NCBI GenBank assembly: GCA_030583865.1
Contig: CP129479.1
Location: 2,637,053-2,701,052 of the forward strand
From: Thermodesulfobacteriota bacterium
Lineage (GTDB): Bacteria > Desulfobacterota > GWC2-55-46
Length of the DNA: 64,000 bases
Reading direction: 5' to 3'
Shown here one piece after another: positions 1 through 64,000 of the stretch. The notes under the pieces were generated by a model. That model was not told the DNA's origin. It worked only from the letters and a program-made list of their open reading frames with translations, and did not search any database. Numbering within the stretch: position 1 is the first letter of the stretch; every line of letters begins with the position of its first letter. The position numbers and the translations under genes were made by a program.

Positions 1-1347
1 CCTCGCGGTCCCGGAGATTACCACCCAGTGCTCGCTCCTGTGGTGATGGAGCTGGAGGGAAAGCCTCTTTTTCGGCTCGACCCGTATCCTCTTTATCTTG
101 TAGCCATCGCCGGTTTCGAGAAGCGTATAGGAGCCCCAGGGCCTCTCGACGGTCCTGTGTATCTCGTGCTCGGTGTATCCCTTCTTTTTGAGGACCGAGA
201 CGACCTCCTTTACCTCCTGGGCGCGGTCGCGGGGGCAGACGAGCGTAGCATCGGGCGTGTCCACCAGAATCATGTCCTTCAGGCCTATGGTGGCGACCGC
301 CCTGTCAGAGCCGAGTATGATGGAATTTTTCGAGCCGATGTCCACGACCCTGCCGCGGACGATATTGCCGTCCGAGTCGGGCTTCAAGACCGCGTTAAAG
401 GAGCTCCAGCTGCCCATGTCCGACCACGGGAAGCTCGCGGGTATCATTACCACGTCCTCGGCCTTCTCGAGTATGCCGTGGTCTATGGATATGTCTTTTA
501 TCGACTTGTACGCGGCGATGAGGCTCTCGGTGTCTTTGCAGGCTGAGAGGGCTTCGAAGGTCTCGGGCAGGTGCTTTTTTACCTCCTCGAGTATCCTCTC
601 GGCCTTCCAGAGGAAGATGCCGGAGTTCCAGTAATAGCCGCCCTCCTTGAGGTACCTTTTGGCCCTCCTTATGTCCGGCTTCTCGACGAACTTCTCAACG
701 CTCCGTATGCTGAAGCCGGATATCTTCTTTACAGCCCTCGGGAACGCCTTTATGTATCCGTAGCCCGTCTCCGGGTGCGTGGGCACTATGCCGAAGGTCA
801 CGAGGCGGCCTTCCCGGGCGGCCTGAAGGGCCGCCTTCATGGCGGTCCTGAACGACTTGCCGTCCTCTATGACGTGGTCTGCGGGCAGTACCGCCATCAC
901 GGCGCCGGGGTCTTTCCTGTACAGCTCGAAGGCCGCGAGCGCAATGGCCGCGGCGGTGTTCCTGCCCATCGGCTCTATGACGTAGCCTGGGTCCACGGCC
1001 TTGCCGTCGTAGGAGAGGTGCAGCCTTATTATCTCGGCCTGCCGGGCGTTGGTGACGATAAGCACCCTCTCTGACGGCACGAGCGGGCTCAACCTCTTTA
1101 TGGTCGATTTAAGGAGGCTCTCGTCGCCCGCGACCTTAAGGAGCTGCTTCGGGGTGGTCTCGCGGCTCAAGGGCCAGAACCTGCTCCCTATGCCTCCGGC
1201 CAGTATTGCGGCATAGAGCCTGCCTTTTGAAGCCGGCCTTCTCCTCACGCCGGCCCCCTCTGCAAGCGCCTTTTTAAGGGGCTTGATGCGCCCCGCAGTG
1301 ATTGCGCCCGACAGTGCCGCCTTGCTCCCTGAACCGTTCCGCGACAT
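1..1347 (-). CDS. manC: Mannose-1-phosphate guanylyltransferase / mannose-6-phosphate isomerase (type II), 3' end runs off the window
   Basis: Manual minus-strand translation from the ATG at 1347 gives MSRNGSGSK...ILAGGIGSRFWPLSRETTPKQLL...FGIVPTHPETGYGYI...WNSGIFLWKAERILEE...ERPWGSYT (nucleotidyltransferase plus cupin PMI motifs). It is absent from the ORF track because no stop lies in the window. Confidence 0.85.
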   Translation of the reverse strand, partial: MSRNGSGSKAALSGAITAGRIKPLKKALAEGAGVRRRPASKGRLYAAILAGGIGSRFWPLSRETTPKQLLKVAGDESLLKSTIKRLSPLVPSERVLIVTNARQAEIIRLHLSYDGKAVDPGYVIEPMGRNTAAAIALAAFELYRKDPGAVMAVLPADHVIEDGKSFRTAMKAALQAAREGRLVTFGIVPTHPETGYGYIKAFPRAVKKISGFSIRSVEKFVEKPDIRRAKRYLKEGGYYWNSGIFLWKAERILEEVKKHLPETFEALSACKDTESLIAAYKSIKDISIDHGILEKAEDVVMIPASFPWSDMGSWSSFNAVLKPDSDGNIVRGRVVDIGSKNSIILGSDRAVATIGLKDMILVDTPDATLVCPRDRAQEVKEVVSVLKKKGYTEHEIHRTVERPWGSYTLLETGDGYKIKRIRVEPKKRLSLQLHHHRSEHWVVISGTAR

Positions 1348-1425
1348 GGCTATTCCTTTCTCCGGACTCCGGATTCATTTATGCGGAGGTCCGCGATGGG
1401 TTGCTCATAAACGTAATCGAATCAA

Positions 1426-1567
1426 GGCAACCTCTAAAAATTAGAGATTTTTCCCGCAATCAAGGAAGGCCGGGAATAAAAAGCGGAGCATATATGCAAA
1501 TATGTGAGCATTTTTATTCCCGGCCTGACACAGGGTCCGGGGAAAAGATCAATTTTTAGAGGTTGCC
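1426..1567. repeat. Family-1 MITE-like palindromic element, full copy
   Basis: Terminal inverted repeats GGCAACCTCTAAAAATT / AATTTTTAGAGGTTGCC. Inner stem GGCCGGGAATAAAAA / TTTTTATTCCCGGCC. Core AGCGGAGCATATATGCAAATATGTGAGCA. Near-identical copies occur at 12269, 18377, 25003 and 36782. Confidence 0.8.
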
Positions 1568-2362
1568 TCAAGATACCTTCCGCCTTGCGGCCGCGTCGAG
1601 GACCGTATAGGCGGCGCGGATCCCCAGGTAGCTCAGGTAATGGAGGCCGTTAAGGACCGCGGAATCCGTATACTTCCTTGCCACTTGAAGCTCCTCCTTG
1701 AACGTGCGGTGGAAAGAGCTCGAAGTCTTTGAGCCTGGATGCACCCTGAACAGGGCGAGCCGGTCGTCTATGAACCCCGGCGGGTATTTACGCCCGAGCC
1801 GGAGCCAGAACTCGTAGTCCATCACCCTGTGCTGCGACTCGTCAAAAAGGCCGAGCTCGCCGAAGGCCTCCCTCCTTATGAAGGTGGCCGGCTGCGATAT
1901 GAAGTTCGTGACAAGGAGTATATTATAGCCGTACCGCCGAAGCAAAAAGTTCTTGTACGCTGTTATATAGCGCCTCGTCTCCCTGCCCTTTGCGTCTATT
2001 ATCCCGCACTTGCCGGTAAGCCACAGGCATTCCGGGTGCGCCTGAAAGTACCCGGCGACTTTCTCAAGGGCCCCCGGCTCGTAGAGGTCGTCCGAGTTCA
2101 GATAGGCGATTATGTCCCCGGTCGCCTTCCTTATGCCCTTGTTTATGGCGTCGGACTGGCCCCGGTCGCGCTCCGAGACCCAGGCGAGCCGCTTCTCATA
2201 TCGTTTAAGGACATCCAGCGTTTCGTCTTTCGAGCCGCCGTCGACTACGAGGTATTCGAGTTCCGGATAATCCTGGCCGAGTACGCTTTCGATCGTGTCG
2301 CCTATAAAGCCCCCCTGGTTGTAGGAGGGCGTTATGACCGTTATCCTCGGAGGGTTCCTCAT
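1568..2362 (-). CDS. Family 2 glycosyltransferase
   Basis: ITVITPSYNQGGFIGDTIESVLGQDYP...YLVVDGGSKDET...SDDL motifs of GT2. There is a 4-nt overlap with the upstream GT4 gene. Confidence 0.8.
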   Translation of the reverse strand: MRNPPRITVITPSYNQGGFIGDTIESVLGQDYPELEYLVVDGGSKDETLDVLKRYEKRLAWVSERDRGQSDAINKGIRKATGDIIAYLNSDDLYEPGALEKVAGYFQAHPECLWLTGKCGIIDAKGRETRRYITAYKNFLLRRYGYNILLVTNFISQPATFIRREAFGELGLFDESQHRVMDYEFWLRLGRKYPPGFIDDRLALFRVHPGSKTSSSFHRTFKEELQVARKYTDSAVLNGLHYLSYLGIRAAYTVLDAAARRKVS

Positions 2363-3488
2363 GCCCTTGGCCCCGCGATTGCGCCGGATATGGCCTGAAA
2401 GGTCTGCAGGGCCGTGCGCTCCCAGCTGAACCCGGCTGAGCGCTTGAGGCCTTCCGCGGCGAGCCTTTTCCGTAACGCCGGGTCTTCGAGGACCCGCAGC
2501 ATCCCGTGCGCTATGCTCTCTACGCTCAGGGGGTCGACGAAAAGCGCGGCATCGCCCGCGACCTCGTCAAGGGGCTCGATGCCTGAGCAGACGACCGGGA
2601 CGCCCGAGGCCATTGCCTCGAGGACAGGTATGCCGAAGCCCTCATGGAGCGACGGGAAGACGAAGAGGCCGGCGGCCGAATATACCAGGGGTATGTCCTC
2701 GTAAGGGAGCCACCCCAGGAATATGATATCCTCCTCGAGGCCGAGCTCATTTATCTTCCCCCGTATCGATTCGTGCCCGTAGTCCCTCGCGCCGATGAGG
2801 ACGAGCTTAAGGTCCGGCCTGCTTATCTTTACGAGCTTGAAGGCCTTCAGGAGCCTTTCATAGTTCTTATGCGGAAGCGACGAGGCGATGTACAGGACGA
2901 AGCCAGGCGGAAGCCCGTATTTCCTCCTTATGTCAGCGGCCTCCCCCGGCGGCCTCGCCATGAAAACCGACTTCTCCGAGGCAAGGTGCGTGACCGTGAC
3001 CTTATCGGGGCTTATGGAATAGAAATTCACTATGTCCCTCTTGGACTTCTCCGAGAGCGTGAGGACCGCGTGCGCGCTCTTCGCGCTCATGTAGATTATG
3101 GATTTGAGAAAGAGGAGATACCATCTGTTGAAGTTCCCCGGCTGGTTCACGTGCTGCAGGTCGTATACCATGACGAGCGACGGGACCGGAGACAAAAAAG
3201 GTGCCGTCATGCCCGCGGAAAAGAGGGCGTCGAGCCTGTGTCTCCTGGCGAGGAGCGGCAGCACCGCCTGCTCGTAGGCTATCCTCATGGGGCGGTTCGA
3301 GGCCCTGACCTTGCAGCGCACCACTTTCACGCCCTCTTCGCCCAGGAGCCCCTCGGATTCCCTGTTTACATAAAGCAGGAACTCGTGCCCGGGCGCAACG
3401 CGCGGGAGCCACTTGATGAGGTTCCTCAGGTACACCTCGCTACCGCCTACCCTTCCGGGGAGGAGATAGAGCGCGTTTATGCCGACCC

Positions 3489-3492
<4 letters not shown>
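2359..3492 (-). CDS. Family 4 (GT1-fold) glycosyltransferase
   Basis: C-terminal ...EGFGIPVLEAMASGVPVV... GT4 signature. The start is called at the internal ATG 3492 (MRVGINALY). ATGA overlap with the stop of the upstream reductase gene suggests translational coupling. Confidence 0.8.
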
Positions 3493-5460
<1,968 letters not shown>

Positions 5461-5677
5461 TCATACCACTCCATGCCCGGGTTTTCACCAGCAAAAAACC
5501 CGCTCTTGGGCCTGGACCTGATTGTATGTTCACGAAATGAACGATACCACGGGAAAGGAACTCGCGTCAAGAGTGAAGAGCTTGTTTTCCGGAACAAAAC
5601 CGTAGAGATATCCAGCCTGAACCCGCAGGCGAGATTCAGGGCGGAGATCTTGAAGGAAAGGCGGCTGGTTGTAGGGG

Positions 5678-6094
5678 CTATTCCCTGTCAGAGGCTTTCA
5701 AGACCGCGTCTATGGCCGACTTTATGGCCCTGGAATGGGACTCATCCGGGCTTCGGAGTACCTTGAGGAGTTTCATTATATAGGCGGCCTCTTCCGCCTC
5801 GGGCGAGCCGACATCCACGGCCTGCCCCCTGGGTGCGTAAAGGGCCGGGCTTTCGCCTGCCAGAGGGGCTTTCCCGGGCTTGTAGATCTCGCCTCTGCCG
5901 TCAATAAGCCAGTCGAGGCCCACCCCGAACCTCTCGGAAAAGGCGAGCACAAGGCCCGAGGGCATCTCTCCGCGCTTTTTATAGTTGGAGAGCGCCTGCG
6001 GGGTGACCTCCAGGGCCCGCGCAACCGCAGAGTCGTTCTTGAGGCGCGCAGCCCACTTCATCCTCTCTATCACATCCGCGTAATTTACGCCCAT
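5678..6094 (-). CDS. Helix-turn-helix DNA-binding protein, phage CI-repressor-like
   Basis: MKWAARLKNDSAVARALEVTPQALSNYKKRGEMPSGLVLAFSERFGVGLDWLIDG resembles a CI-repressor N-terminal HTH. It sits between manB and gmd. Confidence 0.6.
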   Translation of the reverse strand: MGVNYADVIERMKWAARLKNDSAVARALEVTPQALSNYKKRGEMPSGLVLAFSERFGVGLDWLIDGRGEIYKPGKAPLAGESPALYAPRGQAVDVGSPEAEEAAYIMKLLKVLRSPDESHSRAIKSAIDAVLKASDRE

Positions 6095-6120
6095 CGCGAA
6101 CCTCTCGTAAATAGGTACTT

Positions 6121-6170
6121 AAGGCAGGCCTGACACAGAGTCCGGGGAAAAGATCCTTTTTGAGGTTGCC
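6121..6170. repeat. Family-1 element, right-arm fragment only
   Basis: GGCCTGACACAGAGTCCGGGGAAAAGATCCTTTTTGAGGTTGCC matches the right arm of the copy at 1426-1567. Confidence 0.7.
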
Positions 6171-7619
6171 TTAAGCCTCAAGCTCCACCGTACCGCCGGG
6201 CAACGAGGCCTCAAGCCGCTCCTTTATGAAGGCCTTTGCCTTGTCGAGCTTCTCCTGGTCAACTGCCTCGAACCTCAAGACCAGTACAGGCTGGGTGTTC
6301 GAGGCCCTTACAAGGGCCCAGCCGCCATCGAAGTTCACCCTGAGGCCGTCTATCTTGATGATGTCCCTTACCCGGAAGTCGTCCGAGCCCTGGCCGATTT
6401 CTCCCTCGAGCTTCTCGATTACCGAGAACTTGACCTCGTCAGGGCAGTCTATCCGTATCTCCGGGGTCACTACCGTCTCGGGGAGCCCCGAAAGCATGGA
6501 GGAGAAGCGGAAGGCGGGGTTTGCGGCCCTTTCCCTTGCGGCTATCTCGGCCACCCTGCACGAGGCGTAGATCGCGTCGTCAAAGCCGAACCATTTGTCC
6601 GCGAAGAAGATATGCCCGCTCATCTCTCCGGCCATCGCAGCGCCGAGCTCCTTCATCTTGGCCTTTATGAGCGAATGCCCGGTCTTCCACATCACAGGGT
6701 TCCCGCCCATGCGCGCTATCTCGTCGTACATGACCTGCGAGCATTTTACCTCGCCCACGATGGTCGCGCCCGGCTTTTCCTTCAATATGGATTTTGAAAA
6801 CACCACCATGAGCTTGTCGCCCCAGATTACCGACCCCCTCTCATCTACCATGCCAATTCTGTCAGCGTCGCCATCATAGGCGACCCCGAACTCGGCCCCG
6901 GTCCTCCTTACCGTCTCGATAAGGTCAAGGAGGTTATCCGTGACGGTCGGGTCCGGGTGATGGTTCGGGAACGAGCCGTCGGGCTCGCTATAGAGCTCGA
7001 TCACGTCGAACCCGAGCCTCTTGAGGAGCTTCGGGGCGACCGGCCCCGCGGTGCCGTTCCCTGAATCGAGGACGATCCTCATGCGCTTGGGTAATTCCGG
7101 TATATTGAAGGAGCCAGCGACGTAATCGATATAAGCCGGTATTATGTCGTGGATCTCGACAATGCCTGGCATCGCATCAACCGGCGGCTTCCCGAGGACC
7201 TCTTCCCTTATTATCTTTTTTACAGCCTGTATCTCCGAGCCGTGAATGGTCTCTTTCCCGACGCTCACCTTGAAGCCGTTATACTCCGGGGGGTTGTGGC
7301 TTCCGGTTATCATTATGCCGCCGCCCACCTTTAGCGTGTGCATGGAGAAATACTGTAGCGGCGTGGGGCACTCCCCTATGTCGATGACGTTTACGCCGCT
7401 CTGTGTGAGGCCCCGGACAAGCGCGTCCCGTATGGGCTTGGAGCTCGTCCTTACGTCCCTTCCGACCGTGATCTTGAAATCCGGGCCTATGTTCGCGCCC
7501 CGCCTTTGGGCGTATATGGCATAGGCCCTGCCCAGTAGCTCCGCGACCTCGGCGGTAAGGTCCTTCCCCCATGTGCCCCTTATGTCGTATTCCCTGAATA
7601 TCGCGTCAGAAATGCTCAT
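6171..7619 (-). CDS. manB: Phosphomannomutase / phosphoglucomutase
   Basis: TGSHNPPEYNGFK phosphoserine loop, GDGDADR Mg-binding motif and GEMSGHIFF sugar-binding loop. Confidence 0.9.
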   Translation of the reverse strand: MSISDAIFREYDIRGTWGKDLTAEVAELLGRAYAIYAQRRGANIGPDFKITVGRDVRTSSKPIRDALVRGLTQSGVNVIDIGECPTPLQYFSMHTLKVGGGIMITGSHNPPEYNGFKVSVGKETIHGSEIQAVKKIIREEVLGKPPVDAMPGIVEIHDIIPAYIDYVAGSFNIPELPKRMRIVLDSGNGTAGPVAPKLLKRLGFDVIELYSEPDGSFPNHHPDPTVTDNLLDLIETVRRTGAEFGVAYDGDADRIGMVDERGSVIWGDKLMVVFSKSILKEKPGATIVGEVKCSQVMYDEIARMGGNPVMWKTGHSLIKAKMKELGAAMAGEMSGHIFFADKWFGFDDAIYASCRVAEIAARERAANPAFRFSSMLSGLPETVVTPEIRIDCPDEVKFSVIEKLEGEIGQGSDDFRVRDIIKIDGLRVNFDGGWALVRASNTQPVLVLRFEAVDQEKLDKAKAFIKERLEASLPGGTVELEA

Positions 7620-7667
7620 GGATATAACCCCCGGTTTATTTAAACAAGGAAGGCACCGCCGGACCCG

Positions 7668-8153
7668 CTAAAGCGTTCTCTTCCCGGAGCGCTTCTCCTC
7701 CCTTAGCTTCCTGAAAAACGATTTCAAGACCTCTTCCGATTCCGAGGCAAGCACCCCGCCGGTCACATGGACCCTGTGGTTCAGGCGCGTATCCGTTGGG
7801 ATGTCGTAGAGCGAGCCCGAAGCGCCCGCCTTGGGGTCAAGCGGGCCGAATACGAGCCTCGGTATCCGGGCGAGCACTATTGCCCCCATGCACATCAAGC
7901 AGGGCTCGAGCGTGACGTACATGGTCGCGCCGGAGAGCCTCCAGGTCTTGAGCTTCCTTGCCGCGCTCCTTATGGCCAGAAGCTCGGCGTGCGCGGACGG
8001 GTCGGCCTTCGATTCCCTCAGGTTATGCGCCCTGGCTATGACGCGCCCCTCGCGGACGATGATTGCGCCCACCGGGACCTCTCCCTTCAGGGCGGCCTTC
8101 TCCGCCTCCCTGAGGGCCTTTGCCATGAAGGCCTCGTCCAGCTTTATGCTCAA
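7668..8153 (-). CDS. tadA: tRNA adenosine(34) deaminase
   Basis: HAELLAI...TLEPCLMCMGAI CDA zinc motif; 161 aa. Confidence 0.85.
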   Translation of the reverse strand: MSIKLDEAFMAKALREAEKAALKGEVPVGAIIVREGRVIARAHNLRESKADPSAHAELLAIRSAARKLKTWRLSGATMYVTLEPCLMCMGAIVLARIPRLVFGPLDPKAGASGSLYDIPTDTRLNHRVHVTGGVLASESEEVLKSFFRKLREEKRSGKRTL

Positions 8154-8293
8154 AACACCTACCTTCTTACCTGCGAAAGAGTAAAAGGTACATTAAATAT
8201 GAGGTGTTGTCAACCGGGGTACAGGCAGCCCAGAGCCTAAATGCCAATCCATGAATTGTGAAGGGAATTTCCGGAGCAAGCGGGAGAGAGATT

Positions 8294-11137
8294 TTACCTG
8301 AGGGCGAACCCTTTTTGCCCCAGGACGCCTTTTAGATACGCCCCGGTGTGCGAGCCCTTGACCCCAGCGACGTGCTCGGGAGTACCTTCGGCCACTATCT
8401 CGCCGCCCTGGTCGCCGCCCTCAGGGCCGAGGTCGATTATGTGGTCCGCTGATTTTATGACGTCGAGGTTGTGCTCGATTATGATGATGGTGTTGCCCGC
8501 GTCGCGGAGGCTTTTCAATACATCGAGGAGCTTGTGTATGTCAGCGAAGTGGAGGCCCGTGGTGGGCTCGTCGAGTATGTAAAGGGTCTTCCCCGTGGCC
8601 CTCCTTGAAAGCTCCCTGGCAAGCTTTATCCTCTGCGCCTCGCCTCCCGAGAGCGTGGTCGAGGCCTGGCCGAGCTTTATGTAGCCGAGCCCGACGTCAT
8701 TGAGGGTCTTGAGTTTTTCCCTCACCTGGGGGATGTTCTCGAAGAAGACGAGCGCCTCGGCTACCGAGAGGTCGAGGCACTCGGAGATGTTCCTCCCCTT
8801 GTACCGTATCTCAAGGGTGTCGCGGTTATACCTTTCCCCGCCGCACGCGTCGCAGGTGACGTATACGTCCGGGAGGAAATGCATCTCGACCTTTATAAGG
8901 CCGTCTCCCTTGCACGACTCGCACCTGCCGCCCTTCACGTTGAAGCTGAACCTGCCGGGGCTGTAGCCCCTTACCTTGGCCTCGGGGAGCTGGCTGAAGA
9001 GGTCCCTTATGGGCGTAAATAGGCCGGTGTAGGTGGCCGGGTTCGAGCGCGGCGTCCTGCCTATGGGGGTCTGGTCTATGTCAACGACCTTATCTATGTG
9101 CTCGAGCCCTGCAATCGAGGCCGCCTCTCCGGCCCGCTCCTTCGAGTCATAGAGCTTCCGGGCGAGGTTTCTATAGAGCGTATCCACCACGAGCGTGCTC
9201 TTTCCAGAGCCCGAGACCCCGGTTACGCAGGTCATAAGCCCGAGCGGGAAACGGACGTTAAGGTCTTTGAGATTATTCGCCCTCGCCCCTTTTACGGTAA
9301 GGAACCTCTTGTCAGGCATTTTCCTCTTCTCCGGCACAGGTATCCTTAAAGAGCCGGAGAGGTACTTGCCCGTAAGCGAACTTTCGTTTGCGGCTATCTC
9401 ATTGAATGTCCCCTGGGCCACTATGCGTCCGCCCGAGAGCCCGGCCCCGGGGCCCATGTCGATTATGTGGTCGGCGTCGTTCATGGTCTCCTCGTCGTGC
9501 TCGACGACGATGACCGAGTTACCCATGTCCCTGAGCCGCTTAAGGGCCTCAAGGAGACGCCTGTTGTCCCTCTGGTGGAGCCCTATGGAAGGCTCGTCGA
9601 GTATGTAGAGCACGCCGACGAGCGAGCTCCCTATCTGGGTTGCGAGCCGTATCCTCTGCCCCTCGCCCCCTGAAAGTGTCGCGGCAGGCCTGTCGAGTGA
9701 GATGTAGTCAAGCCCTACTTTCGAGAGAAAGCCGAGCCTCTCGCCTATCTCCTTCAAGACCCTCCGGGCTATCTCCTGCTCGAACGTCGTAAGCCTCAGG
9801 CTCTTGAAGAACTCGAGCGCATCCTTAATGGACATGGCCGCGATATCCCGGATGGACCTCGCCCCTATCTTTACGAAGAGCGCCTCTTTCTTGAGCCTCG
9901 AACCCTCGCATACCGGGCAGGGCTGCGAATTCATGAACCGCTCAAGGTCCTCACGGACGTCCTCCGAGTCGGTCTCGCGGTAGCGCCTCTCCAGATTGGC
10001 GAGCACGCCCTCGAAAGGGGCCGTGTAGGCGTACTTGCTCTTCTCTCCCTCGTGCCGGAACTCGACCTCCTCTTCTCCGGAGCCGTTAAAGATTATCTCC
10101 CGGATCCTCGGCTGGAGTTTCTTAACCGGCGCATCCAGGCTGAACTTATAGTGCCTCGCGAGCGAGGAGAGCATGTTCAAATACCATGAAACGGCCTTCT
10201 TTCCGCCGGACCTGCTCCAGGGGGCTATGGCCCCCTCGCGTATCGATAGCTCCGCGTCCGGTATGACGAGCTCAGGGTCGAAATAAAACTTCTCGCCGAG
10301 GCCCTTGCACTCCGGGCAGGCCCCGTAGGGGCTGTTGAATGAAAATGTGGTGGGGCTTATCTCGGGGTAGCTTATGCCGCACTGGGCGCAGGAGAGCTTC
10401 TCGTTAAAGAGGAGTTCCCTTCCGCCGACGACCTCCACCTTTACGAGCCCGCCCGAAAGCCGCGAGGCGGCCTCCAGGGAGTCGGTAAGCCTCCTCAGTA
10501 TCCCCTCCTTGATGACGAGCCTGTCTATGATGACGTCTATCGAGTGCTTCTTCCTCTTGTCGAGGACGATTACGTCCTCGAGGTCGCGCGCCTCGCCGTC
10601 TATCCTGGCCTTGGTGTAGCCGTCCTTCCTGAGGGATTCGAGCTCCTTCCTGTATTCCCCCTTACGGCCCCGGACTATCGGGGAGAGGAGGACTATCTTC
10701 GAGCCCGGCGGAAGGGCCGCCAGCCTGTCGGCCATCTCCTGTATGGTCTGGGATGTGATTGGACGGCCGCAGCTGAAGCAGTGGGGCTTCCCGATCCTTG
10801 CGAAGAGGAGGCGGAGGTAGTCGTATACTTCGGTGACTGTTCCGACAGTCGAGCGGGGGTTCCTGGAGGTGGTCTTCTGCTCTATCGATATGGCGGGCGA
10901 GAGCCCTTCAATGGACTCAACATCAGGCTTGTCCATCTGCTCGAGGAACTGCCTGGCGTAGACGGAGAGGCTCTCGACGTACCTCCTCTGCCCCTCTGCG
11001 TAAATGGTGTCGAAGGCCAGCGAGGACTTGCCGGAGCCTGAAACGCCTGTTATGACGACGAGCCTGTCTCTCGGTATCTCAAGGTCTATGGACTTGAGGT
11101 TGTGTACCCTCGCGCCCTTGATTACTATCCTGTCCAT
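8294..11137 (-). CDS. uvrA: Excinuclease ABC subunit A
   Basis: 947 aa with two ABC ATPase modules ([19 protein letters not shown]..., [14 protein letters not shown]...), zinc fingers and LSGGE signatures. Confidence 0.95.
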
Positions 11138-11168
11138 CTTTGTCTTTCAAACGGCCTGAATGATCAGA

Positions 11169-12134
11169 TCAGGGCCTTCTCTTTCTGTTCACGGCCATCT
11201 CTACGGCCATCTCTATCGCCGCCCTGAGGCTAAAGTGGCTTGCTACACCCTTCCACGCGATGTCATAGGCGGTGCCGTGGTCTACCGAAGTCCTTATTAT
11301 GGGCAGGCCCAGTGTCGCGTTCACGCCGTCCTCGAAATGCTGCAGCTTCAAGGGCCCGAGCCCCTGGTCGTGGTACATGGCAAGCACGCAGTCGAACTCC
11401 TTTTTCCTGACCGTCCTGTAAAAGACCGTGTCAGCCGGGAGCGGCCCCAGCGCGTTTATGCCCTCTTTCCTCGCCTTTTTGACGGCCGGCGCTATGGCCT
11501 TTTTCTCCTCGTCACCGAATATGCCGCCCTCGCCAGCGTGCGGGTTCAAGCCGCATACCGCGATCCTCGGCCTCTTCATCCCGAAATCACGCGTAAAGGC
11601 CCGGTGCGTTACGCGGAGGGCCTTCAAAACAGCCTTCTCCGTCACGAGGCGCGGCACATTCTTAAGGGCCTCGTGGATGGTGACGAGCGCGACCTTGAGG
11701 TCCTTCCCTCCGAGCATCATGACGAAATCTTCGGTATCCGTAAGCTCGGCTATGAACTCGGTATGGCCCGGGAACCGGAAACCGGCGAGCTTCGCGGCTT
11801 CCTTGCTTATGGGGCAAGTCACCATCGCGTCCGCGTCGCCTATGGCGGTCATGAATACCGCCTCTTCTATGTAGCTTATGAGCGCCTCTCCCGCGGCTTT
11901 CACGGGCTTGCCGGGCTTGAGCCTTTTGAGGTCCAGCCTGGAAACTCCGATGACCTCGCTCTCGCGCGGCGCCTTCAACCCGAGCTTTCCGGCAAGATGG
12001 CTGAGGAGCCCCGCGTCACCGACTACTATAGGGTTGCAGAGCGCCCTCACCCTTTTATCACCGAGGGCCTTTAGTGCGAGCTCGGGGCCGACGCCGGCGG
12101 GGTCGCCCATGGTTATGGCTATGTTGGGTTTCAT
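11169..12134 (-). CDS. pdxA: 4-hydroxythreonine-4-phosphate dehydrogenase
   Basis: MKPNIAITMGDPAGVGPE... HTEF... NPHAGEGG motifs. The start is set at the internal ATG 12134. Confidence 0.85.
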   Translation of the reverse strand: MKPNIAITMGDPAGVGPELALKALGDKRVRALCNPIVVGDAGLLSHLAGKLGLKAPRESEVIGVSRLDLKRLKPGKPVKAAGEALISYIEEAVFMTAIGDADAMVTCPISKEAAKLAGFRFPGHTEFIAELTDTEDFVMMLGGKDLKVALVTIHEALKNVPRLVTEKAVLKALRVTHRAFTRDFGMKRPRIAVCGLNPHAGEGGIFGDEEKKAIAPAVKKARKEGINALGPLPADTVFYRTVRKKEFDCVLAMYHDQGLGPLKLQHFEDGVNATLGLPIIRTSVDHGTAYDIAWKGVASHFSLRAAIEMAVEMAVNRKRRP

Positions 12135-12196
12135 AAATTTTCCAGTGGCCGGGCATGCAGGGGGAATCACATTAAAACTCTAAATCTACTCTAACC

Positions 12197-12265
12197 TGTC
12201 ATTCCGAGGGAGCGTCAGCGACCGAAGAATCAGATACGAGATTCTTCGCTACGCTCAGATTGACA
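12197..12265. repeat. Family-2 palindromic element, short copy
   Basis: TGTCATTCCGAGGGAGCGTCAGCGACCGAAGAATC...GAGATTCTTCGCTACGCTCAGATTGACA; its arms are reverse complements of each other. Confidence 0.75.
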
Positions 12266-12268
12266 TAT

Positions 12269-12409
12269 GGCAACCTCTTAAAATTAGAGATTTTCCCGCT
12301 TTTCACGGAAGGCCGGGAATAAAAAGCGGCGCATAGATAATGTGTGGGCATTTTTATTCCCGTAACACTACCCAGAGTCCGGGGAAAAGATCAATTTTTT
12401 AGAGGTTGC
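12269..12409. repeat. Family-1 MITE-like element, full copy
   Basis: Same inverted-repeat termini and core as 1426-1567 with a few substitutions; lies directly next to a family-2 copy. Confidence 0.8.
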
Positions 12410-12415
12410 AAAAAC

Positions 12416-13363
12416 TCACTGCATCCTTATCTCAATATGCGCGAACTTCCTGGTCTCGTTAAGCCAGAAGCTGTACCTCTCGTCCATTATCTTTTTGAAG
12501 AGCCTGTCCTGTATCTCTCCCCTCACCTCCGCGAGCGGCCTCGGCGCCCGGGGCAGGTAATCCGAGAGACGGACGAAGTAGACGCCCTCTGGCCTCTCGA
12601 TTGCCGGGCTCACCTCGCCGGGCTTGAGCTTAGAGGCGGCCTCCTCCAGCCAGGGCTCAAGCTCCCCGGATTTCAGGAGCCCCAGGTCGCCTCCGGCAGA
12701 CGCCGCGGGCCCCTCTGAGTACTGGCTTGCCAGGTCCCTGAAGTCCTCGCCTGCCCGGAGGCCGCCCGCTATGAGGTTCAAGCGCCTCGCGAGGACGTCC
12801 TTGTCGTTGCCGGGCAGGAATATGATATGAAGCCTGAAAAGGGCGGGGGACTGGAAATTATCGATATTGCGGCGGTAGTAGTCCTCTATGTCCTCGGGCT
12901 GGATGGATATCCTTGACCTGAACTCCCTGTTCACGAACTTCACCTGGCGTATCTGCTCTTTGAGCTGCTCCCTGTATTCCTTCTGGGTCAGGCCGTTTTC
13001 GGCCAGAGCGAGAAGGAGCTGCTCCTGAGTCAGCCTGTTCTGCTTTTTAATATCGTCAACGGCGTTGTCTATCTCCCGCTCGCTCACCTCTATGCCAGCC
13101 TTGTCCGCCGCCTGTTTCACAAGCCGCTGCTCTATTAGCCCCTCAAGTATCCCGCCTTCCATCTCGCGGGCCTTTTCAGGGTCGATTGCGCCGCCTTCCA
13201 CCCCGAGCCTCTCCATTGCCACGGCGGTCGCGGCCTTGAGCTCGGATAGCGTTATGATGCTGTCGTTAATGACCGCCACGACCTTGTCCACCACCTCGGC
13301 GCGGGCCTGGGCGGGGGAGAAGAGCATTGCGGCAAGCGCCAGGGCGGCGATGAACCCTCTCAC
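12416..13363 (-). CDS. SurA-like periplasmic chaperone / peptidyl-prolyl isomerase
   Basis: GTG start gives MRGFIAALALAAMLFSPAQA (signal peptide), a SurA N-terminal domain and a PpiC-type PPIase domain; 4-nt overlap with the upstream gene. Confidence 0.75.
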   Translation of the reverse strand: MRGFIAALALAAMLFSPAQARAEVVDKVVAVINDSIITLSELKAATAVAMERLGVEGGAIDPEKAREMEGGILEGLIEQRLVKQAADKAGIEVSEREIDNAVDDIKKQNRLTQEQLLLALAENGLTQKEYREQLKEQIRQVKFVNREFRSRISIQPEDIEDYYRRNIDNFQSPALFRLHIIFLPGNDKDVLARRLNLIAGGLRAGEDFRDLASQYSEGPAASAGGDLGLLKSGELEPWLEEAASKLKPGEVSPAIERPEGVYFVRLSDYLPRAPRPLAEVRGEIQDRLFKKIMDERYSFWLNETRKFAHIEIRMQ

Positions 13364-14316
13364 AGGAGCCCCTCCCGTATCTCTATCCTGGAAGAGCGCT
13401 TCCTCTCGGCTATCCACTCGTCCAGGATGGCCGCGGTCTTCTCGTTTTTGAGGCGCTCTACTATCCTGGCCCTGACCTCCGGATACGGGACCGGCCCGCC
13501 CTTCCTCTTTTCCTCAAGGAGGAATATGTGGAAACCGTATTCCGTCTTGACCACCTGGCTTATCTCCCCCGGCTTGAGGCTGAAGACCACGGCCTCGAAC
13601 TCGTTCGGCATATCACCGGCCCCGAAGTACCCGAGGCTTCCGCCCTCCTTGCCCTCTGGGCTCAGGGAGACCTCCTTCGCGATTTCTCCGAAGTTTTCAG
13701 GGGTGATCCTTTCCCTGACTTCCGTAGCGTCCTCCTCCGAGGCGACGACGATCATCCTGGCCCTGACCTGCTCGGGCCTCGAAAACCCTTCCTTGTTCTG
13801 CTCGTAATACTGCCTTGCCTCCTTTTCGGAGACCTTTGCCAGGCTTGTTATCGACTCGATGGCCTTTTTGACCAGGAGCTTCCTCTTGATCTTCTCCTCC
13901 CACTCGCCGAGGCTGCCGTAGCGCGACTCTATCGCCGCCCTGAAAGAGGCGTCGCCGTACTCCTTTTTTATAAGGTCAACCTCCGCCGCGAGCTCTGCCG
14001 CGCCCACGGTAATGCCGGCCCTCTCGGCCTCCTCGAGCAGGAGCTCCTCTTCTACCATCTCGGCTACGAGCTCTTTTTTCAGCTCAATGAACTCGCCCGC
14101 CTCTTCGCCCTTCTCCGAGGGCACCAGCCGCTTAAGCGCGTCCCTGTACTCCCCGGCTGTTATCGAGCGCCCGTTGACCTTGATTATGACCTCACCGGAG
14201 TCGTCCTTGAAGTAGCCGCACCCGGCTGCGAGCGCCAAAAAAAAGAGGAGTGCGAAGGCCTTCAACAGCCCGCTCCCTGGGCGCTTTTTAATAGGTAAAC
14301 CCCTGCCGGCCATCAT
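13360..14316 (-). CDS. PpiC-type peptidyl-prolyl isomerase lipoprotein (PrsA/SurA-like)
   Basis: LALAAGC lipobox and a C-terminal parvulin domain (GGSLGYFGAGDMPNEFEAVVFSLKPGE). Confidence 0.7.
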   Translation of the reverse strand: MMAGRGLPIKKRPGSGLLKAFALLFFLALAAGCGYFKDDSGEVIIKVNGRSITAGEYRDALKRLVPSEKGEEAGEFIELKKELVAEMVEEELLLEEAERAGITVGAAELAAEVDLIKKEYGDASFRAAIESRYGSLGEWEEKIKRKLLVKKAIESITSLAKVSEKEARQYYEQNKEGFSRPEQVRARMIVVASEEDATEVRERITPENFGEIAKEVSLSPEGKEGGSLGYFGAGDMPNEFEAVVFSLKPGEISQVVKTEYGFHIFLLEEKRKGGPVPYPEVRARIVERLKNEKTAAILDEWIAERKRSSRIEIREGLL

Positions 14317-14325
14317 GAAATCATA

Positions 14326-17300
14326 TCACCCCTTAAGAAGCTCTTTCAATACATATCTGGCCACGTCGAGCGGGGATTCGCCCTCCTTCATGAAGGTTAT
14401 GAACCTGCCCTCGGGAGTGACCCTGTGCCTTTTGGGCTCTTTCCTCGCAAGCTCCGCCGCCTTTTTTACGGCCCCCTCGGGCGGGAGCTTCCCTTCCGCG
14501 CCCTCGAACGAGAGATAGAGCCGTGTGCCCTTCTGGGTCAGCTCGCGGGCATTGAGGGCCTTGAGCATCAATTTGAGCGACGCCGTGGAGAAGAGGTTCC
14601 GCGTAAGCGCAGGGACCTCGCCGTACCTGTCCTCGAGCTCCTCGGTAATCGCCGAGATGTCGTACTCGGATGATATTGAAGAGAACCGCTTGTAGAGGTT
14701 GAGCCTCTGCCTAGTGTCAGGGACATAGTCCTCGGGTATGTACTGTGATATCCGGAGGTTTATCTCCGGCTCGACCTCCTCTTCCACCCTTTCGCCCTTT
14801 ATCTCGCGTACGGCCTCTTCGAGTAGCTGCGTGTACATGTCGAAGCCCACGGCGGCTATGTTGCCGGACTGGGCCGTGCCCAGGAGCTCCCCTGCCCCCC
14901 TTATCTCAAGGTCGTATGTGGCGACCCTGAAGCCCGAGCCAGGCTCCGAGAGCTCCTGTATGACCTCTATCCTCTTCCTTGCGTCGCCCGTAAGCTCGGC
15001 GATGGATGGGCATATGAAATAGGCATAGGCCCGGTGCTTGCTCCTTCCTACCCTTCCGCGGAGCTGATAGAGCTCCGCAAGCCCGAACCTGTCGGCCCTG
15101 TTTATGATTATCGTGTTGGCGGTCGGTATATCGAGGCCCGATTCTATTATGGAGGTCGAGAGGAGTATGTCGAACTCCTTTGAAACGAAGCCCAACATCT
15201 TCTTCTCAAGCTCCCCTTCCTTCATCTGGCCGTGCGCCACAGCAACCCGAGCATGGGGCACGACTCTCCGGAGCATTTCCTCTATCAATCCTATTGACTG
15301 TATCCTGTTGTGGACGAAAAATACCTGGCCGCCCCTTGAAAGCTCCCTCTCTATGGCCTCGCGGACGACCTCCTCGTCGTGCCGTACGACCTGGGTCCTT
15401 ATGGCGAGCCTGTCCTCAGGGGGCGTGTTTATTATCGAGAGCTCCCTTATCGAGGCTAGCGACATGTGGAGCGTCCTCGGTATGGGCGTTGCCGTAAGCG
15501 TAAGGACGTCGACCCTGGCCCGGAGCTTCTTGAGTTTTTCCTTGTGCGCGACACCGAACCTGTGCTCCTCGTCTATAACTATCAAACCCAGGTCCTTGAA
15601 CTCGATATCGGACTGAAGGAGCCTGTGTGTGCCGATTATTATGTCCACCTTGCCTTCGGCAAGCCTCTTTACTATTTCCTTCTGCTCGGCTTTCGACCTG
15701 AACCGCGAGAGGACTTCGACCGTCACCGGGTATGCGGCGAGCCGGTTCGAGAAGGTCCTGTGGTGCTGCTCGGCAAGGACGGTAGTGGGAACGAGCACCG
15801 CGACCTGCTTCTTATCGAGCACGGCCTTGAACGCGGCCCTTATGGCGACCTCGGTCTTCCCGTAGCCGACGTCTCCGCAGACGAGCCTGTCCATGGGCCG
15901 GGGCTCCTGCATGTCATTAAGCGTTTCCTCAATTGCCCTGGCCTGGTCGGGTGTTTCCTCGTACTCGAAGCCTGCCTCGAACTCGTGGAAGAGCCTGTCG
16001 GGAGGCGAGAATGCGAAGCCCTCCGCCGCCGCCCTCTCGGCGTAGAGTTTGAGGAGCTCTCCCGCGAGCTTCTCGACCGCCTGCTTTACCTTCTTCTTTG
16101 ACCTCTCCCAGCCCGGGCCGCCGAGCTTATCGAGCTCAGGGGAGCTCCCCTCGACCCCGTGGTACTTGGTCACGAGGTCCATCCTCCAGACCGGGAGATA
16201 GAGCCTGTCGCCGCCCCTGTATTCCAGCAGAAGGAACTCGTTCTCAAGCCCGTCTATCGAGAGCTTGTTAAGGCCCCTGTAGAGGCCGATGCCGTGCTGC
16301 TTGTGGACTATGAAGTCTCCGGCGGAGAGGTCCTGGAGCTGCGTAAGGAACGCCTCGAGCCGTCTCGACGGCGGGCCCCGCTTCTTTACTCTTTCTCCGA
16401 AGACCTCCTCCTCGGATACTATTACAAGCCCCTCGGAGGGGAGCCTGAAGCCCGTGGAGAGGGCGCCTGTCGCCACATAAAGGCCAACGCCCTCGATGGC
16501 CGCCGCTTCAATGCCCTTCGTGAGCGCGTATTTTAGGCCGTAGCCTTCAAGGAGCTCCCCTGTCCTCTCGGCCTGCCCGCGGTTGTGCGCTGTTATGAAG
16601 ACCCGGAGCCCGGCCTCGGTCCACGAGCCTATCCTTTCGACAAGGGGTTTAAGGAGCTCCTCGCCCTTTCTCGACGATATCTCCTGCCGTATGTCGATGT
16701 TGGATTCAGCGTATATCTCGAGGCCGCCGCTACGGAAGGACTCGATATGAAGGAGCGCGGTCTTATCGAGCATTCCGAGGGCCTCGTCTGCCTTCAGGTA
16801 GATCGAGTCAGGCTCGGTAAAAAACTCTTTACGGGCGAGCAGGCGTCGGGCCGCCTCGTCCACCTCATCCCCGAACGCCTTAAGGCCGCCCCTTACGAGC
16901 TCGGGCTCGATGAGCGCGGTCATGGTGTCCGGCTTGAGGTAGTCAAAAAGGGTATCGAGCCTCTCATGGAAGAGGGGCAGGAGGAAATCCAGGCCGGCGA
17001 CCGAGCCTTCCCGGAGCCTGTCCGAGAGCGGTTCCCACCTCTCGCGCGGGATCTCCAGCTCTTCAGCCCTTTCTATGAGCCTTTCGCGGGCGTCCAGCCT
17101 CGAAGACCTCCGGGAGGCCGTCTCCCTGGCAGGCACTATGAGCGCCTCTTCGAGCTCCTTGAGCGACCTCTGGGTAGCGGGGTCGAACGTCCTTATGGAT
17201 TCGACCTCGTCCCCGAAGAACTCTATCCGGACGGGGAAATCGTACATCGGCGGGAATATGTCGAGTATGCCGCCCCGTACCGATATCTCGCCCCGCTCCT

Positions 17301-17799
17301 CCACCATGCTCATACGCGAGTACCCGGCATCCAGTAGGCTCATGGTAAGCGCGTCCCTGTCCGTCTCCTCGCCTTTCCTTAACGCGAGGGACTTCCTGGA
17401 GAGGTCTTCCCTGGGCGTGACCTTCTGCATCAGGTTGGAGGCCGGAGTTACCAGGATAAGGGGTTTCCCGGAAACGAGCCTGAAGAGGGCCTCCATCCTC
17501 CGGGCCTGTATGTCCTGGTGAGCTGGCTGGGGCTCGAAGGGGAGCACCTCCGGCGCCGGGTAGAGGAGCACGTCATCCTCGCCCAGGAAGAACCGGAGGT
17601 CGCCTGCAAAGGATTCCGCGCTCTCCGTCCCGTCGGTCACGGCAAGGAGAGGCCTTCCAAGCCCGCGGAAAAGCGAGGAAAGCAGATACGCCCTTGATGA
17701 GCCGTAAAGGCCGGAAATCGAAATCCTCCTGCCTGGCCCAAGCTGGACGGCGTCCCTCAAGGCGTCTCTTATGGAATAGGTCTTTTCTCTGGTGGACAT
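14326..17799 (-). CDS. mfd: Transcription-repair coupling factor
   Basis: 1157 aa. DEAD/DEAH helicase motifs (LVCGDVGYGKTEVA, DEEHRFG), RNAP-interaction domain and TRG motif. Confidence 0.95.
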   Translation of the reverse strand: MSTREKTYSIRDALRDAVQLGPGRRISISGLYGSSRAYLLSSLFRGLGRPLLAVTDGTESAESFAGDLRFFLGEDDVLLYPAPEVLPFEPQPAHQDIQARRMEALFRLVSGKPLILVTPASNLMQKVTPREDLSRKSLALRKGEETDRDALTMSLLDAGYSRMSMVEERGEISVRGGILDIFPPMYDFPVRIEFFGDEVESIRTFDPATQRSLKELEEALIVPARETASRRSSRLDARERLIERAEELEIPRERWEPLSDRLREGSVAGLDFLLPLFHERLDTLFDYLKPDTMTALIEPELVRGGLKAFGDEVDEAARRLLARKEFFTEPDSIYLKADEALGMLDKTALLHIESFRSGGLEIYAESNIDIRQEISSRKGEELLKPLVERIGSWTEAGLRVFITAHNRGQAERTGELLEGYGLKYALTKGIEAAAIEGVGLYVATGALSTGFRLPSEGLVIVSEEEVFGERVKKRGPPSRRLEAFLTQLQDLSAGDFIVHKQHGIGLYRGLNKLSIDGLENEFLLLEYRGGDRLYLPVWRMDLVTKYHGVEGSSPELDKLGGPGWERSKKKVKQAVEKLAGELLKLYAERAAAEGFAFSPPDRLFHEFEAGFEYEETPDQARAIEETLNDMQEPRPMDRLVCGDVGYGKTEVAIRAAFKAVLDKKQVAVLVPTTVLAEQHHRTFSNRLAAYPVTVEVLSRFRSKAEQKEIVKRLAEGKVDIIIGTHRLLQSDIEFKDLGLIVIDEEHRFGVAHKEKLKKLRARVDVLTLTATPIPRTLHMSLASIRELSIINTPPEDRLAIRTQVVRHDEEVVREAIERELSRGGQVFFVHNRIQSIGLIEEMLRRVVPHARVAVAHGQMKEGELEKKMLGFVSKEFDILLSTSIIESGLDIPTANTIIINRADRFGLAELYQLRGRVGRSKHRAYAYFICPSIAELTGDARKRIEVIQELSEPGSGFRVATYDLEIRGAGELLGTAQSGNIAAVGFDMYTQLLEEAVREIKGERVEEEVEPEINLRISQYIPEDYVPDTRQRLNLYKRFSSISSEYDISAITEELEDRYGEVPALTRNLFSTASLKLMLKALNARELTQKGTRLYLSFEGAEGKLPPEGAVKKAAELARKEPKRHRVTPEGRFITFMKEGESPLDVARYVLKELLKG

Positions 17800-17926
17800 A
17801 TGTGGTCCCCCGTTTCATCCTCGACCGGACGGGGGAACGAAAAATTATAACACACCGGGCGCTTCGGGGAAAAGCGGTGATTTACGGACAAAAATCTGGA
17901 AGGGGTAAAGGGTAGAACGCGTCAGT

Positions 17927-18280
17927 TCAGGGCTCCGCGAGCGCGGCTGTTTCTTTCGTATCGTCGCAGCAGGACCTTACGTATGTGTCGATGTCTCCGA
18001 CAGGCCTTGCGAAGGTGTATTTGAACGGGTCTGCTATAAGCTTATCGGCGGTGACTCCCACGCTTCTGGCCGGGATGGTGAAGGGCAGGCCAACGATGAA
18101 GACCGCGGTGCCGAGGACGGTAGCCACTATGCCCAGCGGCCTCCCGACCAGCACGTCGAATATTATCTCGGTCGAAGAGGGCTCCCCTTTTTCCATTGTC
18201 GGGGAGGCCTGTGACGGAGTAACGGCGAGAAATAAGACAAGGGCTGCAAGGAGCGCGGAGACGGTCCTTTTCATGGGCAT
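17927..18280 (-). CDS. Hypothetical exported / membrane protein
   Basis: N-terminal signal-like MKRTVSALLAALVLFLAV, a central hydrophobic segment, and GC-rich codon usage consistent with the genome. Confidence 0.4.
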   Translation of the reverse strand: MPMKRTVSALLAALVLFLAVTPSQASPTMEKGEPSSTEIIFDVLVGRPLGIVATVLGTAVFIVGLPFTIPARSVGVTADKLIADPFKYTFARPVGDIDTYVRSCCDDTKETAALAEP

Positions 18281-18376
18281 TCCCCCCTGCTTTTTTGCCG
18301 CCGGATTTCAGGTCCGGCGAGGCATATATAATAATAGCCCCGGTTTTCCGGTTTGCAAGCCCGCACGGAAATAAAA

Positions 18377-18519
18377 GGCAACCTCTAAAAAATTAGAGAT
18401 TTTTCCCGTAATCAAGGAAGGCCGGGAATAAAAATGCTCACATATTATCATATATGCTCCGCTTTTTATTCCCGGCCTGACACAGAATCCGGGGAAAAGA
18501 TCAATTTTTAGAGGTTGCC
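18377..18519. repeat. Family-1 MITE-like element with the central core in inverted orientation
   Basis: Termini match the other copies, but the core reads TGCTCACATATTATCATATATGCTCCGCT, which is the reverse complement of the core in copies at 1426 and 12269. Confidence 0.8.
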
Positions 18520-19319
18520 AGGGCTTCGACGAGCTGCCTGAAGGAGGGATGATACGGGCCCGCGGCAATGGATTCCTCAAGCTCTTTCCCGGGCTGGAGG
18601 CCCATGCGGATCACGGGCACGCCTGCCTCGTCAAGGAGCCGCTTGACCTGCACGCATGCCTCTGTCATTTCTTCGAGCCCCCACGGGCTGTAGAGCCCGC
18701 CTAAATACATCCTGTGCATGGCCGTGCCCTTGAGGACGAGCGAGGGATAGACCCTTACGAAATCAGGCTTGAGGGCGATTATTTTTTGGGTTGTGTCGAG
18801 TATGGTTTCAATCGAATCGCCCGGGAGGCCGGGCATGAACTGGAGGCCCACCTTGAGCCCGGCGTCTTTAAGCGCGGCCACGGCAGCTATTGTCGCATCC
18901 GGGCCGTGCCCCCTTCCGGAGAGCGCAAGCACCTTCGGGTCCATTGACTGCACACCGAGCTCTACTGTCCTTACCCCATTATGCAAAAGAAAAACAGCCC
19001 TTTGAACGTCGATGTAGTCGGGCCTGGTAGAGACCCTTATTGAATCGAGCCTGCCGTCCCTTATAAACGGGAGAGCCGCCTCGAGATAGTCTTTCTGGGT
19101 CTTTTCCGGGAGGCCGGTGAAGCTGCCGCCGTAAAAGGCGGCCTCGCGCGCGCCCTTGCCCTTCCATGTGGAAAGATAGAGCTCGATTTGCCTTGCCGCC
19201 TCCGTTGGCTCTGGCAGCTCCCTTACCGCGGATATGCCCTTCTGGTCGCAGAACACGCACTGGTGGGGGCAGCCGCCGAAAGGGATGAAGATGGGGATTA
19301 TGAGCTGCTTATGCGCCAT
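18501..19319 (-). CDS. Radical SAM protein (ELP3 / TIGR01212-like)
   Basis: IFIPFGGCPHQCVFCDQ CxxxCxxC cluster motif near the N-terminus; the last ~6 codons and the stop are encoded by the right TIR of the family-1 element. Confidence 0.7.
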   Translation of the reverse strand: MAHKQLIIPIFIPFGGCPHQCVFCDQKGISAVRELPEPTEAARQIELYLSTWKGKGAREAAFYGGSFTGLPEKTQKDYLEAALPFIRDGRLDSIRVSTRPDYIDVQRAVFLLHNGVRTVELGVQSMDPKVLALSGRGHGPDATIAAVAALKDAGLKVGLQFMPGLPGDSIETILDTTQKIIALKPDFVRVYPSLVLKGTAMHRMYLGGLYSPWGLEEMTEACVQVKRLLDEAGVPVIRMGLQPGKELEESIAAGPYHPSFRQLVEALATSKN

Positions 19320-20061
19320 GCAGTTCCCCGCCGGGCATCCTTTCAGGGAAGAACTCGGTGAAGCGTTCGGTCATGTTCCCGAGCGCCTCCCCGGCTGCGG
19401 CCTGCTCCGCGTCTTTTTTCCTGGTTGCCGAGCCAGAGCCGAGCACCCTTCCGTTGACCATGACCTCCACCTCGAAGGTCTTTTTGTGCGGCGGGCCTTT
19501 TTCGCCCTTCAAAATATAGACCGGGGCTTCCTTGAATAGCCTCTGCGAGAGCTCCTGCAGCTTCGGCTTGAAATCGAAATGACCGGGCGATTCGAGCGCC
19601 TCCTGCAATAGAGGAGAAAAGAGGGTCTCGACATATTCGAAGGTCTTCTGGAACCCGTGGTGGAAGTAGACGGCGGCTATGAAGGCCTCGAAGACGCCGG
19701 CGAGTATGGAGGGGTTGTCGACCCCGCCGCCCCCGCGCTCGCCCTTGCCGAGAAGGAGGTATTTGTCGAGCGAGAGCTCCTTTGCTAGCAGGGCCAGTGC
19801 CTGCCCGTTCACGAGCTTGGCCCTCATCCTCGTAAGCTCGCCCTCGTGTATGTCCGGGAACTTCCTGAAGAGCATGTGGCTTATGATGTTCGAGAGGATG
19901 GCGTCGCCGAGGAACTCGAGCCGCTCGTTGGACTTGAGCCCCGCCCCCTCCTTTTCATTGAGGTAAGACCTGTGGACAAAGACCTTCCTCATGAGCTCGG
20001 GGTCAGTAAAGCTGAAAGGAAGGGTCGCAAGAAATGTTTCAAACGCATTACCGTCTTTCAA
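19309..20061 (-). CDS. rnc: Ribonuclease III
   Basis: HRSY...ERLEFLGDAIL catalytic signature plus a C-terminal dsRBD. Confidence 0.9.
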   Translation of the reverse strand: MKDGNAFETFLATLPFSFTDPELMRKVFVHRSYLNEKEGAGLKSNERLEFLGDAILSNIISHMLFRKFPDIHEGELTRMRAKLVNGQALALLAKELSLDKYLLLGKGERGGGGVDNPSILAGVFEAFIAAVYFHHGFQKTFEYVETLFSPLLQEALESPGHFDFKPKLQELSQRLFKEAPVYILKGEKGPPHKKTFEVEVMVNGRVLGSGSATRKKDAEQAAAGEALGNMTERFTEFFPERMPGGELHGA

Positions 20062-20257
20062 AATACACCTCCGGCTGGTCGTGTGGCTGAAAAGATTGAC
20101 GGTGCGCGGAGCGCACCCTGCTACTGCGCTAACCCTCGCGTGCTATCACGGGGTACTTCAGCTTCCCCCTTTTCTAAAGGGGGACAGAGGGGGATTAGAA
20201 TGGTGCGCACAGCGCGCCCTACGAGATAATCTCCCCTGCCCCTCTTCAGGGAAGGTC

Positions 20258-20366
20258 TGATTGATTCGCAAATTTTGTCATTCTGAGCGAAGCGAAGAAT
20301 CTCGTATTCAGGAAAATCCGCGAGTTACGAGATTCTTCGGTCGCTTACGCTCCCTCAGAATGACAA
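20258..20366. repeat. Family-2 palindromic element with conserved GATTGATTCGCAAATTT leader
   Basis: TGTCATTCTGAGCGAAGCGAAGAATCTCG...CGAGATTCTTCGGTCGCTTACGCTCCCTCAGAATGACA. It is preceded at 20095-20255 by two further hairpin repeats, including the family-3 motif CTCCCCTGCCCCTCT. Confidence 0.8.
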
Positions 20367-20378
20367 AAATACTACTGG

Positions 20379-21695
20379 CTAAACCTTTTCTCCGGCAGCG
20401 ACAGCCCCTTTCATGCCGCCGTTTGCGGGCTCCTGAAGCTCCGCCTCCACAAGCTTTCTCTTGAGCGCGTCGTCGCCTTCGAGAAATACACGTATGTAGT
20501 TCCGCGCCCTTCCTGTAAGGAGCCCTGAGCGCCTGTCGCGGCCCCCCTCAACGAGCACGCCGGCTTTTTTGCCGATAAAATTTTGATGGAAGGCGTCCCT
20601 CTTGGCCCGATCAAGCTCCTGCAGCCTCGAACACCGCTCTTTTACGGTGCGGGGCTCGACCTGGTCTTTAAAATCCGCGGCAGGCGTGCCACGGCGTTTC
20701 GAGAACGGGAATACGTGGAGATAGGCTATCGGCAGGCCGGAGAGGATCGAATAGGTATTTTCGAATTCGGCATCTCCCTCGCCCGGAAAGCCCGCTATGA
20801 CGTCAACGCCCACGGATATCTCCGGCACGGACGCGACAAGCCTCTCGATCCTTTCGGCAAAGAGCTCCCTTGTGTAAGGCCTTCTCATGCGCTTTATGAT
20901 GTTATCATCGCCGCTCTGAAGGCAGAGGTGCAAATGGTTGCAGACCCTTTTGGCGTCTTGCAAAATTTCAATGAGCCTGTCCGTCACCTCGTCCGGGTCG
21001 AGGGAACTGAGCCTGAACCTGCACGGGTAGTCCTTTTTCTCTATAAGCTCAAGCAGCGTTGTTATGTCGGTTGATGGCGATAAGTCCGCGCCCCATGCGC
21101 CGAGGTGTATGCCCGTGAGCACCACTTCCTTGTATCCGGCTTCAACGAGAGAGTCGAACTCGCGCTCGATTTCATTCAAGGGGAGGCTCTTCGATAGGCC
21201 CCTGGCCCTGGGGATGATGCAATAGGAGCAGGCTCTTCCGCACCCTTCCTGTATCTTCATGTTGGCCCTGGTGCGGCCCGATGAGGAGCGGGCGCGAAGC
21301 GTCCAGGGCGTGCCCTCCTGCCACTGACCCAGGTCTTCCGTAATCCCCTGCCGCCTGCCGCCAAGGAGATATTCGACGATCCTTTCCTTCTCCGGGTTCC
21401 CTACCACGAAATCAACTCCGAGCGATTTCACTTCATCGGGCGAGACCTGCGCGTAGCAGCCTGTTACCACCACTATCGCGCCGGGGTTTTCCTTCCGCGC
21501 CTTCCTTATTACCTGTCGCGACTGGGTATCTGTCCTGCCCGTGACCGTGCAGGTATTTATGATATAGGCGTCGGCAGGCCCGGAAAAGGGCGCGACCTCG
21601 AATGACGCGGCGCGGAGCGCGTCCTCGAGCGCGGAAGAGTCGTACTGGTTCGACTTGCAGCCGAGGGTTGTTATGGCGACTTTCCTCACGTTCAC
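20379..21695 (-). CDS. mtaB: tRNA methylthiotransferase (MiaB-like, MtaB-type)
   Basis: VAITTLGCKSNQYDS MTTase N-terminal domain, CSYCIIP radical-SAM cluster motif and a TRAM domain. The start is ambiguous: GTG at 21695 or 21689, or ATG at 21716. Confidence 0.8.
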   Translation of the reverse strand: MNVRKVAITTLGCKSNQYDSSALEDALRAASFEVAPFSGPADAYIINTCTVTGRTDTQSRQVIRKARKENPGAIVVVTGCYAQVSPDEVKSLGVDFVVGNPEKERIVEYLLGGRRQGITEDLGQWQEGTPWTLRARSSSGRTRANMKIQEGCGRACSYCIIPRARGLSKSLPLNEIEREFDSLVEAGYKEVVLTGIHLGAWGADLSPSTDITTLLELIEKKDYPCRFRLSSLDPDEVTDRLIEILQDAKRVCNHLHLCLQSGDDNIIKRMRRPYTRELFAERIERLVASVPEISVGVDVIAGFPGEGDAEFENTYSILSGLPIAYLHVFPFSKRRGTPAADFKDQVEPRTVKERCSRLQELDRAKRDAFHQNFIGKKAGVLVEGGRDRRSGLLTGRARNYIRVFLEGDDALKRKLVEAELQEPANGGMKGAVAAGEKV

Positions 21696-22798
21696 TTCCT
21701 CGCCTCCCGTATCCATCCGCCGCCGAGCACCTCGTCGCCGTCGTAGATTACGACACCCTGTCCGGGGGTGATGGCCTTCTGGGGCTTGCCGAAGGCGACC
21801 TCTATTGATCCGTCCGGCAGCGTCTTCACCATGCAAGGCGCTTCCTCATGTCGATAGCGTATCTTCGCGGCGGCAATCAGTTTGCCGCCGCGCGCCTTTT
21901 CCATTGCCTCAGGATTTATCCAGTTTACATCAACGGCGGTAAGGCCGTTGGAATAGAGCCTTTCAGCGCTTCCCACCACGACCCTGTTCGACGGGACTAC
22001 GATGTCGAGAACATAAAAAGGGCCGCCCGAGAGGTTAAGCCCCTTCCGCTGGCCGATGGTGTAATTGAATAGGCCCTTGTGCCTTCCAAGCACATGGCCT
22101 TCAGTATCGACTATATCTCCGGGCGCGTTCGGAACGCGCGCCGATAGGAATTCCGCGTAGCTCGGCTCTTCGACAAAGCAAATCTCCTGGCTCTCTGCCT
22201 TCTCGGAAGTCCGGACGGAAAGCGAGCGCGCAAGCTCCCTTACTTCGGGCTTGGTGAGATTTCCAAGCGGAAAAAGGACGCGCCCGAGCTGTGCCTGCGT
22301 CATGGTAAAGAGGAAGTAGCTCTGGTCTTTGGAATGGTCAACGCCCTTAAGAAGGCGCATGCCCCAGGGCGCGCGCTCTATGCGGGCGTAGTGGCCTGTT
22401 GCGAGATAGTCTGCTTCAAGGCCGAGGGCCTTATTAAGCAGCACCTCGAACTTCAGGACCTGGTTGCATTTTATGCAGGGGTTTGGGGTGGAGCCGCTGG
22501 AATAGGACGAGACGAAGTAATCGACGACCTCGCGCGAGAAGGCCTCTTCCACGTTAACGACGTAGAAGGGCACACCGAGGCTGTCGGCCACGCGCCGCGC
22601 GTCGTGGATGTCGTCGAGGGAGCAGCAGCTTCCGGCGGTTGCGCCGCTCCCTTCCTCTCTTTCGAGTTCTTTTTTGGAGTAGTCCCAGAGCTGCATCGAG
22701 ACGCCGATGCATTCATAGCCCTGCTCCTTGAGGAGAGCAAGGGCTGTGGATGAATCAACGCCGCCGCTCATGGCGACTACCGCCTTCTTTCGGGACAT
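21692..22798 (-). CDS. mnmA: tRNA-specific 2-thiouridylase
   Basis: VVAMSGGVDSS PP-loop and the overall MnmA architecture. Confidence 0.9.
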   Translation of the reverse strand: MSRKKAVVAMSGGVDSSTALALLKEQGYECIGVSMQLWDYSKKELEREEGSGATAGSCCSLDDIHDARRVADSLGVPFYVVNVEEAFSREVVDYFVSSYSSGSTPNPCIKCNQVLKFEVLLNKALGLEADYLATGHYARIERAPWGMRLLKGVDHSKDQSYFLFTMTQAQLGRVLFPLGNLTKPEVRELARSLSVRTSEKAESQEICFVEEPSYAEFLSARVPNAPGDIVDTEGHVLGRHKGLFNYTIGQRKGLNLSGGPFYVLDIVVPSNRVVVGSAERLYSNGLTAVDVNWINPEAMEKARGGKLIAAAKIRYRHEEAPCMVKTLPDGSIEVAFGKPQKAITPGQGVVIYDGDEVLGGGWIREARK

Positions 22799-22832
22799 TC
22801 CGTAAGTCCTCGGCCCTTGAAAAACGGCTCTA

Positions 22833-22856
22833 AAAGGGGTAATCCCCTTAATTTTA
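22833..22856 (-). terminator. Putative intrinsic terminator downstream of hicB
   Basis: AAGGGGTAATCCCCTT hairpin followed by a T-run on the minus-strand transcript. Confidence 0.45.
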
Positions 22857-22985
22857 ATAAAGAATCAGACGTTTTGCCAGAGAAAAGTTGGGGGGAGGAA
22901 ACGCAGGACGGATTTCAGGGAACATCTGATTGGTTCGCGAATGTTTGTCATTCTGAGCAAAGCGAAGAATCTGTATTTATGAATA

Positions 22986-23201
22986 TTACTCGTTTACGGC
23001 TATGTACTCCGCAAAAGAGGATGATTCGGGAATGGGGAGATTGTCTTCCTTCATGCCGCGGATATGGAGCTCGACGGCCTCGTGCATGTTACGCTCGGCT
23101 TCCTCGCGCGTCGCGCCGGTTGCAACACAGCCGGGGAGGTCGGGCGAGTATGCGGAAAAATTATTGTCCGCCTTTTCAATCACGATAAGAAAACGATGCA
23201 T
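22986..23201 (-). CDS. hicB: HicB-family antitoxin (UPF0150)
   Basis: MHRFLIVIEKADNNFSAYSPDLPGCVATGATREEAERNMHEAVELHIRGM is a classic HicB N-terminal domain with an AAGGAG RBS. No hicA was found nearby. Confidence 0.8.
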   Translation of the reverse strand: MHRFLIVIEKADNNFSAYSPDLPGCVATGATREEAERNMHEAVELHIRGMKEDNLPIPESSSFAEYIAVNE

Positions 23202-23444
23202 TATTTTTTCTCCTTGTGGGTAACTATTCAGTTTATTCCTTTTGGGTGGATTTCGTCAAGACAGAATGGCAGGCACAGCAATTATGTAAATGGCTTGTAT
23301 ACTGGATTGAATATGCGGTATAAAAAGAACAAGAACTGGTGGGCGGAGCCCACCGGCGACTGGCGAGAAGCCATCTCGCCCTTCATGGGAAAGTGGTGTG
23401 CCTACCGGAACCTTGGAAGCAGATTCCGCTCCACGGGCTAATTA

Positions 23445-24200
23445 ATGAAGAAAATAAGACCAAATTCTTTGACCAACGCGCCTCTCCAGTATGCACCACA
23501 AAATGAAATCGGTGTCGTCTATCTTTTTGCTCACATTGCACGCAAAAAACAATTTCGCATTGAAGAAATTCGCCCTCAATTCCCCGATTGTATTGCATAT
23601 CGACGAAGTGGTGACCGTGAGAAGCTTGTCAGGATTGAATTTGAATTTCGATCAAGCAATTTCAAATCACATGGTCACGATCCCAAAAAATGTGATTGTA
23701 TAGTATGTTGGCATCATGATTGGCCTGATTGTCCCTTAGAAGTAATTGAATTAAAAAAAGAATTTCATTCCGTACCAAAGATTTGGATTCAGCCGGCGAG
23801 GGAAGATCAGTGGCACTGGCTGGAAAATTCAAAAAGGGTTTCATGGGGCATTTCTAAACGCGCCACTATCGGCGACCTATTGCTCATATACCGATGTCGT
23901 CCAGAAAAGACTATCAAGGAAATTTACACACTAATTGGGGAAAAACATAGAGGAAAAGCTGATTGGAGAGAAGGTGACTGTTACATTGGAAACATACAGC
24001 GGTTGTGTTTATTAGAAGCGCCCATTTTTTTCGAGGACCTGAAGTCTCATCGTGTCCTTAAGACTGCTGGGTTTGTACGTCGTAATCTACAGGGCAATCT
24101 TCTTGTTTCAGAATATTGGCCATATATTCATGATATGATCGTTAAAAGAAATCCGAAGGTAGCAAAAATACTTAAAAACTATGACCCGATGAAATTATGA
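23445..24200 (+). CDS. Hypothetical protein with C-terminal PUA-like (EVE/ASCH-type) signature and possible N-terminal PD-(D/E)xK-like nuclease motif
   Basis: C-terminal half: W..ISKRATIGDLLLIYRC...IKEIYTLIGE, resembling the EVE core GDxvLfYhS...ivGiaeV. N-terminal half: FPDCIAY...VRIEFEFRSSNFK. It is AT-rich and divergent from hicB. The call is based on motif recognition only. Confidence 0.45.
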   Translation: MKKIRPNSLTNAPLQYAPQNEIGVVYLFAHIARKKQFRIEEIRPQFPDCIAYRRSGDREKLVRIEFEFRSSNFKSHGHDPKKCDCIVCWHHDWPDCPLEVIELKKEFHSVPKIWIQPAREDQWHWLENSKRVSWGISKRATIGDLLLIYRCRPEKTIKEIYTLIGEKHRGKADWREGDCYIGNIQRLCLLEAPIFFEDLKSHRVLKTAGFVRRNLQGNLLVSEYWPYIHDMIVKRNPKVAKILKNYDPMKL

Positions 24201-24335
24201 AAAAAAATGGGTCTTCACCATTTTCTGTGGGTAGATTTGTGAGCCTTGTAGTTTGGGTTAGCGGAGCGTAACCCAACAAATTATATTCCTAAACCAGATT
24301 GCCGCGCTACGCTCGCAATGACATCCAAAAAACCA

Positions 24336-24365
24336 AAGCCCCCCGGGTCTCCCCGGGGGGCTTTT
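24336..24365. terminator. Bidirectional intrinsic terminator
   Basis: AGCCCCCCGGGTCTCCCCGGGGGGCTTTT GC-rich hairpin with T-runs on both strands. It terminates the plus-strand island ORF and minus-strand nifU. Confidence 0.7.
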
Positions 24366-24392
24366 CAATTCCAATCTTTTTCCCGCCTGAAA

Positions 24393-24773
24393 CTACTTCG
24401 CCGTACCGGCGAGCTTCTTCTTGTAGTCCTCTATTGCCGCGTGGAGGGCGTCTGCCGCGAGGTTCGAACAGTGCATCTTTACGGGCGGGAGGCCGTCGAG
24501 GGCCTCGGCGACCGTGCTGTTCGATATCTGCTCGGCCTCATCGAGCCCCTTGCCCTTAACAAGCTCCGTAACCATCGAGCTCGTCGCGATGGCCGCGCCG
24601 CAGCCGAAGGTCTTGAACTTCACGTCGGTTATCACGTCGTTCTCGACCTTGATGCTGAGCTTCATTATGTCGCCGCACGCCGGGTTGCCCACCGTGCCCG
24701 TTCCGTCCGCGCCCTCTACCTCGCCCACGTTCCTGGGGTTTGAGAAGTGGTCCATCACCTTTTCGCTGTACAT
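24393..24773 (-). CDS. nifU: Fe-S cluster assembly scaffold protein NifU/IscU
   Basis: NPACGDIMKL...FKTFGCGAAIA...HCSNLA, three conserved Cys of the IscU fold. Confidence 0.9.
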   Translation of the reverse strand: MYSEKVMDHFSNPRNVGEVEGADGTGTVGNPACGDIMKLSIKVENDVITDVKFKTFGCGAAIATSSMVTELVKGKGLDEAEQISNSTVAEALDGLPPVKMHCSNLAADALHAAIEDYKKKLAGTAK

Positions 24774-24855
24774 TTTCGTGGCTCCTGTCTATTTCGCCTG
24801 TTGGTTGTTTGAGAAGCTTCCTTCTATGTAGTTTCTGAATGGGCCTTTCGCCCGG

Positions 24856-24952
24856 TTGATTGCAGATTCGAATTCTGTCATTCTGAACGAAGTGAAGAAT
24901 CTGGTTTGGTTGAAATACGAGATTCTTCGTCGCTTCGCTTCTCAGAATGACA
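24856..24952. repeat. Family-2 palindromic element
   Basis: GATTGCAGATTCGAATTCTGTCATTCTGAACGAAGTGAAGAATC...GAGATTCTTCGTCGCTTCGCTTCTCAGAATGACA; followed by the family-3 motif CTCCCCCTGCCCCTCTTTAAGAAAGAGGGG at 24961-24990. Confidence 0.8.
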
Positions 24953-25002
24953 CTCTTAATCTCCCCCTGCCCCTCTTTAAGAAAGAGGGGTGAATTAAAT
25001 AA

Positions 25003-25129
25003 AGATTTTTCCCCGCTTTTCCAGAAGGTCGGGAATAAAAAGCGGAGCATATATGACAATATGTGAGCATTTTTATTCCCGGCCTGACAAAGAGTCCGGG
25101 GAAAAGATCAATTTTTATAAGACAATTCT
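25003..25129. repeat. Family-1 MITE-like element with degenerate termini
   Basis: The core GGGAATAAAAAGCGGAGCATATATGACAATATGTGAGCATTTTTATTCCCGGCC is conserved, but the outer TIRs have diverged. Confidence 0.75.
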
Positions 25130-25150
25130 ATTCCAACTCCGGTTTCCTTG

Positions 25151-26332
25151 TCAACCCTTGCCCCCTGCCGCGTAGAGCGGCGACATGGCCCGCATCCGCT
25201 CGACTATGGGCGGCATTGTCTCGAGGAGAAAGTCTATCTCCTCTGCGGTGTTTGATTTCCCCAGGCTGAACCTGACTGAGCCGTGCGAAAGCTCGTGGGT
25301 AAGGCCCATTGCGATGAGCACATGAGAGGGCTCAAGGCTCCCGGATGTGCAGGCAGAGCCGCTTGAGGCCGCAATGCCCTTCATGTCGAGGTTAAGGAGG
25401 AGCGATTCGCCCTCCACGAACTCGAAGCTGATGTTCGAGGTGTTGGGTAGCCTCTTATCCGCGTGCCCGTTCACCTTTATGTGCGGCACCCTCTCGGCCA
25501 TGCCCTTCTCAAGCCTGTCCCTCAGGGATTTAAGGTGCTCTATCTCCTTGTCCATGTCGCGTAGCGCTATTTCCGCTGCCTTGCCCATGCCGACTATTCC
25601 GGCCACGTTCTCGGTTCCGCCGCGCCTGTTCCTCTCGTGGTGGCCGCCGTGGATAAGGGGCACGAGCCGCACGCCCCTTTTAACAAAGAGCGCGCCTATT
25701 CCCTTGGGGCCGTAGAGCTTGTGCCCGGATATGGTAAGGAGGTCGCAGTTGATGTCCTTTACGTCTATTTTGGCCTTCCCTGCGGCCTGGACAGCGTCCG
25801 TGTGGAAGGCTATTCCCTTTTCCTTCGCTATCGCGCCTATCTCCTTCATGGGGAAGAGGACGCCTGTCTCGTTATTGGCGAACATGACGGATATTAGGAT
25901 AGTCTTGGGGGTGATGGCGGCCTTTAGCTCGTCGAGGCTTATGAGGCCGTCGTTATCCACGCCAAGATAAGTGACCTCGAAGCCCTCCTTCTGGAGGTGC
26001 TTGCAGGTATTCAAGACCGCCGGGTGCTCGACTGCGGTCGTTATGATGTGGTTGCCCTTGTCTTTCTTCGCGTAGGCGAGGCCCTTCAGGGCGTGGTTGT
26101 CGCCCTCGGTGCCGGAGCTTGTGAAGATGAGCTCGGTATTCGTGCAGTTAAGGAGGGCGCAGACCTTCTCCCTTGCGTCCTCGACCGCCTTCCTCGTGCC
26201 GCGGCCTGCCCAGTGTATGGATGAGGGGTTGCCCCACTGCTCTTTAAGAAACGGGACCAGGGCCTCGAATACCTCTTCGGGCACAGGGGTCGTCGCGTTG
26301 TGGTCAAAGTAGATCCGGTTCAATGTGCTCAA
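25151..26332 (-). CDS. nifS: Cysteine desulfurase
   Basis: Class V aminotransferase with the PLP lysine in SGHKLYGPKGIGAL and the active Cys in SSGSACTSG. Confidence 0.9.
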   Translation of the reverse strand: MSTLNRIYFDHNATTPVPEEVFEALVPFLKEQWGNPSSIHWAGRGTRKAVEDAREKVCALLNCTNTELIFTSSGTEGDNHALKGLAYAKKDKGNHIITTAVEHPAVLNTCKHLQKEGFEVTYLGVDNDGLISLDELKAAITPKTILISVMFANNETGVLFPMKEIGAIAKEKGIAFHTDAVQAAGKAKIDVKDINCDLLTISGHKLYGPKGIGALFVKRGVRLVPLIHGGHHERNRRGGTENVAGIVGMGKAAEIALRDMDKEIEHLKSLRDRLEKGMAERVPHIKVNGHADKRLPNTSNISFEFVEGESLLLNLDMKGIAASSGSACTSGSLEPSHVLIAMGLTHELSHGSVRFSLGKSNTAEEIDFLLETMPPIVERMRAMSPLYAAGGKG

Positions 26333-26402
26333 GCCTCCCTTTTCTCTTCATTTACTCTTAGGATCTGATACCCCGCCGCTTGCGGTCGTGTTTGCTTTTG
26401 AC

Positions 26403-26486
26403 TCCTCCCCCTTGATGGGGGAGGCTGGGAGGAGGTGAAGAGGTTTCACCCTCCCCTCTTATCCCCTCCCATCAAGGGAGGGGAGG
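26403..26486. repeat. Long palindrome between iscR and nifS
   Basis: CTCCTCCCCCTTGATGGGGGAGG ... CCTCCCATCAAGGGAGGGGAGG: inverted arms about 40 bp apart. Confidence 0.6.
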
Positions 26487-26528
26487 TCTAAAAGAAACCC
26501 TGCGGCTTGCCGCGGGTAGTTCATTTAC

Positions 26529-27005
26529 TCAAGACCGCGTTTGCTCGGTTATGCCGCATACGTTTGTGTTCACGGGCGGGTGGCCGGATTTAAGGGCCAG
26601 GGCCTCCCGGCTCAAGTCTTCTATGGAAACCGAATTAAGGAACTCGGAGATCTTCTCTGCAAGGCACTTCCAGACGCGCTGGGTGGTGCAGGTTGTGGCC
26701 CTGTCGCACCCGGCTGAGTCGTCGTCGAGGCAGGCAACCGGGTTCATGGGCTCCTCGACCACTGAGATAATGTCGCCCACGCTTATGACCGCAGGCGGCT
26801 TGGCGAGCACATATCCGCCGCCGGGGCCCCTGACGCTCTTTACGATCTTCCCCTTCCTGAGCTTCACGAAAAGCTGCTCAAGGTAGGAGAGAGAGATGCC
26901 TTCCTCAGCCGAAATGTCCTTCAAGGTCACGGGCTTTTCGCCGGAATGGCAGGCGAGATTTACCATCGCCCGAACCGCATACTGACCTTTTGTGGATAAC
27001 CTCAC
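26529..27005 (-). CDS. iscR: Rrf2-family transcriptional regulator (IscR-like)
   Basis: MRLSTKGQYAVRAMVNLA...ISLSYLEQLFVKLRK wHTH, with a C-terminal Cys cluster for Fe-S ligation. Confidence 0.85.
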   Translation of the reverse strand: MRLSTKGQYAVRAMVNLACHSGEKPVTLKDISAEEGISLSYLEQLFVKLRKGKIVKSVRGPGGGYVLAKPPAVISVGDIISVVEEPMNPVACLDDDSAGCDRATTCTTQRVWKCLAEKISEFLNSVSIEDLSREALALKSGHPPVNTNVCGITEQTRS

Positions 27006-27183
27006 CTGGACTCCCTTCCGAGCATAAGAAAAAACCTGCTACTGTTACAATCTAATATACCTTATCAAAATTGTCAAGTATTAACACCCCTGAAATGGCT
27101 GCTCCCGATGAGAGCTGGAAAAATTCAGAAAACCTTCTTTCAGGTATAGACATGTTTTTTTGGCCCTGATATAATTCTCTTGT

Positions 27184-28224
27184 ATGGAAAAGACTCCAAA
27201 ATTCAAATACTTACCAGAGAAGGCGCTAAGTTCCCTGGTAAAGGGCCTCTTAAAGGAATACAAGGTCTACGGAACGATCGAGAAAGACGGCTTCCCGGCC
27301 TTTGGGGAGGTCTCGGACGCGGACGAGCTAAAGCTAACGCAGTCGCCGAGCCACCTTTCGGCAAAGGGGTTCCTCTTCCCGCAAAGGGAAGTTCTCTTAA
27401 AGTTCAACATGCAGACATCTACACATGTCCCGGTGATCGAGGCTGAAAGGCAGGTCCTCTTCGGCCTGCATCCCTGCGACATAAGGGCCCTCGCCCTAAT
27501 GGACAGGGTCTTTGCCCACGGCGTCGCAGACCCGAACTATCTTTTCAGGCGCGAGCATACGATCGTAATCGGCGCGGACTGCATGCCCGACGAATATTGC
27601 TTCTGCGACAGCCTCGGCAACAATGACGTGGAAGACGGCTTCGACCTTTTCCTCCACAAGATTAGCGGCGGATACCTCGTAAGGGTCGGCAGCGACCGGG
27701 GTGCGGAGCTTCTGGAAAAACACTCCCGGACTCGAGAGCCCGGAAGAACGGCTCTTATCGAGCTTGAGGAAGCCAAGGGAAGGCGGCGCCTCGCATTCAG
27801 GGCAAAGCTCGACGCACCGCCAGAGGAGCTTCCGGCCATATACGCCAGAAGCGACGAAAGCCGCGTATGGGAGAGGATAGGCGCGATATGCACGGGCTGC
27901 GGCTCCTGCAATAACGTCTGCCCGACATGCTACTGCTTCGACGTTAAAGACGAGGTCGGCGCGAGCCTCGCCGAAGGCGAAAGGGTAAGGAGCTGGGACG
28001 GCTGCACTCTCGAAGACTTCGCGAAGGTGGCCGGAGGCCACAACTTCAGAAAGACCAGGGCCGAAAGGCTAAGGCACAGGTTCAACAGGAAGTTCAGGTA
28101 TCTTACGGACACCTTTGATTCGCTCTTCTGCGTGGGGTGCGGCAGGTGTTCGAGATCGTGCCTCGTAAAAATCAACATAGTGGACGTAACAAATGAGCTC
28201 ATACGCGAAAATGCCGGAATATAA
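27184..28224 (+). CDS. 4Fe-4S cluster subunit, AsrA / sulfhydrogenase-beta (HydB)-like
   Basis: CTGCGSCNNVCPTCYC and CVGCGRCSRSCL ferredoxin-type motifs; 346 aa; overlaps the downstream FAD/2Fe-2S subunit gene. Confidence 0.7.
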   Translation: MEKTPKFKYLPEKALSSLVKGLLKEYKVYGTIEKDGFPAFGEVSDADELKLTQSPSHLSAKGFLFPQREVLLKFNMQTSTHVPVIEAERQVLFGLHPCDIRALALMDRVFAHGVADPNYLFRREHTIVIGADCMPDEYCFCDSLGNNDVEDGFDLFLHKISGGYLVRVGSDRGAELLEKHSRTREPGRTALIELEEAKGRRRLAFRAKLDAPPEELPAIYARSDESRVWERIGAICTGCGSCNNVCPTCYCFDVKDEVGASLAEGERVRSWDGCTLEDFAKVAGGHNFRKTRAERLRHRFNRKFRYLTDTFDSLFCVGCGRCSRSCLVKINIVDVTNELIRENAGI

Positions 28225-29059
28225 GGAAGGGGCGCTCTCAAGGGGCATGGACTCTCCCTATCTCCCGTTCCTGGGGATGGTGGAGCGCTCCATACGGGTG
28301 AGCGAAAAGGAGAGGTTTTTCGTCGTCGCCCCCTCGAACGAGACGCTTCTCGACTACGGGCCGGGCCAGTTTTTCATGGTGGGGCTCCCGGGCTACGGGG
28401 AAGCGCCCATCTCAATCACCTCCGGGCCAGGCGAGAGGAAGATAGAGCTATGCATAAGGGCAGTCGGGAACCTGACGAACGCCTTCCATAAGCTACGGAA
28501 GGGCGACCGCATCTGGCTGCGAGGCCCATTCGGCAGGGGCTTTGACCTCCACGCGCTGGAAGGGAAGGACATCGTATTCGTGGCGGGCGGAATAGGCATC
28601 GTGCCCATGCGCTCGCTCTTGAAGGCCGTGCTCGATAATCCCGGGCGCTTCGGGAGGCTTACTTTGATTTACGGCGCGAAGACCCCGGAGGAGATGCTCT
28701 TTACCGAGGAGATGGACGGCTGGAGGCGGCGCGGCCTCGACGTCCAGGCTACCGTAGACAGGTCCGACGCGCTCTGGAAGGGGCATACGGGCCTTGTGAC
28801 CGCCCTCATCCCGAAGATAGAGATGAACCACATGAATACCACGGGCGTGGTAATCGGCCCGCCGGTCATGTACAGGTTCGTTATCCTGAGCCTCAATGCC
28901 AGGGGGCTCGGCGCTGAGGATATATTCGTTTCGCTCGAGAGGCGGATGAAATGCGGGGTCGGCAAGTGCGGCCACTGCCAGATAAACAGCCTCTACGTAT
29001 GCCAGTGCGGCCCGGTCTTCAGGCTATCGGAGCTTAAGGGCATGCCGGAGGCGTTCTGA
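28211..29059 (+). CDS. FAD/NAD(P)-binding 2Fe-2S subunit, AsrB / sulfhydrogenase-gamma (HydG) / PyrK-like
   Basis: GQFFMVGLPGYGEAPISI...LRGPFGRGF...FVAGGIGIVPMRSLL...GPPVMYRFV...ERRMKCGVGKCGHCQ parallels Pyrococcus HydG / AsrB motifs. The start is ambiguous among 28193, 28211 and 28247. Confidence 0.8.
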   Translation: MPEYKEGALSRGMDSPYLPFLGMVERSIRVSEKERFFVVAPSNETLLDYGPGQFFMVGLPGYGEAPISITSGPGERKIELCIRAVGNLTNAFHKLRKGDRIWLRGPFGRGFDLHALEGKDIVFVAGGIGIVPMRSLLKAVLDNPGRFGRLTLIYGAKTPEEMLFTEEMDGWRRRGLDVQATVDRSDALWKGHTGLVTALIPKIEMNHMNTTGVVIGPPVMYRFVILSLNARGLGAEDIFVSLERRMKCGVGKCGHCQINSLYVCQCGPVFRLSELKGMPEAF

Positions 29060-29202
29060 TATTTGAAGGCTGCTGAAAAAGTCCATCTGCTTCGAAGGCT
29101 ACGTCGCTTGACACTCCGGCGTACGCGAAAAGTAACGCCTCATTCCTCGCTCCCCTGTTCCAACCGGGCCTCGCATCTGGAGCTTTTTGAGCAGCCTGAA
29201 TA

Positions 29203-29250
29203 AAAACGGCTTTTCAGCTAGCTGCTGAGAAAAAAACCGTTTTTTTGCTT
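29203..29250. terminator. Putative bidirectional terminator
   Basis: AAAAACGGCTTTTCAGCTAGCTGCTGAGAAAAAAACCGTTTTTTTGC: imperfect long hairpin with T-runs on both strands. Confidence 0.5.
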
Positions 29251-29448
29251 TTGCCTTTCAACACAACCCAGGGGCATAAGGCGGAGCGAACATAGGGTTG
29301 GGGGAGGGGCGGGCGAGGCGGGGCAGCAGGAGCGAGGCCGAAGGCCGAGCGACATACGGGCCGAGCCCGCGGGAAGGAGGCGGAAAGGGCGCGGAGCCTT
29401 ATGCCCGAAAAGAGCGCGGCAGCGCGTTAAAAGGCCTTTTTGCAACAA

Positions 29449-29522
29449 GGATTGAATACGAGATTCTTCGGTCGCGGAGTTTACCCTGAGCGAAGCGAAG
29501 GGCCTCGTTCTGCAGAATGACA
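29449..29522. repeat. Family-2 element, rearranged copy
   Basis: GATTGAATACGAGATTCTTCGGTCGC ... CTGAGCGAAGCGAAG ... CAGAATGACA. Confidence 0.6.
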
Positions 29523-29547
29523 GAAAAAAGTAGCCCGCTGGCGCGCC

Positions 29548-30585
29548 TCACATTATCGTCTGGAAAAGCCTGATGACCGGCGCTATCAGGAAATCAAGCC
29601 ACTTCTCCCTGTACATCGACGGGTCGAAGGGAACTGAGTCGGCCTTCCATTCCTCGATGATGCCCTTCAGGTCCTTTACCATTTCCTTTTCCCTGAAGCA
29701 CACCCCGGCCTCTATCCCGTAGTCAAAGGAAAGTATGTCGAGGTTCTGCGAGCCGACGACGCCTTCCTTCCCGTCAACTAGCAGCACCTTCGCGTGGTTC
29801 ATCTCGTCCTGTATGTAGAACCTTATCCCCGTGGAGGCGAGCGCGGATATGTAGAAGAAGTTCGTCTTCGTGAAAAGCCGGTGGTCGGTGCGGCGCGGGA
29901 GTATCATCTCTACCTTTACGCCCCTGAGCACCGCCTGATGCAGGAGCGCCACCATCCACCTCCGGGGAAAGAGGTAGGGCGTCACTATCACTATGCTTTT
30001 CCGGGCCCTGGCTATGGCGCTCCTGTAATGCTTCTTTATTAGCCTCTTTCCGCTCGGCGGCTGGTGCTCGAGGAACCAGATGCGCGCCCTCTCCCCGAGG
30101 CTCGGTCCCCTTTCGCAGAAGCGCGCAACCGACGGGTCTTCCCCGCCGCACGTCATGTAGGTGCGGGCAAAAGAGCAGATCACGTTATTCACTATCGGCC
30201 CTTCGAGGCGTATTTGCAGGTCCTTCCACTTGAGGAATAGCCGGTGGATGTTGACCCCGCCGATGAACGCGACCTTCTCGTCAACGATGAGTATCTTCTT
30301 ATGCGTGTGGCGGAACCAGCGGCTGAAGAGCATGAGCTCCGCCCCGGCCCCCCGTATATCCTCTATGGTCTCCTTGCTTAGCTCCGAGCTCCCGAAGGAG
30401 TCGATAACTATCTTTACGCGCACGCCCTCGCGCGCCTTTCTCTTTATGGCCTCGAAGAAGGCGTGCCTGGGGGTGTTGTCCACGAAGATGTACATCTCGA
30501 GGTAGATGGACTCCCTCGCCTCTTTCATGGCCTCGAGCATCGCGTCCCAGGCCTTCTCGGTCGTGGAATAGAATTTATATCTCAT
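29548..30585 (-). CDS. cls: Phospholipase D family protein / cardiolipin synthase (ClsB-like)
   Basis: Two HKD motifs: HTHKKILIVD and NHAKVLLVD. Confidence 0.85.
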   Translation of the reverse strand: MRYKFYSTTEKAWDAMLEAMKEARESIYLEMYIFVDNTPRHAFFEAIKRKAREGVRVKIVIDSFGSSELSKETIEDIRGAGAELMLFSRWFRHTHKKILIVDEKVAFIGGVNIHRLFLKWKDLQIRLEGPIVNNVICSFARTYMTCGGEDPSVARFCERGPSLGERARIWFLEHQPPSGKRLIKKHYRSAIARARKSIVIVTPYLFPRRWMVALLHQAVLRGVKVEMILPRRTDHRLFTKTNFFYISALASTGIRFYIQDEMNHAKVLLVDGKEGVVGSQNLDILSFDYGIEAGVCFREKEMVKDLKGIIEEWKADSVPFDPSMYREKWLDFLIAPVIRLFQTIM

Positions 30586-30654
30586 GGGCCGGTTCCGCTT
30601 GCGAATCCTTGGGCGGCAGAATAGGGCGGGGGATAAGACGAGAGCCGAAAGACC

Positions 30655-31179
30655 TTACTTCCTGCCCGTCTGGATTAGATACTCCCTCCTTGAATAGTCT
30701 ATCCATGTGTAGACCGTAATCATGGCCGTGGCCCCGGCCAGGAACGGGAAGAAGGCGTCCCTGCCTATGAGCATGGCATATACTACAGTCAGTATCTGCA
30801 GAACCGTCGTTGACTTGCCGAAGACGCTCGGGGAGGCCGCGACCTTCCTGCCCATGCCGCGGAGCGCCATGAACCCGGTCAAAAGAAAGGAGTCCTTTAG
30901 TACTACCGGTATCGTGAGCCAGAGCGGCAGGAGACCCTTGGCAGTGAGCGCTATGTACGCGCTCATGAGGAGGAACTTGTCCGCGAACGGGTCCATGTTG
31001 GCGCCGAACTCGGTCCTCAGGTCGTACCTGCGTGCGAGAAAGCCGTCAACCCCGTCGGTTACGCCCGCTATTATGAAAACAGCGGCCGCGGTGTAAAGCT
31101 CTTCGATTACGACGAAATAAAGGAAGACCGGGACGAGGGCTATCCGGAGGATTGTAAGGAGGTTCGGGATATGCTTCAT
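30655..31179 (-). CDS. pgsA: CDP-diacylglycerol--glycerol-3-phosphate 3-phosphatidyltransferase
   Basis: CDP-alcohol phosphatidyltransferase motif DGxDGxxAR...G...DxxxD (AGVTDGVDGFLARRYDL...FGANMDPFADK). Confidence 0.85.
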   Translation of the reverse strand: MKHIPNLLTILRIALVPVFLYFVVIEELYTAAAVFIIAGVTDGVDGFLARRYDLRTEFGANMDPFADKFLLMSAYIALTAKGLLPLWLTIPVVLKDSFLLTGFMALRGMGRKVAASPSVFGKSTTVLQILTVVYAMLIGRDAFFPFLAGATAMITVYTWIDYSRREYLIQTGRK

Positions 31180-31215
31180 CTTCCGGCGGAATTCCTCCCC
31201 TCAGAGGCGCCCCTG

Positions 31216-31821
31216 TCAGGGCAGCCATTTGAAATAGGTCTTGGTCCGCTCCTCCGCCTTCCCGGGCGGCAGGGTCGTGAATACGGCGTCCACGAACCTC
31301 TGCACCCTGGGCTCATATGCCTTGTACATGGCGAGGTGCATGGGCGCCCTGTCCAGATTAAGGTCCGATTCCCTGCTCCTGTAGTCGGCCGTCCAGAGGA
31401 GCTGGCCCGTGGCCGAGCGCAGCTCGAAGTAAGCCTTTATGCTCAGGGAAGCGTACGGAATGAAGCTGTCCCTGTCCCAGTCCGTTACGCGGATGTAGAG
31501 GAGCCCGTCGGCCCCCAGCAGGGCGGCCGCCTCATTCGGAGGCCTGGAGGCCCAGCCCTCCGCGTCCCTGCCGTGCTTTTCGAATTCCTCTAGCGGCACC
31601 GTAATGTACTTGAGGGCCGCAAGCTTCTCAACGGACATTGCCCTGAAAAGGCGGCTTATGTCCTCGGCCTCGCCTGGGGCCTTCTCTTCCCAGACGACCG
31701 GGAGAACCGCGACCTTTACGGGCGCGGCCTTTGCGTATCCGTCCGTGACGGAGTGCCTGACCGCGGTCCCGCAGCCTCCGAGCAGAAGGGCCAGCAGTAT
31801 GGCGGGGAGGAGTCTTCTCAT
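31216..31821 (-). CDS. Hypothetical lipoprotein
   Basis: Signal peptide with LLGGCG lipobox; no recognisable catalytic motif. Confidence 0.5.
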   Translation of the reverse strand: MRRLLPAILLALLLGGCGTAVRHSVTDGYAKAAPVKVAVLPVVWEEKAPGEAEDISRLFRAMSVEKLAALKYITVPLEEFEKHGRDAEGWASRPPNEAAALLGADGLLYIRVTDWDRDSFIPYASLSIKAYFELRSATGQLLWTADYRSRESDLNLDRAPMHLAMYKAYEPRVQRFVDAVFTTLPPGKAEERTKTYFKWLP

Positions 31822-32591
31822 TCGAGCGAGAGCCCCTCCGAGGGCCTTATGATGATCTGCCCGGCCCCCTCCACCACGGCGAATTTCTCGGGCACCTCGT
31901 TGGCTATCCTGGCCGCGAGCATGCGCGCGCTTGCGCCGGTCTCCGCGAGGAGCGTGACCCTGCCCGGGGAAAAAGACCTGTACGAGAGGTGTTTTATGAC
32001 GGCTATCTTCCTTATCGAGGAGAGGAGCCCGTTGAAGGTCCCGTAATCGACGACGTCTATTATGTTTATGACGAGCGGGCTCTGGTAGGCGCTTACGGCG
32101 AGGTATTTGGTTATGGCGTCCCGGAGCGCGTCCCTGTCGACAGAGGCGTCGATCCAGACATGGTAAAACTCGACGCCCGCGCCTGGCGAGGCATCGACCG
32201 GGAGCGGCCCGCCAGCCGGGAGCGCGTCCATGTGCATTACGAGCCCTTCGGAGCGAATCCTGTAATTGAGGACATATGCGCCGGGGCTCGAGGTCATGTC
32301 CTTTAAGACGGCCTCGGGCGCGACAAGCGATTCCTTTACGAGTATGGAATTGACGGCGTCCCTCACGGCGTTCACGAGCGCCCCGTCCAGGGCCGAGCGC
32401 TTCATCCGGGCCATGTCGTCGGATCTGGCGGCAGTGCCCTCCGAGGGTATGACGACGATATCGGCCGCTTCCGCGGCATTAAAGTGCGCGGTAGCGGAAA
32501 CGGCCAGTAATATCAAAACAAGCAGGTATCTCAATTGAGGAACCCCCTTACAAGCCCTATTATACAGTTTTTGTCCCCCGGATTGAACCAT
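31818..32591 (-). CDS. Hypothetical secreted protein
   Basis: Hydrophobic N-terminal segment (LRYLLVLILLAVSATA). The exact start is uncertain because the first ATG would overlap miaA by 60 nt. Confidence 0.4.
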   Translation of the reverse strand: MVQSGGQKLYNRACKGVPQLRYLLVLILLAVSATAHFNAAEAADIVVIPSEGTAARSDDMARMKRSALDGALVNAVRDAVNSILVKESLVAPEAVLKDMTSSPGAYVLNYRIRSEGLVMHMDALPAGGPLPVDASPGAGVEFYHVWIDASVDRDALRDAITKYLAVSAYQSPLVINIIDVVDYGTFNGLLSSIRKIAVIKHLSYRSFSPGRVTLLAETGASARMLAARIANEVPEKFAVVEGAGQIIIRPSEGLSLE

Positions 32592-33442
32592 CTTATTTCA
32601 GGGTCTTTCCTGAACCAGGTCATCTGCCTTTTCGCGTAATGCCTCGTGTTCCTTTTTATGAGGCGGACGGCCTCATCGAGCCCGTACCCGCCCTCGATGA
32701 AAGCGGTCATCTCCTTATAACCCAAACCGCGCATCGGCTTCAAGCCGGAATGGTACCCCATTGAAAGGAGCCTTCTCGTCTCTTCCAGAAGACCTGCACC
32801 GACCATCATATCGACTCGCCTGTCTATTGCCGCGTATAGCTCCTCCCTTTCCATCGAGAGCCCTATCTTCAGGGTCTCGAAGGGGGCCGGGGCAAAGGAG
32901 TGCTCCTTATGGAAGTCTGATATGGGCTTCCTGGAGAGGCTGTATACCTCCAGGGCCCTTATGACCCTGTGGAGGTTATTGGGGTGTATGCGCGAGGCGC
33001 TCACGGGGTCGACTTCACGGAGCTTCTCATGGAGGGCTGCCCTGCCTTTTTTTTCCGCCTCTTCGAGGAGGCCCCTACGGAGTTCCCTGTCGGCTTCAGG
33101 CCCGTCGAAGAGCCCCTGGGTAAGGGCCTTGATATAGAGGCCGGTGCCGCCTGCGATCACGGCCCTTTTTCCCTTATCGTTTATCTCCCGGATCTTTCGG
33201 AAGGCGTCCTCCCTGAATTTGGCGGCCGTGTACTCTTCAGAAGGGTCGACAATGCTTATCAGGTGGTGGGGTACGCCTGCCTTTTCGTCTTCAGCGGGCT
33301 TGGCCGTGCCTATGTCCATGTGCCTGTAGACCTGCATGGAATCAGCGCTTATGACCTCGCAGTCAAATAAGAGCGCAAGCTCGACTGCCAGGGCCGATTT
33401 GCCGGAGGCTGTGGGCCCGGCTATGACAAGGAGCTTCTGCAT
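32531..33442 (-). CDS. miaA: tRNA dimethylallyltransferase
   Basis: IAGPTASGKSALA P-loop...SADSMQVYRHMDIGTAKP IPT signature. Confidence 0.9.
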   Translation of the reverse strand: MQKLLVIAGPTASGKSALAVELALLFDCEVISADSMQVYRHMDIGTAKPAEDEKAGVPHHLISIVDPSEEYTAAKFREDAFRKIREINDKGKRAVIAGGTGLYIKALTQGLFDGPEADRELRRGLLEEAEKKGRAALHEKLREVDPVSASRIHPNNLHRVIRALEVYSLSRKPISDFHKEHSFAPAPFETLKIGLSMEREELYAAIDRRVDMMVGAGLLEETRRLLSMGYHSGLKPMRGLGYKEMTAFIEGGYGLDEAVRLIKRNTRHYAKRQMTWFRKDPEIRWFNPGDKNCIIGLVRGFLN

Positions 33443-33469
33443 CCGGGAAATTATACTATTTTCAGATGG

Positions 33470-34291
33470 TTATGTCACGAGCCGGATGAGGGTTATCTCA
33501 GGAGGGCAGTTGAACCGGACGGGTATCATGACGACACCGACGCCCCTTGATACGTAGACCTGGGTAGAGCCGTTCCGGACGAGGCCGCCGGAATATTTCT
33601 GGCCGAAGCCGGAGGGCAGCACAGGGGCGAACGAGAACGGGAGCCTCACCTGGCCGCCGTGGGTGTGCCCGGACAGGACAAGGTCCACCCTCTCGCCCTC
33701 AGGAAGGAACTCTGCGTAATCCGGGTGATGGGAGAGTAAAATCCTCGGCGCCTCCTTTGGTGCGCCATCCAAAGCTTTTTTCGCGTCGGGCGCGTCTTCG
33801 AGATAGTCCCTTACGCCTCCTATGCAGAGCGCGTCCCTGCCGGACTCGATGAAAGCGTGGCTATTCTGAAGGAGGGGGATACGGTAGGAGTCCATGACCT
33901 CCTCGGTATAGCCAGTTCCTATGAAGTGGTCGTGGTTCCCGAGGACGGAGAGCGTCCCGTAGCGGGCCTTGAGACCGGAAAGGGCCTTTACAACAGGGGC
34001 CATGTACTTCCTGCCGTCGTCGATATAGTCGCCGGTGAGGACAAAGAGGTCGGGCCTCAAGCTATTCGCCTCTTCTATCACCTTTTCTATGTAGCCGAGG
34101 CCGACGACAGGGCTGTGGTGGATATCGGTAAGGTGGCATATGGTGAAGCCGTTGAAGGCGGGAGGCAGGCCGTTTATCCTGACCGCGGCCTCCTGGACCC
34201 TTACGCCCCTCGGAGCGAGAAGAGTGCTCTCGAAGAGGAGAGCGCCGCCGAGCAGGACCCCGCCCCTCAGGAAATCGCGGCGGGATATCAT
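33470..34291 (-). CDS. Metallophosphoesterase (calcineurin-like) with Tat-type signal
   Basis: MISRRDFLRGGVLLGGA twin-arginine signal plus GDxxD...GNHD metallophosphatase motifs. Confidence 0.75.
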   Translation of the reverse strand: MISRRDFLRGGVLLGGALLFESTLLAPRGVRVQEAAVRINGLPPAFNGFTICHLTDIHHSPVVGLGYIEKVIEEANSLRPDLFVLTGDYIDDGRKYMAPVVKALSGLKARYGTLSVLGNHDHFIGTGYTEEVMDSYRIPLLQNSHAFIESGRDALCIGGVRDYLEDAPDAKKALDGAPKEAPRILLSHHPDYAEFLPEGERVDLVLSGHTHGGQVRLPFSFAPVLPSGFGQKYSGGLVRNGSTQVYVSRGVGVVMIPVRFNCPPEITLIRLVT

Positions 34292-34295
34292 CTTC

Positions 34296-36053
34296 TTACC
34301 TCCCGAAGAAAGACTCTATCTCCCTCCTTGAGAGCCTTTTCACGACCGGCCTGCCGTGGGGGCAGTGCCCGGCAAAGTCTATTGCGGCCATCTCCTTCAA
34401 AAGCGCCCGGGCCTCTTCTTTCCTTAGCGGCCTCGGCCCCCTTATGACGCTGTGGCATGCTATCCTCATTAACACGGACTCGACCCTCTCCTCGGCCATC
34501 CGGCTCCCTCCGTGAAAGGAGAGCTCTTCCGCCATGTCCTTTATAAGGGATGCGGAGCTCCTGCCGGCAAGGAGGTCGGGAACGGACTTGAGGAGGAATG
34601 TCTCGCCCCCGGCCTTTGCGGACGGGCCGAAGGGCATGACCTCGAAACCCATTTCAGAAAGATACTCCAGGGACTTGAGTATCATCTCCTTTTCCCCGGG
34701 TGTCGTCTCTATCCTCTCAGGAAGAAGGAGGGCCTGGCTCCTTATGGAGCCTGAGTCGAGCCTTTTCTTTAAAGCCTCGAAGGCGCACCTCTCGGCAGCG
34801 CCGTGCTGGTCAATGAGATACGCTTCCCCGCTCTCCGGGCCCTGGGCCACTATGAACTCGCCCCAGAGCTGGCCTATGACTTCGAGATTAAGGAACTCGG
34901 GGTTTTTAACGTCCCCGGTATTTTCCGTTACTTCCGAAAGGCCGAGCTGGACGGGCCTTTCGCTTGGCTCATAGCTCGCGGCAGGCTCGTTAAGCGCTGT
35001 AGCCTGTCCCTGCCATCCCCTGCCCGCAGGGGTGAAGGCCTTCCTGTATCCAGCCCTTTCGATTGGAGAATTGCCGGAGGCAGGCCTGGCCGAAAGCGCG
35101 TCGCGTATCCCGAACCTCACCAGGTCGTAGACATAGCCCAGGTTACGGAACCTGACCTCGCTCTTTGACGGGTGGATGTTTACGTCCACGTCCTCCGGTG
35201 GGATTTTGAGGTCCAGGACCGCGAAGGGGTATCTGCCGCCAAGCAACCCCCCGTATCCTTCAAGTATAGCACGGTTGATCGACCTGTCGCGGACCCACCT
35301 GCCGTTTACGAAGGTATGGATGTGCCTCGCCGTCGGATAGCTCAAGCCAACGGCCCCGACAAAGCCCGTAAGGTCGGGCGTCTCTACCTCGACGAGCCTT
35401 TCCCCGATCTCCGGGCCGAAAAGGTCTGCTATCCTCTGTCTCAATGAGCCCGGCAGGGCCTCGAGGGGCCTGCCGGAGCCGTGCACTATCCGCATGCGCT
35501 TATCAGGGTTTATGAGGGCTATCTTCTTGAACGTATCGAGGATGCGGCCGTATTCGGATTCCGCCCCGCGCATGAACTTTAGCCTCGCGGGTGTGTTGTA
35601 GAAGAGGTCTTTTACCTCGATGGAAGTGCCCTCGGGGCAGCCGTCGGATGTGATTGCCGGCTCTCCCCCTCCCTCGACGACGACCCTCGTTCCCTCGACC
35701 TCTCCTGGCCGCCTGGTCCGTAACGTTACAATCGAAACGGCAGAGATGCTCGCAAGGGCTTCGCCCCTGAAGCCCATTGTCATTATCCTTTCGAGGTCCT
35801 CCTCGCTCTCTATCTTGGATGTGGCGTGGCGTGCAAAGGCAAGTGAGGCGTCCTCCCTCGAAATCCCGCAGCCGTTATCAACGATGCGGATGAGCCTTTT
35901 CCCGCCCTCGGCGACGTTAACGGATATTACCGACGCCCCGGCGTCTATGGAGTTTTCGAGGAGCTCCTTCAAGACGCTCTCGGGCCTTTCAACCACCTCG
36001 CCCGCGGCTATCTTCGAGGCAAGGGACTTATCGAGGAGCCTTATCCTTCTCAT
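34296..36053 (-). CDS. mutL: DNA mismatch repair protein MutL
   Basis: IRLLDKSLASKIAAGEVVERP...ELLENSIDAG GHKL ATPase N-terminus. The start is set at the internal ATG 36053. Confidence 0.9.
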   Translation of the reverse strand: MRRIRLLDKSLASKIAAGEVVERPESVLKELLENSIDAGASVISVNVAEGGKRLIRIVDNGCGISREDASLAFARHATSKIESEEDLERIMTMGFRGEALASISAVSIVTLRTRRPGEVEGTRVVVEGGGEPAITSDGCPEGTSIEVKDLFYNTPARLKFMRGAESEYGRILDTFKKIALINPDKRMRIVHGSGRPLEALPGSLRQRIADLFGPEIGERLVEVETPDLTGFVGAVGLSYPTARHIHTFVNGRWVRDRSINRAILEGYGGLLGGRYPFAVLDLKIPPEDVDVNIHPSKSEVRFRNLGYVYDLVRFGIRDALSARPASGNSPIERAGYRKAFTPAGRGWQGQATALNEPAASYEPSERPVQLGLSEVTENTGDVKNPEFLNLEVIGQLWGEFIVAQGPESGEAYLIDQHGAAERCAFEALKKRLDSGSIRSQALLLPERIETTPGEKEMILKSLEYLSEMGFEVMPFGPSAKAGGETFLLKSVPDLLAGRSSASLIKDMAEELSFHGGSRMAEERVESVLMRIACHSVIRGPRPLRKEEARALLKEMAAIDFAGHCPHGRPVVKRLSRREIESFFGR

Positions 36054-36107
36054 GCGATGGATTTTACTATTTGGGAAGGGAAAAGCCAAGCAGAGCGGTG
36101 AAAAAAA

Positions 36108-36776
36108 TCAGGGGAGGTGTTTAGAGAGCGGGCAGGAAGCGCATTTGGGCTCCCTGGGCCTGCAGAAGTCCTTGCCAGTACGGACAATGAGGGCGTGGTA
36201 TTCGTTAAAGAGGCGGGCATCCAACGGTAGGTTTTGCATAAAGAGGGACTTTACATCATCGTAGTCTGCGCCGCCCGCAAGAAGCCCATGCCTCTCGAAT
36301 ATCCTTTTGGTATAGGCGTCGACCACGAACTCCGGAAGTACGGCGGCATAGAGGATGATGGAGTCGGCTGTCTCAGGGCCTATGCCGTTTATGGAAAGGA
36401 GCTCTCTCCTGAGCTTTTGGGATTCCTGCTTGAGGAGCTTATCGAGGCTACCCTTGTGCTCAAAGTGGAGGTGGTCGAGGAAGTTTCGGAGCCTCTTTGC
36501 CTTGATATTGAAGTACCCTGCGGGCCTTAAGAGGCTTGCAAGCTCGTCATGGGAAAGTGCCCGCATGCGCTCAGGGTTCAGCACCCTCTTTTCCCGGAGG
36601 TTTCTTATGGCCTTCTCGACATTGGTCCAGGCGGTATTCTGAGTGAGTATGGCCCCGGTGATTACCTCGAAGCGTGTCCTCCCCGGCCACCAGCCCTGCG
36701 GACCGAATGCCGAGAAAAGGGAGGAATAATAGGCGGTAAGTATTGAAGAAAGGTTGCCGCGCTTCATCGAATGCAC
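36108..36776 (-). CDS. HhH-GPD DNA glycosylase (endonuclease III-like) with 4Fe-4S loop
   Basis: LPGIGPETADSIILYA HhH-GPD motif and a C-terminal CRPREPKCASCPL Cys cluster. Confidence 0.75.
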   Translation of the reverse strand: MHSMKRGNLSSILTAYYSSLFSAFGPQGWWPGRTRFEVITGAILTQNTAWTNVEKAIRNLREKRVLNPERMRALSHDELASLLRPAGYFNIKAKRLRNFLDHLHFEHKGSLDKLLKQESQKLRRELLSINGIGPETADSIILYAAVLPEFVVDAYTKRIFERHGLLAGGADYDDVKSLFMQNLPLDARLFNEYHALIVRTGKDFCRPREPKCASCPLSKHLP

Positions 36777-36781
36777 TTGAG

Positions 36782-36920
36782 GGTTCCTCTAAAAATCAGA
36801 TATTTTTTCCGAGGTCGAGGCAGGGCGGAAATAAAAAGCGGAGCATATATGTCAATATGTGAGCATTTTTATTTTCGCCCTAACGAAGAGGTCGGGAAAA
36901 AGAGCGATTTTAGGGGGACC
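36782..36920. repeat. Family-1 MITE-like element, degenerate copy
   Basis: Core GGAAATAAAAAGCGGAGCATATATGTCAATATGTGAGCATTTTTATTTTCGCC with diverged termini. Confidence 0.7.
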
Positions 36921-36923
36921 CTT

Positions 36924-37919
36924 CTAAAGCCCTTTAAGCTCGGCTATCTCCCTCTCAGTCAAGTGCCTCCATTCGCCCGGCTTAAGAGCACCTAATTTAA
37001 GCCCCGCGAACTCTATCCTCTTAAGTTTCTGCACCGGGTGGCCTATGGCCTGGCACATCCTCTTGACCAGATGGTTCCTGCCCTCGAATACCGTAAGCTC
37101 TATCCACGAGTTCTGGCGCGTGGCCCTCACGAACCTCACCTTTGCCGGAAGGGTCTTCCCGTCCTCCAAATGGACCCCGTCTTCGAGCTTCTTAAGCCTC
37201 TCCTTCGTGGGCACGTCGCTTACCTTCACGAGGTACTTCTTCGGGACCTGGAAGGTCGGGTGTATGAGCTTATTCGAGAAGTCTCCGTCGTTCGTAAGGA
37301 GGAGCACCCCCTCGGCGTCGTAGTCGAGCCTCCCGACGGGATATACCCTGGCCTTTACGGCAGAGACGAGCTGCGTGACGACCGGCCTTCCGGCCTCGTC
37401 GGATACGGAGCTTATGAAGCCCTTGGGCTTATTGAGTAGGACGTATACCCTGGGCCCGCCGTGCCTGACCCTTTTTCCGTCTACCTCTATCCTGTCGTTA
37501 ACCGGGTCTGCCTTTGCGCCGAGCTCAGTTACTGCCCTCCCGTTCACCCTCACCCGGCCCTCGGTTATCATCTCCTCGGCCTTCCTCCGTGAGGTTATCC
37601 CCGCGTTCGCTATTATCTTCTGGAGCCTCTCCTGTTGCGGCGCCTCCGGAGGCGCTTCCCTCTTCGGACTCCTCCCAGCCGCCCCCTTCGCCGTCCGGGA
37701 AGCCGTCGGCCTCCGGCCCCTCTTCAGGCCCGGAGATGTCGGCCTCTCCTTCCTCCCCGGCTTCGAGGGCCTCTCCTCTTTCCTCGCTTCTTCCGTCCCC
37801 CTCCGGCGCGCTGTCCCGGGCCCTTTCCTCGGCGCTTTCTCCGCCCTCGGGGCTTCCTTCCGCCCTGACCGCCCCCCCGGCTCCGTCTTCCTCGGCTCCC
37901 TGCCCTTCTTCCCGGGCAT
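36924..37919 (-). CDS. rluB: 23S rRNA pseudouridine synthase (RluB/RsuA family) with basic N-terminal tail
   Basis: S4 domain (ERLQKIIANAGITSRRKAEEMI) plus catalytic VGRLDYDAEGVLLLTNDG. The first ~100 aa are K/R/P-rich and read from a GA-rich tract shared with the scpB tail. Confidence 0.8.
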   Translation of the reverse strand: MPGKKGREPRKTEPGGRSGRKEAPRAEKAPRKGPGTARRRGTEEARKEERPSKPGRKERPTSPGLKRGRRPTASRTAKGAAGRSPKREAPPEAPQQERLQKIIANAGITSRRKAEEMITEGRVRVNGRAVTELGAKADPVNDRIEVDGKRVRHGGPRVYVLLNKPKGFISSVSDEAGRPVVTQLVSAVKARVYPVGRLDYDAEGVLLLTNDGDFSNKLIHPTFQVPKKYLVKVSDVPTKERLKKLEDGVHLEDGKTLPAKVRFVRATRQNSWIELTVFEGRNHLVKRMCQAIGHPVQKLKRIEFAGLKLGALKPGEWRHLTEREIAELKGL

Positions 37920-38451
37920 ACTCTTCCTCCATTTTAGTTAGGTCTTTAAGGCTCGGCAGGCAGGAGAGGTCCTTGAGCTCAAATGTCTCAAGGAACTCCT
38001 TCGTGGTCCCGTAGACCACGGGCCTGCCCGGAGCTTCTTTCCTTCCGACTATCTTTATGAACCTCTTCTCCATGAGCGTTGCGAGGACGCCGCCTGAATC
38101 CACCCCGCGGACGGCCTCTATATCGCCCCTCGCCACAGGCTGCCTGTACGCCACGACCGCCAGGGTCTCCATTGCCGCCTTGCTGATCTTCTGGAGGCCG
38201 ATCTTGAAGAACCTCCGGAGAAAGGGGGCGAACTCAGGGTTTGTCCTGAACTGGTACCCGTTCGCCACCTCTTCGATGAAGAACCCCCCTCCCTTTGTCC
38301 TGTAGTCCTCTATGAGTTCGTTCAGGGCTGCCCTTACAGCTGCCTTGTCCTCGCCTTCGAGCACCCCTGCGATCCTCTCGAAGCTTATGGCGTTCTCGGC
38401 GGCGAATATGAGCGATTCGATTACGGGCTTCAGGCTATCTTTGTCCAGCAT
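37525..38451 (-). CDS. scpB: Segregation and condensation protein B with long acidic C-terminal tail
   Basis: ScpB winged-helix core (PVIESLIFAAENAISFERIAG...) followed by ~120 aa of E/G/A/D-rich tail that overlaps rluB out of frame. Confidence 0.8.
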   Translation of the reverse strand: MLDKDSLKPVIESLIFAAENAISFERIAGVLEGEDKAAVRAALNELIEDYRTKGGGFFIEEVANGYQFRTNPEFAPFLRRFFKIGLQKISKAAMETLAVVAYRQPVARGDIEAVRGVDSGGVLATLMEKRFIKIVGRKEAPGRPVVYGTTKEFLETFELKDLSCLPSLKDLTKMEEEYAREEGQGAEEDGAGGAVRAEGSPEGGESAEERARDSAPEGDGRSEERGEALEAGEEGEADISGPEEGPEADGFPDGEGGGWEESEEGSASGGAATGEAPEDNSERGDNLTEEGRGDDNRGPGEGEREGSN

Positions 38452-38456
38452 AGGCT

Positions 38457-39263
38457 CTATTCTTCCTTGTTTTCGTTCTGGTCTTCGTTTTCTCCGGGGC
38501 CGGGCCCGGAGGCATCGGCGCCTTCTCCGCCTTCCTCTTTCCTCTCCTCGGGCATGTAGACCCTTATGACGCCGTCCTCTGTCTGGTGCACCCGTATCAT
38601 GAGCAGCTTCGCGAGCTCAAGGACGGCGAGGAATGTGACCACGATCTCGCCCCTGGTCGCGCCCTCGGGGAAGAGCGAGACGAAGGTCGCGCTCTTCTCT
38701 CTACCGAGGAACTCAACGATGTCGTTTATCTTGTCGGCTATCCTGAAGCGCTCGGATGTTAGCTCGACCGTCCTTTCTTTCGGGGCGCGCAGAAGCACGC
38801 CCTTTATGGCTTCCATTAGGTCGAAGACCGAGACGTTCACGAACCCGGCCCCTTCCTCGAGCTCCTCAAGCTCCACCTCGGCGCCGCGGGTGAACACGTC
38901 CCTGCCGAGGAGGTTCTTCTCGGATAGCTCCCTTGCCGCTTCCTTGTATCTCTGGTACTCGAGGAGCCTTCTTACCAGCTCTTCCCTCGGGTCGCAGCCT
39001 TCCTCCTCCTCGGGCTGGGCCTCCTCGTCCACAGGCAGGAGCATCCTGCTCTTTATGTGGACCAACGTCGCGGCCATGACCAGGAACTCGCCCGCGAAGT
39101 CGAGGTTCATCTCCTTCATCATCTCGATGTATTCAAGATACTGCTCGGTTATGGAGGCTACCGGGATGTCGTAGACGTCCACCTCGTTCTTCTTTATGAG
39201 GTGGAGGAGGAGGTCGAGCGGCCCCTCGAATATATCGAGCTTTATGTTATAGGTCTGGGACAT
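38457..39263 (-). CDS. scpA: Segregation and condensation protein A
   Basis: KLDIFEGPLDLLLHLIKKNEVDVYDIPVASITEQYLEY N-terminus typical of ScpA. Confidence 0.85.
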   Translation of the reverse strand: MSQTYNIKLDIFEGPLDLLLHLIKKNEVDVYDIPVASITEQYLEYIEMMKEMNLDFAGEFLVMAATLVHIKSRMLLPVDEEAQPEEEEGCDPREELVRRLLEYQRYKEAARELSEKNLLGRDVFTRGAEVELEELEEGAGFVNVSVFDLMEAIKGVLLRAPKERTVELTSERFRIADKINDIVEFLGREKSATFVSLFPEGATRGEIVVTFLAVLELAKLLMIRVHQTEDGVIRVYMPEERKEEGGEGADASGPGPGENEDQNENKEE

Positions 39264-39270
39264 GGGGCGG

Positions 39271-40257
39271 CTACGAGAGGCCCATAGCGGACCTGACCTC
39301 CTTCATGGTCTCTGCGGCTACGGGGGCCGCCCTTTCGGCGCCCTTGTCGAGTATGCCCTTTACCCTTTCAGGGTCCGCGGCCAGGTCTTTCCGCCTCTTC
39401 TGGATGGGCTCGAGCATGGCGAGCACCCTGGGTATCACCGACCTCTTGCATTCTATGCAGCCTATGAGGGCCTTTGTGCAGCCTTCCCTCACCCAGCTTA
39501 TGGTCTTTTCGTCGGAGTAGAGGTTATGGAATGTTATGAAGAACGGGCAGAGGTCCGGGGTGCCGACGTCCGTCCTCTTTTTCCGGGCCGTGTCGGTCAT
39601 CATGGTGAGGATCTTCTTTTCCACCTCGCCGGGCTCGTCCGAAAGGAATATGGCGTTGTTGTAGGACTTGCTCATCTTCCGGCCGTCGGTCCCGAGGACC
39701 TTTGGTATGGCGGTAAGGAGCGTTTCCGGCTCGGGGAAGACGTTTCCGTAGAAGTGGTTGAAGCGCCTGGTTATCTCCCTCGAAAGCTCCACGTGCGGGG
39801 CCTGGTCTATGCCCACCGGCACCTTGTTAGCCTTGTAGACGATTATGTCCGCTGTCTGGAGGACCGGATAGCCCAGGAAACCGTAGGTATGGAGGTCCTT
39901 GTCCTTTATCTCCTGGAGCTGCTCCTTGTAGGTCGGGTTACGCTCAAGCCAGGGTAGCGGCGTTATCATGGAAAGGAGCACCAGGAGCTCGGCGTGCTCC
40001 TTTACGGACGACTGCCTGAATATGACCGCCTTGGACGGGTCTATGCCCACGGAGAGCCAGTCGAGGACCATCTCCCTCACGTTCTCCCTTATGCCGAAGG
40101 GGTTCGCGTAGTCGGTCGTGAGCGCGTGCCAGTCCGCCACGAAGAAGAAGCACTCGTACTCCTCCTGGAGCCGGAGCCAGTTGGCCAGCACCCCGTGGTA
40201 ATGGCCGAAATGAAGCTTTCCCGTAGGCCTCATCCCGCTCAGCACCCGATGCGCCAT
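39271..40257 (-). CDS. trpS: Tryptophan--tRNA ligase
   Basis: SGMRPTGKLHFGHY (HIGH) and KMSKS motifs. The start is set at the internal ATG 40257; the 44-aa ORF-track extension was rejected. Confidence 0.9.
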   Translation of the reverse strand: MAHRVLSGMRPTGKLHFGHYHGVLANWLRLQEEYECFFFVADWHALTTDYANPFGIRENVREMVLDWLSVGIDPSKAVIFRQSSVKEHAELLVLLSMITPLPWLERNPTYKEQLQEIKDKDLHTYGFLGYPVLQTADIIVYKANKVPVGIDQAPHVELSREITRRFNHFYGNVFPEPETLLTAIPKVLGTDGRKMSKSYNNAIFLSDEPGEVEKKILTMMTDTARKKRTDVGTPDLCPFFITFHNLYSDEKTISWVREGCTKALIGCIECKRSVIPRVLAMLEPIQKRRKDLAADPERVKGILDKGAERAAPVAAETMKEVRSAMGLS

Positions 40258-40258
40258 C

Positions 40259-40900
40259 TTAGTATATACCTCCCATGAGTAAGCCCACCATGACGAAGAT
40301 GACAGGCGAGATGAACTTGTGGAGCGCCCCCGTGACAATAAGGAGGAGAAGCACGAAAAACCCGTACTGCTCGAATTTGGCCCAGGCAAAGGCCTGGCTC
40401 GGAGGGAGGAGGTTCCCGAGGACCTTGCTCCCGTCGAGCGGCGGAACGGGTATCATGTTGAAGACGGCCAGGGCCACGTTTATGCGGATGCTGAGCTCGA
40501 CCATCGTGAAGAGCGGCCACATGACATTGGGCATGGACCCCAGAAGGGAAGGCCCGGCGATTATGAGCGCCTTGTAGGCCAGGGCCGAGAGTGCCGCAAG
40601 GAAAAGGTTGGATAAGGGCCCCGCGACTGAAACCATTATTATATCGCGCGAGATATTGCTGAAATTCCGAGGATTTATGGGGACCGGCTTGGCCCAGCCG
40701 AAAAGACCGGAGAAAAACAGCATGATGGTGCCGATTGGGTCCAGGTGCTTTATAGGGTTGAAAGTGACCCTGCCTAGCATCTTGGCGGTCGGGTCGCCCA
40801 GGCGGTTCGCAACCCATGCGTGGGCGCACTCGTGCACAGTAAGCGCCAGCAAGATCGGCGGCACCAGGAGAAGCGTCCTTTGCAAAAATTCCTGAACCAT
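40259..40900 (-). CDS. Site-2 protease family (M50) membrane metalloprotease
   Basis: HECAHAW HExxH motif in a TM helix, a multi-pass hydrophobic profile and a downstream LDGS motif. Confidence 0.75.
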   Translation of the reverse strand: MVQEFLQRTLLLVPPILLALTVHECAHAWVANRLGDPTAKMLGRVTFNPIKHLDPIGTIMLFFSGLFGWAKPVPINPRNFSNISRDIIMVSVAGPLSNLFLAALSALAYKALIIAGPSLLGSMPNVMWPLFTMVELSIRINVALAVFNMIPVPPLDGSKVLGNLLPPSQAFAWAKFEQYGFFVLLLLIVTGALHKFISPVIFVMVGLLMGGIY

Positions 40901-41040
40901 GAGAAACCCTTAAACAAGAAACACTTGGGGGATTTTGCCAGTAATCTAAAATTTTAACAGATGAATGAGAGACGGGTCAATGCAAATATTGGAACGAAAA
41001 AGACCGAATTAGATGAAACCTGGCCTGGACGAGTGGCCCG

Positions 41041-43671
41041 CTAAGCGCGCTTCTTGGCGCGGGCGTGTCCTTTTTCTATGGCGGATTTGACGAATTGCTC
41101 CTCGTCCTCCCTCGTGGACGTCTCGCCGTCGATGCGCTTCTTAAGGAGGGTCCTCAAAATCTCGCCCATGAGGGGCCCCTCGGCCACCCCGAGCCTCTTC
41201 AAATCTCCGCCCCTTAGCTCCGGCCTTATGTGCCTGAGCGTCGTTATGTAGGTTGAGAGGGCTTTGCGGGCCGGGTCTTTTCCAGCCTTTGCCATGAGGT
41301 ATAGGACGAGCTCCAGCGGAAGCTTTGAGAGGAGCTCGAATACATCGCTCGCCTTTTTCGCGGCCCCCGCCTGTATCTTCCCGAGGGCCTTGCGGGCCTC
41401 TTCCCTTCTGCCGAGGACATCGAGCCTCTTTTTCCCGGATATGCCGAGCCTCGCCATAAGGGCCGAGAGCTCCCCTTCCTTGAGCCTGTCAGTAAGGGCG
41501 AGAAAGAGGACCAGCCAGGCCTCGACCCTTTCCTTCTCGTAAAGGAGCTCGTACCAGGCAAGGGCCTCCTTTCCGCGCCTGAAGAGCCGCTCGGATTCCC
41601 TGTCCCAGACGATGGAAGGATGGATGAGCTTAAGGAGACCCAGGTCCGAAAGCCTCTTAAGCGCCTTACCGGAGGTTTCCTCCTCGAGTATGCTCTTAAG
41701 CTCCTCTGCTATCCTCGGGCCGGAGACGGTCATGAAGCCGTCGAGCCTTACCGAGTTCTTTATGAGGTTCAGCGTGTGTTTTCCGATCGTGAAATCGAAC
41801 TTCTCGGCGAACCTCACGGCGCGGAGCATCCTGGTCGAGTCCTCCACAAAGCTTAAGTTGTGGAGCACCCTGATGGTCCTCTCCTTAAGGTCCTTCTGCG
41901 CCCCGAAAAAATCTATGAGCTCGCCGAACCTGCCTGGATTGAGGGCCACTGAAAGGGTGTTCATTATGAAGTCCCTCCTGTAAAGGTCGAGCTTCAGGGA
42001 AGACTGCTCGACGGTCGGAAGCGCTCCGGGCCTCTCGTAATACTCAAGCCTCGCGGTAGCGACGTCGAGCTTGTAGCCGTCCGGGAAGACCAGCACCGCG
42101 GTCTTGAACCTGTGGTGCGCCCTCACAGATGCGCCGCGCCTCCGGGCCAGGTCTTCCGCGAATACTATGCCGTTCCCGCCCTCTACGACTATGTCTATGT
42201 CCAGGTTCTCCCTCCTCATTATGAGGTCGCGGACGAACCCCCCGACGACATAGGCCTTGAAGCCCCTCGCCTCCGCTACCTCGCCGGCCTCCTTCAATAA
42301 ATCCAGCGCCCAGGCCGGGAGCCGCTCCTTCATAAGGCCGGAGACGACGCGCACCTTCTTCGTCTCGTCGCGGGCCCCGGCGCGAAGCTCCTCCTGCAGG
42401 AGCTTAAGGAGGTCTGTCCGGGTGATTACGCCCACCACTTTTCTGTCCTTCAACACCGGCAGAAGCCTTTGCCCGTGGCCCACGACCTTCTCCCTGATGC
42501 TCTCTATCGATGCGTCGTGGCCGACCCAATCGACCTCGGTCGTCATGTAGTCCTTTACCGGCGCGGCCCCGAGGCCGTGATAAACGGCCTTGTCCACGAC
42601 CTGCCTGGTTATGACCCCCTGCACGGCCCCGTTCCTCACCACGGGCGCGGCGTTTATGCCGTATCTCCGCATGACCTCGATCGCGTCTTTAAGCGCGGAC
42701 CTCGGTGAGAGGGTTATGGGCGGGAATGACATGATGTCGCCGGCGGTCCTCGCGGGCACGATATTTGCCCGGATGGCTTCAAGGAGCATCTCCCTGGCCT
42801 GCACGAGTGTCGCCCCCTTCAAGGTGGCTGAGGCCGCGTTCGGGTGGCCGCCGCCGCCAAGAGTCTTCAAAATCCTGCCCGCGTCGGCGCGCGCATTTCT
42901 CGACCGGGCTATCACGTGGACCCTGTCTTCCGAATCGACGAGGAGGAAAAGGCATTCCATGTTCTCTATGTCACGGATCCTGTGCGCGAGCACCGCGATG
43001 TCGCCCTTGTACTTTTCGAGATAGGCCTCTGCCACTACGACCTCCACCCCGCTGAAGGAATACCTGGCCTGGGACTGCAGAAGCTCGTTAAGGAGCGACA
43101 CCTCCTCGGGGGTAAGCTCTTGCCGGAGGAGGTCCGAGACGGTCTTGAGGTCGGCCCCTGACGAGAGGAGGAAGGAGGCGGCCTCGTAATCCTCTTTAGT
43201 GGTGGATGGATAGGAAAGGAACCCCGTGTCCTCGTATATTCCGGTCATCATTATGGTGGCCTCCTCGGGGGTAGGCGTCAAGCCCCGCTCCCTGAGGACG
43301 AGCGTTAGGAGGGTGGTGTTCGACCCGAAGGGCCTCCTTACCTCGAAGCTCCCCTTGAGGTCACCCGGAGAGGCCGGGTGGTGGTCGTATATGTGCACGT
43401 CCGTTCCAGGCCTTTCCGCAGCCTGGGCAAACGGCCCTATCCTCGACGGGGAGCTCACATCCACGAGTATAAGGCGGCGGATCCCGCCTATGTCGATGTC
43501 CTTTATGCGGCTTACCTCCGCTGTGAGCGGGAGCGTATTTAGAGCGCCCCGTAGAGGCTTCTCGACCGAGCCGGGGAAAACGAGGAGCGCGTCCGGGTAT
43601 AGCCTCTTTGCCGCGACCATCGAGGCGAAGGCGTCGAAGTCGGCGTTTACGTGGGACGTTATGACTTCCAT
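41041..43671 (-). CDS. Multidomain DHH/DHHA1 phosphoesterase - CBS pair - poly(A) polymerase/CCA-adding nucleotidyltransferase
   Basis: N-terminal DHH motifs (HVNADFDAFAS, DHH at IYDHHP), GGGHPNAA DHHA1, two CBS motifs, then the GGFVRD...DIDIVV nucleotidyltransferase head and an RNA-binding region. Confidence 0.8.
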   Translation of the reverse strand: MEVITSHVNADFDAFASMVAAKRLYPDALLVFPGSVEKPLRGALNTLPLTAEVSRIKDIDIGGIRRLILVDVSSPSRIGPFAQAAERPGTDVHIYDHHPASPGDLKGSFEVRRPFGSNTTLLTLVLRERGLTPTPEEATIMMTGIYEDTGFLSYPSTTKEDYEAASFLLSSGADLKTVSDLLRQELTPEEVSLLNELLQSQARYSFSGVEVVVAEAYLEKYKGDIAVLAHRIRDIENMECLFLLVDSEDRVHVIARSRNARADAGRILKTLGGGGHPNAASATLKGATLVQAREMLLEAIRANIVPARTAGDIMSFPPITLSPRSALKDAIEVMRRYGINAAPVVRNGAVQGVITRQVVDKAVYHGLGAAPVKDYMTTEVDWVGHDASIESIREKVVGHGQRLLPVLKDRKVVGVITRTDLLKLLQEELRAGARDETKKVRVVSGLMKERLPAWALDLLKEAGEVAEARGFKAYVVGGFVRDLIMRRENLDIDIVVEGGNGIVFAEDLARRRGASVRAHHRFKTAVLVFPDGYKLDVATARLEYYERPGALPTVEQSSLKLDLYRRDFIMNTLSVALNPGRFGELIDFFGAQKDLKERTIRVLHNLSFVEDSTRMLRAVRFAEKFDFTIGKHTLNLIKNSVRLDGFMTVSGPRIAEELKSILEEETSGKALKRLSDLGLLKLIHPSIVWDRESERLFRRGKEALAWYELLYEKERVEAWLVLFLALTDRLKEGELSALMARLGISGKKRLDVLGRREEARKALGKIQAGAAKKASDVFELLSKLPLELVLYLMAKAGKDPARKALSTYITTLRHIRPELRGGDLKRLGVAEGPLMGEILRTLLKKRIDGETSTREDEEQFVKSAIEKGHARAKKRA

Positions 43672-43706
43672 AAGGGCGATATTAGCATATTTGCAGGGCG
43701 CGGGCC

Positions 43707-43740
43707 AAAAAAAGAGGGCAGGCCCCGTGGCCTGCCCTCT
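43707..43740 (-). terminator. Rho-independent terminator of the cytochrome cluster
   Basis: AGAGGGCAGGCCCCGTGGCCTGCCCTCT hairpin followed by seven U on the minus-strand transcript, 20 nt after the last cytochrome gene. Confidence 0.8.
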
Positions 43741-43760
43741 CGATGCGATCCGGACTTATA

Positions 43761-44621
43761 TTATTTCTTCTCCGTCCCCGCGTCCGCCTTTTCGCCTGCC
43801 TTCTCGCCCTCCTTACCGTCCTTTCCGGCGTCCGTCTCCTCTATGACCGGAGCCGGCTGGGAATGGCACCTGAAGCAGTCGTCTATGGGGAAGGCCACCT
43901 TGGTATGGCATACGCCGCAGTACTGCCCTGAGATTATCTTCATCATGTTCATCTCCGGGTTCCCGCCCTGCTGCTGCTTGAATATGGACTCGTGGCACGA
44001 GGTGCAGTCCAGGACCTTTGTATGCGCCTTATGCGGGTACTTGACGTCCGGCGGGCTCGGCTTGAACTTGGTCGTCGGGATTATTATGTCCATGTCGAAC
44101 TCGAAGAGCTCGTCGGTTCCGTCCGGGTTTGCCGCGGCTTTTGAGGCGCCGGTCTCCAGCGCCTTTACCCAGTCTACCTTGTTCCCGAAGTAGTCCTTGG
44201 GGTGGTCCTTCAGCCTCTCGGCCATGTTCCGATCTTGCAGAAGGCCCTGTGAATGGCACCTGTCGCATTCAAACGGCGCGAAGGCTATGTTGCCGTTATG
44301 GCAGGTCCCGCACTGCTTGCCCTCGAATATCTCGGCCATGGTTATCTCGGCCGTGCCGGCCTTGAAGCTGAAACCGAGGTCCGTATGGCAGACCTTGCAC
44401 GAGAATTTGTCCCGGTGCACCCAGTGCGGGAACACAACTGGCCGCATGTCGTTCTTGCTCGCGTTCTTGTCAAGGACCACGTTCCCGTACGTCTCAGGGT
44501 TCTTGGGCTTCCTCAGGTCGGTCTCCCATGTCACGCCGGCCTGGGCCCATTGATAGACGAAAAACCCCCCGGCGGCCAGGGCCGCCGCGGTCAAAAATCC
44601 CACTAACCTGATGCTACGCAC
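43761..44621 (-). CDS. Hexahaem c-type cytochrome (two c7/c3-like triheme domains)
   Basis: Signal/TM anchor, six CxxCH motifs (CKVCH, CGTCH, CDRCH, CTSCH, CGVCH, CFRCH) and a K/E-rich C-terminal tail. Confidence 0.8.
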   Translation of the reverse strand: MRSIRLVGFLTAAALAAGGFFVYQWAQAGVTWETDLRKPKNPETYGNVVLDKNASKNDMRPVVFPHWVHRDKFSCKVCHTDLGFSFKAGTAEITMAEIFEGKQCGTCHNGNIAFAPFECDRCHSQGLLQDRNMAERLKDHPKDYFGNKVDWVKALETGASKAAANPDGTDELFEFDMDIIIPTTKFKPSPPDVKYPHKAHTKVLDCTSCHESIFKQQQGGNPEMNMMKIISGQYCGVCHTKVAFPIDDCFRCHSQPAPVIEETDAGKDGKEGEKAGEKADAGTEKK

Positions 44622-44649
44622 TTTGGACCTCCTTTGCTCCCTTACAATA

Positions 44650-45072
44650 TCAATGACCTGTATGGCATAAGGCGCATAATTTCATGTACTCTACTCTTAA
44701 AGAGCCGGGGTGGATCGCTTTCCCGTGAGGCTCGTGGCAGGTATGGCAGACCATCTCGCCGTCGTCCGTCAGGGGAAGCCTTGCCGGAACGTGTATATTC
44801 ACTATTAGCCCCATGGGATGGCGGGTGACCGGGTGGTTGCCTATGTTCCCGTGGTGGCACTTGACGCACGTGGTAACCGGGTCCCTGGTAAGGAGCGGCG
44901 GCTGCTCGCTGTGGCACGTCGAGCAGAGGTCTTCCCTCCTGAAATCATGCGGGTTGACGATGACGGAGCGCCCCTCGCCGCCTTCCTCGGCTGCCCTGCA
45001 TTCCCTTGCAGCCAGTCCGGCGGCCGCGGCCATAAGACCCAGCGCCGCTATGGTGGTCAATATTATTTTCAT
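44650..45072 (-). CDS. Tetrahaem c-type cytochrome
   Basis: Signal peptide; CSTCH, CVKCH, CHTCH, CALCH. Confidence 0.75.
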   Translation of the reverse strand: MKIILTTIAALGLMAAAAGLAARECRAAEEGGEGRSVIVNPHDFRREDLCSTCHSEQPPLLTRDPVTTCVKCHHGNIGNHPVTRHPMGLIVNIHVPARLPLTDDGEMVCHTCHEPHGKAIHPGSLRVEYMKLCALCHTGH

Positions 45073-45108
45073 CGATCTCGAAGAGCGCCAGGCGCCTCCG
45101 CCCTGTCC

Positions 45109-47313
45109 TCAATACGAGCAATCGCTCATATTAGTGCAGTCATAATTGACTTCGGTCCCGGGTATCGCGATTTCCTCGAAAGAATCGTTACATACCTTCT
45201 CGGTAGACGGGGTTATGGTCCTGAAGGTTATCTGCCCGTCCATGGCCCCGGTGGTCCTCGGGCTCTTGTACGATTCAACGCACGCCCCGTTCATGAGCCT
45301 GTACCCGAGCGGGTCCGAGTCCTCGAGCGTGCCCGCCGGGGCGTTGCTGCCGTGAATGCCCTTTATCTGGTCCACCGTCTCGGTCGGGTCATACCACCCG
45401 CCGTGGCACGAAAGGCACAGTATCCCGAACTTGTTCGAGTTGTTGCCGGTACCGGTCCCCTGCTTGTAGAAGGGGGAATCGGTCCCGAGCCCGTCGGGCG
45501 GGTGCGAGACCCTCGAATAATTCGCATTCGGGCCGATGTAGCCCTCGTCCCCGTAGACGTCCCTCTTGTGGCAGTTATAGCAGAAATTCCTGGTGGTGCC
45601 GAAACCAGTGGTGTTCGCCTTGAGTATCCATTTCTCGTTTGAGCCGTGCACGCCCGAGGGGTCGGAGGAGACGCTCGAGCCGTGGCAGGCGGAGCATGTA
45701 ATTGTGCTGTCGTGCGTTACGTTGTAATAGCCGGTGCGCTCCCAGGTCTCCGGGAGGTCGACATACCTGAACGTGTTCGTAAGCCCGAGGCCGTTGTCCG
45801 GCCAGTTGAGGTTTGCGCGCGGCGAGCCGGGAGGCACGTTCCTGCCCTGGGCGAAGACCGGGTGAAAGCCCATGTTGTTGATGTTGAAGTCCGCCGTGGG
45901 GTCGGACTGCTCGACCTGAGACCCGTCCGCGTTGCCCGAAGGCGCATAAGGCGGCATGCTGCCGTAGGCGTAATACGAATGGCATTTTATGCAGAGATAC
46001 CCTTCCAGGTTATTGCCGCCTGGGTTGGTGGAGGTAAAATCGACCACTTCGTAGGCCGTGACCGGCTCCCCGGCAACGGGCCAGGACGACGGCTTGACTC
46101 CCCAGCTCCCCAATATGTTCGCGCCGATAATGTTCCCGTTCACGCCGCCCATGGCCTGGTTCCCTTCCATGGCGCCGTGCGGGTTGTGGCAATCGGCGCA
46201 CTCCGCATGCCTGTTGTCCCTCAGGTTTTCAGCCGATTCCCTGGCCGGGTCGCCGGCGAACTCCCTCGAAGGGACATGCAGCCCCCATGTGGCCTTGACA
46301 TCGTGCTTGTAGGGGTATTCGAATTGCGCGGTAAGGTCCTTGGAGGCCACGTTCCCGTTGTGGCAGTTGAGGCATAGCCATTCCTCGTTCTCGATATTCG
46401 AGGTGGACGGGTTCGTGCCCTTCAAAAGCGCCTTCCCGGCCGCGCCGCCGTGCGAGCGGTGGCAGGCAAGGCAGCTCTGCATCTCGGGCGTGTCGTCGCT
46501 GTAACCGGTTTCGCCCAGGTCCTCGTGCCAGGGGTTCACCCCCTCGCCGTTCCACGTGGCCGTGGACGTGCCGTGCACCGAAGGGTTTGTCTCCCAGTAT
46601 CTCTTGTCATGGCATATCTGGCAGAGGCCGCCGTTTGAGAGGCTCCCGAGGAGGAACTTGGGGAACTCGGTTCCGTGCGGGTCGTGGCAGCTCGTGCACT
46701 GCATCATCCCCGCGCCGTCGAGCTTGACTCTCTGCTGGGACTCGCTCAGCGGGTCTCTTATCTCCTCGTTCGACGGATATGAGCGGGAGTACTCGAAGGA
46801 TATGGGGTGGTCATCCATCAGGTCCGTGCCTATATGGGACGTCGATATGGAACTCAGCTTCCCTTCCTCTATGCCGGCGCCGGTCACGCTCAGCTCCCCC
46901 CCGAGCCCCTTTCCCGGAAGGTTGAGGAGCGAGCCTATTGCTATGGTGCCGTCATGGCATGCCAGGCAGAGCTTCGATGAGCCGGTCGGCTGCCCGAGCG
47001 TAGGGGAGTTGGGGTCCAGCGTGGCGGCAAGGGTCTGGCTCATGTAGACGTCGTAGGTGGCCCCGGGGTCCTGCTTGTTCCACGCCGGCCCGGAAGGGTT
47101 TGCGTTATGAGGCGTGTGGCAGAAGACGCAGACCTCGGTCGTCTCGCCGGACTTTATCTCCCCCGGGGAAAGCGAGCCGAAGTTGTGCTTCGTGCCTGTG
47201 ACCGACGCAAGCGAATATCCGGCGGCAGCGGCCAGCAGCCCGGTTACCAACGCCGCGGCTATCACGTTACGTCCCTTTTTCCCGGCCTTTCCCTTCATCG
47301 GATTTAACGACAT
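45109..47313 (-). CDS. Large secreted multihaem c-type cytochrome (11 CxxCH)
   Basis: 734 aa with a signal peptide and eleven CxxCH motifs. Several have a distal His (CHTPH, CHDPH, CHNPH), typical of paired-CxxCH multihaem domains. Confidence 0.8.
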   Translation of the reverse strand: MSLNPMKGKAGKKGRNVIAAALVTGLLAAAAGYSLASVTGTKHNFGSLSPGEIKSGETTEVCVFCHTPHNANPSGPAWNKQDPGATYDVYMSQTLAATLDPNSPTLGQPTGSSKLCLACHDGTIAIGSLLNLPGKGLGGELSVTGAGIEEGKLSSISTSHIGTDLMDDHPISFEYSRSYPSNEEIRDPLSESQQRVKLDGAGMMQCTSCHDPHGTEFPKFLLGSLSNGGLCQICHDKRYWETNPSVHGTSTATWNGEGVNPWHEDLGETGYSDDTPEMQSCLACHRSHGGAAGKALLKGTNPSTSNIENEEWLCLNCHNGNVASKDLTAQFEYPYKHDVKATWGLHVPSREFAGDPARESAENLRDNRHAECADCHNPHGAMEGNQAMGGVNGNIIGANILGSWGVKPSSWPVAGEPVTAYEVVDFTSTNPGGNNLEGYLCIKCHSYYAYGSMPPYAPSGNADGSQVEQSDPTADFNINNMGFHPVFAQGRNVPPGSPRANLNWPDNGLGLTNTFRYVDLPETWERTGYYNVTHDSTITCSACHGSSVSSDPSGVHGSNEKWILKANTTGFGTTRNFCYNCHKRDVYGDEGYIGPNANYSRVSHPPDGLGTDSPFYKQGTGTGNNSNKFGILCLSCHGGWYDPTETVDQIKGIHGSNAPAGTLEDSDPLGYRLMNGACVESYKSPRTTGAMDGQITFRTITPSTEKVCNDSFEEIAIPGTEVNYDCTNMSDCSY

Positions 47314-47341
47314 TTCCTTCCTGCGGTCGAGCCCGCTGGGT

Positions 47342-48415
47342 TCAGCCTTCCCCGAGGTAGTCGAAGACCTGCACCCTGCTATTATACGAATCCGAGACGT
47401 AGATCCTGTTGCCGTTGTCTATGAATATGCCGCTCGGAAGCCAGAAGGTCCCGGCTGATTTGCCGAGGGTGCCGAAATTCAGGAGGAACCTTCCTTGCCT
47501 GTTGAATATCTGTATGGTATCAAAGAGGGCGTCGGCCACGTAAATGTTCCCGTCCTTGTCGAGGGCGATGCCCTTGGGCCTGCCGAAATCGCCTGTTCCG
47601 TCTCCCTGCCTGCCGAAGGAGCTCAAAAACTTCCCGTTGCCGTCGAATATCTGGACCCTGAAGTTCAACGAATCAACGACGTACACGTCGCCGCCCCGGT
47701 CCAGGGCCAAATCAACGGGGTAGTTGAACTCCCCTGTTTCTTTCCCTCTCCTTCCGAAGGAGCCGACCTCCGCGCCCTTCAGGTCAAAAATACGGATGCT
47801 ATGAGACGCGGTGTCGGATATGTATACCCTTGATTCAGTCTTGCTTATCGCGATGCCCGTGGGCCTTTCGCCCGCGGCGAACGAGAAGAGGAACTTGCCC
47901 TTGGGATTGAAGACAAAGGCCTTGCGGGCCACTGAATCGGTGACATAGATATTGTTCTGGCCGTCGGTGGCCGCCGCTATCGGGGATTCGAACCGCTCTT
48001 CCCCGGGCTCTTCTATGAGTGTGTAGTTCTTCCTGGCCAGGTCGAAGACATGCACCTTCTTGAAGGCCGTGTCCGCCACTATGAGCCTTCCGGCGGAATC
48101 GACGGTTACGCCGTACGGCTTTATGAGCCGGTCCCTTTTTTCACCGAGTATGAAATCGGCAATACGCCTGAAAAACCCCGTGTTCGCGCCGATGTCCTCG
48201 GGCCTGCTGATAGTCCGTAAATAACTTACCCTTGCCGGTTCGGGAGGAGACGGCCAGATAAGGGGCGTCTGCGGCGTAAGCATGCCGCTTTTCTGCTCCG
48301 GACCGAAAGCGCAGCCCGCGAGCGTAAGCGCGGCGAACGCCAACGCCGCGGCTAGCCTGAGGGCGCCTGATGACCGGGCCCTTTCGGCCCTTCTGTCTTT
48401 CGGGGCTGCATGCAT
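47342..48415 (-). CDS. NHL-repeat beta-propeller lipoprotein
   Basis: LTLAGC lipobox and six repeats of the form ...NIYVTDS / ..YVADT.. / FNxPxGIA..., typical of NHL propellers. Confidence 0.75.
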   Translation of the reverse strand: MHAAPKDRRAERARSSGALRLAAALAFAALTLAGCAFGPEQKSGMLTPQTPLIWPSPPEPARVSYLRTISRPEDIGANTGFFRRIADFILGEKRDRLIKPYGVTVDSAGRLIVADTAFKKVHVFDLARKNYTLIEEPGEERFESPIAAATDGQNNIYVTDSVARKAFVFNPKGKFLFSFAAGERPTGIAISKTESRVYISDTASHSIRIFDLKGAEVGSFGRRGKETGEFNYPVDLALDRGGDVYVVDSLNFRVQIFDGNGKFLSSFGRQGDGTGDFGRPKGIALDKDGNIYVADALFDTIQIFNRQGRFLLNFGTLGKSAGTFWLPSGIFIDNGNRIYVSDSYNSRVQVFDYLGEG

Positions 48416-48427
48416 CAGGAAATGACC

Positions 48428-49024
48428 CTACTTCCTGTGACAGTACTGGCAGATATCAAGCCCGGCGGACCTGAACCGCCGGGTAGTGTCGGCGCCCCAG
48501 TCGGCCCTGCCCGGAAGAAGCCCTCTCTCGTGCGGGTTGTGGCAGGTTGAGCATATTATCTGGCCTGTTTTCGGGTCGAGCGGCAGGATAGTGGGTATGT
48601 CCTTCAAGGTCATCCTGATGTTGTCGTGAATGGTCTTGGGGGGCACCCTCAAATGGTTCGGCGCTTTCTTCAAAACGCTAAGCATGGCCGTCGGCTGGAC
48701 CGTGGGGTGGACAGGGACCGTATGGCAGCTCCTGCAGAGCTGGACCGGGTCCTCGAAATAGAGCTTCACGTCCTTTATGGTCAGGTTCTTGTCGATTGCC
48801 GGGACTTCCTTATGGCATACAACGCACGTGCCCCAGAGCACCTCTCCGGTCTCGCCTATCTGGTTATGCGGGTTGATTACCGTCAAGAGCGCCTCGGCCC
48901 TCGGGTAGGGGGGCGGCTCGGGCGGGGCAGGAACGGCCGGGGCCTCTGCCGACCAGGCTTCGCCGGAGAAAAACAGGGCGCCTGCTAAAAAGATGACCTT
49001 GAGGATGCCGGATTTCCTTGACAT
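48428..49024 (-). CDS. Tetrahaem c-type cytochrome
   Basis: Signal peptide; CVVCH, CRSCH, CSTCH, CQYCH. Confidence 0.75.
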   Translation of the reverse strand: MSRKSGILKVIFLAGALFFSGEAWSAEAPAVPAPPEPPPYPRAEALLTVINPHNQIGETGEVLWGTCVVCHKEVPAIDKNLTIKDVKLYFEDPVQLCRSCHTVPVHPTVQPTAMLSVLKKAPNHLRVPPKTIHDNIRMTLKDIPTILPLDPKTGQIICSTCHNPHERGLLPGRADWGADTTRRFRSAGLDICQYCHRK

Positions 49025-49072
49025 GTTGGGCTACCTTCTTTGGATGCCGGCCCTGAGGCCGTTTCGTTTAGC

Positions 49073-50209
49073 TTACTCTTGCGTAAAGGCGTAAATGGAG
49101 CCGTCCTCGGAGCCTACGTAAACGGCATTGTCCGTGACCGCCGGAGAGGACTGGATGCTCCCCTCGGTCATGTACTTCCAGACCGTCTCGCCGGTATAGA
49201 GGTCCACGGCGTAAAAGCCGCCGTCGTCACAGCCGACGTAAAGGAGCCCGGAAGCCGAGACCGCCGGGGTCGAGTTCACCTCGTCCGGGAACTTGTAGAC
49301 CGCGAGCTCCCTGCCGTCCTTCCTGTTGAAGACGGTCACGTCGCCCTTTTTGGAAGCCATGTATATCCTGTCGGCGGTGACCACAGGAGAGGCGTAGGCG
49401 AGCTTGCCGAGGTTCTTCCGCCATACGTATTTGCCGTCTTTTACATTCAGAGCGTAAAGGGTCCTGTTATACGAGGATACGTAGACTATGCCGTCCCGCA
49501 CTGCCGGGGTGGAGTATATGGCGGATTCGGTCCTCAACTGCCAGTTCCTTCCGCCGCTCTTCGCGGAGGCGGAGTATATCACCCCGTTCTTGCCCGCGTA
49601 ATATATCGCGCCGTCGGCATAGGCCGGGGAGGCGTATATGCCGCTGTATTTTTCGTAATCCGGGACGTTCATCCTCCAAACCCTCTGGCCGTCCTTTGTC
49701 CGGAGGGCGTAGAGGTAGAGGTCCTTGGAGCCGATATAGACATTGTCCTCGGCTACAACAGGCGAAGTGAGGACCGGGCCGCCGGTCTCGTGCTTCCAGA
49801 CGAGCTTGCCGGTCTCGGCCTCGAGAGCGTAGACGGAGCCGTCCCTGGAGCCGAAATAGACCCTGCCCTTGTCGACCGCCGGGGACGAGAATATCTCGCC
49901 GTTGGTCTCGAACTTCCAGACAACGGCCCCGGTCTTCTCGTCAAGGGCGTAAAGGTGCTTGTCATACGAGCCCACGAAGACCTTGCCCTTGTAGACCGCC
50001 GGAGATGAATAGACCCTCCCGCCGGTCTTGAACTTCCACTTGAGCGCCAGGGGCGGCCTCGGCGCCCTCTCGACAAAGGGGACGTTATCGGGGCTCTTCA
50101 TGAACTTCGGCCAGTCCGCGGCGGCCTGTCCGAAAAAAAGCGGCAGCGCCGCCAATGAGAGGGCCAGCGCTGCTGTTATCTTCCCTGCTGTTGACCTCGA
50201 TTGCTGCAT
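49073..50209 (-). CDS. PQQ-like (BamB-type) eight-bladed beta-propeller protein, secreted
   Basis: Signal peptide and repeated ...G.VYALD..TG..VWK... PQQ-repeat pattern (eight or more times). Confidence 0.75.
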   Translation of the reverse strand: MQQSRSTAGKITAALALSLAALPLFFGQAAADWPKFMKSPDNVPFVERAPRPPLALKWKFKTGGRVYSSPAVYKGKVFVGSYDKHLYALDEKTGAVVWKFETNGEIFSSPAVDKGRVYFGSRDGSVYALEAETGKLVWKHETGGPVLTSPVVAEDNVYIGSKDLYLYALRTKDGQRVWRMNVPDYEKYSGIYASPAYADGAIYYAGKNGVIYSASAKSGGRNWQLRTESAIYSTPAVRDGIVYVSSYNRTLYALNVKDGKYVWRKNLGKLAYASPVVTADRIYMASKKGDVTVFNRKDGRELAVYKFPDEVNSTPAVSASGLLYVGCDDGGFYAVDLYTGETVWKYMTEGSIQSSPAVTDNAVYVGSEDGSIYAFTQE

Positions 50210-50217
50210 AGTTCCTC

Positions 50218-50805
50218 TCAGACCTTCATCTTTGAGATTTTGTGGGATATGCTCTTCCGCTCCCGGGTTATCCCCTCGAGGGCCGCGGCAAGCTCCTTTG
50301 CGTCCCGGGCGGAGGCCTCAAGCCCCCTCGAAGCCTTCTCAAGGGCTTGACCGGATTTTTTCAGGGGACCGAAAAAGGACGCGAGCGAGATGGTCATCGC
50401 ATTGAACGCGTCCGCCAGGGCGCCCGGCATTTCGCTCGAGACCCGCCGCGTAAGGTCGCCACTGGAGACCCCCTTCACGGCCTCCCTGAGCTCGATGAGC
50501 GGGAGCTCTATCCGGCGGAGGACAAAGTAGCCGACTACCGCGGAGACGGACAGGACCGCTGAAACGGTTACGGCTCCGAGTTTCAGCAAGACAGGGACCG
50601 CGATTTCAGAGGTGGTCCGTATCTTTATATGGATTTTATATAACCCCTGTCCAAGTTCCCTGTCAATTAAAAAATAGGCGGCGAGGAGGTTCAGAAGGAG
50701 CCCCAGGAGGACCGTTCCGGCAAAGGCAGCCGCGAACCTCGACTGCAGCTTCCGGTCTATGAAATAGTTCCTGCGCCTCCAACTGGCATCGCGCGCGTCC
50801 CGCAT
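50218..50805 (-). CDS. HAMP-domain membrane protein without output domain
   Basis: Two TM helices, then a HAMP motif (LPLIELREAVKGVSSGDLTRRVSSEMPGALADAFNAMTISL), then ~60 aa of coiled coil. A paralogue lies at 51707-52333. Confidence 0.6.
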   Translation of the reverse strand: MRDARDASWRRRNYFIDRKLQSRFAAAFAGTVLLGLLLNLLAAYFLIDRELGQGLYKIHIKIRTTSEIAVPVLLKLGAVTVSAVLSVSAVVGYFVLRRIELPLIELREAVKGVSSGDLTRRVSSEMPGALADAFNAMTISLASFFGPLKKSGQALEKASRGLEASARDAKELAAALEGITRERKSISHKISKMKV

Positions 50806-50907
50806 CGCTCCTCCGGGCCCGGGCTCGATTCCGGGCTATATGATAGTACCCTGGAATTAAAACCCCATTAATCCAGGGTTAATTCGTCCATGCTCTCCTA
50901 AAGAGGT

Positions 50908-51720
50908 TCATTTATTGTGGCACGCAAGGCAGAGCCTGCTGTATTCGTTGCTCATGACGAGCTCGTTATGGAGCTTCGAGAACGGGTTATGGCAGCTCCC
51001 GCACCCGACGTTGCCGGCAAAGAGCTTTATCTCGGGCGGGAGCTTGTCCACCGGCTTATACGCGCCCCGGTACTTGCGCCTGGCGTCTATGTAGGATACG
51101 CCAATGGGGTGGCTGAGGCCGGAAAGCCCCGACCTGTGGAATAGCGGCCCCGCGATTTCCCTTCCTCCGACGACCGCGTCCGGCCCTGTCAGGGCGTCGT
51201 GGCAAGCCATGCACCTGAGTGATAGCTCGTCGAGCACGCCCCCGACCTCGGTTGCGACGAACTTCAACGAGGCGGAGCCCGTGACGTGGGCCGAGCCGAG
51301 CGAGAGCTTATGGAGCTCGCTCTCAAGGTCGCCGTGGCAAAGCATGCAGAAGCCGGGGCCCTCGGCCCTGGAGCGGAGGCGGAACGGCCCGAAGCCCTCC
51401 ATGTGCACCGGGTGGCAAGTAATGCAGGTCACGTCCCCCTTCCAATCGAGCGGCAGGTTCGCGGGCACCTGCATCGAGGGCCTCACGTCCACCGGATGCG
51501 ACAGCTCGAACTCGGCCTCGTGGCAGTCCACGCACATCCTCGATATGTCCAGCAGGAAGGCGCGGGGAGTGTCCCCGGGGGACGGCTCGGCAATATGGCA
51601 TTCTAGGCACCGGCCCTTGAAGTCGTGATAGCTCGTCCACTGCCGGGAGTAGAGGAGAGCCGCGGCGCCCACCGCGGCTATTGCCATTGATATGGCCAGC
51701 GCCCTCTTAATCGCCTTCAT
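50908..51720 (-). CDS. Heptahaem c-type cytochrome
   Basis: Signal peptide; CLECH, CVDCH, CITCH, CMLCH, CMACH, CGSCH, CLACH. Confidence 0.8.
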   Translation of the reverse strand: MKAIKRALAISMAIAAVGAAALLYSRQWTSYHDFKGRCLECHIAEPSPGDTPRAFLLDISRMCVDCHEAEFELSHPVDVRPSMQVPANLPLDWKGDVTCITCHPVHMEGFGPFRLRSRAEGPGFCMLCHGDLESELHKLSLGSAHVTGSASLKFVATEVGGVLDELSLRCMACHDALTGPDAVVGGREIAGPLFHRSGLSGLSHPIGVSYIDARRKYRGAYKPVDKLPPEIKLFAGNVGCGSCHNPFSKLHNELVMSNEYSRLCLACHNK

Positions 51721-52333
51721 GGGCCTTTACGCTCGAGAGGGCCAGCTGGAGCCTCTTTACGTTCTCGAATAGTTCGCGGACCGCGGACCCGGCCTCGGGC
51801 GGGAGCGGCCCTCCCTTTTCGAGGATTTTCAGAAGCTCCTGCTCGGATTTCTCAAGGGCTTCGATTGCTTCGGCTGCGGCCCTTGCCGTGTGGTTTACCG
51901 ACCGGACCATCGAGTTCAAGTCTTCCGCGAGCGCGACGAGCTGGTCGTTACCCCGAAGCCGCGTAACAACAGTAAGGTCGCCCGAGCCTATCTCTTCCAT
52001 ATTCCGGGCGAGCCTGAAGACCGGCCCCGCTATCCTGTGGGAATAGAGTATTGAGACCGCGGCAACGGCCGCGGTCGCGACCCCGAGGAGCGCTACAGTG
52101 TAAGAGGAGGCGAAGACAAGCGGCAGGGCCTTTACCTTGAGCTCGTAAAGCGTGAAGACGGCCTGGCCGTATGAGTCTCCCACGCCCCTCGAAAGGGAGA
52201 GTACTAGGAGGGCAAGGAGCCCGGCGGCCCCGGCAAGCGTCGCAAGGCACAGCTTGAGCCCGAACCTGAGCTTGAAGCCCAGCCCGAGGAGGCGCGAGGC
52301 GTCCGTTTTTTTACGGGTATCCGGAGCGGCCAT
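51707..52333 (-). CDS. HAMP-domain membrane protein without output domain (paralogue)
   Basis: Same TM-TM-HAMP-coiled-coil architecture (GPVFRLARNMEEIGSGDLTVVTRLRGNDQLVALAEDLNSMV); overlaps the downstream heptahaem cytochrome gene by 14 nt. Confidence 0.6.
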   Translation of the reverse strand: MAAPDTRKKTDASRLLGLGFKLRFGLKLCLATLAGAAGLLALLVLSLSRGVGDSYGQAVFTLYELKVKALPLVFASSYTVALLGVATAAVAAVSILYSHRIAGPVFRLARNMEEIGSGDLTVVTRLRGNDQLVALAEDLNSMVRSVNHTARAAAEAIEALEKSEQELLKILEKGGPLPPEAGSAVRELFENVKRLQLALSSVKAHEGD

Positions 52334-52668
52334 CTTTACCGGCTATAAAAGAGGATTTCAAATCGGTCCGGGAGAAAATAAACGAGGTGAGTGCTGAAAA
52401 CGCGGGGCAGGATTCACAGCCATTATATCCGAATACGGCGCGCTTGTGAAGCCCGGGAGCGCCTCCCTGCCGCCCCTTCATTGAAAATTATTGAAAAAAC
52501 CAGCCGTTATGAATATAATAAAAAGCTCTTTTCCGTCTTGCCCGCCGGAAGCTCGACTGAACGGCGGGGCAGAAGCCGCGGGCCCCCTTTCCGCGGCCCA
52601 AGTCAGGGGTGCGGCGGGAAAAGGCGGGAAGGATTTTTCCCGAACACAATCTGGGAGGATACCTAAAG

Positions 52669-53712
52669 ATGGCAAAGGTCATGGCAAAGGACGCGTTTCT
52701 CAAGGCATGCCGCAGGGAAAAGGCCGGCTACACCCCGGTGTGGCTCATGCGCCAGGCTGGCCGCTACATGAAGGAGTACATGGCCATACGGGAGAAGCAT
52801 TCGTTCCTCGAGATGTGCAGGAACCCCGAGATAGCCGCCGAGGTGACGCTCCAGCCCATAAAGGCTTTCGACCTTGACGCGGCCATAATCTTCGCGGACA
52901 TACTCCTTCCGCTCGACGGCATGGGCATAAACCTCGAGTTCGCGAAAAACGAGGGGCCCGTGATATCCAATCCCGTCCGCACGAGGAAGGACATAGACGC
53001 CGTAAGGGTCATAAACCCCGAGGAGCACGTGCCCTATCTCCTGAAGGCCATAAAACTCGTAAAAGCGGAGCTTGCCGGCAAGGTCCCGCTCATAGGTTTT
53101 TCCGGCGCGCCTTTCACGCTCGCGAGCTACATCATCGAGGGCGAGGGCTCCAAGAACTACATAAACACGAAAAAGCTCATGTACTCGGACCCCGAGGGCT
53201 GGAAGGCCCTCATGGAGAAAATATCCGACGTCATTATAGTCTACCTCGAGGCGCAGATAGAGGCCGGCGTGGACGCGGTCCAGCTATTCGACAGCTGGGT
53301 CGGGTGTCTCGGGCCGGACGACTACAAAAACTACGCCATGCCTTACAGTAAGAGAATTATCGAGACCGTGAGAAAGAAGGGCGTACCTTTCATAAACTTC
53401 AGCACCAATACCGGGACATACCTCGACACCATCGCCAAGACCGGCGGGGACGTGGTGGGCGTAGACTGGAAGGTGAGGCTCGACGAGGCCTGGAAGACCA
53501 TAGGCTATGACAAGGCCATCCAGGGGAACCTCGACCCCGTGGTCCTCTTCGGCCCTGTAAGCGAGATACGGAAGAGGGTCAAAGATATACTCGACATGGC
53601 GGGCGGAAGGCCCGGCCACATATTCAACCTCGGCCACGGCATAATACTCGGCACGCCTGTAGATAACGTCCGGGCCGTAATAGACAGCGTTCACGAGCTG
53701 AGCGCAAAGTAA
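52669..53712 (+). CDS. hemE: Uroporphyrinogen decarboxylase
   Basis: PVWLMRQAGRYMKEY signature. The start is at the internal ATG 52669, preceded by a GGGAGGA RBS. Confidence 0.9.
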   Translation: MAKVMAKDAFLKACRREKAGYTPVWLMRQAGRYMKEYMAIREKHSFLEMCRNPEIAAEVTLQPIKAFDLDAAIIFADILLPLDGMGINLEFAKNEGPVISNPVRTRKDIDAVRVINPEEHVPYLLKAIKLVKAELAGKVPLIGFSGAPFTLASYIIEGEGSKNYINTKKLMYSDPEGWKALMEKISDVIIVYLEAQIEAGVDAVQLFDSWVGCLGPDDYKNYAMPYSKRIIETVRKKGVPFINFSTNTGTYLDTIAKTGGDVVGVDWKVRLDEAWKTIGYDKAIQGNLDPVVLFGPVSEIRKRVKDILDMAGGRPGHIFNLGHGIILGTPVDNVRAVIDSVHELSAK

Positions 53713-53736
53713 AAAGGTGAGAAGGGGCGTCCTGAG

Positions 53737-54669
53737 ATGAGTGAACTTCCGTTAAAGGGAATACTCCTCCTCGCGTTCGGCGGGGCGGACTCCATAGAGA
53801 GCGTAGAGCCTTTCGTAAAGAACGTCCTGAAGGGCAGGACCGTTACGCCGGAGCTCGTGGCGAGGACCGTCGAGCGCTATAAGCTCATAGGCGGAAGGTC
53901 CCCTCTCCTGGAAATAACCCTTCAGCAGGCCAAGGCCCTCGAAGAGGAGCTCAACTCGGGCCCGGACGTCGCCTTCCGCTACAAGGCCTACGTGGGCATG
54001 AGGTACTGGCACCCCTTCATAGCCGAGACCGTGAAGCGGATGAAGGAAGACGGGGTCGAGGAGGCGGTAGCCATAATCATGTCGCCCTTCACCTCGATCG
54101 TGGCCACCGGCGCCTACGAGACTGACGTTGAGAACGCGCTCAACAGCCTCGGCAGCGGCCCGGCCATATCTTTCATGCCATGCTGGCACATAGAGCGGGC
54201 CTACCTCGACCTCGTGGCCGGGAATATCCTGAAGGAGCTCTCGGAATTTACGGACCCGGGGGACGCGCTCGTCATATTCAGCTCGCACAGCCTTCCGAAG
54301 GTCGCCCTGCAGGGCGACCCTTACGAGATGATGGTGAACCAGTCCGCCTCCCTCATAATGGAAAGGGTCGGGAAGGCCGATTACAGGATAGCGTACCAGA
54401 GCAAGGGCTCCGGGCCCAGGGAATGGCTCGGGCCGGAGACCGAGGAGGTCATAGCGGAGGCCGCGAAGCGCGGGAAAAAGGGCGTAGTAGTAGTGCCGCT
54501 CGGGTTTGCCGCCGACCACGTTGAGACTCTCTATGATATAGACATCCTCTTCAAAGACACAGCGCGCTCGAACGGGCTGGAGTGGAGGCGCACTCCGTCC
54601 CTCAACACGGACCCGGCCTTCATCCGCATGCTCGCCGGCATAATGAAAAAGCCCGCTGAAAAAAAATAA
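53737..54669 (+). CDS. hemH: Ferrochelatase
   Basis: GILLLAFGG...RYKLIGGRSPL...MRYWHP...SHSLP signature. Confidence 0.9.
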   Translation: MSELPLKGILLLAFGGADSIESVEPFVKNVLKGRTVTPELVARTVERYKLIGGRSPLLEITLQQAKALEEELNSGPDVAFRYKAYVGMRYWHPFIAETVKRMKEDGVEEAVAIIMSPFTSIVATGAYETDVENALNSLGSGPAISFMPCWHIERAYLDLVAGNILKELSEFTDPGDALVIFSSHSLPKVALQGDPYEMMVNQSASLIMERVGKADYRIAYQSKGSGPREWLGPETEEVIAEAAKRGKKGVVVVPLGFAADHVETLYDIDILFKDTARSNGLEWRRTPSLNTDPAFIRMLAGIMKKPAEKK

Positions 54670-56129
54670 TGAAAAGAGTCGTGATAATCGGCGGCGGCAT
54701 CGCCGGGCTCGCAACCGCGTGGAGCCTCCGCGAGCAGGCGCCCCAGGGCGCGGATTTCGAGATAGTCCTCCTTGAGCGGAACGAGAGGTTCGGAGGCAAC
54801 ATACGCACCGAGAAAGAGGGCGGCTTCCTGATCGAGGGCGGCCCCGACTGCTTCCTCTCGGAGAAGCCCTGGGCAATGGCGCTCTGCAAGCGCATAGGCC
54901 TTTCAGGGAAGTTCCTCCCCACTAACGACAGGCACAGGAAGACCTTTGTGCTCTCGGGCGGCCGCCTCCACGTGCTCCCCGAGGGGGTCATCCTCATGAT
55001 CCCCACCAAGATACTCCCGCTCGCGACCTCAAGCCTCATATCCTGGCCCGGAAAGGTCCGGATGGCAATGGACCTCTTCGTACCGAAGAGGAAGGGCGGC
55101 GGGGACGAGAGCCTCGGCGATTTCGTAAGAAGGCGCCTCGGGAAAGAGGCGCTCGAAAAGATAGCCGAGCCGCTCGTGGCGGGCGTGCACGCGGGCGACC
55201 CCGAGACCATGTCAGTGAGGGCGAGCTTCCCGAAGTTCGTCCAGCTCGAAGAAGAGAGCGGAAGCCTCATCCGGGGCATGATAAAGAGGATGGCGCAGGC
55301 CGCAGCGCACAGAAAAACCGGAAAGCCGGGCGGCCAGTCCGCTCCGGGCAATAAAGTCACGATGTTCATGACATTGAAGGACGGCCTCTCGGAGCTCGTA
55401 GAGACGCTCACCTCAAGGCTCGAGGGCATGGAGAAGACGGTACTAAGGAAGGGCGTCCAGGCCGTATCGATCGAGAAGGCCGGCGAGAAGGCCGGGGCAG
55501 GCTACCGGGTGGACCTCGAAGGCGGCGGCTCGATAGAAGCTGACGCGGTCATCGTCGCAGCCCCGGCGTGGGCGGCGGCCTCGATATTGAAGGGCGAGGA
55601 CGCGGCGCTCTCGGAGAAGCTCCTGACCATCCCCTACGTTTCCACGGCCACCGTCTCCATAGCGTTCAAAAAGAAGGACATAAAGCACCCGATGAACGGC
55701 TTCGGGTTCGTGGTGCCGAAGGTCGAAGGGCGGAAGATCATGGCCGCGACCTGGACTTCCGTCAAGTTCGCGGGCAGGGCCCCGGAGGACTCGGTCCTCA
55801 TAAGGTGCTTTGTCGGCGGGTCTAAAAACGCCGAGCTCGTCTCGCTCGGAGACGCCGATATGATAAAGATGGTAAGGGAAGAGCTCCGGGACATAATGGG
55901 CATAGGGGCAGAGCCGGTGCTCGCCAGGGTCTTCAGGTGGAGGAACTCGATGCCCCAGTACACAATCGGCCACGAGGAGCGCGTCGCATGGATTGACGAG
56001 CGCCTCAAGAGCCATCCGGGGCTCCATCTCGCGGGGAGCGCCTATTACGGCATAGGCATAAGCGACAGTATCCGCTACGGCGAGGTCGTGGCCAAGCGGG
56101 TGATAGACCAGATCCAGGGCAAAAACTGA
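54669..56129 (+). CDS. hemY: HemY-type protoporphyrinogen/coproporphyrinogen oxidase (FAD)
   Basis: VVIIGGGIAGLATAW Rossmann/FAD motif with HemY-family length and layout. Its ATG overlaps the hemH stop (TAATG). Confidence 0.85.
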   Translation: MKRVVIIGGGIAGLATAWSLREQAPQGADFEIVLLERNERFGGNIRTEKEGGFLIEGGPDCFLSEKPWAMALCKRIGLSGKFLPTNDRHRKTFVLSGGRLHVLPEGVILMIPTKILPLATSSLISWPGKVRMAMDLFVPKRKGGGDESLGDFVRRRLGKEALEKIAEPLVAGVHAGDPETMSVRASFPKFVQLEEESGSLIRGMIKRMAQAAAHRKTGKPGGQSAPGNKVTMFMTLKDGLSELVETLTSRLEGMEKTVLRKGVQAVSIEKAGEKAGAGYRVDLEGGGSIEADAVIVAAPAWAAASILKGEDAALSEKLLTIPYVSTATVSIAFKKKDIKHPMNGFGFVVPKVEGRKIMAATWTSVKFAGRAPEDSVLIRCFVGGSKNAELVSLGDADMIKMVREELRDIMGIGAEPVLARVFRWRNSMPQYTIGHEERVAWIDERLKSHPGLHLAGSAYYGIGISDSIRYGEVVAKRVIDQIQGKN

Positions 56130-56449
56130 CCATCCTTTCCGGTCCGTTTCAACCGGAATAAGCCCCTGCAAGCCGGTAAACCAAAAAACTTTGCGGCAGG
56201 CCATTCAATAGCCCATCACCTCCGGTCCTGATCCAATACCTTCTCTACAAATCAAATCCAGTCTGCTGAAAAGCTCAAGGTGCAGGATGTCGAATAATGA
56301 GGCATGCTTTCCTGCCTGATTTTGAAGGCGGCGCGTTCAATGGATTTTTCAGCAGCTGGTTAAAGAAAACCCTGCTTTCTTCCGATAAGTAATCGGGGCG
56401 GGGGATGCGTTTGGTTTCCCTCCCCGTTTATTTTTGGAAGGAAGGCTTG

Positions 56450-58612
56450 ATGAAAAAGATTTTCCGGGTCATCTGGTCCGATTGCAGGCCCACCCTCTCC
56501 ATAGGGACAAAGACGCTCCTCGCGTTCCTACTCATCATATCGGCGCTCACCGGCGGCTTCTATTTCTTCATCTCCGTTAAATTCTCATCCCAGGCCCACC
56601 AGGAGGCCGTTAACGAGATAGACTCGAAGCTCCGCGGGGCGTGGAGCCTTTTCCAGTCGCGACCCGAGCAGATGAAGTTCGGCATGCTCCAGGCCGCGAG
56701 CGAGCGGGCGGTGAAAGCGGCGGTAAAGGCGCGCGATTCCGAATTCCTCGGCAGTAACCTCGAAGGCTACTCCGAGATGAGGCCTTATGTCGACCTCTGG
56801 GCCGTCGTTGACGGCAACGGGCGTGTCATCGCAAGGAGGGACAGGAGGGCCGGGGGCGTCCTGGAAATAAACGGCGCGATACGGAAGGCGCTGGAAAGCG
56901 GCGGGCCGGTCATCTCCACCGAGCTCGTCCCGAGAGAGCTGCTTGAAAGGGAGGGCCTTAAGATCCCCGAGACGGACGAGGATGGGCTTATGCAGCTCGT
57001 TACGGTGCCGGTCATGGAAAACGGCGGGGTCACGGGGGCTTTCGTCACCGGCACGCTCCTTAACGGCAACAGCTGGCTGCCTGATACCGTATACAGGTAC
57101 TTCAGCGTGAACGCCTCCGTCTTCACGATAACGGAAAAGGGGGCCAAGGTCGTTTCGGCATCCGGGGTCCAAGCCGGTGTCTTCAGCCCGCTCACCCGCC
57201 TGGACCTGGACAACGGCATCGGGGGCCGGCTGCCCGGGAGCGAGGGGTTCATCGGGAAGACCGAGCTCGACGGAAAGGGCGTCTTCCTTGGGATAGAGCC
57301 GATATTCGGGCTCGACGGCCGGCCCATTGGCGCGCTGGCCGTGGCCGAGCCGAGCTCGAAGGTCGAGGCGAACATCGCCCGCATGAAATCGCAGATACTG
57401 GGGGTGGCCGCGGCCGGTGTCCTCTTCTCACTCCTCCTCGCGGCGCTCACTTACAGGGACACATTGAAGCCCGTCAGGGCCATAAGGAGCGCTATGGACG
57501 AGACGGCCTCGGGCAACCTCGACGTGGCCCTTGACATCAGGACCAAGGACGAGTTCGAGAACATCGGGCAGGGCTTCAACCTGATGGTCGCGTCCATAAA
57601 GACCAGGGAAGACCGGCTTGAAAGCTTCAACCAGCTTTCAAAGGTGCTACTCCAGTACAACGACCCGGGGATGCTCCTGGAGAGGGCCCTTTCCAAGATA
57701 GCCGAGCTTACCGGCTCCGAGGTCGGTGTCATATACATATACGACGACGAGACAGGGATATTGAAACCAGAGGTGCTCTGCGGGATAAACAAATCAGGCC
57801 TCTCCGGCACGGAAAAAGGAGAGGGGCTCGCGGACAGGTGCTTCTCGGAGCAGAGGACGCTCGCGCTCCTTGACCTCAGGAACGCAAGCGGCCCGGTAAT
57901 CGACGCAGGCATACTCAAGTTCAATCCCGCGGGACTCGTCTGGCTCTGCCTCACCTATAACGAAAAGCCCATGGGAGTGCTCCTCCTCGGGTCGATATCG
58001 CCGTATGAGAAAGAGATGCTCAAGCACATGGAGCACCTCGTAAACCAGATAGCCATAGCCCTCGATAACGCGATGGTCCACAAGGAAATCGAAAAACTCT
58101 CCATGACCGACCCGCTCACGGGAGTTTTCAACAGGAGGCGCTTCGGCGAGCTCCTGAAGGAGCACTTCAAGGCCGCCTCGCGGTATAAATACGAGACAGG
58201 GCTTCTGATGATGGACGTGGACAACTTCAAATATATAAACGACACTTTCGGCCACCAGCAGGGCGATATTATCCTCTCGGAAATAGGCAGGCTCCTCAGG
58301 GAAAGCACCAGGTCAACGGACGTGCTGGCAAGGTACGGCGGGGAGGAATTCGTGTGCCTCGTGGCCCATACCGGCAAGGATGGGCTGCTGGCGCTCGCCG
58401 AAAAGCTCAGGAAGACGGTCGAGACGCACCGTTTCCCGGGCTTGAGGGACTGGCAGGTCACCGTGAGCGTGGGCGCAGGGCTATTCCCCTCCGAGGGGGT
58501 AAGGTGCGAGGAAGACCTCGTCAAGGCGGCGGACGAGAACCTTTATTTCGCGAAGAGGAACGGCAAGAACCAGGTCGCCTTTGAAAAGCGCCCTGAAGCC
58601 AGGCTAGTATGA
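56450..58612 (+). CDS. Sensor diguanylate cyclase (periplasmic sensor - HAMP - GAF - GGDEF)
   Basis: TM-periplasmic-TM N-terminus, HAMP, GAF-like region and a GGDEF domain with RYGGEEF. The start is set at ATG 56450 after a GGAAGGAAGG RBS. Confidence 0.85.
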   Translation: MKKIFRVIWSDCRPTLSIGTKTLLAFLLIISALTGGFYFFISVKFSSQAHQEAVNEIDSKLRGAWSLFQSRPEQMKFGMLQAASERAVKAAVKARDSEFLGSNLEGYSEMRPYVDLWAVVDGNGRVIARRDRRAGGVLEINGAIRKALESGGPVISTELVPRELLEREGLKIPETDEDGLMQLVTVPVMENGGVTGAFVTGTLLNGNSWLPDTVYRYFSVNASVFTITEKGAKVVSASGVQAGVFSPLTRLDLDNGIGGRLPGSEGFIGKTELDGKGVFLGIEPIFGLDGRPIGALAVAEPSSKVEANIARMKSQILGVAAAGVLFSLLLAALTYRDTLKPVRAIRSAMDETASGNLDVALDIRTKDEFENIGQGFNLMVASIKTREDRLESFNQLSKVLLQYNDPGMLLERALSKIAELTGSEVGVIYIYDDETGILKPEVLCGINKSGLSGTEKGEGLADRCFSEQRTLALLDLRNASGPVIDAGILKFNPAGLVWLCLTYNEKPMGVLLLGSISPYEKEMLKHMEHLVNQIAIALDNAMVHKEIEKLSMTDPLTGVFNRRRFGELLKEHFKAASRYKYETGLLMMDVDNFKYINDTFGHQQGDIILSEIGRLLRESTRSTDVLARYGGEEFVCLVAHTGKDGLLALAEKLRKTVETHRFPGLRDWQVTVSVGAGLFPSEGVRCEEDLVKAADENLYFAKRNGKNQVAFEKRPEARLV

Positions 58613-58770
58613 TATGTTGTCTTTTTAACCATTGCCAGGAAACCCTCCGGCTCGTAAAGGCCCGACAATCACGCGCTCTATCCTTAGCAGGCTTAAACCG
58701 CTTAACCCTTTTTTAAACACTAATCAAGACCGTCTGGACTAACCCGGCCCAAAGAAGTTATAATCGTCGC

Positions 58771-59490
58771 ATGGCTACCGGCTTGAAGGAAAGGTCCTTT
58801 TTCTCCGCCATATGCGTCGAGCGCTGCGGCGGCGTATGCTGCGACCCCTGGTGGGGCATCATCTCGTATCCGGTCGTAAGGGATGGCGGCCTTAAAAACG
58901 CTTCCGCCTTCAGGGCAGAGGTGCTTAAGGGCATAAAGGCGCGGGTCGAGAGGATAACGGCCGCCTATAAAACAGGCGGGGAGGAGCCCCGGAAACTATT
59001 CGGGCAGCCCGAAAGGTATAATGTAGTAGTAAAGGATATTCGGCGGTCCGGGCAGGCGCTCACGATAAACCTCATTGCCATGTTCGCCTTCAGGTGCTCT
59101 CTTTTGGCGGAGGACAAGTCCTGCTCCATGCACCCGTCCATCATCGGGCGCGAGATAAGGCCCCCGCATTGCGGCGAGCTCGGCTCTCCTGAGGCAGGGC
59201 CCGGGGAAAAGGGCTTTTGCAGGATAATACACGAGGCGGGCGCGGCTAAAGGCGATGAAACTGCGATCCATGCGGCCATAGAAAGGGAAAAGGGCATCTC
59301 GGGGAGGAGTTTCAACGAAGGCGCGGCCACCGCCGAGGAAGCGGCGGAACGTGTGGCCGGGGCCGTCCGGTCGTGGTGCGAGGCAAACGCGCCGGACCTT
59401 CTGCCCGATGAAAGGCCCGCAGAACCCGGACGGAACGACCCCTGCTGGTGCGGGAGCGGCGCGAAGTTCAAGAAGTGCCACGGCAGGTAA
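58771..59490 (+). CDS. Cysteine-cluster (YkgJ/UPF0153-like CxxxCGxxCC) protein with C-terminal SEC-C motif
   Basis: N-terminal CVERCGGVCCDPWWG; C-terminal DPCWCGSGAKFKKCHG (SEC-C metal-binding motif). Confidence 0.5.
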   Translation: MATGLKERSFFSAICVERCGGVCCDPWWGIISYPVVRDGGLKNASAFRAEVLKGIKARVERITAAYKTGGEEPRKLFGQPERYNVVVKDIRRSGQALTINLIAMFAFRCSLLAEDKSCSMHPSIIGREIRPPHCGELGSPEAGPGEKGFCRIIHEAGAAKGDETAIHAAIEREKGISGRSFNEGAATAEEAAERVAGAVRSWCEANAPDLLPDERPAEPGRNDPCWCGSGAKFKKCHGR

Positions 59491-59519
59491 TGCCTCTCTT
59501 TCAATATTTAGGGCCTCCC

Positions 59520-60272
59520 TCACCTTGTGATGAGCGCGACCGGCCCCCTCGGCCCTGCCGGGAACCCTTCCCTTATAAGAGCCACATCCTGGCCGCAGAC
59601 CCTGTAATCGAAAAACTTCTCTCCTGATGGGCCTTGTGCCTCGTATTTTACGGTCACGCGGCTGCATGCCCCGGCTTTTTCCACGCTATTGTACTTTGCC
59701 TCATATCTCGCGCCGTTTACGGCCCTCACAAAATCCATCCGCAACGACGAGGCCTGGAGGGCAACTTCTTCAAGGAGCCTTGTATTTTCCCGGGCCTCTG
59801 TTTTTTCCGCCTTGACGGACCTGGCCTCAAGCCTTGCTATTTTTTCCGGTTCTTCTGCCTTGATATAGTCCAGCCACTCAAGGCCGCGGCCCCGGCTCAG
59901 ATGAAACTTTTCCGGCTCGCCGGGGCTGTACCGGTAGTCCTTTTCGACAATGAACCTCGAATCCCCCTCGCAAGCTAAATACCAGGGGTACTTGCCCTCT
60001 CCTCCCGACGCGATATGCTCCGCTGCATCGTCAGGAGTGACCTCCACGAGGCGCACGAACCCGCCGAACCTTTTAGAGACGACCGCCAGGGGCCGTCCGC
60101 CTTCCTCGTTGCAGAACGCGCGCATCTTATTATAGACGTCGATACCAGCGAGGTTTCCGTCAATAGGTCCCCCGGACAGGTTCGGAAGCTCGCCTTTACC
60201 TGCCGCGCTAGCGCCCCCTGATGCAAGCAGTGCCGCCAGAAGCGCTGCCAGGATTATCCTGTATATCAGCAT
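59520..60272 (-). CDS. Hypothetical secreted protein, candidate sigma-54-dependent target
   Basis: Signal peptide (IILAALLAALLASGGASA) and an AGGAGG RBS 6 nt before the ATG; it lies downstream of the sigma-54 promoter and enhancer palindromes. Confidence 0.45.
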   Translation of the reverse strand: MLIYRIILAALLAALLASGGASAAGKGELPNLSGGPIDGNLAGIDVYNKMRAFCNEEGGRPLAVVSKRFGGFVRLVEVTPDDAAEHIASGGEGKYPWYLACEGDSRFIVEKDYRYSPGEPEKFHLSRGRGLEWLDYIKAEEPEKIARLEARSVKAEKTEARENTRLLEEVALQASSLRMDFVRAVNGARYEAKYNSVEKAGACSRVTVKYEAQGPSGEKFFDYRVCGQDVALIREGFPAGPRGPVALITR

Positions 60273-60338
60273 AATGACCTCCTCTTTCTTGAAAAGACGG
60301 AACCGGAAATCGCCCTTTTCTTCTACCCGGAGGTAATA

Positions 60339-60353
60339 GCAAAAGGAGTGCCA
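60339..60353 (-). promoter_or_regulatory. Sigma-54 (-24/-12) promoter
   Basis: The minus strand reads TGGCAC-TCCTT-TTGCT, a match to the TGGCAC-N5-TTGCW consensus, about 65 nt upstream of the ATG at 60272. Confidence 0.6.
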
Positions 60354-60416
60354 GCTGAATTCAAGGGAATTTCCTGAAATTCGGGGGGTCTGATACGAAG
60401 CGAGGGGCGGCCCCTA

Positions 60417-60450
60417 TGGAATCAATTCCATAGGGATGGAACGAATTCCA
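60417..60450. promoter_or_regulatory. Tandem palindromic enhancer (UAS)-like sites
   Basis: TGGAATCAATTCCA and TGGAACGAATTCCA, each a TGGAA-N4-TTCCA palindrome, with centres 20 bp apart. They sit just 3' of the NtrC-type gene and ~75 bp upstream of the sigma-54 promoter. A third palindrome GAATTTCCTGAAATTC lies at 60366-60383. Confidence 0.5.
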
Positions 60451-60452
60451 TA

Positions 60453-61805
60453 TTATTCGAGGCCATAGGCCCTGATTTTGGTAAGTAGCGTCTTGTAGTC
60501 TATCTTGAGGATGGAGGCTGTCCTGGCCTTGTTGCCGGAAGATAGCTTGAGCGCCTCCCTTATCGCGGCCCTTTCCGCCTCCCGCGCCGCGTGGGACGAG
60601 ACCTCCTTCAAGGGCATGACAGCCCCGGCCGTGCGGCCGTATCTTTCCTCGGCCCCGAGGTCGAGGTGCGTTGGGAGGACCTCGGCCCCGCCCGCCAGGA
60701 GGGCGGCGCGGCGCATCACGTTCTTAAGCTCCCTTATATTGCCCGACCAGGAATGTTTGAGGAGCGTCTCCATTGCCGGGCCGGAGATGGAGAGCGGCGG
60801 CCTTTTAAGCTCCCCGCACGCGTCCGCAAGGAACCTGCCGGCCAAAAACGAAGTGTCGTCCGCCCGCTCGCGTAGCGGCGGGAGCGTTACCGTAAACTCG
60901 TTCAGCCTGAAGTAGAGGTCTTCCCGGAAGCCGCCTTCCTTTACAAGGGCCCTCAGGTCCTTGTTCGAGGCCGCGAGTATCCGCACATCGACCGGGACGG
61001 GCTTGCTTGAGCCCACGCGGCAGACCTGTCTTGCTTCTACGGCTCCGAGGAGCTTCGCCTGGAGCGCGGCAGAGGTGTTCTCGAGCTCGTCTATGAAGAG
61101 CGTGCCGCCAGAGGCGGCCTCGAAGTATCCGCCCCGGGCCCTGTCCGCGCCGGTGAAGGCGCCCTTCTCGGAACCGAAGAGCTCGCTTTCTATGAGGGGC
61201 TCGGGGATGGCGCCCATATCGACCCTGACGAACGGCCCTTCTTTCCTGCGGCTCATGCGGTGGATGAGGCCCGCGATCATGGATTTCCCCGTGCCTGTCT
61301 CGCCCTGTATTATTATCGAAAAGTCGCTTGCCGCTACCCTTACGAGCTGGCCGATTACGCGCCTTATGGCCTCGCCCCTGCCGAGCGCCGATTCGAGAGA
61401 GGCGTCGACCGCGGACTTAAGCCTTGCCACATCGCGCTCAAGCTCGAGCTTCTCGACCGCCTTCCGGATGAGAAGCGTAAGGGATTCCATGTCCGCGGGC
61501 TTGGTCACGAAATCATGGGCCCCGTTCTTTATGGCCTCCACCGCCGATTGTATGTCGGCGTATGCGGTAAGGAAAATGACCGGGACAGCAGGGTCGATCT
61601 CCTTCAGGGCCCTTAGCGTCTCGAAGCCGTCCATGCCGGGCATCCTGTGGTCGAGTAGCACGGCGTGCGGCCTGAACCTGCTGAATTCCTTTACGCCGGA
61701 TGGGCCGTCCGGGGCCTGGGAAGTGGAGAACCCCCTCATGGAGAGGAGCTCCGAGAGGACGAGCCTTATGTTCTCCTCGTCGTCTATTACGAGCACCTTG
61801 TGCAA
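60453..61805 (-). CDS. Sigma-54-dependent response regulator (NtrC family: REC - AAA+ - HTH)
   Basis: Receiver domain (VLVIDDE...LLDHRMPGMDG), GETGTGKS Walker A, GAFTGA sigma-54 contact motif and a C-terminal Fis-type HTH. Confidence 0.9.
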   Translation of the reverse strand: MHKVLVIDDEENIRLVLSELLSMRGFSTSQAPDGPSGVKEFSRFRPHAVLLDHRMPGMDGFETLRALKEIDPAVPVIFLTAYADIQSAVEAIKNGAHDFVTKPADMESLTLLIRKAVEKLELERDVARLKSAVDASLESALGRGEAIRRVIGQLVRVAASDFSIIIQGETGTGKSMIAGLIHRMSRRKEGPFVRVDMGAIPEPLIESELFGSEKGAFTGADRARGGYFEAASGGTLFIDELENTSAALQAKLLGAVEARQVCRVGSSKPVPVDVRILAASNKDLRALVKEGGFREDLYFRLNEFTVTLPPLRERADDTSFLAGRFLADACGELKRPPLSISGPAMETLLKHSWSGNIRELKNVMRRAALLAGGAEVLPTHLDLGAEERYGRTAGAVMPLKEVSSHAAREAERAAIREALKLSSGNKARTASILKIDYKTLLTKIRAYGLE

Positions 61806-61929
61806 TAGAGCGCCTTTCAGCCTGCGAAATAGCGGCCCTGTGCCATATCGGAGACGGACTTGACGAGGGTGCCTGATGGGATTAGATCAAAGGTGAGAGG
61901 GGCCGTACAGGATGAGCATACTAAAGTTC

Positions 61930-62568
61930 TTACTGCAAATCAAGGCCGCGCCGGGGAGGGGTTGACAGCCTGCGGGCGAGCTCGTCAAGGAGGAGATTGA
62001 GCCTCTCACGTTCGCCTTCAGCCCCCTTTGAGGACTCCCTGAAAACTCCCAGTATGAGGGCCTTGCCGCCCATGACGAAGGTAAAGGTGCTTACCTCGGC
62101 AGTGATTGATCTGCCGCTTGAATGGAGCAAAACCACGTTGTGGGTCTGCCCTGCCGCGCCCTCGACGGCCTTCCGGAAAGTGGAGCTGTAGTGTTCAGAT
62201 TCCTCCGGCGGGTGGAGCCTGGTCTGGTGCATGCCGGCTATCTCGTCCACGGGCCTTCCGATGAGCGAGCCTGCGGCCCTGTTTGCGTGAATTATGATCC
62301 CGCTCCCGGCATCGGCGACGAATACGGCTTCACTTATGAGATCCAGCAGCTTGCGGTAGGCATATTGATATTCGCCGAGGGCCTTCTCGGAATTTTCGCG
62401 CGCGGCCATTTCCGCAAGGAGCATCTCATTGGCCTTTATGAGCTCGGTTGTGCGCGAGCAGAGGAGCGCTTCGAGTTCGAGCCTCTCTCTCTCGGCCCTG
62501 AAAAGCTCTTTCAGCTCCGCCCTGAGCTTCCGGATCTCCTTTATAAGGCCATTTTCACCTGTGCCCAT
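61930..62568 (-). CDS. PAS-domain protein with N-terminal coiled coil (no kinase domain)
   Basis: Coiled-coil N-terminus followed by a PAS-like core (ISEAVFVADAGSGIIIHANRAAGSLIGRPVDEIAGM); no HisKA or HATPase domain. Confidence 0.55.
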   Translation of the reverse strand: MGTGENGLIKEIRKLRAELKELFRAERERLELEALLCSRTTELIKANEMLLAEMAARENSEKALGEYQYAYRKLLDLISEAVFVADAGSGIIIHANRAAGSLIGRPVDEIAGMHQTRLHPPEESEHYSSTFRKAVEGAAGQTHNVVLLHSSGRSITAEVSTFTFVMGGKALILGVFRESSKGAEGERERLNLLLDELARRLSTPPRRGLDLQ

Positions 62569-62665
62569 ATGCCACCTTAAGCGGCAACAGGTCCGCGCTC
62601 AAGTAATTGCTCTCTCGTTTTAATATGTGAAAAGAGCCATAGGACATGATTCCGATTCAAACCGG

Positions 62666-62956
62666 CTAACCCGGCCTGACAAGGGCGATTGCCAGCGCCG
62701 CGAGGGCCAGGGCCGACAAGCCGTAAACAGCGGCGGTGAGCCTCTTTATGGTCTTCCTCGTGGATTCGAGCTCTCTTTCGGCTGATTTAAGCCTGAGTTC
62801 AAGGGTGATGAGGTATTCACGGAGCCTCTCGTCCTCAATATCCCTGTACTCCCTTTTCAGGGAGCCGAGCACCGTGCGGGACGCGTCTATGACGGTCCTC
62901 GATGAAAGGATGAGGCCTGCGGCCCTGGCTATGAGGGCCCAAAACTTTAAAGACAT
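62666..62956 (-). CDS. Small hypothetical protein with C-terminal TM helix
   Basis: 96 aa with a coiled-coil middle and a hydrophobic C-terminus (LSALALAALAIALV). Weakly supported. Confidence 0.3.
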   Translation of the reverse strand: MSLKFWALIARAAGLILSSRTVIDASRTVLGSLKREYRDIEDERLREYLITLELRLKSAERELESTRKTIKRLTAAVYGLSALALAALAIALVRPG

Positions 62957-62978
62957 TCTCTTGCCCGCGAATTGGGGT

Positions 62979-64000
62979 TCAGCGGCTTATTACGGGAAGC
63001 CTGGATAGGGCTTCCCGTATCTTCTCCTCGGGATACTCGTAGTCCGTGAGCTTTCCGGCAAGGTAGTCGGCATAGGCCTGCATGTCAAAGTTCCCGTGGC
63101 CTGAGAGGCCGAAGAGTATAACCTTCTCCTTGCCTTCCTCCCTGGCATTTATCGCCTCTTCTATCGCGGATTTTATCGCGTGCGCGCTCTCGGGCGCAGG
63201 GATTATGGCCTCTGTCCGCGCAAACAGAAGGGCCGCCTCAAATACCTCGGATTGGGGCCAGGCCGCGGCCTCGATGAGCCCGTCGTTGAAGAGCCTGCTT
63301 ACGAGCGGGGCCTCGCCGTGATAGCGGAGCCCGCCCGCGTGGATGCCCGGGGGCACGAAGTCGTGGCCGAGGGTGTACATCATGAGGTACGGGGTAAGCC
63401 CGGCAAGGTCGCCGAAGTCGTAGCGGTACTCGCCTCTTGTAAGGGTGGGGCAGGATGACGGCTCAACGGCTATGACTCGGAGGTCCCTGCCGTTTATCTT
63501 GTCGAGTAGGAACGGGAAGGAGAGGCCCGCTATGTTGCTTCCGCCTCCGCTGCAGCCGATGATTACGTCGGGGAAGTCGCCGGCGATCTCAAGCTGTTTT
63601 CCGGCCTCCTGCCCTATTATGGTCTGGTGGAGGCAGACGTGGTTCAGGACCGAACCCAGGGCGTAGTTGGTGTCCGCCCTTCCGGCAGCGTCCTCGACCG
63701 CCTCGGATATGGCTATGCCCAAGCTTCCGGGGCTTTCCGGGTCGGCCTCAAGTACCTTTCGGCCCGATCGGGTCTTCTCTGTGGGGCTTGCCAGGACCTC
63801 GGCGCCCCAGGTCTCCATGGCGACCCTCCTGTAGGGCTTCTGGTGATAGCTTACCTTTACCATGTAGACGGTTATTTCGAGTCCGAACATGCGGCCGGCA
63901 AGCGCGAGCGCAGATCCCCACTGGCCGGCTCCGGTCTCTGTCGCTATCCTCTTTATCCCTGCTTTCTTATTGTAATAGGCCTGCGGGACCGAGGTGTTTG
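62979..64000 (-). CDS. TrpB-like PLP-dependent enzyme (tryptophan synthase beta family, TrpB2-type), 5' end outside the window
   Basis: [12 protein letters not shown] and ...[26 protein letters not shown]... (read manually past the ORF-track start at 63890) match TrpB-family motifs. The frame stays open to the window edge. Confidence 0.8.

What the first reader, a model, noticed from the sequence alone, without database searches (positions are those of the whole stretch)
1426..1567. Family-1 ~140-bp MITE-like element present in six copies in 64 kb
Full or near-full copies lie at 1426-1567, 12269-12409, 18377-18519, 25003-25129 and 36782-36920, with a right-arm fragment at 6121-6170. All share 17-bp terminal inverted repeats (GGCAACCTCTAAAAATT / AATTTTTAGAGGTTGCC), an inner 14-bp inverted repeat (GGGAATAAAAA / TTTTTATTCCC) and a conserved ~29-bp core (AGCGGAGCATATATG-CAAATATGTGAGCA). 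Every copy is intergenic, mostly at gene 3' ends. This is roughly one copy per 6-10 kb and would be an unusually dense repeat family. The repeat DNA also explains three spurious ORF-track peptides that share the motif GIKSGAYMxICEHFY.
Basis: seen in the sequence. Interest (0 to 1): 0.6.

Follow-up and report, generated by a model that had tools for sequence, protein, structure and literature searches.

The report
ERIC-like mobile hairpin repeat family
The repeat is real: it is a small non-coding mobile element (a MITE) that folds into one long hairpin, and it is a distant relative, in uncultured groundwater "Deltaproteobacteria", of the classic enterobacterial ERIC repeat.

Summary
They belong to a dispersed family: the 22-nt core alone occurs in at least 120 stretches from 18 groundwater MAGs. 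Mobility is shown, not just inferred. 35 of 56 intact copies carry a perfect 4-bp target duplication (TWWA, mostly TTAA). Copy 1 has a clean empty site in a close relative, where a single TTGA holds the stop codon. The element is not a new kind. A covariance model built only from ten enterobacterial ERIC copies returns four window copies as its top four hits, all on the same strand. The reverse model finds ERIC copies at their exact coordinates. A scan using only the terminal repeats reveals a wide superfamily. Its stems covary, and its unpaired blocks are conserved: AAGGCA, GNAG-hairpin-UGAG and AACGCAG. One strand always folds about 13 kcal/mol better because of G·U pairs. This holds in 92/92 family copies, 15/17 metagenome clusters and 10/10 ERICs. 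Orientation depends on distance to the upstream stop codon (Fisher p = 6e-8). This points to constraint on a single-stranded form, most likely RNA. The transposase is unknown. The ends differ from ERIC (GG…CC termini and a 4-bp duplication, against TA).

The parts
1422..1425 (.). Left copy of the 4-bp target-site duplication (TCAA) of copy 1
   Evidence: Read. The empty site in L281/L282 has a single TTGA on the gene strand.
1426..1567 (+). Copy 1, full length (142 nt). TIR-L 1426-1442; inner stem 1467-1482 / 1511-1526; apical module 1483-1510 (GCGGAG-CAUAU..AUAUG-UGAGCA); TIR-R 1551-1567.
   Evidence: RNA fold -76.2 kcal/mol, z -10.95. R1 scores 164.8 bits on + against 77.4 on -. The ERIC-only model R3 scores 21.7 bits, E 7e-4.
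1568..1571 (.). Right copy of the TSD (TCAA). Bases 1568-1570 are the TGA stop codon of the minus-strand family-2 glycosyltransferase gene 1568..2362.
6121..6170 (+). Right-arm fragment (inner-loop remnant, second stem and TIR-R). It abuts the TAA stop codon of the minus-strand phosphoglucomutase-family gene 6171..7619.
   Evidence: repeat family D2, 89% identity over 38 nt
12269..12410 (+). Copy 2, with a diverged apical module. It lies between surA-like (12416..13417) and pdxA (11169..12170). A Family-2 repeat abuts its left end.
   Evidence: R1 97.5 bits
18377..18519 (+). Copy 3. Its right TIR encodes the last 5 codons and the stop codon of the radical-SAM gene 18501..19319.
   Evidence: An orthologous copy lies in L021 (UBA5799).
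18435..18462 (-). 28-nt apical module of copy 3, inverted in situ between the 16-nt inner inverted repeats
   Evidence: pair I2, 97% complementary to copy 1. One search shows the orthologous L021 copy has the usual orientation. Only 1 of about 110 full copies is flipped.
24989..25129 (+). Copy 4. The body is intact and both termini are degenerate. It lies 21 nt from the stop codon of the class-V aminotransferase gene 25151..26332.
   Evidence: R1 103.9 bits; R3 14.0 bits
36781..36922 (+). Copy 5. It belongs to a subfamily with compensatory changes in the TIR and inner stem. It lies 1 nt from the stop codon of the RluB-like gene 36924..37919.
   Evidence: -67.0 kcal/mol on + against -44.7 on -; R1 149.4 bits; R3 15.3 bits

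Best explanation
The repeat is a non-autonomous DNA transposon (MITE) of an ERIC-like superfamily.

Shown: an unidentified enzyme acting in trans inserted copies at T-W-W-A tetranucleotides and duplicated 4 bp. In this GC-rich genome such sites are mostly stop codons and short spacers. Copies therefore pile up at gene 3' ends and avoid divergent promoter regions.

Shown: the ~140-nt body is constrained on one specific strand to fold into a long irregular hairpin. Its stems covary. Its unpaired blocks are conserved: AAGGCA on the left, GNAG-[5-6-bp hairpin closed by a G·U pair]-UGAG at the apex, and AACGCAG on the right.

Inferred: the constrained single strand is the RNA made when the element is co-transcribed with its neighbours. 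As proposed for ERIC, the hairpin then acts on the flanking mRNA (3'-end stability or RNase access), with an effect that depends on orientation. This would explain why orientation depends on distance from the upstream stop codon.

Inferred, weakly: the mobilising enzyme is a DDE transposase that makes 4-bp staggered cuts.
For: Mobility:
- 35 of 56 copies with intact GG…CC ends have a perfect 4-bp flanking repeat, against 10% in permuted flanks. TTAA is commonest, and T and A at the outer positions occur in 48/56.
- Copy 1 has a clean empty site in L281/L282 with a single TTGA.
- At least 120 stretches in 18 MAGs carry the core 22-mer, and 165 copies were found in 850 kb.
- An orthologous copy is shared with a genome at 86% identity.

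Structure:
- Folds give z-scores of -7 to -11.
- Within the family, 22 pairs change on both sides against 14.8±1.7 in shuffles, 0/500.
- Across 28 diverse members, 43 of 56 pairs change on both sides against 30.1±2.2. The covariation score is 0.487 against 0.167, and 89% of cells are paired against at most 53% when partners are slid.

Strand specificity:
- G·U cells outnumber A·C cells 432 to 160.
- Among within-genome minority states, G·U outnumbers A·C 51 to 23, p = 0.0015, although overall transitions favour A·C-making changes.
- The + strand folds better in 92/92 copies (-59.0 against -45.4 kcal/mol), whatever the flanking-gene orientation. The same holds in 15/17 metagenome clusters and 10/10 ERICs.

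RNA-level signal:
- Stop codons touching or overlapping an element end are 40 at the right end against 9 at the left.
- Gene ends 13-300 nt away are 13 at the right against 35 at the left. Fisher p = 6e-8.
- Only 4 of 128 copies lie between divergent genes.

Relation to ERIC:
- The ERIC-only model R3 gives window copies as its top four hits, all on + and end to end (21.7, 15.3, 14.0 and 13.3 bits).
- The superfamily model R2 hits ERIC copies at their exact coordinates in 4 of 6 loci (14.8-20.6 bits). It also hits Pseudomonas (47.4 bits) and Halomonas (33.1 bits) elements.
- The two share the blocks CTCTAAA.AATT.GAG, AGGAAGGC, GGAGC.UA..UA.GUGA and ACGCAG.
Against: - No autonomous element or transposase with matching termini was found in 850 kb of related loci.
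- The individual E-values linking the family to ERIC are weak (7e-4 to 0.28). Two of six ERIC loci gave no hit.
- The diverse alignment A9 was fitted to the model's structure, which inflates pairing counts.
- No transcript data exist.
- Overall sense/antisense orientation is unbiased, 47 to 59.
- The stop-codon rule was not seen in the AT-rich cluster 0, 7 to 5.
- No promoter or canonical terminator lies in the element.
- G·T wobble is also tolerated in single-stranded DNA, so RNA is not proven.
- The ends differ from ERIC (4-bp TSD and GG…CC, against TA).
Confidence: 0.75

Rival explanations
1. The element is purely selfish palindromic DNA with no RNA role. Arm complementarity and the conserved blocks exist because the mobilising enzyme or host DNA factors bind both arms. 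Alternatively, the element must form a hairpin in single-stranded DNA of one strand during transposition or replication.
For: Overall orientation relative to genes is unbiased. The element has no promoter or terminator. Neighbouring copies tend to share orientation, 47 to 26 at 1 kb or more, p = 0.019. This could reflect replication direction. Deletion derivatives and a loop inversion are typical of DNA hairpin processing.
Against: Binding of duplex DNA does not predict G·U over A·C on one strand. It also does not predict the dependence of orientation on distance to the stop codon. The target motif and the stop codons supplied by both termini are symmetric, so they do not explain that dependence. 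A single-stranded-DNA version remains possible.
Confidence: 0.17
2. The element is a free-standing small structured RNA gene family with its own promoter that happens to be repeated.
For: Covariation is strong and unpaired nucleotides are conserved. No known Rfam family matches, so it could be an undescribed RNA.
Against: The copies have target-site duplications and an empty site. No promoter-like site was found. There are hundreds of copies, inside operons such as surA-pdxA and overlapping gene ends. Copies occur in both orientations relative to genes.
Confidence: 0.05
3. The element is a known non-MITE repeat or site: a REP/BIME-REPIN, an integron attC site, or an intrinsic terminator cassette.
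For: It is palindromic, lies at gene 3' ends, and has the same orientation in all window copies.
Against: It is 142 nt long, not 20-40 nt. It has no GTAG/CGTC head, and it has TSDs, which REPs lack. The neighbours are housekeeping genes syntenic with other genomes, with no cassette array. The terminator scan found nothing in the element.
Confidence: 0.03

Closest known systems
ERIC / IRU / RU-1 (enterobacterial repetitive intergenic consensus)
   Same: Both are imperfect palindromes of about 130-140 bp that fold into one long hairpin. Both are intergenic, lie near gene 3' ends, and are non-coding MITEs with no known transposase. They share sequence blocks in the same order. They share the apical motif GA / GA flanking a covarying 5-6-bp hairpin closed by a G·U pair. 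The reciprocal covariance-model hits agree. The same strand folds about 13 kcal/mol better in both. Both have longer variants with an insert of about 70-77 nt at one internal site (for ERIC this is from my memory of Sharp 1997 and Wilson & Sharp 2006). Both have internal-deletion derivatives. Orientation depends on proximity to stop codons in both (for Yersinia ERIC this is from my memory of De Gregorio et al. 2005). ERIC's RNase E, orientation-dependent effect is summarised in PMC2229807, PMC3184786 and PMC10969869.
   Different: ERIC is 127 bp, has TA at its termini and duplicates TA (PMC2759123, PMC2229807). This family is 142 bp, has GG…CC termini and duplicates 4 bp, TWWA. ERIC is reported from Enterobacteriaceae and Vibrionaceae (PMC10969869, PMC2759123). 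This family is in uncultured 'Deltaproteobacteria'/Thermodesulfobacteriota MAGs. Plain sequence similarity is too low for BLAST. Only profile and structure models connect the two.
Correia / NEMIS elements of Neisseria
   Same: These are MITEs of 100-155 bp with long TIRs. They are co-transcribed with neighbours, and their RNA hairpin is processed by an RNase (RNase III; PMC10969869, PMC2229807). No transposase is known.
   Different: Correia elements duplicate TA and have 24-26-bp TIRs. The long form has an IHF site, and some ends create promoters. No sequence relation was seen or tested here.
IS5-family insertion sequences and their MITEs
   Same: They make a 4-bp target duplication at an A/T-rich tetranucleotide, and their termini begin with GG. 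This is from my own knowledge of ISfinder descriptions. The second repeat family in the same genomes duplicates TTAG and has IS5-like ends.
   Different: No IS5-type transposase or autonomous partner was found. The target here is TWWA rather than strict YTAR. IS5-derived MITEs are not known for a conserved structured body.
REP / BIME / REPIN elements with RAYT transposases
   Same: These are abundant intergenic palindromes that affect mRNA ends. The single-stranded hairpin form is the one that matters.
   Different: REPs are 20-40 bp with a GTAG or CGTC head, lack TIRs and TSDs, and are moved by HUH enzymes (PMC3733652, PMC3116915). None of these features is present here.

Membership tests
MITE (generic) | Small (<300 bp), no coding capacity, terminal inverted repeats | tested here: met
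   The element is 142 nt with 17-nt TIRs. The only ORFs are spurious read-through peptides.
MITE (generic) | Target-site duplication of fixed length | tested here: met
   The duplication is 4 bp. 35 of 56 copies are perfect, against 10% in permuted flanks. Lengths 2, 3, 5 and 6 fail.
MITE (generic) | Filled and empty sites in related genomes | tested here: met
   Copy 1 compared with L281/L282. The empty site has a single TTGA. The filled site has TTGA, the element, then TTGA.
MITE (generic) | Many dispersed copies | tested here: met
MITE (generic) | A cognate autonomous element with the same termini that encodes the transposase | tested here: inconclusive
   None was found in 850 kb of loci. 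Whole genomes could not be scanned.
ERIC / IRU | Imperfect palindrome of about 127 bp forming one long hairpin | tested here: met
   The element is 142 nt and folds at -51 to -76 kcal/mol. The helix and loop layout matches the ERIC consensus fold.
ERIC / IRU | Similarity to the ERIC consensus | tested here: met
   The similarity is distant. The ERIC-only model R3 gives window copies as its four best hits, the best at 21.7 bits, E 7e-4. R2 hits 4 of 6 ERIC loci at their exact coordinates. There is no BLAST-level similarity.
ERIC / IRU | TA at the termini and duplication of TA on insertion (PMC2759123, PMC2229807) | tested here: not met
   Termini are GG…CC and the TSD is 4 bp, TWWA.
ERIC / IRU | Occurrence in Enterobacteriaceae and Vibrionaceae (PMC10969869) | tested here: not met
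   The hosts are 'Deltaproteobacteria'/Thermodesulfobacteriota MAGs. Related elements also occur in Pseudomonas and Halomonas.
ERIC / IRU | Co-transcription with flanking genes and an orientation-dependent effect on mRNA | not testable with these tools
   Only the positional signature could be tested. Orientation depends on distance to the stop codon.
IS5-family-derived MITE | 4-bp duplication at YTAR, GG/GA termini, matching IS5 transposase | tested here: inconclusive
   The 4-bp TSD and GG termini fit. The target is TWWA, which is looser than YTAR.
REP / REPIN | 20-40-bp palindrome with a GTAG/CGTC head and no TSD | tested here: not met
Integron attC | R''/R' core sites (RYYYAAC/GTTRRRY), a cassette array with intI, and no TSD | tested here: not met
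   Most subfamilies lack the AAC/GTT cores. TSDs are present. The neighbours are syntenic housekeeping genes.
Any Rfam 15 family | Score at or above the family's gathering threshold | tested here: not met
   There are no hits at gathering thresholds in the window or in 8 loci other than tRNAs. Permissive scans give only chance-level microRNA-like hits.
Intrinsic terminator | GC-rich stem followed directly by a U-tract | tested here: not met

The most novel reading that the evidence does not exclude
The ERIC-type hairpin may be an ancient functional RNA module found across phyla, not just the leftover ends of one insertion sequence. The same body recurs with different terminal sequences and different target duplications. 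It has covarying stems, a conserved G·U-closed apical hairpin flanked by GNAG/UGAG, and AAGGCA and AACGCAG internal loops. It was seen in Thermodesulfobacteriota-type MAGs, AT-rich metagenome hosts, Pseudomonas, Halomonas, prophage-like contigs and Enterobacterales. This would imply a conserved partner that reads the single-stranded fold. Candidates are a ribonuclease, an RNA-binding protein, or a mobilising enzyme acting on one strand. It would also define an RNA class missing from Rfam.
Probability: 0.3. Interest if true: 0.7.

Novelty: new variant of a known kind. Interest (0 to 1): 0.5.

Why it matters
ERIC has been used for strain typing for over 30 years. Its origin, its mobilising enzyme and the reason for its sequence conservation remain unresolved, and reviews place it only in enterics and vibrios. 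Distant relatives appear in another phylum and in Pseudomonas and Halomonas. This turns a single-lineage curiosity into a comparative dataset. Three things follow. First, the dataset separates what is conserved (the fold, three unpaired blocks and one strand) from what is not (stem sequences, termini and duplication length). Second, it supplies recently active copies with clean duplications and empty sites, in which the missing transposase can be sought. Third, it gives a positional rule, orientation against distance to the stop codon, that can be tested directly with reporters. For annotation, the family explains spurious ORFs, short C-terminal gene extensions and contig breaks in these MAGs.

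Tried and rejected
- Rfam at gathering and permissive thresholds gave nothing relevant.
- The sigma-70 promoter and intrinsic-terminator scans of two copies found nothing in the element.
- A viral-contig scan with the 22-mer gave 0 hits.
- A viral scan with the degenerate core pattern gave 25 hits, about the number expected by chance. Only about 8 were true relatives, judged by flanking hairpin and motifs.
- I searched for solo TIRs or an autonomous partner in the loci. All solo TIRs were explained by nested insertions, truncations or mini-derivatives.
- Long within-genome repeats next to copies were duplicated ordinary gene regions with no transposase, possibly assembly variants.
- tblastn with IS5 InsH found no hit.
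- My first coding-strand heuristic (longest ORF) mis-called strands in this GC-rich genome. I replaced it with a codon-usage model.
- RNAalifold on a plain MAFFT alignment of 92 copies failed to recover the hairpin. I projected the structure from copy 1 instead.
- The apparent hyper-conservation of the core was partly ascertainment. In 13 copies not selected by the core, core identity (0.90) is about equal to TIR identity (0.89).
- Two candidate empty sites among the fetched loci were not clean. L119 has unrelated spacer sequence, and L093 carries a deletion derivative.
- Full texts of Wilson & Sharp 2006 and De Gregorio et al. 2005 are not held. Statements taken from them are marked as memory.
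- A sequence-string search of the literature found nothing.

Full report
**1. Observation**

The window holds five full copies of a ~142-bp repeat: 1426-1567, 12269-12410, 18377-18519, ~24989-25129 and 36781-36922. A right-arm fragment lies at 6121-6170. The quoted 17-nt TIR occurs six times within 3 mismatches, against 0.12 expected. The core 15-mer occurs six times against 0.99 expected.

- Copy 5 has a compensated TIR variant.
- Copy 4 has degenerate termini.
- Copy 2 has a diverged core.
- In copy 3 the 28-nt core is inverted relative to the asymmetric arms.

The flanking genes are ordinary chromosomal genes. They are a family-2 glycosyltransferase, a phosphoglucomutase-family protein, a CI-like repressor, SurA, PdxA, a radical-SAM protein, a class-V aminotransferase and an RluB-like pseudouridine synthase. 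The right end of every copy lies 0-21 nt from the stop codon of a minus-strand gene. In copy 3 the TIR itself encodes the last five residues and the stop codon.

**2. The family is dispersed and mobile**

An exact 22-mer from the core occurs in at least 120 stretches from 18 species-level MAGs. Most are labelled 'Deltaproteobacteria bacterium' from groundwater, and one is labelled Thermodesulfobacteriota. It found none in viral contigs. A profile search of these loci found 165 distinct copies, 114 of them full length.

Of 56 copies with intact GG…CC ends, 35 are flanked by a perfect 4-bp direct repeat. The rate with permuted flanks is 10%. Other repeat lengths do not fit. The duplicated tetranucleotide is T-W-W-A: TTAA 12, TTTA 7, then TCAA, TACA, TAAA and others.

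Copy 1 has a textbook empty site. On the gene strand the window reads …TCTTGA[element]TTGATTCGAT…. Two contigs from a relative, whose glycosyltransferase is 90% identical, read …TTTTGATTCGAT… with a single TTGA. That TTGA contains the stop codon. Copy 3 is an old insertion. An orthologous copy lies in UBA5799, which is syntenic with the window at 86% identity.

No Rfam family matches.

**3. Anatomy and structural constraint**

Each copy folds into one long irregular hairpin, with RNA energies of -51 to -76 kcal/mol and z-scores of -7 to -11. The layout, from the outside in, is:
- the TIR stem;
- a second stem (UUUUUCCCG / CGGGGAAAA);
- an asymmetric internal loop (…CAAGGAAGG on the left, …UGACGCAG… on the right);
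- a 16-bp inner stem;
- an apical module, GCGGAG-CAUAU-loop-AUAUG-UGAGCA.

Within the family, 22 of 56 pairs change on both sides, against 14.8±1.7 in shuffles (0/500). Pairing is 88.8%, against at most 56% when partners are slid.

The pairing is strand specific.
- G·U cells outnumber A·C cells 432 to 160.
- Among minority states within single genomes, G·U outnumbers A·C 51 to 23 (p = 0.0015). By events the count is 42 to 19 (p = 0.004). Overall transitions in the elements favour the A·C-making kind.
- In 92 of 92 copies the + strand folds better than its complement. The means are -59.0 and -45.4 kcal/mol. This holds whichever way the neighbouring genes run.

**4. A superfamily**

I ran a metagenome scan that specified only the two TIR cores and left the interior free. 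They fall into 17 clusters at 80% identity. All have the same length and layout, but their stems and apical hairpins are entirely different.

Three unpaired blocks persist across the clusters:
- CAAGG(A/C)A on the left;
- G(C/G)AG-[covarying 5-6-bp hairpin]-UGAG(C/G)A at the apex;
- (U/C)(A/G)ACGC(A/C)G on the right.

In 15 of 17 clusters the same strand folds better.

A covariance model of the family (R1) finds these diverged clusters at full length, with much higher scores on the + strand. On 28 diverse members, 43 of 56 pairs change on both sides, against 30.1±2.2 in shuffles. The covariation score is 0.487 against 0.167. Pairing is 89%, against at most 53% when slid. That alignment was fitted to the model, which favours the structure.

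The apical module also occurs inside long hairpins with other outer arms. These lie in prophage-like contigs. One of them has BLAST relatives on Pseudomonas and Halomonas plasmids.

**5. Relation to ERIC**

The apical module resembles the centre of the enterobacterial ERIC repeat, CCCCAG-GAGCUUAC-AUAA-GUAAGUGA-CUGGGG. I tested the link in both directions.

- The superfamily model R2 was run with filters off over nine loci (17.8 kb). It hit the Pseudomonas veronii element (47.4 bits, E 1.6e-8) and the Halomonas element (33.1 bits). It hit ERIC copies at exactly their coordinates, on the co-linear strand and end to end, in four of six loci: Lelliottia 20.6, Citrobacter 17.6, Klebsiella 17.2 and E. 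coli 14.8 bits.
- Model R3 was built only from ten ERIC copies of Escherichia, Salmonella, Klebsiella, Citrobacter, Lelliottia and Rahnella. It was run with filters off over the whole 64-kb window. Its four best hits were copies 1, 5, 4 and 3, all on the + strand and end to end (21.7 bits, E 7e-4; then 15.3, 14.0 and 13.3 bits).

The ERIC consensus fold has the same layout. It includes the G·U pair that closes the apical hairpin next to GA/GA. In 10 of 10 ERIC copies the co-linear strand folds better, -56.1 against -43.6 kcal/mol.

Each score is weak on its own. Their coincidence with element boundaries and strand at eight independent places is not plausibly chance.

I therefore place the family in one superfamily with ERIC, but not in ERIC proper. 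ERIC has TA termini and duplicates TA (PMC2759123, PMC2229807), and reviews place it in Enterobacteriaceae and Vibrionaceae (PMC10969869). This family has GG…CC termini, a 4-bp duplication and a different host phylum.

**6. Position and orientation**

I called coding strands with a codon-usage model. Family copies then lie between co-directional genes (47 sense, 59 antisense) or convergent genes (18). They almost never lie between divergent genes (4).

Orientation depends on distance to the upstream ORF.
- When a stop codon touches or overlaps an element end, it is the right end in 40 cases and the left end in 9 (p = 9e-6).
- When the gene ends 13-300 nt away, the counts are 13 and 35.
- Fisher's test on the 2×2 table gives p = 6e-8.

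The target motif is symmetric, and both termini supply stop codons in two of three frames. Insertion mechanics therefore do not explain the rule. All window copies follow it.

In the AT-rich cluster 0 only the 'far' preference is seen: 23 to 12 far, 7 to 5 near.

As I recall De Gregorio et al. (2005), Yersinia ERICs next to stop codons prefer one orientation and distant ones the other, with orientation-dependent, RNase E-linked effects on upstream mRNA. The reviews held here confirm the RNase E and orientation part (PMC2229807, PMC3184786, PMC10969869).

**7. Mechanism**

Shown: insertion at TWWA with a 4-bp duplication, followed by vertical persistence. Also shown: strand-specific structural constraint on the whole body, conserved unpaired blocks, and an orientation rule tied to translation stops.

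Inferred: the constrained single strand is RNA made by co-transcription, and it modulates the 3' ends of flanking mRNA as proposed for ERIC.

Inferred, weakly: a DDE transposase makes the 4-bp staggered cuts. IS5-like enzymes fit the duplication length and the GG termini, but no partner was found.

A single-stranded-DNA reading of the strand asymmetry is not excluded. Neighbouring copies share orientation more often than not, 47 to 26 at 1 kb or more apart, p = 0.019.

**8. Secondary events**

- The apical module of copy 3 was inverted in situ between the inner inverted repeats. This is the only such case among about 110 full copies.
- A ~215-nt variant in four MAGs carries a ~77-nt structured insert at one fixed site in the right arm.
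- Deletion derivatives and 27-45-bp minimal forms occur.
- A second MITE family has inserted repeatedly at the same TTAG in the left arm.

**9. Verdict**

The feature is real and mobile. It is an ERIC-like structured MITE in a new host lineage with different ends. I classify it as a new variant of a known kind. Its interest is moderate, mainly because it makes the old questions about ERIC's mobility and function open to comparative and experimental test.

Noticed in passing
window ~12197-12265, 20240-20370, 22941-22975, 24871-24950 (weak 29474-29508); L034, L056, L064, L076, L077, L089: A second repeat family is present. It is a ~80-nt palindrome, TGTCATTCTGAGCGAAGCGAAGAATCTCG…CGAGATTCTTCG…CTCAGAATGACA. 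In other MAGs it carries termini GGGAAGGTCTGATTAATTC… that resemble the IS5 inverted repeat (from memory). It is inserted at the same TTAG of the Family-1 left arm in at least six independent loci, with TTAG duplicated. In the window it abuts copy 2 and lies about 50 nt from copy 4.
   Followed up: partly
L015, L016, L022, L039, L041, L051, L054, L081, L084, L095, L098, L101, L105, L108, L113, L115; L083 2470-2653: A ~215-nt long variant of the element carries a ~77-nt structured module (TCCTGGCCGGACGGGCAAAT…CTTTGGCCCTGCGCCGAGCAG) at one fixed site in the right arm. Two free tandem copies of a similar module lie between a tRNA and a trigger-factor-like gene in L083. There is no Rfam match.
   Followed up: partly
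window 18435-18462 vs L021 5403-5545: The 28-nt apical loop of copy 3 was inverted in situ between 16-nt inverted repeats. The orthologous copy in UBA5799 has the usual orientation. This is a small hairpin-loop flip of the kind known from chloroplast genomes.
   Followed up: yes
window 18400-18415 vs L021 (alignment columns 87-98): The orthologous copies differ in the left internal-loop variant (GTAATCAAGG against GCTTTTCCCGG). Both variants coexist among copies within each genome. This suggests gene conversion between copies.
   Followed up: no
L093 ~7430-7510 vs L042 1846-1978; L043 ~347, L044 ~4495, L033 ~3584: Deletion derivatives occur. An orthologous copy has lost its inner stem and apex. 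There are also 45-bp mini-elements and a 27-bp TIR-only palindrome.
   Followed up: partly
L051 800-1196: A long-variant copy sits exactly between two tRNA genes (tRNAs at 800-872 and 1123-1196; element at 882-1118).
   Followed up: no
window 26402-26485: An unrelated 31-nt inverted repeat, CTCCTCCCCCTTGATGGGGGAGG… / …CCTCCCATCAAGGGAGGGGAG, has its arms 22 nt apart (pair I15).
   Followed up: no
L279/L280 10796-11851 vs window and L281: In the closest relatives (glycosyltransferase 94% identical) a DUF3800 gene lies between the glycosyltransferase and the mannose-1-phosphate guanylyltransferase. The window has copy 1 at that place, and L281 has neither.
   Followed up: no
L003 1679-4967 vs L037 2051-5337; L052 vs L089: Short contigs of one MAG duplicate 1.7-3.3 kb of longer contigs at 98-99% identity, starting exactly at a Family-1 copy but with different left flanks. 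This indicates either recombination between copies or assembly breaks at the repeat.
   Followed up: partly

What the first reader, a model, noticed from the sequence alone, without database searches (positions are those of the whole stretch)
12197..12265. Family-2 palindromic elements (GTCATTCTGAGCGAAGCGAAGAATC...GATTCTTCG..CGCT.CGCTC..CAGAATGAC) dispersed through the window
Short copies lie at 12197-12265 (immediately abutting a family-1 copy), 20276-20366, 24876-24952 and, rearranged, 29449-29522. Split arms occur at 22946-22975 and 24305-24330. Each short copy is a near-perfect long hairpin. Three copies carry a conserved non-palindromic leader, GATTG(A/C)(T/A)(T/G)(A/T)TTCG(C/A)AAT. That leader gives the element polarity and argues for a transposition-derived rather than purely structural origin.
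Basis: seen in the sequence. Interest (0 to 1): 0.5.

Follow-up and report, generated by a model that had tools for sequence, protein, structure and literature searches.

The report
REP-like hairpin repeats of Ssn nucleases
The repeats are real: they are pairs and single copies of a short, tagged DNA hairpin from an already described, widespread class of bacterial intergenic repeats, which in other genomes flank the gene of a small single-strand-DNA nuclease (Ssn).

Summary
Family-2 is real and far beyond chance. The window holds three head-to-head hairpin dimers (12197-12265, 20276-20365, 24876-24952) and three lone arms (22946-22971, 24297-24323, 29462-29522). The unit is one ~25-34 nt arm, T|GTC-ATTCT-GAGCGAAGCGA-AGAAT-C. 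It has an unpaired 5' TGTC tag, its own covariation-supported stem-loop, and a C after the stem.

The exact 25-mer occurs in at least 120 stretches of species-representative genomes labelled with more than ten phyla, and in 35 viral contigs. Arms of this class are 38-fold enriched within 250 bp of small GIY-YIG nuclease genes (72 of 80 loci). These genes are homologues of Neisseria SsnA. This matches two published descriptions: CGTC/TGTC-tagged REPs (Di Nocera 2013) and Ssn-related motifs bound and cut as ssDNA by Ssn nucleases (Chenal 2025).

The published SRM search pattern does not match this variant. No ssn gene lies in the window.

Copies are present or absent at orthologous sites in close relatives, and there are no target-site duplications. 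They behave as mobile, but not as a classical MITE. The "split arms" are unrelated singletons. The leader is a lineage-specific extension.

Verdict: a new member of a known kind, of modest interest.

The parts
12197..12265 (.). Head-to-head dimer A between surA and pdxA. The long-loop arm is 12198-12231 on the + strand. The short arm is 12240-12264 on the - strand. It abuts a family-1 element at 12266.
   Evidence: z = -3.45. An orthologous copy is present in L242 and absent in L245.
20257..20273 (+). Leader CTGATTGATTCGCAAAT, 3 nt upstream of the T|GTC tag of dimer B.
   Evidence: It is shared with 22926-22942 and with the non-syntenic L151 copy.
20276..20365 (.). Head-to-head dimer B, 15 nt after the mtaB stop and upstream of rnc. 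The short arm is 20277-20301 (+) and matches the 25-mer exactly. The long-loop arm is 20331-20364 (-).
   Evidence: I6; z = -7.28. It is present in L243, L244 and L254 and absent in L242 and L245. A short-read contig of this genome ends inside it.
22926..22971 (+). Leader (22926-22942) plus a lone short arm (22946-22971, 1 mismatch to the 25-mer), upstream of mnmA.
   Evidence: There is no counterpart in L242.
24297..24323 (-). Lone arm of the ATTGC/GCAAT stem type (GTCATTGCGAGCGTAGCGCGGCAATC on the - strand). It lies directly after the intrinsic terminator of nifU.
   Evidence: ortholog in L242 at 7452; terminator at 24364-24335.
24856..24875 (+). Weak leader-like stretch (TTGATTGCAGATTCGAATTC) upstream of dimer C.
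   Evidence: It was not recovered at up to 3 mismatches.
24876..24952 (.). Head-to-head dimer C between nifS and nifU. The short arm is 24877-24901 (+). The longer arm is 24921-24951 (-).
   Evidence: z = -4.87. The orthologous spacer in L242 is 133 bp and has no arm.
29462..29522 (-). Lone arm with an enlarged loop that contains a nested core (CCCTGAGCGAAGCGAAGGG).
   Evidence: (z = -0.9).

Best explanation
Family-2 consists of head-to-head dimers and singletons of a TGTC-tagged, REP-like DNA hairpin. It belongs to the class published as CGTC/TGTC-tagged REPs and as Ssn-related motifs (SRM; NTS in Neisseria).

Each arm reads (T/C)GTC, then a stem-loop (A-N-N-C-Y, a tandem G.A, R-C, a GNA loop, then the closing half), then C. 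Shown here: in other genomes arms of exactly this type flank the roughly 90-aa single-domain GIY-YIG gene ssn on both sides.

Inferred from the biochemistry published for Neisseria and Wolbachia homologues: when DNA is single-stranded (replication, transformation, conjugation), the G-rich strand of an arm folds. An Ssn nuclease binds it and cuts a few nucleotides 5' of the tag. dsDNA, RNA and the opposite strand are not cut.

A head-to-head dimer puts one cleavable arm on each strand. The unequal loops keep the palindrome imperfect.

The repeats spread without target-site duplication and accumulate, together with other repeat families, in mosaic intergenic spacers. How they are copied is not known. 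In this window they are non-autonomous copies, and no ssn gene is present in the 64 kb.
For: Anatomy.
- The 5' boundary is sharp in 174 copies from 155 loci.
- Position -1 is T in 131 of 147 dimers and C in 12.
- The intra-arm stem covaries: 47 doubly changed cells against 11.6 +/- 4.4 in shuffles (0 of 500 shuffles reach it). Five of 7 pairs are compensatory, 87.7% of cells are paired, and slid registers give at most 48%.
- The tag, the outer stem ATTC/GAAT and the 3' C are identical to the Neisseria NTS CGTCATTCCCGCG..CGGGAATC (PMC11893778; sequences).

Association with ssn.
- Arm heads and tails occur at 5.41 per kb within 250 bp of 80 diverse GIY-YIG genes, against 0.143 per kb beyond 500 bp.
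- 72 of 80 loci have an arm within 250 bp.
- 21 loci show cassettes of the form T|GTCA..ORF..TGAC|A, 361-464 bp long.
- All 80 genes match the gonococcal SsnA ORF at E < 1e-10.
- Over-long gene calls read through arms on both sides.
- Cultured examples: Planktothrix, N. gonorrhoeae, Azospirillum, Spirosoma and S. meliloti.

Literature.
- Di Nocera 2013 (PMC3733652): the tag is CGTC or TGTC, stems start with A-T, most elements are head-to-head dimers, heterodimers are common, and no transposase is known.
- Chenal 2025 (PMC11893778): Ssn cuts ssDNA only, upstream of the hairpin. The C after the palindrome is critical for binding, and the three nucleotides before the palindrome are critical for cutting.

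Mobility.
- Copies are present or absent at the mtaB-rnc, nifS-nifU and surA-pdxA sites among syntenic relatives.
- A non-syntenic copy in L151 is 84% identical.
Against: - The published SRM search pattern HGTCWYN(0-2)YYVSBRHN(0-5)WNVSBRGN(0-2)RNCYNB matches none of the 7 window arms tested, although it matches NTS.
- No ssn homologue lies in the window or in about 60 kb of syntenic relatives. Whether this genome encodes the nuclease is unknown.
- Nearest-neighbour energies give single arms no significant stability (z about 0). Support for the arm hairpin rests on covariation and on non-canonical G.A / GNA motifs that the energy model does not credit.
- Only 3 of 155 loci chosen for the exact arm carry ssn nearby, so most copies are far from any nuclease gene.
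- No Ssn enzyme has been tested on this sequence variant.
Confidence: 0.82

Rival explanations
1. A classical MITE. On this view the long hairpin is the pair of terminal inverted repeats of an internally deleted DDE-type insertion sequence, moved by cut-and-paste with target-site duplication.
For: The repeats are inverted and 70-90 bp long, dispersed in intergenic DNA, and present or absent among relatives. Gene-bearing versions of 361-464 bp with the same ends exist.
Against: There are no target-site duplications: 134 of 147 dimers have none, as in the permuted control. The only gene found between such ends is a 90-aa GIY-YIG nuclease, not a DDE transposase. More than half of exact arms are singletons, 93 of 165. 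Each arm carries its own covarying stem-loop.
Confidence: 0.04
2. GTAG-type REP/REPIN elements mobilised by a RAYT (HUH Y1 transposase), or by an IS200/IS605 TnpA.
For: The overall logic is the same: a tagged hairpin, head-to-head dimers, no duplication, and a cognate gene flanked by its repeats (PMC3733652, PMC3116915).
Against: The tag is TGTC or CGTC, not GTAG. Unbiased clustering of ORFs within 1 kb of arms found no recurrent family. Di Nocera 2013 found no Y1 transposase flanked by CGTC repeats.
Confidence: 0.04
3. Purely RNA-level or structural elements, such as transcription terminators, attenuators or mRNA-stabilising hairpins, with no link to a nuclease in this organism (orphan or exapted repeats).
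For: All copies are intergenic, several lie just downstream of stop codons or inside operons (mtaB-rnc, nifS-nifU), and the long hairpins are very stable. REPs in other bacteria are credited with such roles (PMC3733652).
Against: No family-2 copy is followed by a T-run, and none is called terminator-like, whereas the real nifU terminator at 24364-24335 is. Rfam gives no match. The conserved features are the unpaired tag and the arm-internal stem, not the long hairpin. Identical arms across many phyla argue for a shared protein partner. This reading can coexist with the best explanation as a secondary effect.
Confidence: 0.1

Closest known systems
Ssn-related motifs (SRM), or NTS repeats in Neisseria, with their Ssn GIY-YIG ssDNA nucleases (Chenal et al., Nat Commun 2025, PMC11893778)
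   Same: An unpaired 5' (C/T)GTC tag, a stem opening with ATTC...GAAT, and a C directly after the palindrome. The motif is directional and almost exclusively intergenic. Repeats flank ssn genes on both sides (NTS-ssnA-NTS) in many phyla. The genes next to family-2-type arms meet the paper's homology criterion to SsnA.
   Different: The inner stem and loop is TGAGC-GAA-GCGAA (tandem G.A plus a GNA triloop) instead of CCGCG-MAVG-CGCGG. The published degenerate search pattern fails on all window arms. No ssn gene lies in the window. Cleavage of this variant has not been tested.
CGTC-tagged REP superfamily (Di Nocera et al., BMC Genomics 2013, PMC3733652). It includes Neisseria dRS3 and Rickettsia RPE-4 and RPE-6.
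   Same: The tag is CGTC, often TGTC. Stems are 8-9 positions long and begin with A-T, T-A. Most elements form head-to-head dimers, often as heterodimers with unequal loops. They are sometimes embedded in larger lineage-specific palindromes. No transposase is associated.
   Different: The loop is 3 nt rather than 4-5, and the stem is interrupted by a tandem G.A. The tail is CTC or CTG rather than CCA. That paper listed five phyla, whereas this variant is found in many more.
REP / BIME / REPIN elements with RAYT (TnpA-REP)
   Same: A tagged hairpin as the unit, inverted doublets that can fold as one long hairpin, no target duplication, a cognate nuclease gene flanked by its own repeats, and mosaic intergenic clusters.
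   Different: The tag differs (GTAG) and the enzyme fold differs (HUH Y1 versus GIY-YIG). No RAYT was found here.
IS200/IS605 insertion sequences
   Same: Subterminal ssDNA hairpins are recognised on one strand, cleavage is offset from the hairpin, and there is no duplication.
   Different: Those elements have non-inverted ends and a Y1 transposase (with or without TnpB). Transposition by Ssn has not been shown.

Membership tests
Ssn-related motif (SRM/NTS), PMC11893778 | A directional hairpin with a conserved unpaired HGTC immediately 5' of the palindrome | tested here: met
   All window arms read T-GTC-A.... Position -1 is T in 131 and C in 12 of 147 dimers across loci.
Ssn-related motif (SRM/NTS), PMC11893778 | A cytosine directly after the palindrome (the base most critical for SsnA binding) | tested here: met
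   The arms read ...AGAAT-C in dimers B and C and in the lone arm at 22946-22971, and GCAAT-C in the lone arm at 24297-24323. C is the consensus at the last column of alignment A5, which the extraction pattern did not force.
Ssn-related motif (SRM/NTS), PMC11893778 | A match to the published search sequence HGTCWYN(0-2)YYVSBRHN(0-5)WNVSBRGN(0-2)RNCYNB | tested here: not met
   None of the 7 window arms tested match, whereas NTS matches. The two matches elsewhere in the window look like chance hits. The pattern requires a G+C-rich inner stem.
Ssn-related motif (SRM/NTS), PMC11893778 | Repeats of this type flank genes of SsnA homologues (single-domain GIY-YIG, cd10448) | tested here: met
   72 of 80 loci have an arm within 250 bp of the gene. 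The density is 5.41 per kb near the gene against 0.143 per kb far from it. 21 loci show L-gene-R cassettes. All 80 genes hit the gonococcal SsnA ORF at E < 1e-10. CDD cd10448 itself could not be queried.
Ssn-related motif (SRM/NTS), PMC11893778 | The genome carrying the repeats encodes an Ssn nuclease | tested here: inconclusive
   There is none in the 64-kb window or in about 60 kb of syntenic relatives. The rest of the genome is not available. The paper reports ssn in 81% of genomes with more than 200 SRMs.
Ssn-related motif (SRM/NTS), PMC11893778 | Binding and cleavage by Ssn on ssDNA only, a few nucleotides 5' of the motif, on one strand only | not testable with these tools
   This needs purified enzyme and oligonucleotides.
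CGTC-tagged REP superfamily, PMC3733652 | A CGTC or TGTC tag, a stem of 8-9 positions starting A-T, T-A, and a short loop | tested here: met
   The covarying stem runs from A5-T25 to C13-G17 in alignment A5. The loop is 3 nt and the stem carries a tandem G.A, which is a variant of the published geometry.
CGTC-tagged REP superfamily, PMC3733652 | Predominantly head-to-head dimers, often heterodimers | tested here: met
   The window has three head-to-head heterodimers (25-nt arm plus 31-34-nt arm). Of exact arms elsewhere, 72 of 165 have a partner within 150 nt.
GTAG REP / RAYT | A GTAG tag and an associated Y1 (HUH) transposase | tested here: not met
   The tag is TGTC.
Classical MITE | Terminal inverted repeats plus a target-site duplication | tested here: not met
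   134 of 147 dimers have no flanking direct repeat, and the permuted control gives 141.

The most novel reading that the evidence does not exclude
The GTCAYYCTGAGCGNAGCGAAGRRTC arm class and ssn together form a minimal autonomous mobile cassette of 361-464 bp: arm, 90-aa GIY-YIG ssDNA nuclease, arm. It would move through single-stranded DNA without target duplication and spread horizontally across more than ten phyla and into phages. The window's dimers and singletons would be its non-autonomous derivatives, still expanding in this lineage. That would make Ssn the long-missing 'transposase' of the CGTC/TGTC REP superfamily and a new enzymatic class of prokaryotic transposition.
Probability: 0.3. 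Interest if true: 0.7.

Novelty: new member of a known kind. Interest (0 to 1): 0.35.

Why it matters
It assigns an unannotated repeat family in an uncultured lineage to a class with a known protein partner and known biochemistry.

It shows that the published SRM search pattern under-counts the class. A very widespread variant, whose exact 25-mer occurs in genomes labelled with many phyla and in viral contigs, is invisible to that pattern although it flanks ssn genes just as tightly.

It adds comparative evidence on two points. The arm-internal stem covaries, with a conserved tandem G.A and GNA loop. The repeats come and go at orthologous sites without target duplication. Both bear on the open question of how these repeats are copied.

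The practical value is in annotation, because these arms cause spurious ORF extensions and assembly breaks, and in choosing new Ssn/target pairs for ssDNA tools.

Tried and rejected
- **Rfam.** The gathering search of the whole window and a permissive search of 20230-20400 gave nothing meaningful. There are no tRNAs.
- **Literature search by sequence.** The exact arm is not in the held library. Keyword searches for GIY-YIG with MITE or palindrome terms first gave nothing relevant. The decisive paper surfaced only when GIY-YIG was combined with dRS3 and CGTC.
- **Unbiased clustering of ORFs within 1 kb of 174 exact arms.** No shared family appeared apart from related phage genes. The association shows only when one starts from the nuclease gene.
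- **HUH transposases.** None were found.
- **Target-site duplications.** None were found.
- **Intrinsic-terminator reading.** No copy qualifies.
- **'Split arms' as one element interrupted by a 1.3-kb insertion.** Rejected, because the arm types differ and one arm is conserved alone in L242.
- **Single-arm thermodynamic stability.** Not significant with standard parameters.
- **Exact insertion junctions from filled and empty sites.** The spacers are too diverged, and one relative has a different C-terminus in MtaB.
- **Pfam and NCBIfam on the two island ORFs.** No hits.
- **Closest solved structure for the nuclease.** Only the uncharacterised UPF0213 protein BH0048, 1ZG2.

Full report
**Observation.** The 25-mer GTCATTCTGAGCGAAGCGAAGAATC with up to 3 mismatches occurs 4 times against 0.00 expected. 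Its terminal 11-mer occurs 9 times against 1.33 expected.

Reading the sequence gives three head-to-head dimers and three lone arms:
- Dimers: 12197-12265, 20276-20365 and 24876-24952.
- Lone arms: 22946-22971 on the + strand, and 24297-24323 and 29462-29522 on the - strand.

The three dimers fold far better than shuffles as ssDNA (z = -7.3, -4.9, -3.5). The 'rearranged' copy does not (z = -0.9). It is one arm with an enlarged, nested loop. All copies are intergenic: surA-pdxA, mtaB-rnc, upstream of mnmA, downstream of nifU, nifS-nifU, and next to a PLD-family gene.

**The unit is the arm, not the long palindrome.** In 174 occurrences of the exact 25-mer from 155 fetched loci, similarity stops sharply at GTCATTC. 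Only 72 of 165 such arms have a partner within 150 nt.

I then took arms from loci that were not selected by arm sequence. These show a stem inside each arm: A-N-N-C-Y, G.A/A.G, R-C, a GNA loop, then the closing half.
- 47 cells carry changes on both sides, against 11.6 +/- 4.4 in shuffles (0 of 500 shuffles reach it).
- Five of 7 pairs show compensatory changes.
- 87.7% of cells are paired, against at most 48% in slid registers.

Pairing between the left and right arms cannot explain covariation within one arm. Standard DNA energy parameters do not rate single arms as stable. They give no credit to the tandem G.A pairs or to the GCGAAGC-type mini-hairpin. That this mini-hairpin is unusually stable is my own knowledge, not a tool result.

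Outside the arm, position -1 is T in 131 of 147 dimers and C in 12. The mirrored position +1 is A in 134 of 147.

**Distribution.** The exact 25-mer is found in 35 IMG/VR contigs. The genome records are labelled Nitrospirota, Acidobacteriota, Ignavibacteria, Bacteroidota, Chloroflexota, Cyanobacteria, Planctomycetota, Verrucomicrobiota, Firmicutes, Patescibacteria, Campylobacterota and others. They include isolates and complete genomes.

**Partner gene.**
- *Starting from the arms.* Clustering all ORFs within 1 kb of arms found no common family. Three loci did have a small GIY-YIG gene tightly bracketed by arms. Over-long gene calls of its homologues read through arms on both sides, for example 'VILSEAKNLSVTVLA' upstream and 'RDSSLRSE*' or 'VSF' downstream.
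- *Starting from the gene.* This gave the decisive result, using 80 metagenome loci with homologues at 47-82% identity. Arm heads and tails occur at 5.41 per kb within 250 bp of the gene and 0.143 per kb beyond 500 bp. 72 of 80 loci have one within 250 bp. 21 loci show a clean cassette of the form T|GTCAYYCTGAG...ORF...CTCAGRRTGAC|A, 361-464 bp long.
- *Cultured organisms.* Annotated records show the same layout with (C/T)GTC-tagged hairpins: a Planktothrix plasmid, N. gonorrhoeae (dRS3-type repeats), Azospirillum lipoferum (between sufB and sufC), Spirosoma and S. meliloti. The Novosphingobium aromaticivorans gene is instead flanked by a different, untagged palindrome.

**What is already known.** Di Nocera et al. 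2013 (PMC3733652) defined a CGTC-tagged REP superfamily:
- The tag is often TGTC.
- Stems start with A-T.
- Most elements form head-to-head dimers, and heterodimers are common.
- The superfamily includes Neisseria dRS3 and Rickettsia RPE-4 and RPE-6.
- No dedicated transposase was found.

Chenal et al. 2025 (PMC11893778) showed that such repeats flank ssnA, a 94-aa single-domain GIY-YIG protein (cd10448). The repeats are called NTS in Neisseria and 'Ssn-related motifs' in general. Their main findings:
- SsnA binds the hairpin only as ssDNA and cuts a few nucleotides upstream. It does not cut dsDNA, RNA or the reverse strand.
- The C after the palindrome is critical for binding, and the three nucleotides before the palindrome are critical for cutting.
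- The system lowers transformation by NTS-bearing DNA in N. meningitidis.
- 71% of ssnA homologues have an SRM nearby.

The window arm shares the tag, the outer stem ATTC/GAAT and the 3' C with NTS. All 80 GIY-YIG genes used here meet that paper's homology criterion against the gonococcal SsnA ORF. My association result is therefore an independent rediscovery of a published one, not a new finding.

**What differs from the published description.**
- The published SRM search pattern matches none of the 7 window arms I tested, though it matches NTS. It expects a G+C-rich inner stem, whereas this variant has TGAGC-GAA-GCGAA. The variant is therefore probably under-counted in that study.
- No ssn homologue lies in the window or in about 60 kb of syntenic DNA from relatives. 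Whether this organism encodes the enzyme is open.

**Mobility and the leader.** The window is syntenic with GCA_019912665.1 (L242, MtaB 89% identical) and GCA_002418185.1 (L243, 87%). A more distant relative (L245, 71%) shares the mnmA-mtaB-rnc block but is rearranged beyond it.

| Site | Arm present | Arm absent or different |
|---|---|---|
| mtaB-rnc | window, L243, L244, L254 | L242 (89-bp spacer), L245 (genes overlap), L253 (an unrelated repeat in the same spot) |
| nifS-nifU | window | L242 |
| surA-pdxA | window, L242 | L245 |

The orthologous 20 kb holds three dimers and three singletons in the window, but one dimer and one singleton in L242. Flanking direct repeats are no more frequent than in a permuted control.

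The leader CTGATTG(A/G)TTCGC(A/G)AAT precedes two window arms. It also precedes a non-syntenic copy in another MAG (L151, 84% identity over 124 bp). It is therefore part of a lineage-specific version of the repeat. Other lineages embed the dimers in their own outer palindromes, as Di Nocera noted for Halothiobacillus neapolitanus.

Polarity exists even without the leader, for two reasons. Each arm is directional, and each dimer pairs a 25-nt arm with a 31-34-nt arm.

The two 'split arms' are independent singletons. Their stem types differ, and the nifU-proximal arm is conserved alone in L242.

**Rivals.**
- A classical MITE is disfavoured by the lack of duplications, the lack of a DDE transposase, and the many singleton arms.
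- A RAYT/HUH system is disfavoured by the tag and by the absence of Y1 genes (weak evidence).
- A terminator role is not supported by sequence, because there is no T-run and the true nifU terminator lies beside one arm. Effects on transcripts remain possible as a side effect.

**Verdict.** This is a real repeat family, correctly spotted. It is best filed as a new sequence variant within the known CGTC/TGTC-REP / Ssn-related-motif class. How such repeats are copied is still unknown. The IS-like cassette reading remains a hypothesis, raised in PMC11893778 and compatible with the cassettes and polymorphisms seen here.

Noticed in passing
window 1425-1568, 12266-12410, ~18380-18520, ~24985-25130, ~36780-36920: The 'family-1' element is a nested palindrome of about 145 bp (AGGCAACCTCTAAAAATT...AGGCCGGGAATAAAAA...). 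Its core gives 10 hits against 0.71 expected. It is absent from the orthologous surA-pdxA and nifS-nifU spacers of L242, so it too varies by insertion.
   Followed up: partly
window 22975-24296: A low-GC (0.50) island lies between the two lone arms. It holds a HicB-like antitoxin ORF (22986-23201, - strand; Pfam HicB_lk_antitox in the identical Logan contigs). It also holds a 251-aa ORF (23445-24200) with no Pfam or NCBIfam hit. The same position carries different cargo in relatives: a pentapeptide-repeat gene in L242, and HicA plus MerR-HicB in L243, L253 and L254.
   Followed up: partly
window 26402-26485; L253 4796-4839: A third repeat, CTCCTCCCCCTTGATGGGGGAGGCTGGGAGG, occurs as an inverted pair in the window. 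In relative L253 it sits directly after the mtaB stop, exactly where the window has family-2 dimer B.
   Followed up: partly
window 20228-20246 and ~24958-24985: The short motif AATCTCCCC(C)TGCCCCTCTT lies next to two family-2 dimers. It is on the leader side of one and on the far side of the other. The intergenic spacers look like mosaics of several repeat families.
   Followed up: no
L236-L241, L244, L253, L254 (short-read contigs of this lineage): Short-read contigs tend to end in repeats. L236 covers window 20340-25053, starting inside dimer B and ending inside a family-1 copy. Several contigs stop 40-60 nt after mtaB.
   Followed up: partly
L001-L035 (IMG/VR contigs): The exact 25-mer arm occurs in 35 viral contigs. 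One group of related phage contigs (L005, L021, L025, L026, L035) carries it in a spacer among shared phage genes. Whether phages use it or are targeted through it is unknown.
   Followed up: no
L247 1838-1885 and 1965-2045; also L036, L139, L140: There are tandem arrays of truncated arm heads (TGTCATTCTGAGTTCTCCTGTGC x3) and truncated tails (GCATTCAGGATGACAATTTTTATCTGT x3) beside an ssn gene, with similar head or tail ladders in other loci. This could reflect repeated partial copying or slippage at the cleavage side of the arm.
   Followed up: no
L249 (Azospirillum lipoferum 4B plasmid AZO_p3, 255506-255799): An ssn gene with a hairpin dimer on each side sits between sufB and sufC, inside a conserved operon.
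   Followed up: no
L248 (N. gonorrhoeae 2022NG-0032, about 1195-1470): In this strain the ssnA reading frame changes within the first ~10 codons. An ATG-led frame stops early, and the conserved frame lacks an obvious start. This may be a frameshifted allele.
   Followed up: no

What the first reader, a model, noticed from the sequence alone, without database searches (positions are those of the whole stretch)
18377..18519. One family-1 copy has its central core inverted relative to its own flanks
In this copy the outer arms are in the same orientation as all other copies. The segment between the inner inverted repeats GGGAATAAAAA/TTTTTATTCCC reads TGCTCACATATTATCATATATGCTCCGCT, which is the reverse complement of the core in the other copies (differing only at TATC versus TTGC). 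This is the signature of a DNA inversion between the short inner inverted repeats, or of a nested inner element that can insert in either orientation. It is a small invertible segment inside a MITE.
Basis: seen in the sequence. Interest (0 to 1): 0.5.

Follow-up and report, generated by a model that had tools for sequence, protein, structure and literature searches.

The report
One-off hairpin-loop inversion inside a MITE
One copy of a small mobile repeat carries its 28-base centre flipped between two short inverted repeats; this looks like a rare replication or repair accident of a known kind, not a genetic switch.

Summary
Window 18377-18519 is a full copy of a ~142-bp repeat. Both asymmetric arms are in the family orientation. 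The 28-nt core (18435-18462), between perfect 16-bp inner inverted repeats, is an exact reverse complement of the family core.

The repeat is a real MITE: it has terminal inverted repeats, many copies, and 4-bp target-site duplications in 13 of 34 complete copies (1.6 expected). It occurs in several related Thermodesulfobacteriota/"Deltaproteobacteria" MAGs.

Of 71 core-bearing copies in the window plus 59 fetched loci, 70 are canonical and only this one is inverted. The orthologous copy in MAG UBA5799 (same insertion site, flanks ~86-89% identical) is canonical, so the flip arose in place in the window's lineage.

No sigma-70-like promoter or terminator lies in the element. No recombinase or transposase family was found among 50 window ORFs. 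A 28-bp spacer is too short for recombinase synapsis.

The best explanation is a single hairpin-mediated inversion by template switching or short-repeat recombination. Such events are documented for plastid hairpins and rRNA loops. "Invertible segment" and "nested element in either orientation" are not supported. Read-level heterogeneity could not be tested.

The parts
18377..18519 (+). Full MITE copy c3, the finding: outer TIRs, asymmetric mid-arms, inner inverted repeat, core
   Evidence: As single-stranded DNA it folds into a long hairpin, -37.5 kcal/mol, z = -8.4.
18377..18393 (+). Outer left terminal inverted repeat (GGCAACCTCTAAAAAATT)
18503..18519 (+). Outer right terminal inverted repeat (AATTTTTAGAGGTTGCC). 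It also supplies the last codons and the stop codon of the radical-SAM gene on the minus strand.
18419..18434 (+). Inner inverted repeat, left arm (AGGCCGGGAATAAAAA)
   Evidence: I2: 16 nt, 100% complementary
18435..18462 (+). 28-nt core, inverted relative to its own arms and to 70 other copies
18463..18478 (+). Inner inverted repeat, right arm (TTTTTATTCCCGGCCT)
1426..1567 (+). Canonical family copy c1, flanked by a TCAA target-site duplication
12269..12410 (+). Canonical family copy c2 (shorter core; mid-arm variants b and y)
25001..25127 (+). Canonical family copy c4 (left TIR replaced by another repeat; right end degenerate)
36781..36922 (+). Diverged canonical family copy c5
6127..6170 (+). 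Solo right-arm fragment of the family
18331..18358 (-). Sigma-70-like promoter (TTGCAA-16-TATTAT) of the downstream 115-aa gene. It lies outside the element. Its AT-rich -10 region accounts for the core-like inverted match I1.
18501..19319 (-). Radical-SAM gene whose C-terminus (..EALATSKN*) runs into the element. Identical to NCBI WKZ32739.1.
17927..18274 (-). 115-aa gene with an N-terminal signal-peptide-like sequence, downstream of the element

Best explanation
c3 is an old, vertically inherited copy of a ~142-bp MITE. Its central 28-nt loop was flipped once, in place, in the window's lineage.

Proposed mechanism (inferred, not shown): the perfect 16-bp inner inverted repeats let the single strand fold into a hairpin during replication or repair. 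Then one of two things happens. Either the nascent strand switches template across the stem, copies the loop from the opposite strand and switches back. Or the two repeat arms recombine at the base of the hairpin. Both replace the loop with its exact reverse complement and leave the stem and outer arms untouched.

The result is a fixed structural mutation, probably neutral. It is not a regulated switch.

Shown here:
- An exact reverse complement bounded by the inverted repeats.
- A derived state relative to the ortholog.
- Uniqueness among 71 copies.
- A stable predicted hairpin.
For: - The core is 29/29 in reverse complement and 12/29 forward; both arms are in family orientation.
- The boundaries coincide with a perfect 16-nt inverted repeat separated by 28 nt.
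- Census: 63 of 64 cores are canonical by motif search. By BLAST plus alignment scoring, 70 are canonical, 1 is inverted and 15 are core-less fragments.
- The orthologous locus L005 (UBA5799, DIDN01000077.1) has identical insertion junctions and flanks 85-89% identical, and carries a canonical core.
- Four other cross-species orthologous pairs keep the canonical orientation.
- Both c3 and c1 fold as long DNA hairpins: -37.5 and -42.7 kcal/mol, z = -8.4 and -9.9.
- Pairing holds across 41 copies: 92.6% of cells are paired. Thirteen pairs show changes on both sides, against 4.4 in shuffles and 4-7 in slid controls.
- The size class matches documented events. Plastome inversions of 5-50 bp are flanked by 11-24-bp inverted repeats (Kim & Lee 2005, as cited in PMC12928735). 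Loop inversions attributed to template switching are reported in rRNA, including bacterial rRNA (PMC8794818).
Against: - The mechanism leaves no footprint that separates template switching from short-repeat recombination or from conversion by another copy.
- The inner inverted repeat of c3 is no more perfect than that of canonical copies, so there is no extra template-switch signature.
- The inverted core is not independently confirmed by other assemblies, because Logan contigs break inside the element.
- Only 5 copies of the window's own genome were visible, so other inverted copies elsewhere in that genome are not excluded.
Confidence: 0.72

Rival explanations
1. Ectopic conversion. The core of c3 was overwritten by copying from another family copy aligned in the opposite orientation, with the switch points in the two 16-bp inner repeats. 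This is inter-copy template switching or gene conversion rather than an intra-element flip.
For: - Orthologous copies in different species differ by whole modules: the mid-left a/b variant in 3 of 5 pairs, the mid-right x/y variant in 3 of 5, and the core centre in 5 of 5.
- All four a/b by x/y combinations exist. This suggests sequence exchange among copies.
- The c3 core variant (GATAAT) differs from that of its ortholog (GAATAAT) and equals that of four other copies.
- The whole element is a quasi-palindrome, so an inverted donor can align with it (44-45 against 55-56).
Against: - It needs two switches within 16-bp homologies plus an inverted donor. The intra-element flip needs only the local hairpin.
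- The centre of the core varies in every orthologous pair, so the variant mismatch says little.
- No other copy shows this outcome.
Confidence: 0.12
2. Programmed invertible segment. A site-specific recombinase flips the core between the inner repeats to switch an orientation-dependent function.
For: - Inverted repeats flank an asymmetric core that is strongly conserved across species.
- One Logan contig (L070) stops exactly at the inner-repeat/core boundary, position 18434. This could reflect a branch between two alleles.
- In-place inversion of Correia MITEs has been reported in Neisseria (Elbeyioglu 2017, as cited in review PMC10969869).
Against: - 70 of 71 copies share one orientation.
- The ortholog and four other orthologous pairs are canonical.
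- No promoter-like or terminator-like site lies in the element.
- No recombinase, integrase or transposase Pfam family was found among 50 window ORFs.
- By established knowledge of tyrosine and serine recombinases, a 28-bp spacer is too short for synapsis of two sites.
- The Logan break can equally come from another copy sharing the 30-mer, or from low coverage.
Confidence: 0.04
3. Nested element. The inner repeat plus core is a separate mini-element that inserted into an outer MITE and can land in either orientation.
For: Short 66-nt forms with only the outer arms exist (L043 4798-4863, L057 5939-6001). The long form could therefore be a composite.
Against: - The orientation and the junctions of the inner part are the same in 70 of 71 copies, so the composite formed once and then amplified.
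- No solo inner units were found.
- The ortholog of c3 already carries the inner part in canonical orientation at the same site.
Confidence: 0.03
4. Assembly or sequencing artefact in the source genome.
For: - Strong hairpins cause chimeric reads and coverage dips.
- No independent contig covers 18435-18490.
- It is a unique event.
Against: - The perfect repeat is only 16 bp, shorter than any usual assembly k-mer. K-mers that join arm-specific bases to the inverted core must therefore exist in the reads (inference).
- The source appears to be a closed 2.75-Mb contig.
- The flanks are 100% confirmed by contigs from at least 16 sequencing runs.
Confidence: 0.06

Closest known systems
Small hairpin-associated inversions in plastid genomes (Kelchner & Wendel 1996, from own knowledge; Kim & Lee 2005, as cited in PMC12928735)
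   Same: A short spacer (28 bp here; 5-50 bp reported) is flanked by short perfect inverted repeats (16 bp here; 11-24 bp reported). It is replaced by its exact reverse complement, and the stem is unchanged.
   Different: Those events are recurrent and homoplasious in organelle non-coding DNA. Here there is a single event, in a bacterial chromosome, inside a mobile repeat.
Template-switch mutations that invert hairpin loops (PMC8794818; also the Löytynoja & Goldman template-switch preprint, bioRxiv 10.1101/038380, listed but not read)
   Same: The loop of a perfectly paired hairpin is inverted with no footprint in the stem. Cases were reported in bacterial rRNA as well.
   Different: The reported loops are mostly 4-8 nt and lie in RNA genes. 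Here the loop is 28 nt in an intergenic MITE.
Correia repeat-enclosed elements (NEMIS) of Neisseria
   Same: A ~100-160-bp MITE that forms a long hairpin, with a conserved asymmetric core and long and short (internally deleted) forms. It sits at gene ends. In-place inversion has been reported (review PMC10969869 citing Elbeyioglu et al. 2017).
   Different: No sequence relationship was tested or is evident. The target-site duplication here is 4 bp; Correia elements duplicate TA (own knowledge). No promoter or IHF-site consensus was found in this core. The reported Correia inversion is of the element itself (as cited; primary paper not held). Here only the innermost 28 nt are flipped.
Flip/flop isomers of parvovirus and AAV terminal hairpins (own knowledge)
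   Same: Two reverse-complement states of the unpaired part of a terminal hairpin are generated by replication through the hairpin.
   Different: Flip and flop occur at about 1:1 because each replication round makes both. Here the ratio is 1:70, so the flip is not part of the element's propagation cycle.

Membership tests
MITE (miniature inverted-repeat transposable element) | Terminal inverted repeats | tested here: met
   A 15-17-nt outer inverted repeat is present in c1, c2 and c3 and in most fetched copies.
MITE (miniature inverted-repeat transposable element) | Target-site duplication of fixed length | tested here: met
   13 of 34 complete copies have a perfect 4-bp direct repeat at the ends, against 1.6 expected from shuffled pairing.
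MITE (miniature inverted-repeat transposable element) | Small, non-coding, many dispersed copies | tested here: met
   ~142 bp. There are 5 copies plus 1 fragment in 64 kb. The right-arm 21-mer scan returned 58 loci from five MAGs, one of them (L004) an unrelated chance match.
MITE (miniature inverted-repeat transposable element) | Autonomous partner IS with the same TIRs | tested here: inconclusive
   No TIR pair 0.8-2.5 kb apart was seen in about 0.5 Mb of fetched loci or in the window. Whole genomes were not searched.
Hairpin-loop small inversion (template-switch or short-IR type) | The inverted segment is an exact reverse complement bounded by short inverted repeats | tested here: met
   29/29 in reverse complement; 16-nt perfect inverted repeat with a 28-nt spacer.
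Hairpin-loop small inversion (template-switch or short-IR type) | Derived state relative to an outgroup at the same locus | tested here: met
   The ortholog L005 is canonical and has identical insertion junctions.
Hairpin-loop small inversion (template-switch or short-IR type) | Generated during replication or repair through a hairpin intermediate | not testable with these tools
   Only a predicted stable DNA hairpin is available.
Site-specific invertible switch (inverton / phase-variable element) | Both orientations coexist in a population | not testable with these tools
   There is no read access. Logan contigs break inside the element.
Site-specific invertible switch (inverton / phase-variable element) | Dedicated recombinase encoded nearby | tested here: not met
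   No recombinase, integrase or transposase Pfam family was found among 50 ORFs covering 0.5-60.3 kb of the window. The rest of the genome was not seen.
Site-specific invertible switch (inverton / phase-variable element) | The invertible segment carries a promoter or other orientation-dependent signal | tested here: not met
   No sigma-70-like promoter or intrinsic-terminator-like site was found in c3 or c1 on either strand. No Rfam family was matched.
Correia/NEMIS family | TA target duplication and Correia TIR sequence (features recalled from own knowledge) | tested here: not met
   The target-site duplication here is 4 bp. The TIR is GGCAACCTCTAAAAATT. The resemblance is in architecture only.

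The most novel reading that the evidence does not exclude
The core flips recurrently at this locus, and possibly at others in this genome, through its hairpin. Both orientations would then coexist in the population and the asymmetric, cross-species-conserved core would act as an orientation-dependent signal. That would make a MITE-borne micro-switch needing no dedicated recombinase. One Logan contig ending exactly at the inner-repeat/core boundary (L070, position 18434) is compatible with this, but it has simpler explanations.
Probability: 0.05. Interest if true: 0.7.

Novelty: new member of a known kind. Interest (0 to 1): 0.2.

Why it matters
In itself it matters little. It is a clean bacterial example of a 28-bp hairpin-loop inversion inside a mobile repeat. 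It illustrates that quasi-palindromic MITEs undergo the same template-switch or short-repeat inversions known from plastid hairpins and rRNA loops.

It is a useful caution for scans. An inverted repeat flanking a flipped segment is not evidence of a switch unless both states recur.

The surrounding MITE family may deserve description in its own right. It has an asymmetric core that is nearly invariant across species, mosaic mid-arm modules, short and long forms, and other MITEs nested inside it.

Tried and rejected
- JGI metagenome scan for the inverted-specific junction GAAGGCCGGGAATAAAAATGCTC gave 0 hits. The orientation-neutral arm 21-mer gave only 1 hit there, so the zero is uninformative.
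- The viral contig scan gave 0 hits.
- Exact-protein look-ups of both flanking genes were meant to find contigs spanning the element in other samples. They returned contigs from at least 16 sequencing runs, 100% identical to the flanks, but all break inside the repeat. The 117-aa start variant is not on record.
- Relatives of the radical-SAM gene gave no further spanning copy. L077 holds only a 32-nt arm remnant. L082 holds a different MITE at the site. L085 breaks at the element.
- Promoter idea: the core resembles a sequence at 18317-18336. That sequence is the -10 region of an ordinary sigma-70-like promoter outside the element, and the core itself has no promoter consensus. Inspection by eye for sigma-54, IHF, CRP and Fur motifs found nothing conserved across copies.
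- Rfam gave no hit at gathering thresholds. The permissive search gave only chance hits far below gathering.
- The plasmid collection gave no match.
- Orientation relative to flanking genes, from rough ORF calls: 24 antisense, 12 sense, 10 convergent, 3 divergent. This is only a weak bias, so there is no strict directional role.
- A symmetric pattern search in the loci cannot discriminate orientation and was discarded.

Full report
**Observation**

Window 18377-18519 is a 143-bp element. Its parts are as follows:
- Outer inverted repeats GGCAACCTCTAAAAA / TTTTTAGAGGTTGCC.
- Asymmetric mid-arms.
- A perfect 16-nt inner inverted repeat, AGGCCGGGAATAAAAA (18419-18434) / TTTTTATTCCCGGCCT (18463-18478).
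- 28 nt between the inner arms.

Motif searches and an alignment found four more copies in the window, at 1426-1567, 12269-12410, ~25001-25127 and ~36781-36922. There is also a right-arm fragment at 6127-6170.

The two arms of the family differ enough to orient each copy. The c3 left arm scores 55 against the family left-arm consensus (57 nt) and 44 against the reverse complement of the right arm. The c3 right arm scores 56 against 45. So the arms of c3 are in family orientation.

The core is a different matter. It matches the family core at 12/29 positions read forward and 29/29 read as reverse complement. It is identical to the core of canonical copies L013, L020, L021 and L054. None of 200,000 shuffles reached 27/29. 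The only correction is that the spacer is 28 nt, not 29.

**What the repeat is**

A scan of one genome per species with a 21-mer from the right arm, which does not depend on core orientation, returned 58 loci. Almost all come from four related MAGs: "Deltaproteobacteria bacterium" H5_GWC, UBA5799, NC_groundwater_1638 and DP16D_bin.2.

The window's radical-SAM protein is identical to NCBI WKZ32739.1. That entry is labelled "MAG: Thermodesulfobacteriota bacterium" and its longest contig is 2,751,635 bp.

Evidence that the repeat is a transposition-derived MITE:
- 13 of 34 complete copies carry a perfect 4-bp direct repeat at their ends (TCAA, TTAA, TAAA, TTCA, TTGA and others), against 1.6 expected.
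- It matches no Rfam family and nothing in the plasmid collection.
- As single-stranded DNA it folds into a long hairpin: -37.5 kcal/mol for c3 and -42.7 for c1, with z = -8.4 and -9.9.
- Across 41 aligned copies, 92.6% of structure cells are paired. Thirteen pairs show changes on both sides, against 4.4 in shuffles and 4-7 in slid controls.

**How unusual the inverted core is**

A motif census found 64 cores in the window plus loci. Sixty-three are canonical, including two diverged copies checked by eye.

A more sensitive BLAST and alignment-score census found 86 places: 70 canonical, 1 inverted (c3) and 15 fragments without a core.

The locus L005 (UBA5799, DIDN01000077.1) is the ortholog of c3. 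Its insertion junctions are identical on both sides, and its flanks are 85-89% identical over about 4 kb. It carries the core in canonical orientation. Four further cross-species orthologous pairs all keep the canonical orientation.

The inverted state is therefore derived. It arose in place after insertion, and it is rare.

**Tests of the switch idea**

- No sigma-70-like promoter or intrinsic-terminator-like site lies in c3 or c1 on either strand.
- The core-like inverted match at 18317-18336 is the -10 region of an ordinary promoter, TTGCAA-16-TATTAT, for the downstream 115-aa gene. It lies outside the element.
- Pfam scans of 50 window ORFs found housekeeping genes and no recombinase, integrase or transposase. 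The genes found include glycosyltransferases, UvrA, PdxA, SurA, RNase III, MiaB-like, MnmA, NifU/NifS, MutL, cytochromes and haem synthesis genes. Mfd was identified separately from the precomputed annotations.
- Element orientation relative to neighbouring genes is only weakly biased.
- By established knowledge, 28 bp between crossover sites is too short for synapsis by tyrosine or serine recombinases.

**Mechanism**

The geometry is a 28-bp spacer between 16-bp perfect inverted repeats. That falls inside the range reported for hairpin-associated small inversions in plastomes: 5-50 bp flanked by 11-24-bp repeats (Kim & Lee 2005, as cited in PMC12928735). It also matches the "loop inversion only" class of template-switch mutations described for rRNA hairpins, including bacterial ones (PMC8794818).

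I therefore infer a single hairpin-mediated event. Either the nascent strand switched template across the stem and back, or the repeat arms recombined at the base of the hairpin.

A variant cannot be excluded: conversion from another copy aligned in inverted orientation. The family is visibly mosaic. Orthologous copies differ by whole mid-arm modules in 3 of 5 pairs on each side, and all four module combinations occur.

An assembly artefact is unlikely. The perfect repeat (16 bp) is shorter than usual assembly k-mers, and the source looks like a closed contig. Still, no independent contig covers the core.

**What could not be tested**

Population heterogeneity could not be tested. Exact-protein look-ups found contigs 100% identical to both flanks in at least 16 sequencing runs. 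All of them stop inside the repeat, at 18404, 18418, 18431 or 18434 on one side and at 18491 on the other.

One contig (L070) stops exactly at the inner-repeat/core boundary. This could reflect a second allele, another copy sharing the 30-mer, or low coverage.

The JGI metagenome scans were uninformative: 0 hits for the inverted junction, but only 1 hit for the neutral arm pattern.

Closer relatives at this locus did not help. L077 holds only a 32-nt arm remnant, L082 holds a different MITE, and the L085 contig breaks at the element.

**Comparison and verdict**

In architecture the family resembles Correia/NEMIS elements: a long hairpin MITE with a conserved asymmetric core, long and short forms, and a position at gene ends. 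In-place inversion has been reported for those elements (review PMC10969869 citing Elbeyioglu et al. 2017). This family is not a member, because its target-site duplication is 4 bp and its TIRs differ.

The flip itself belongs to the known class of small hairpin-loop inversions. It is a real but ordinary one-off structural mutation. Interest is low (0.2).

The most novel reading not excluded is recurrent, recombinase-free flipping of a functional core. I give it about 5%.

Noticed in passing
L049 6290-6426; L007 ~5410-5552; L019 ~4135-4260; L014 ~5650-5780; window ~24940-25000: A second MITE family (ends ~GGTCTGATTAATTC ... GAATTAATCAG, containing CGCTCGCAATGA) is nested inside family-1 copies. 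In three copies it sits in the left TIR after ..AAATTAG. In L049 it sits exactly in the centre of the core. Window copy c4 has its left TIR replaced in the same way, next to the repeat TTTGTCATTCTGAGCGAAGCGAAGAATCT (window 20274, 22944, 24874).
   Followed up: partly
L043 4798-4863; L057 5939-6001: There are short 66-nt forms of the family that lack the inner repeat and the core. Both have the TIR variant GGCACCCTC...GAGGGTGCC. They are either internal-deletion derivatives or the ancestral outer element.
   Followed up: partly
Orthologous pairs: window c3/L005, L020/L040, L027/L003, L046/L054, L055/L006: Orthologous copies in different species differ by discrete alternative modules: mid-left AATCAAGG versus TTTTCCCGG, and mid-right GGCCTGAC versus GTAACTAC. 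They also always differ in the 2-3 central bases of the core. The rest of the element is at least as conserved as the coding flanks. This suggests inter-copy conversion or selection on the core.
   Followed up: partly
window 18501-18519 (minus strand): The right TIR of c3 supplies the last six codons and the stop codon of the radical-SAM gene. The protein ends ..EALATSKN*, whereas relatives without the element end ..EALV* or ..EAII*.
   Followed up: yes
L082 ~3808-4000; also next to copies in L009, L010, L049: A third MITE-like repeat (~190 bp, ends CAGGCTGCTGAAAAA / TTTTTCAGCAGCCTG) occupies the c3-orthologous intergenic site in GCA_023384475.1. In GCA_019912665.1 (L077) the site holds only a 32-nt remnant of the family-1 right arm. 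This intergenic site is an insertion hot spot.
   Followed up: partly
window 19309-20061 (minus strand): An RNase III gene lies directly upstream of the radical-SAM gene whose 3' end runs into the hairpin-forming element. This is probably coincidence. It is noted because RNase III cleaves Correia hairpins in Neisseria mRNAs.
   Followed up: no
L070 start (= window 18434); L071/L072 start (= 18431): Logan k=31 contigs from some runs end exactly at, or 3 nt before, the inner-repeat/core boundary of c3. Most other runs end at 18404. The cause is unresolved: a second allele, another copy, or low coverage.
   Followed up: partly
window 43761-51720 (minus strand): A cluster of multihaem cytochrome genes (Cytochrome_C7, Paired_CXXCH_1, an MtrC/MtrF-like domain) is interleaved with NHL and beta-propeller proteins. 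It is a candidate extracellular electron-transfer locus.
   Followed up: no

Follow-up and report, generated by a model that had tools for sequence, protein, structure and literature searches.

Fusions of an EVE domain to a PD-(D/E)XK nuclease are a recurrent predicted type IV architecture, in which the EVE domain may lie at either end of the protein (Bell, Wolf and Koonin 2020, PMC7641849). More generally, the modular logic of joining a sensor to a nuclease has been documented for modification-dependent endonucleases (PMC6765204; PMC12191111). YenY4I, which has the architecture EVE-DUF3427-PD-(D/E)XK, is the only fusion of the PUA superfamily to PD-(D/E)xK that was reported in one such screen, as "at least one instance" (Lutz et al. 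2019, PMC6765204). How an EVE domain holds a modified base is known for VcaM4I, whose flipped-base pocket consists of P24, W82, and Y130, with Q128 as a wedge (PMC7897488). Here, we describe a 251-aa protein that is predicted to carry its nuclease at the N-terminus and its EVE domain at the C-terminus (Table 1).

The gene and its two predicted domains

The window, by which we mean the whole 64,000-nucleotide stretch of DNA that was analysed, contains this gene in a short low-GC insert. The ORF is a genuine gene, and the original prediction, which had been made by reading the sequence, had its start, strand, and length right. All of the motifs that had been quoted were also located in the protein: FPDCIAY at residues 46–52, RIEFEFRSSNFK at 63–74, GDLLLIYRC at 143–151, and IKEIYTLIGE at 157–166. 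The gene is AT-rich, as had been noted (GC of 0.398, versus 0.585 for the whole window), and in steps of 300 nt the local GC is 0.38–0.42 versus 0.57–0.62 in the flanks. There are 605 homologues, with a length of about 250 aa and, among the top 120 of the 605, 57–89% identity; every one of them that has a name is "hypothetical." Synonymous codon differences from the closest homologues outnumber nonsynonymous ones by about 3:1 (90:30, 92:38, and 99:44), which indicates purifying selection on the protein.

Table 1. Features of the nuclease-EVE gene and its surroundings (positions in the window; residues are those of the protein).
Feature	Position	Strand	Details and basis
MiaB-like gene	20379-21836	-	ORF listing
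mnmA	21692-22798	-	ORF listing
Low-GC insert, 1594 nt (1.6 kb)	22799..24392	.	From mnmA start to iscU stop; holds the hicB-like and nuclease-EVE genes
HicB-like (UPF0150) gene, orphan	22986..23201	-	71 aa; Pfam HicB_lk_antitox, E = 1.4e-12
Nuclease-EVE ORF	23445..24200	+	ATG start; 251 aa plus stop codon; ORF listing
PD-(D/E)xK-like nuclease module, residues ~14-110	23484..23774	+	Model topology and invariant acids
Predicted catalytic span	23505..23645	+	E21 23505-07; P47-D48 23583-88; E65 23637-39; E67 23643-45
Cys/His set after the catalytic span	up to 23708	+	Near-invariant C49, H76, H78, C83; invariant C88
EVE (PUA-like) domain, residues ~113-237, predicted modified-base sensor	23781..24155	+	Pfam and PDB profile evidence
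Perfect 13-bp GC-rich hairpin	24335-24364	.	Between convergent genes; T-run GGTTTTTTGG on the minus strand
iscU	24393-24773	-	ORF listing
iscS/nifS	25151-26332	-	ORF listing
Rrf2/IscR-like regulator	26529-27005	-	ORF listing

The N-terminal half had been thought to resemble a PD-(D/E)xK nuclease, and structure prediction agrees. We aligned 43 diverse copies of this module from different architectures (alignment A3), and the domain-only model built from this alignment (pLDDT 94.2, pTM 0.86) has a helix at residues 21–31, strands at 37–42, 49–55, and 58–69, a helix at 71–76, and a strand at 85–90. In the model, these elements follow the alpha-beta-beta-beta-alpha-beta order of the PD-(D/E)xK superfamily core, and the full-length model shows the same elements. 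E21, P47-D48, E65, and E67 are invariant, both in the 43 modules and in an alignment of 35 full-length members (A1). E21 lies in the first modelled helix, P47-D48 opens the second strand, and E65-x-E67 lies in the third strand, and these are the catalytic positions of the superfamily. Judging from their position in the fold, E21, D48, E65, and E67 are predicted to form the catalytic or metal-binding site. A3 has further invariant residues (P18, G23, F28, C88, W89, P97, and L103) and near-invariant ones (C49, H76, H78, C83, D84, and S70), and the cysteines and histidines listed in Table 1 may form a structural metal site. The canonical lysine of (D/E)xK is absent, and an invariant glutamate takes its place (E65-F-E67). 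As ExE and ExQ variants exist within the superfamily (BamHI and BglII), the missing lysine lowers the claim to canonical membership but not the claim to membership in the fold.

At the level of sequence families, the module stands alone. Residues 1–112 of the window protein and of 95 relatives had no match in Pfam, NCBIfam, or PHROGs, the window protein at its full length had no match in NCBIfam or PHROGs, and a profile of the N-terminal domain found only chance matches among PDB sequences (E ~ 1). A Foldseek search with the module model gave nothing at E ≤ 0.001 (best E = 0.2, probability 0.47, TM ≤ 0.42), and its top entries, all of them non-significant, were SwaI, FokI, several BamHI structures, MspJI, and Cap4.

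The C-terminal half has the EVE fold and belongs to the EVE family. The original prediction had recognised this domain but had placed its boundary slightly too late: the domain starts near residue 113 rather than 125. Against Pfam's EVE model, the window protein alone is below threshold (residues 113–223, E = 0.016, 15.6 bits, with a gathering cutoff of 23), while PF01878 is matched by 9 of the 35 aligned close family members (best E = 5.4e-8), and one homologue (P0021) bears a precomputed PF01878 annotation. PDB searches with the single sequence and with the full-length profile returned chance matches alone, namely to a nanobody (E = 0.56) and to a 47-aa peptide (E = 8.3). A profile of 33 diverse C-terminal domains (A5) found the solved EVE proteins 2gbs (E = 4.5e-4), 1zce (E = 2.3e-3), and 2ar1 (E = 0.044), and this half of the protein has the PUA-like pseudobarrel fold, nearest to the solved EVE structures. 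W114, W134, Y149, W225, D144, and N236 are invariant or near-invariant in the family alignments of this half. Its top functional structural analogues are THYN1 and VcaM4I, which both bind modified DNA, and by analogy the domain is predicted to read a modified base.

Reuse of the N-terminal module

In an exhaustive profile search, the module was matched by 2654 representatives of clusters (at 50% protein identity) with E ≤ 1e-3, of which 1664 reached E ≤ 1e-10. The module is nearly complete in 137 of the best 150 representatives, and in these it is N-terminal to an extension (80), C-terminal to one (41), in the middle (5), or the whole of the protein (11); 84 module-bearing representatives lack the EVE domain of the nuclease-EVE family. 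Among the 60 module proteins that were annotated by Pfam, 17 contain PF18780 ("homing endonuclease associated repeat"), for which a literature search gave nothing beyond an unrelated paper on repeat modelling. The other Pfam partners in these 60 proteins are DUF5655, ParB-HTH, sigma-70 region 4, HTH_38, and DUF1016_N, and PHROGs adds ParB-like regions. Other proteins (P0187 and P0199) join the module to divergent EVE-like C-termini. By these sequence comparisons, the module behaves like a swappable cassette, and the swapping of a domain with a conserved acidic site among DNA-binding or reader domains is the behaviour of a putative catalytic effector.

Distribution, transfer, and neighbourhoods

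Relatives of the protein are rare, with 166 matches in about 185,000 species genomes, almost all of them uncultured MAGs. Copies from Nitrospirota (Dissulfurispiraceae) are 87% identical to those from Planctomycetota and 83% identical to those from Actinomycetota, yet two copies from Planctomycetota are only 71% identical to each other. At 43 of 48 loci, the gene is lower in GC than the flanking DNA (mean difference −0.059). The rarity, the identities that contradict taxonomy, and the low GC all point to horizontal transfer of the gene. The family had no match among GenBank phages or PLSDB plasmids, and IMG/VR contains just two loci.

The gene is solitary. None of the 150 flanking proteins at 48 loci represents a conserved neighbour (the commonest Pfam family occurs just 3 times), and the contexts of the full-length homologues all differ from one another. 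It had been suggested that homologues might lie in defence islands; any association appears weak, as most neighbours are ordinary metabolic genes and a minority, by raw counts, are of mobile or defence type (an IS200 transposase, two integrases, two PIN proteins, RhuM, and four matches to PADLOC's mad2). HEPN, NERD, and McrBC lie within about 8 kb at some homologue loci. DNA methylase families account for 2–3 of the 150 neighbours, PADLOC's MTase models match 2, and no methyltransferase is adjacent to the gene in the window or elsewhere in the insert.

The insert between iscU and mnmA

To compare this locus with others, we located IscU in metagenome contigs and took it as the point of reference (80 loci). 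In 21 of these loci, iscU is followed directly by mnmA on the same strand, and the gap between them is 1–263 nt in 20 of the 21. The corresponding gap in the window measures 1594 nt and contains exactly the hicB-like gene and the nuclease-EVE gene, neither of which is carried by any of the 80 loci. In the window, these genes were thus inserted between iscU and mnmA, and the "island" of the original prediction is supported by other genomes. Another cargo occupies this junction in the closest relative (L095, whose IscU is 88% identical and whose iscR-iscS-iscU is syntenic): a STAND-like NTPase of 928 aa that has TPR repeats and a SEC-C motif. The junction behaves as a variable hotspot. All of the neighbours that we list are on the minus strand and the nuclease-EVE gene is on the plus strand.

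Two details of the island need to be revised. It had been described as bounded by repeats, and the 25-nt repeat GTCATTCTGAGCGAAGCGAAGAATC is indeed present at 22947 and 24877. However, there are additional copies at 12240 and 20277 and the copy at 24877 lies beyond iscU, so this is a dispersed repeat, intergenic in all four copies, rather than a marker of the island's ends. (A search around the gene for flanking direct or inverted repeats that could mark the ends found just 12–14-nt matches at chance level.) Similarly, the gene had been credited with its own strong bidirectional terminator. The hairpin is real, but it is 29 nt past the stop of iscU versus 135 nt past the stop codon of the nuclease-EVE gene and its T-run is on the minus strand, so it is primarily the terminator of iscU. 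It may be shared with the nuclease-EVE gene.

The hicB-like gene is an orphan antitoxin, as had been proposed: there is no HicA-like ORF of at least 20 aa on either strand of 22790–23460, and hence no HicAB pair. It is missing from the most frequent neighbour families at the 48 homologue loci and, as it is not conserved beside the homologues, it is probably outside the system. No Rfam family matches 22000–25500 at E ≤ 0.1.

Other candidates were considered and rejected. Three contigs that encode the identical protein (L010–L012) are 100% identical to the window throughout, so they come from the same genome and are silent on the boundaries of the element. Similarity of flanking DNA does not define a cassette either: in six loci with the closest homologues (L013–L018), it stops 1–9 nt from the ORF, and at 72–80% identity these are too diverged. 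Finally, the nearby mnmA, iscS/iscU, and MiaB-like genes suggest a link to tRNA modification, but this context occurs in no homologue locus and iscU-mnmA is uninterrupted in related genomes, so we do not consider this a conserved association.

Proposed function and alternatives

We favour, as the probable reading, that the protein is a single polypeptide that acts alone as a modification-dependent (type IV-like) endonuclease. A modification-sensing nuclease that was acquired horizontally would fit all of the comparative evidence. The family has a reader and a nuclease in one polypeptide (both domains being predicted), no obligatory cognate methyltransferase, and a patchy distribution that suggests horizontal transfer, as is characteristic of type IV systems. 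Catalytic activity, a DNA substrate, the reading of a modification, and a role in defence are what we infer for the protein. We propose that the EVE domain would bind nucleic acid that contains a modified base, as VcaM4I and THYN1 do, probably with the modified base flipped into its pocket. Binding would tether or license the N-terminal PD-(D/E)xK-fold nuclease, whose metal site (E21, D48, E65, and E67) would be a BamHI-like E..PD..ExE site without the lysine, and the nuclease would then cleave DNA nearby. The single gene would move among genomes and defend its host against phages or other elements whose genomes are modified. As only modified DNA would be attacked, a partner methyltransferase would be unneeded, which would allow the gene to be solitary and freely transferable.

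Some observations count against this endonuclease reading. The module has no profile link to nuclease families in Pfam, NCBIfam, or PDB and lacks the lysine of (D/E)xK, and the EVE score of the window protein is under Pfam's gathering cutoff. Most homologue neighbourhoods are not defence islands, essentially no sequenced phage or plasmid carries a member of the family, and EVE domains can also bind RNA. In a different proposal, the EVE domain reads a modified RNA base (in tRNA, for instance, a hypermodified nucleotide) and the PD-(D/E)xK-fold domain is an RNase, so that the protein would be a toxin, an abortive-infection effector, or an RNA-quality factor. This seems unlikely because the tRNA-gene context occurs in 0 of 48 homologue loci, because the empty-site comparison indicates that the gene was inserted there, and because HicB is not a conserved neighbour. 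Also, other partners of the module bind DNA (ParB-HTH, sigma-70 region 4, and homing-endonuclease repeats), as do the EVE half's best functional structural analogues, in modified form. We give about the same small weight to the idea that the N-terminal module is an undescribed PD-(D/E)xK-fold family that acts as a plug-in cassette and that its fusion to EVE targets a mark other than 5mC or 5hmC. The candidate targets would be either a hypermodified base from phages or a modified RNA (thiolated tRNA, for example), and the protein would then represent a new class of specificity among modification-dependent nucleases. The partners named for such a cassette are the homing-endonuclease-repeat, HTH, DUF5655-type, and EVE domains.

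The gene might instead be a selfish, free-standing, homing-type endonuclease that spreads to its own advantage, with the EVE domain as a mere DNA-binding module and no role in host defence. We doubt this, as we found the gene in no intron, intein, or phage context, and every locus has a different insertion site, which leaves no conserved site for homing. Furthermore, an EVE reader implies specificity for a modification, whereas homing requires specificity for a long sequence, and strong purifying selection across distant hosts suits a host-beneficial function at least equally well. A role in DNA repair or regulation, in which the EVE domain recognises a host base that is damaged or modified and the nuclease nicks it (as in NucS/EndoMS) or is dead and only DNA binding remains, is more improbable still. 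The family is too sporadic for a housekeeping function, its distribution is incongruent with taxonomy, and its GC looks foreign; conserved repair partners are absent from the 150 neighbours at 48 loci, and the four invariant acids argue for a metal site that is predicted to be active. Last, the N-terminal half might be a JAB/MPN-type metalloprotease-like domain with the motif H76-x-H78: H76, H78, and D84 are near-invariant, and PADLOC's "JAB" model matches residues 14–91 weakly (E = 0.014). However, the MPN fold appeared in neither fold search and the module does not have an MPN fold with a JAMM site, so we rejected this explanation as highly implausible.

If the type IV-like endonuclease is active, then it would be a compact (251-aa) modification-dependent nuclease, encoded by a single gene, from uncultured environmental bacteria, and it would extend the toolkit for detecting modified DNA by a new nuclease family. 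Enzymes of this type are employed in mapping epigenetic marks and in detecting phages whose genomes are hypermodified. The module itself, as one unannotated cassette that has been recombined with many DNA-targeting domains, is possibly more useful. It offers a handle on about 1,600 or more protein clusters (at 50% identity and E ≤ 1e-10), and it illustrates the modularity of sensors and effectors in prokaryotic immunity.

Comparison with known systems

The EVE-PD(D/E)XK proteins of Bell et al. (PMC7641849) share the logic that we propose, with an EVE sensor, a PD-(D/E)xK-fold nuclease, and a sporadic distribution. Their EVE domains are divergent and often need sensitive methods to detect, and the same is true here. 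The differences lie in the nuclease: the module in our protein matches no nuclease family from Pfam, NCBIfam, or PDB, has ExE rather than ExK, and has a conserved Cys/His set. Relative to the EVE-HNH enzymes VcaM4I and TspA15I (PMC7897488, PMC6765204), the order is reversed, with the nuclease at the N-terminus, and the predicted nuclease has the PD-(D/E)xK fold instead of HNH; the identity of the EVE halves is about 9%. YenY4I also has the opposite order, along with the intervening DUF3427, and we detected no sequence relation between it and the nuclease-EVE protein. END nucleases (PMC12191111) are alike in having an N-terminal catalytic domain and a C-terminal sensor and in that their nuclease has been recombined with alternative sensors, including EVE. 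They differ in that the nuclease is of the PLD type and the sensor is an inactivated EndoIII, derived from a HhH glycosylase.

MspJI and AspBHI, which join an SRA-like sensor to a PD-(D/E)xK nuclease, are characterised relatives in kind, as are the EVE-HNH enzymes and the rare YenY4I. The predicted active site resembles that of BamHI, which consists of E77, D94, E111, and E113. Both have four acids, with ExE in place of ExK, and in both the spacing from the aspartate to ExE is 17 residues; BamHI also recurs among the top Foldseek matches, although these are non-significant (E = 0.7–1.7). Unlike the nuclease-EVE protein, BamHI is a type II enzyme with sequence specificity, a cognate methylase, and no reader domain.

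Overall, we most likely have a family that is new and unannotated but of a kind that was recognised before, and the census of Bell et al. may include this family. As the concept of a type IV system that combines EVE with PD-(D/E)xK has already been published as a prediction, the gain is incremental. What is mildly novel here is the module without a family at the sequence level, its ExE site and Cys/His set, and its wide recombination with targeting domains.

Repeats around the nuclease-EVE gene

The window contains four copies of a 25-nt sequence, GTCATTCTGAGCGAAGCGAAGAATC, all of them intergenic, although chance alone would give none (see table). The copy that begins at 24877 is followed by an inverted partner, which gives a palindrome of about 70 nt (full copy at about 24877-24950), and this is a MITE- or REP-like element. 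The motif is common to distant environmental bacteria, as the locus of a close nuclease-EVE homologue in an Actinomycetota MAG (L015) contains a 33-nt match to it at 91% (positions 1931-1963). The region 3' of the nuclease-EVE gene (24200-24330) includes a variant of this repeat and a single-copy hairpin motif. The 181 nt from 24195 to 24375 fold far more strongly than shuffled sequences (z = −4.0, to which the iscU terminator hairpin contributes much).

Repeats, hairpins, and genes near the insert (window coordinates except where L095 is given)
Feature	Position	Strand	Remark
Repeat GTCATTCTGAGCGAAGCGAAGAATC	12240-12264	-	
Repeat GTCATTCTGAGCGAAGCGAAGAATC	20277-20301	+	
Repeat GTCATTCTGAGCGAAGCGAAGAATC	22947-22971	+	
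Repeat GTCATTCTGAGCGAAGCGAAGAATC	24877-24901	+	
Repeat variant GTCATTGCGAGCGTAGCGCGGCAATC	24297-24322	-	3' of nuclease-EVE gene
Hairpin motif TTGGGTTACGCTCCGCTAACCCAA	24253-24276		Single-copy; 3' of nuclease-EVE gene
MiaB-like ORF	20379-21836	-	As listed, TTG start
mnmA	21692-22798	-	
HicB-like gene	22986-23201	-	71 aa
928-aa protein gene	L095 3926-6712	-	Downstream of iscU

Nuclease modules and their partners

The nuclease module is also common without EVE in Acidobacteriota (L070-L092: Terriglobia, Ca. Angelobacter, and others). Two such loci, L082 and L091, come from a single MAG, so that at least one genome has more than one. Together with the Pfam homing-endonuclease-associated repeat that is present in many representatives, this suggests a multi-copy and possibly selfish nuclease family that is undescribed at the sequence-family level. 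Another C-terminal partner, which ends in ...NTGWYAEKDE, recurs in the module-bearing proteins P0198, P0200, P0233, P0258, P0260, and P0185. (In two cases it matches Pfam DUF5655.) This partner may be a further nucleic-acid reader that takes the place of EVE. Two contigs from one Thermogutta MAG (L066 and L067) both stop within the 5' part of a homologue (residues ~2-91, 73-74% identity). That the assembly broke twice in this gene is a hint that the genome may have several almost identical copies of it.

Neighboring genes and the junction downstream of iscU

As listed, the MiaB-like ORF shares 145 nt with the 3' end of mnmA. The first ~45 residues of its product have the low-complexity look of read-through, and translation therefore probably begins downstream of the listed TTG. 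The HicB-like protein has the UPF0150/HicB N-terminal fold and lacks a DNA-binding domain, and we found no HicA partner for it. As we did not find a HicB-like gene beside the nuclease-EVE homologues, the one in the window is more likely to be a remnant or an unrelated passenger than a part of the same system.

In the closest relative (L095), the junction downstream of iscU encodes a 928-aa protein where the window has hicB and the nuclease-EVE gene, and this junction may be a hotspot for defense-type cargo. The 928-aa protein is STAND/Avs-like in appearance: its N-terminal region resembles an NTPase, numerous TPR repeats are present, and a SEC-C motif lies at the C-terminus.
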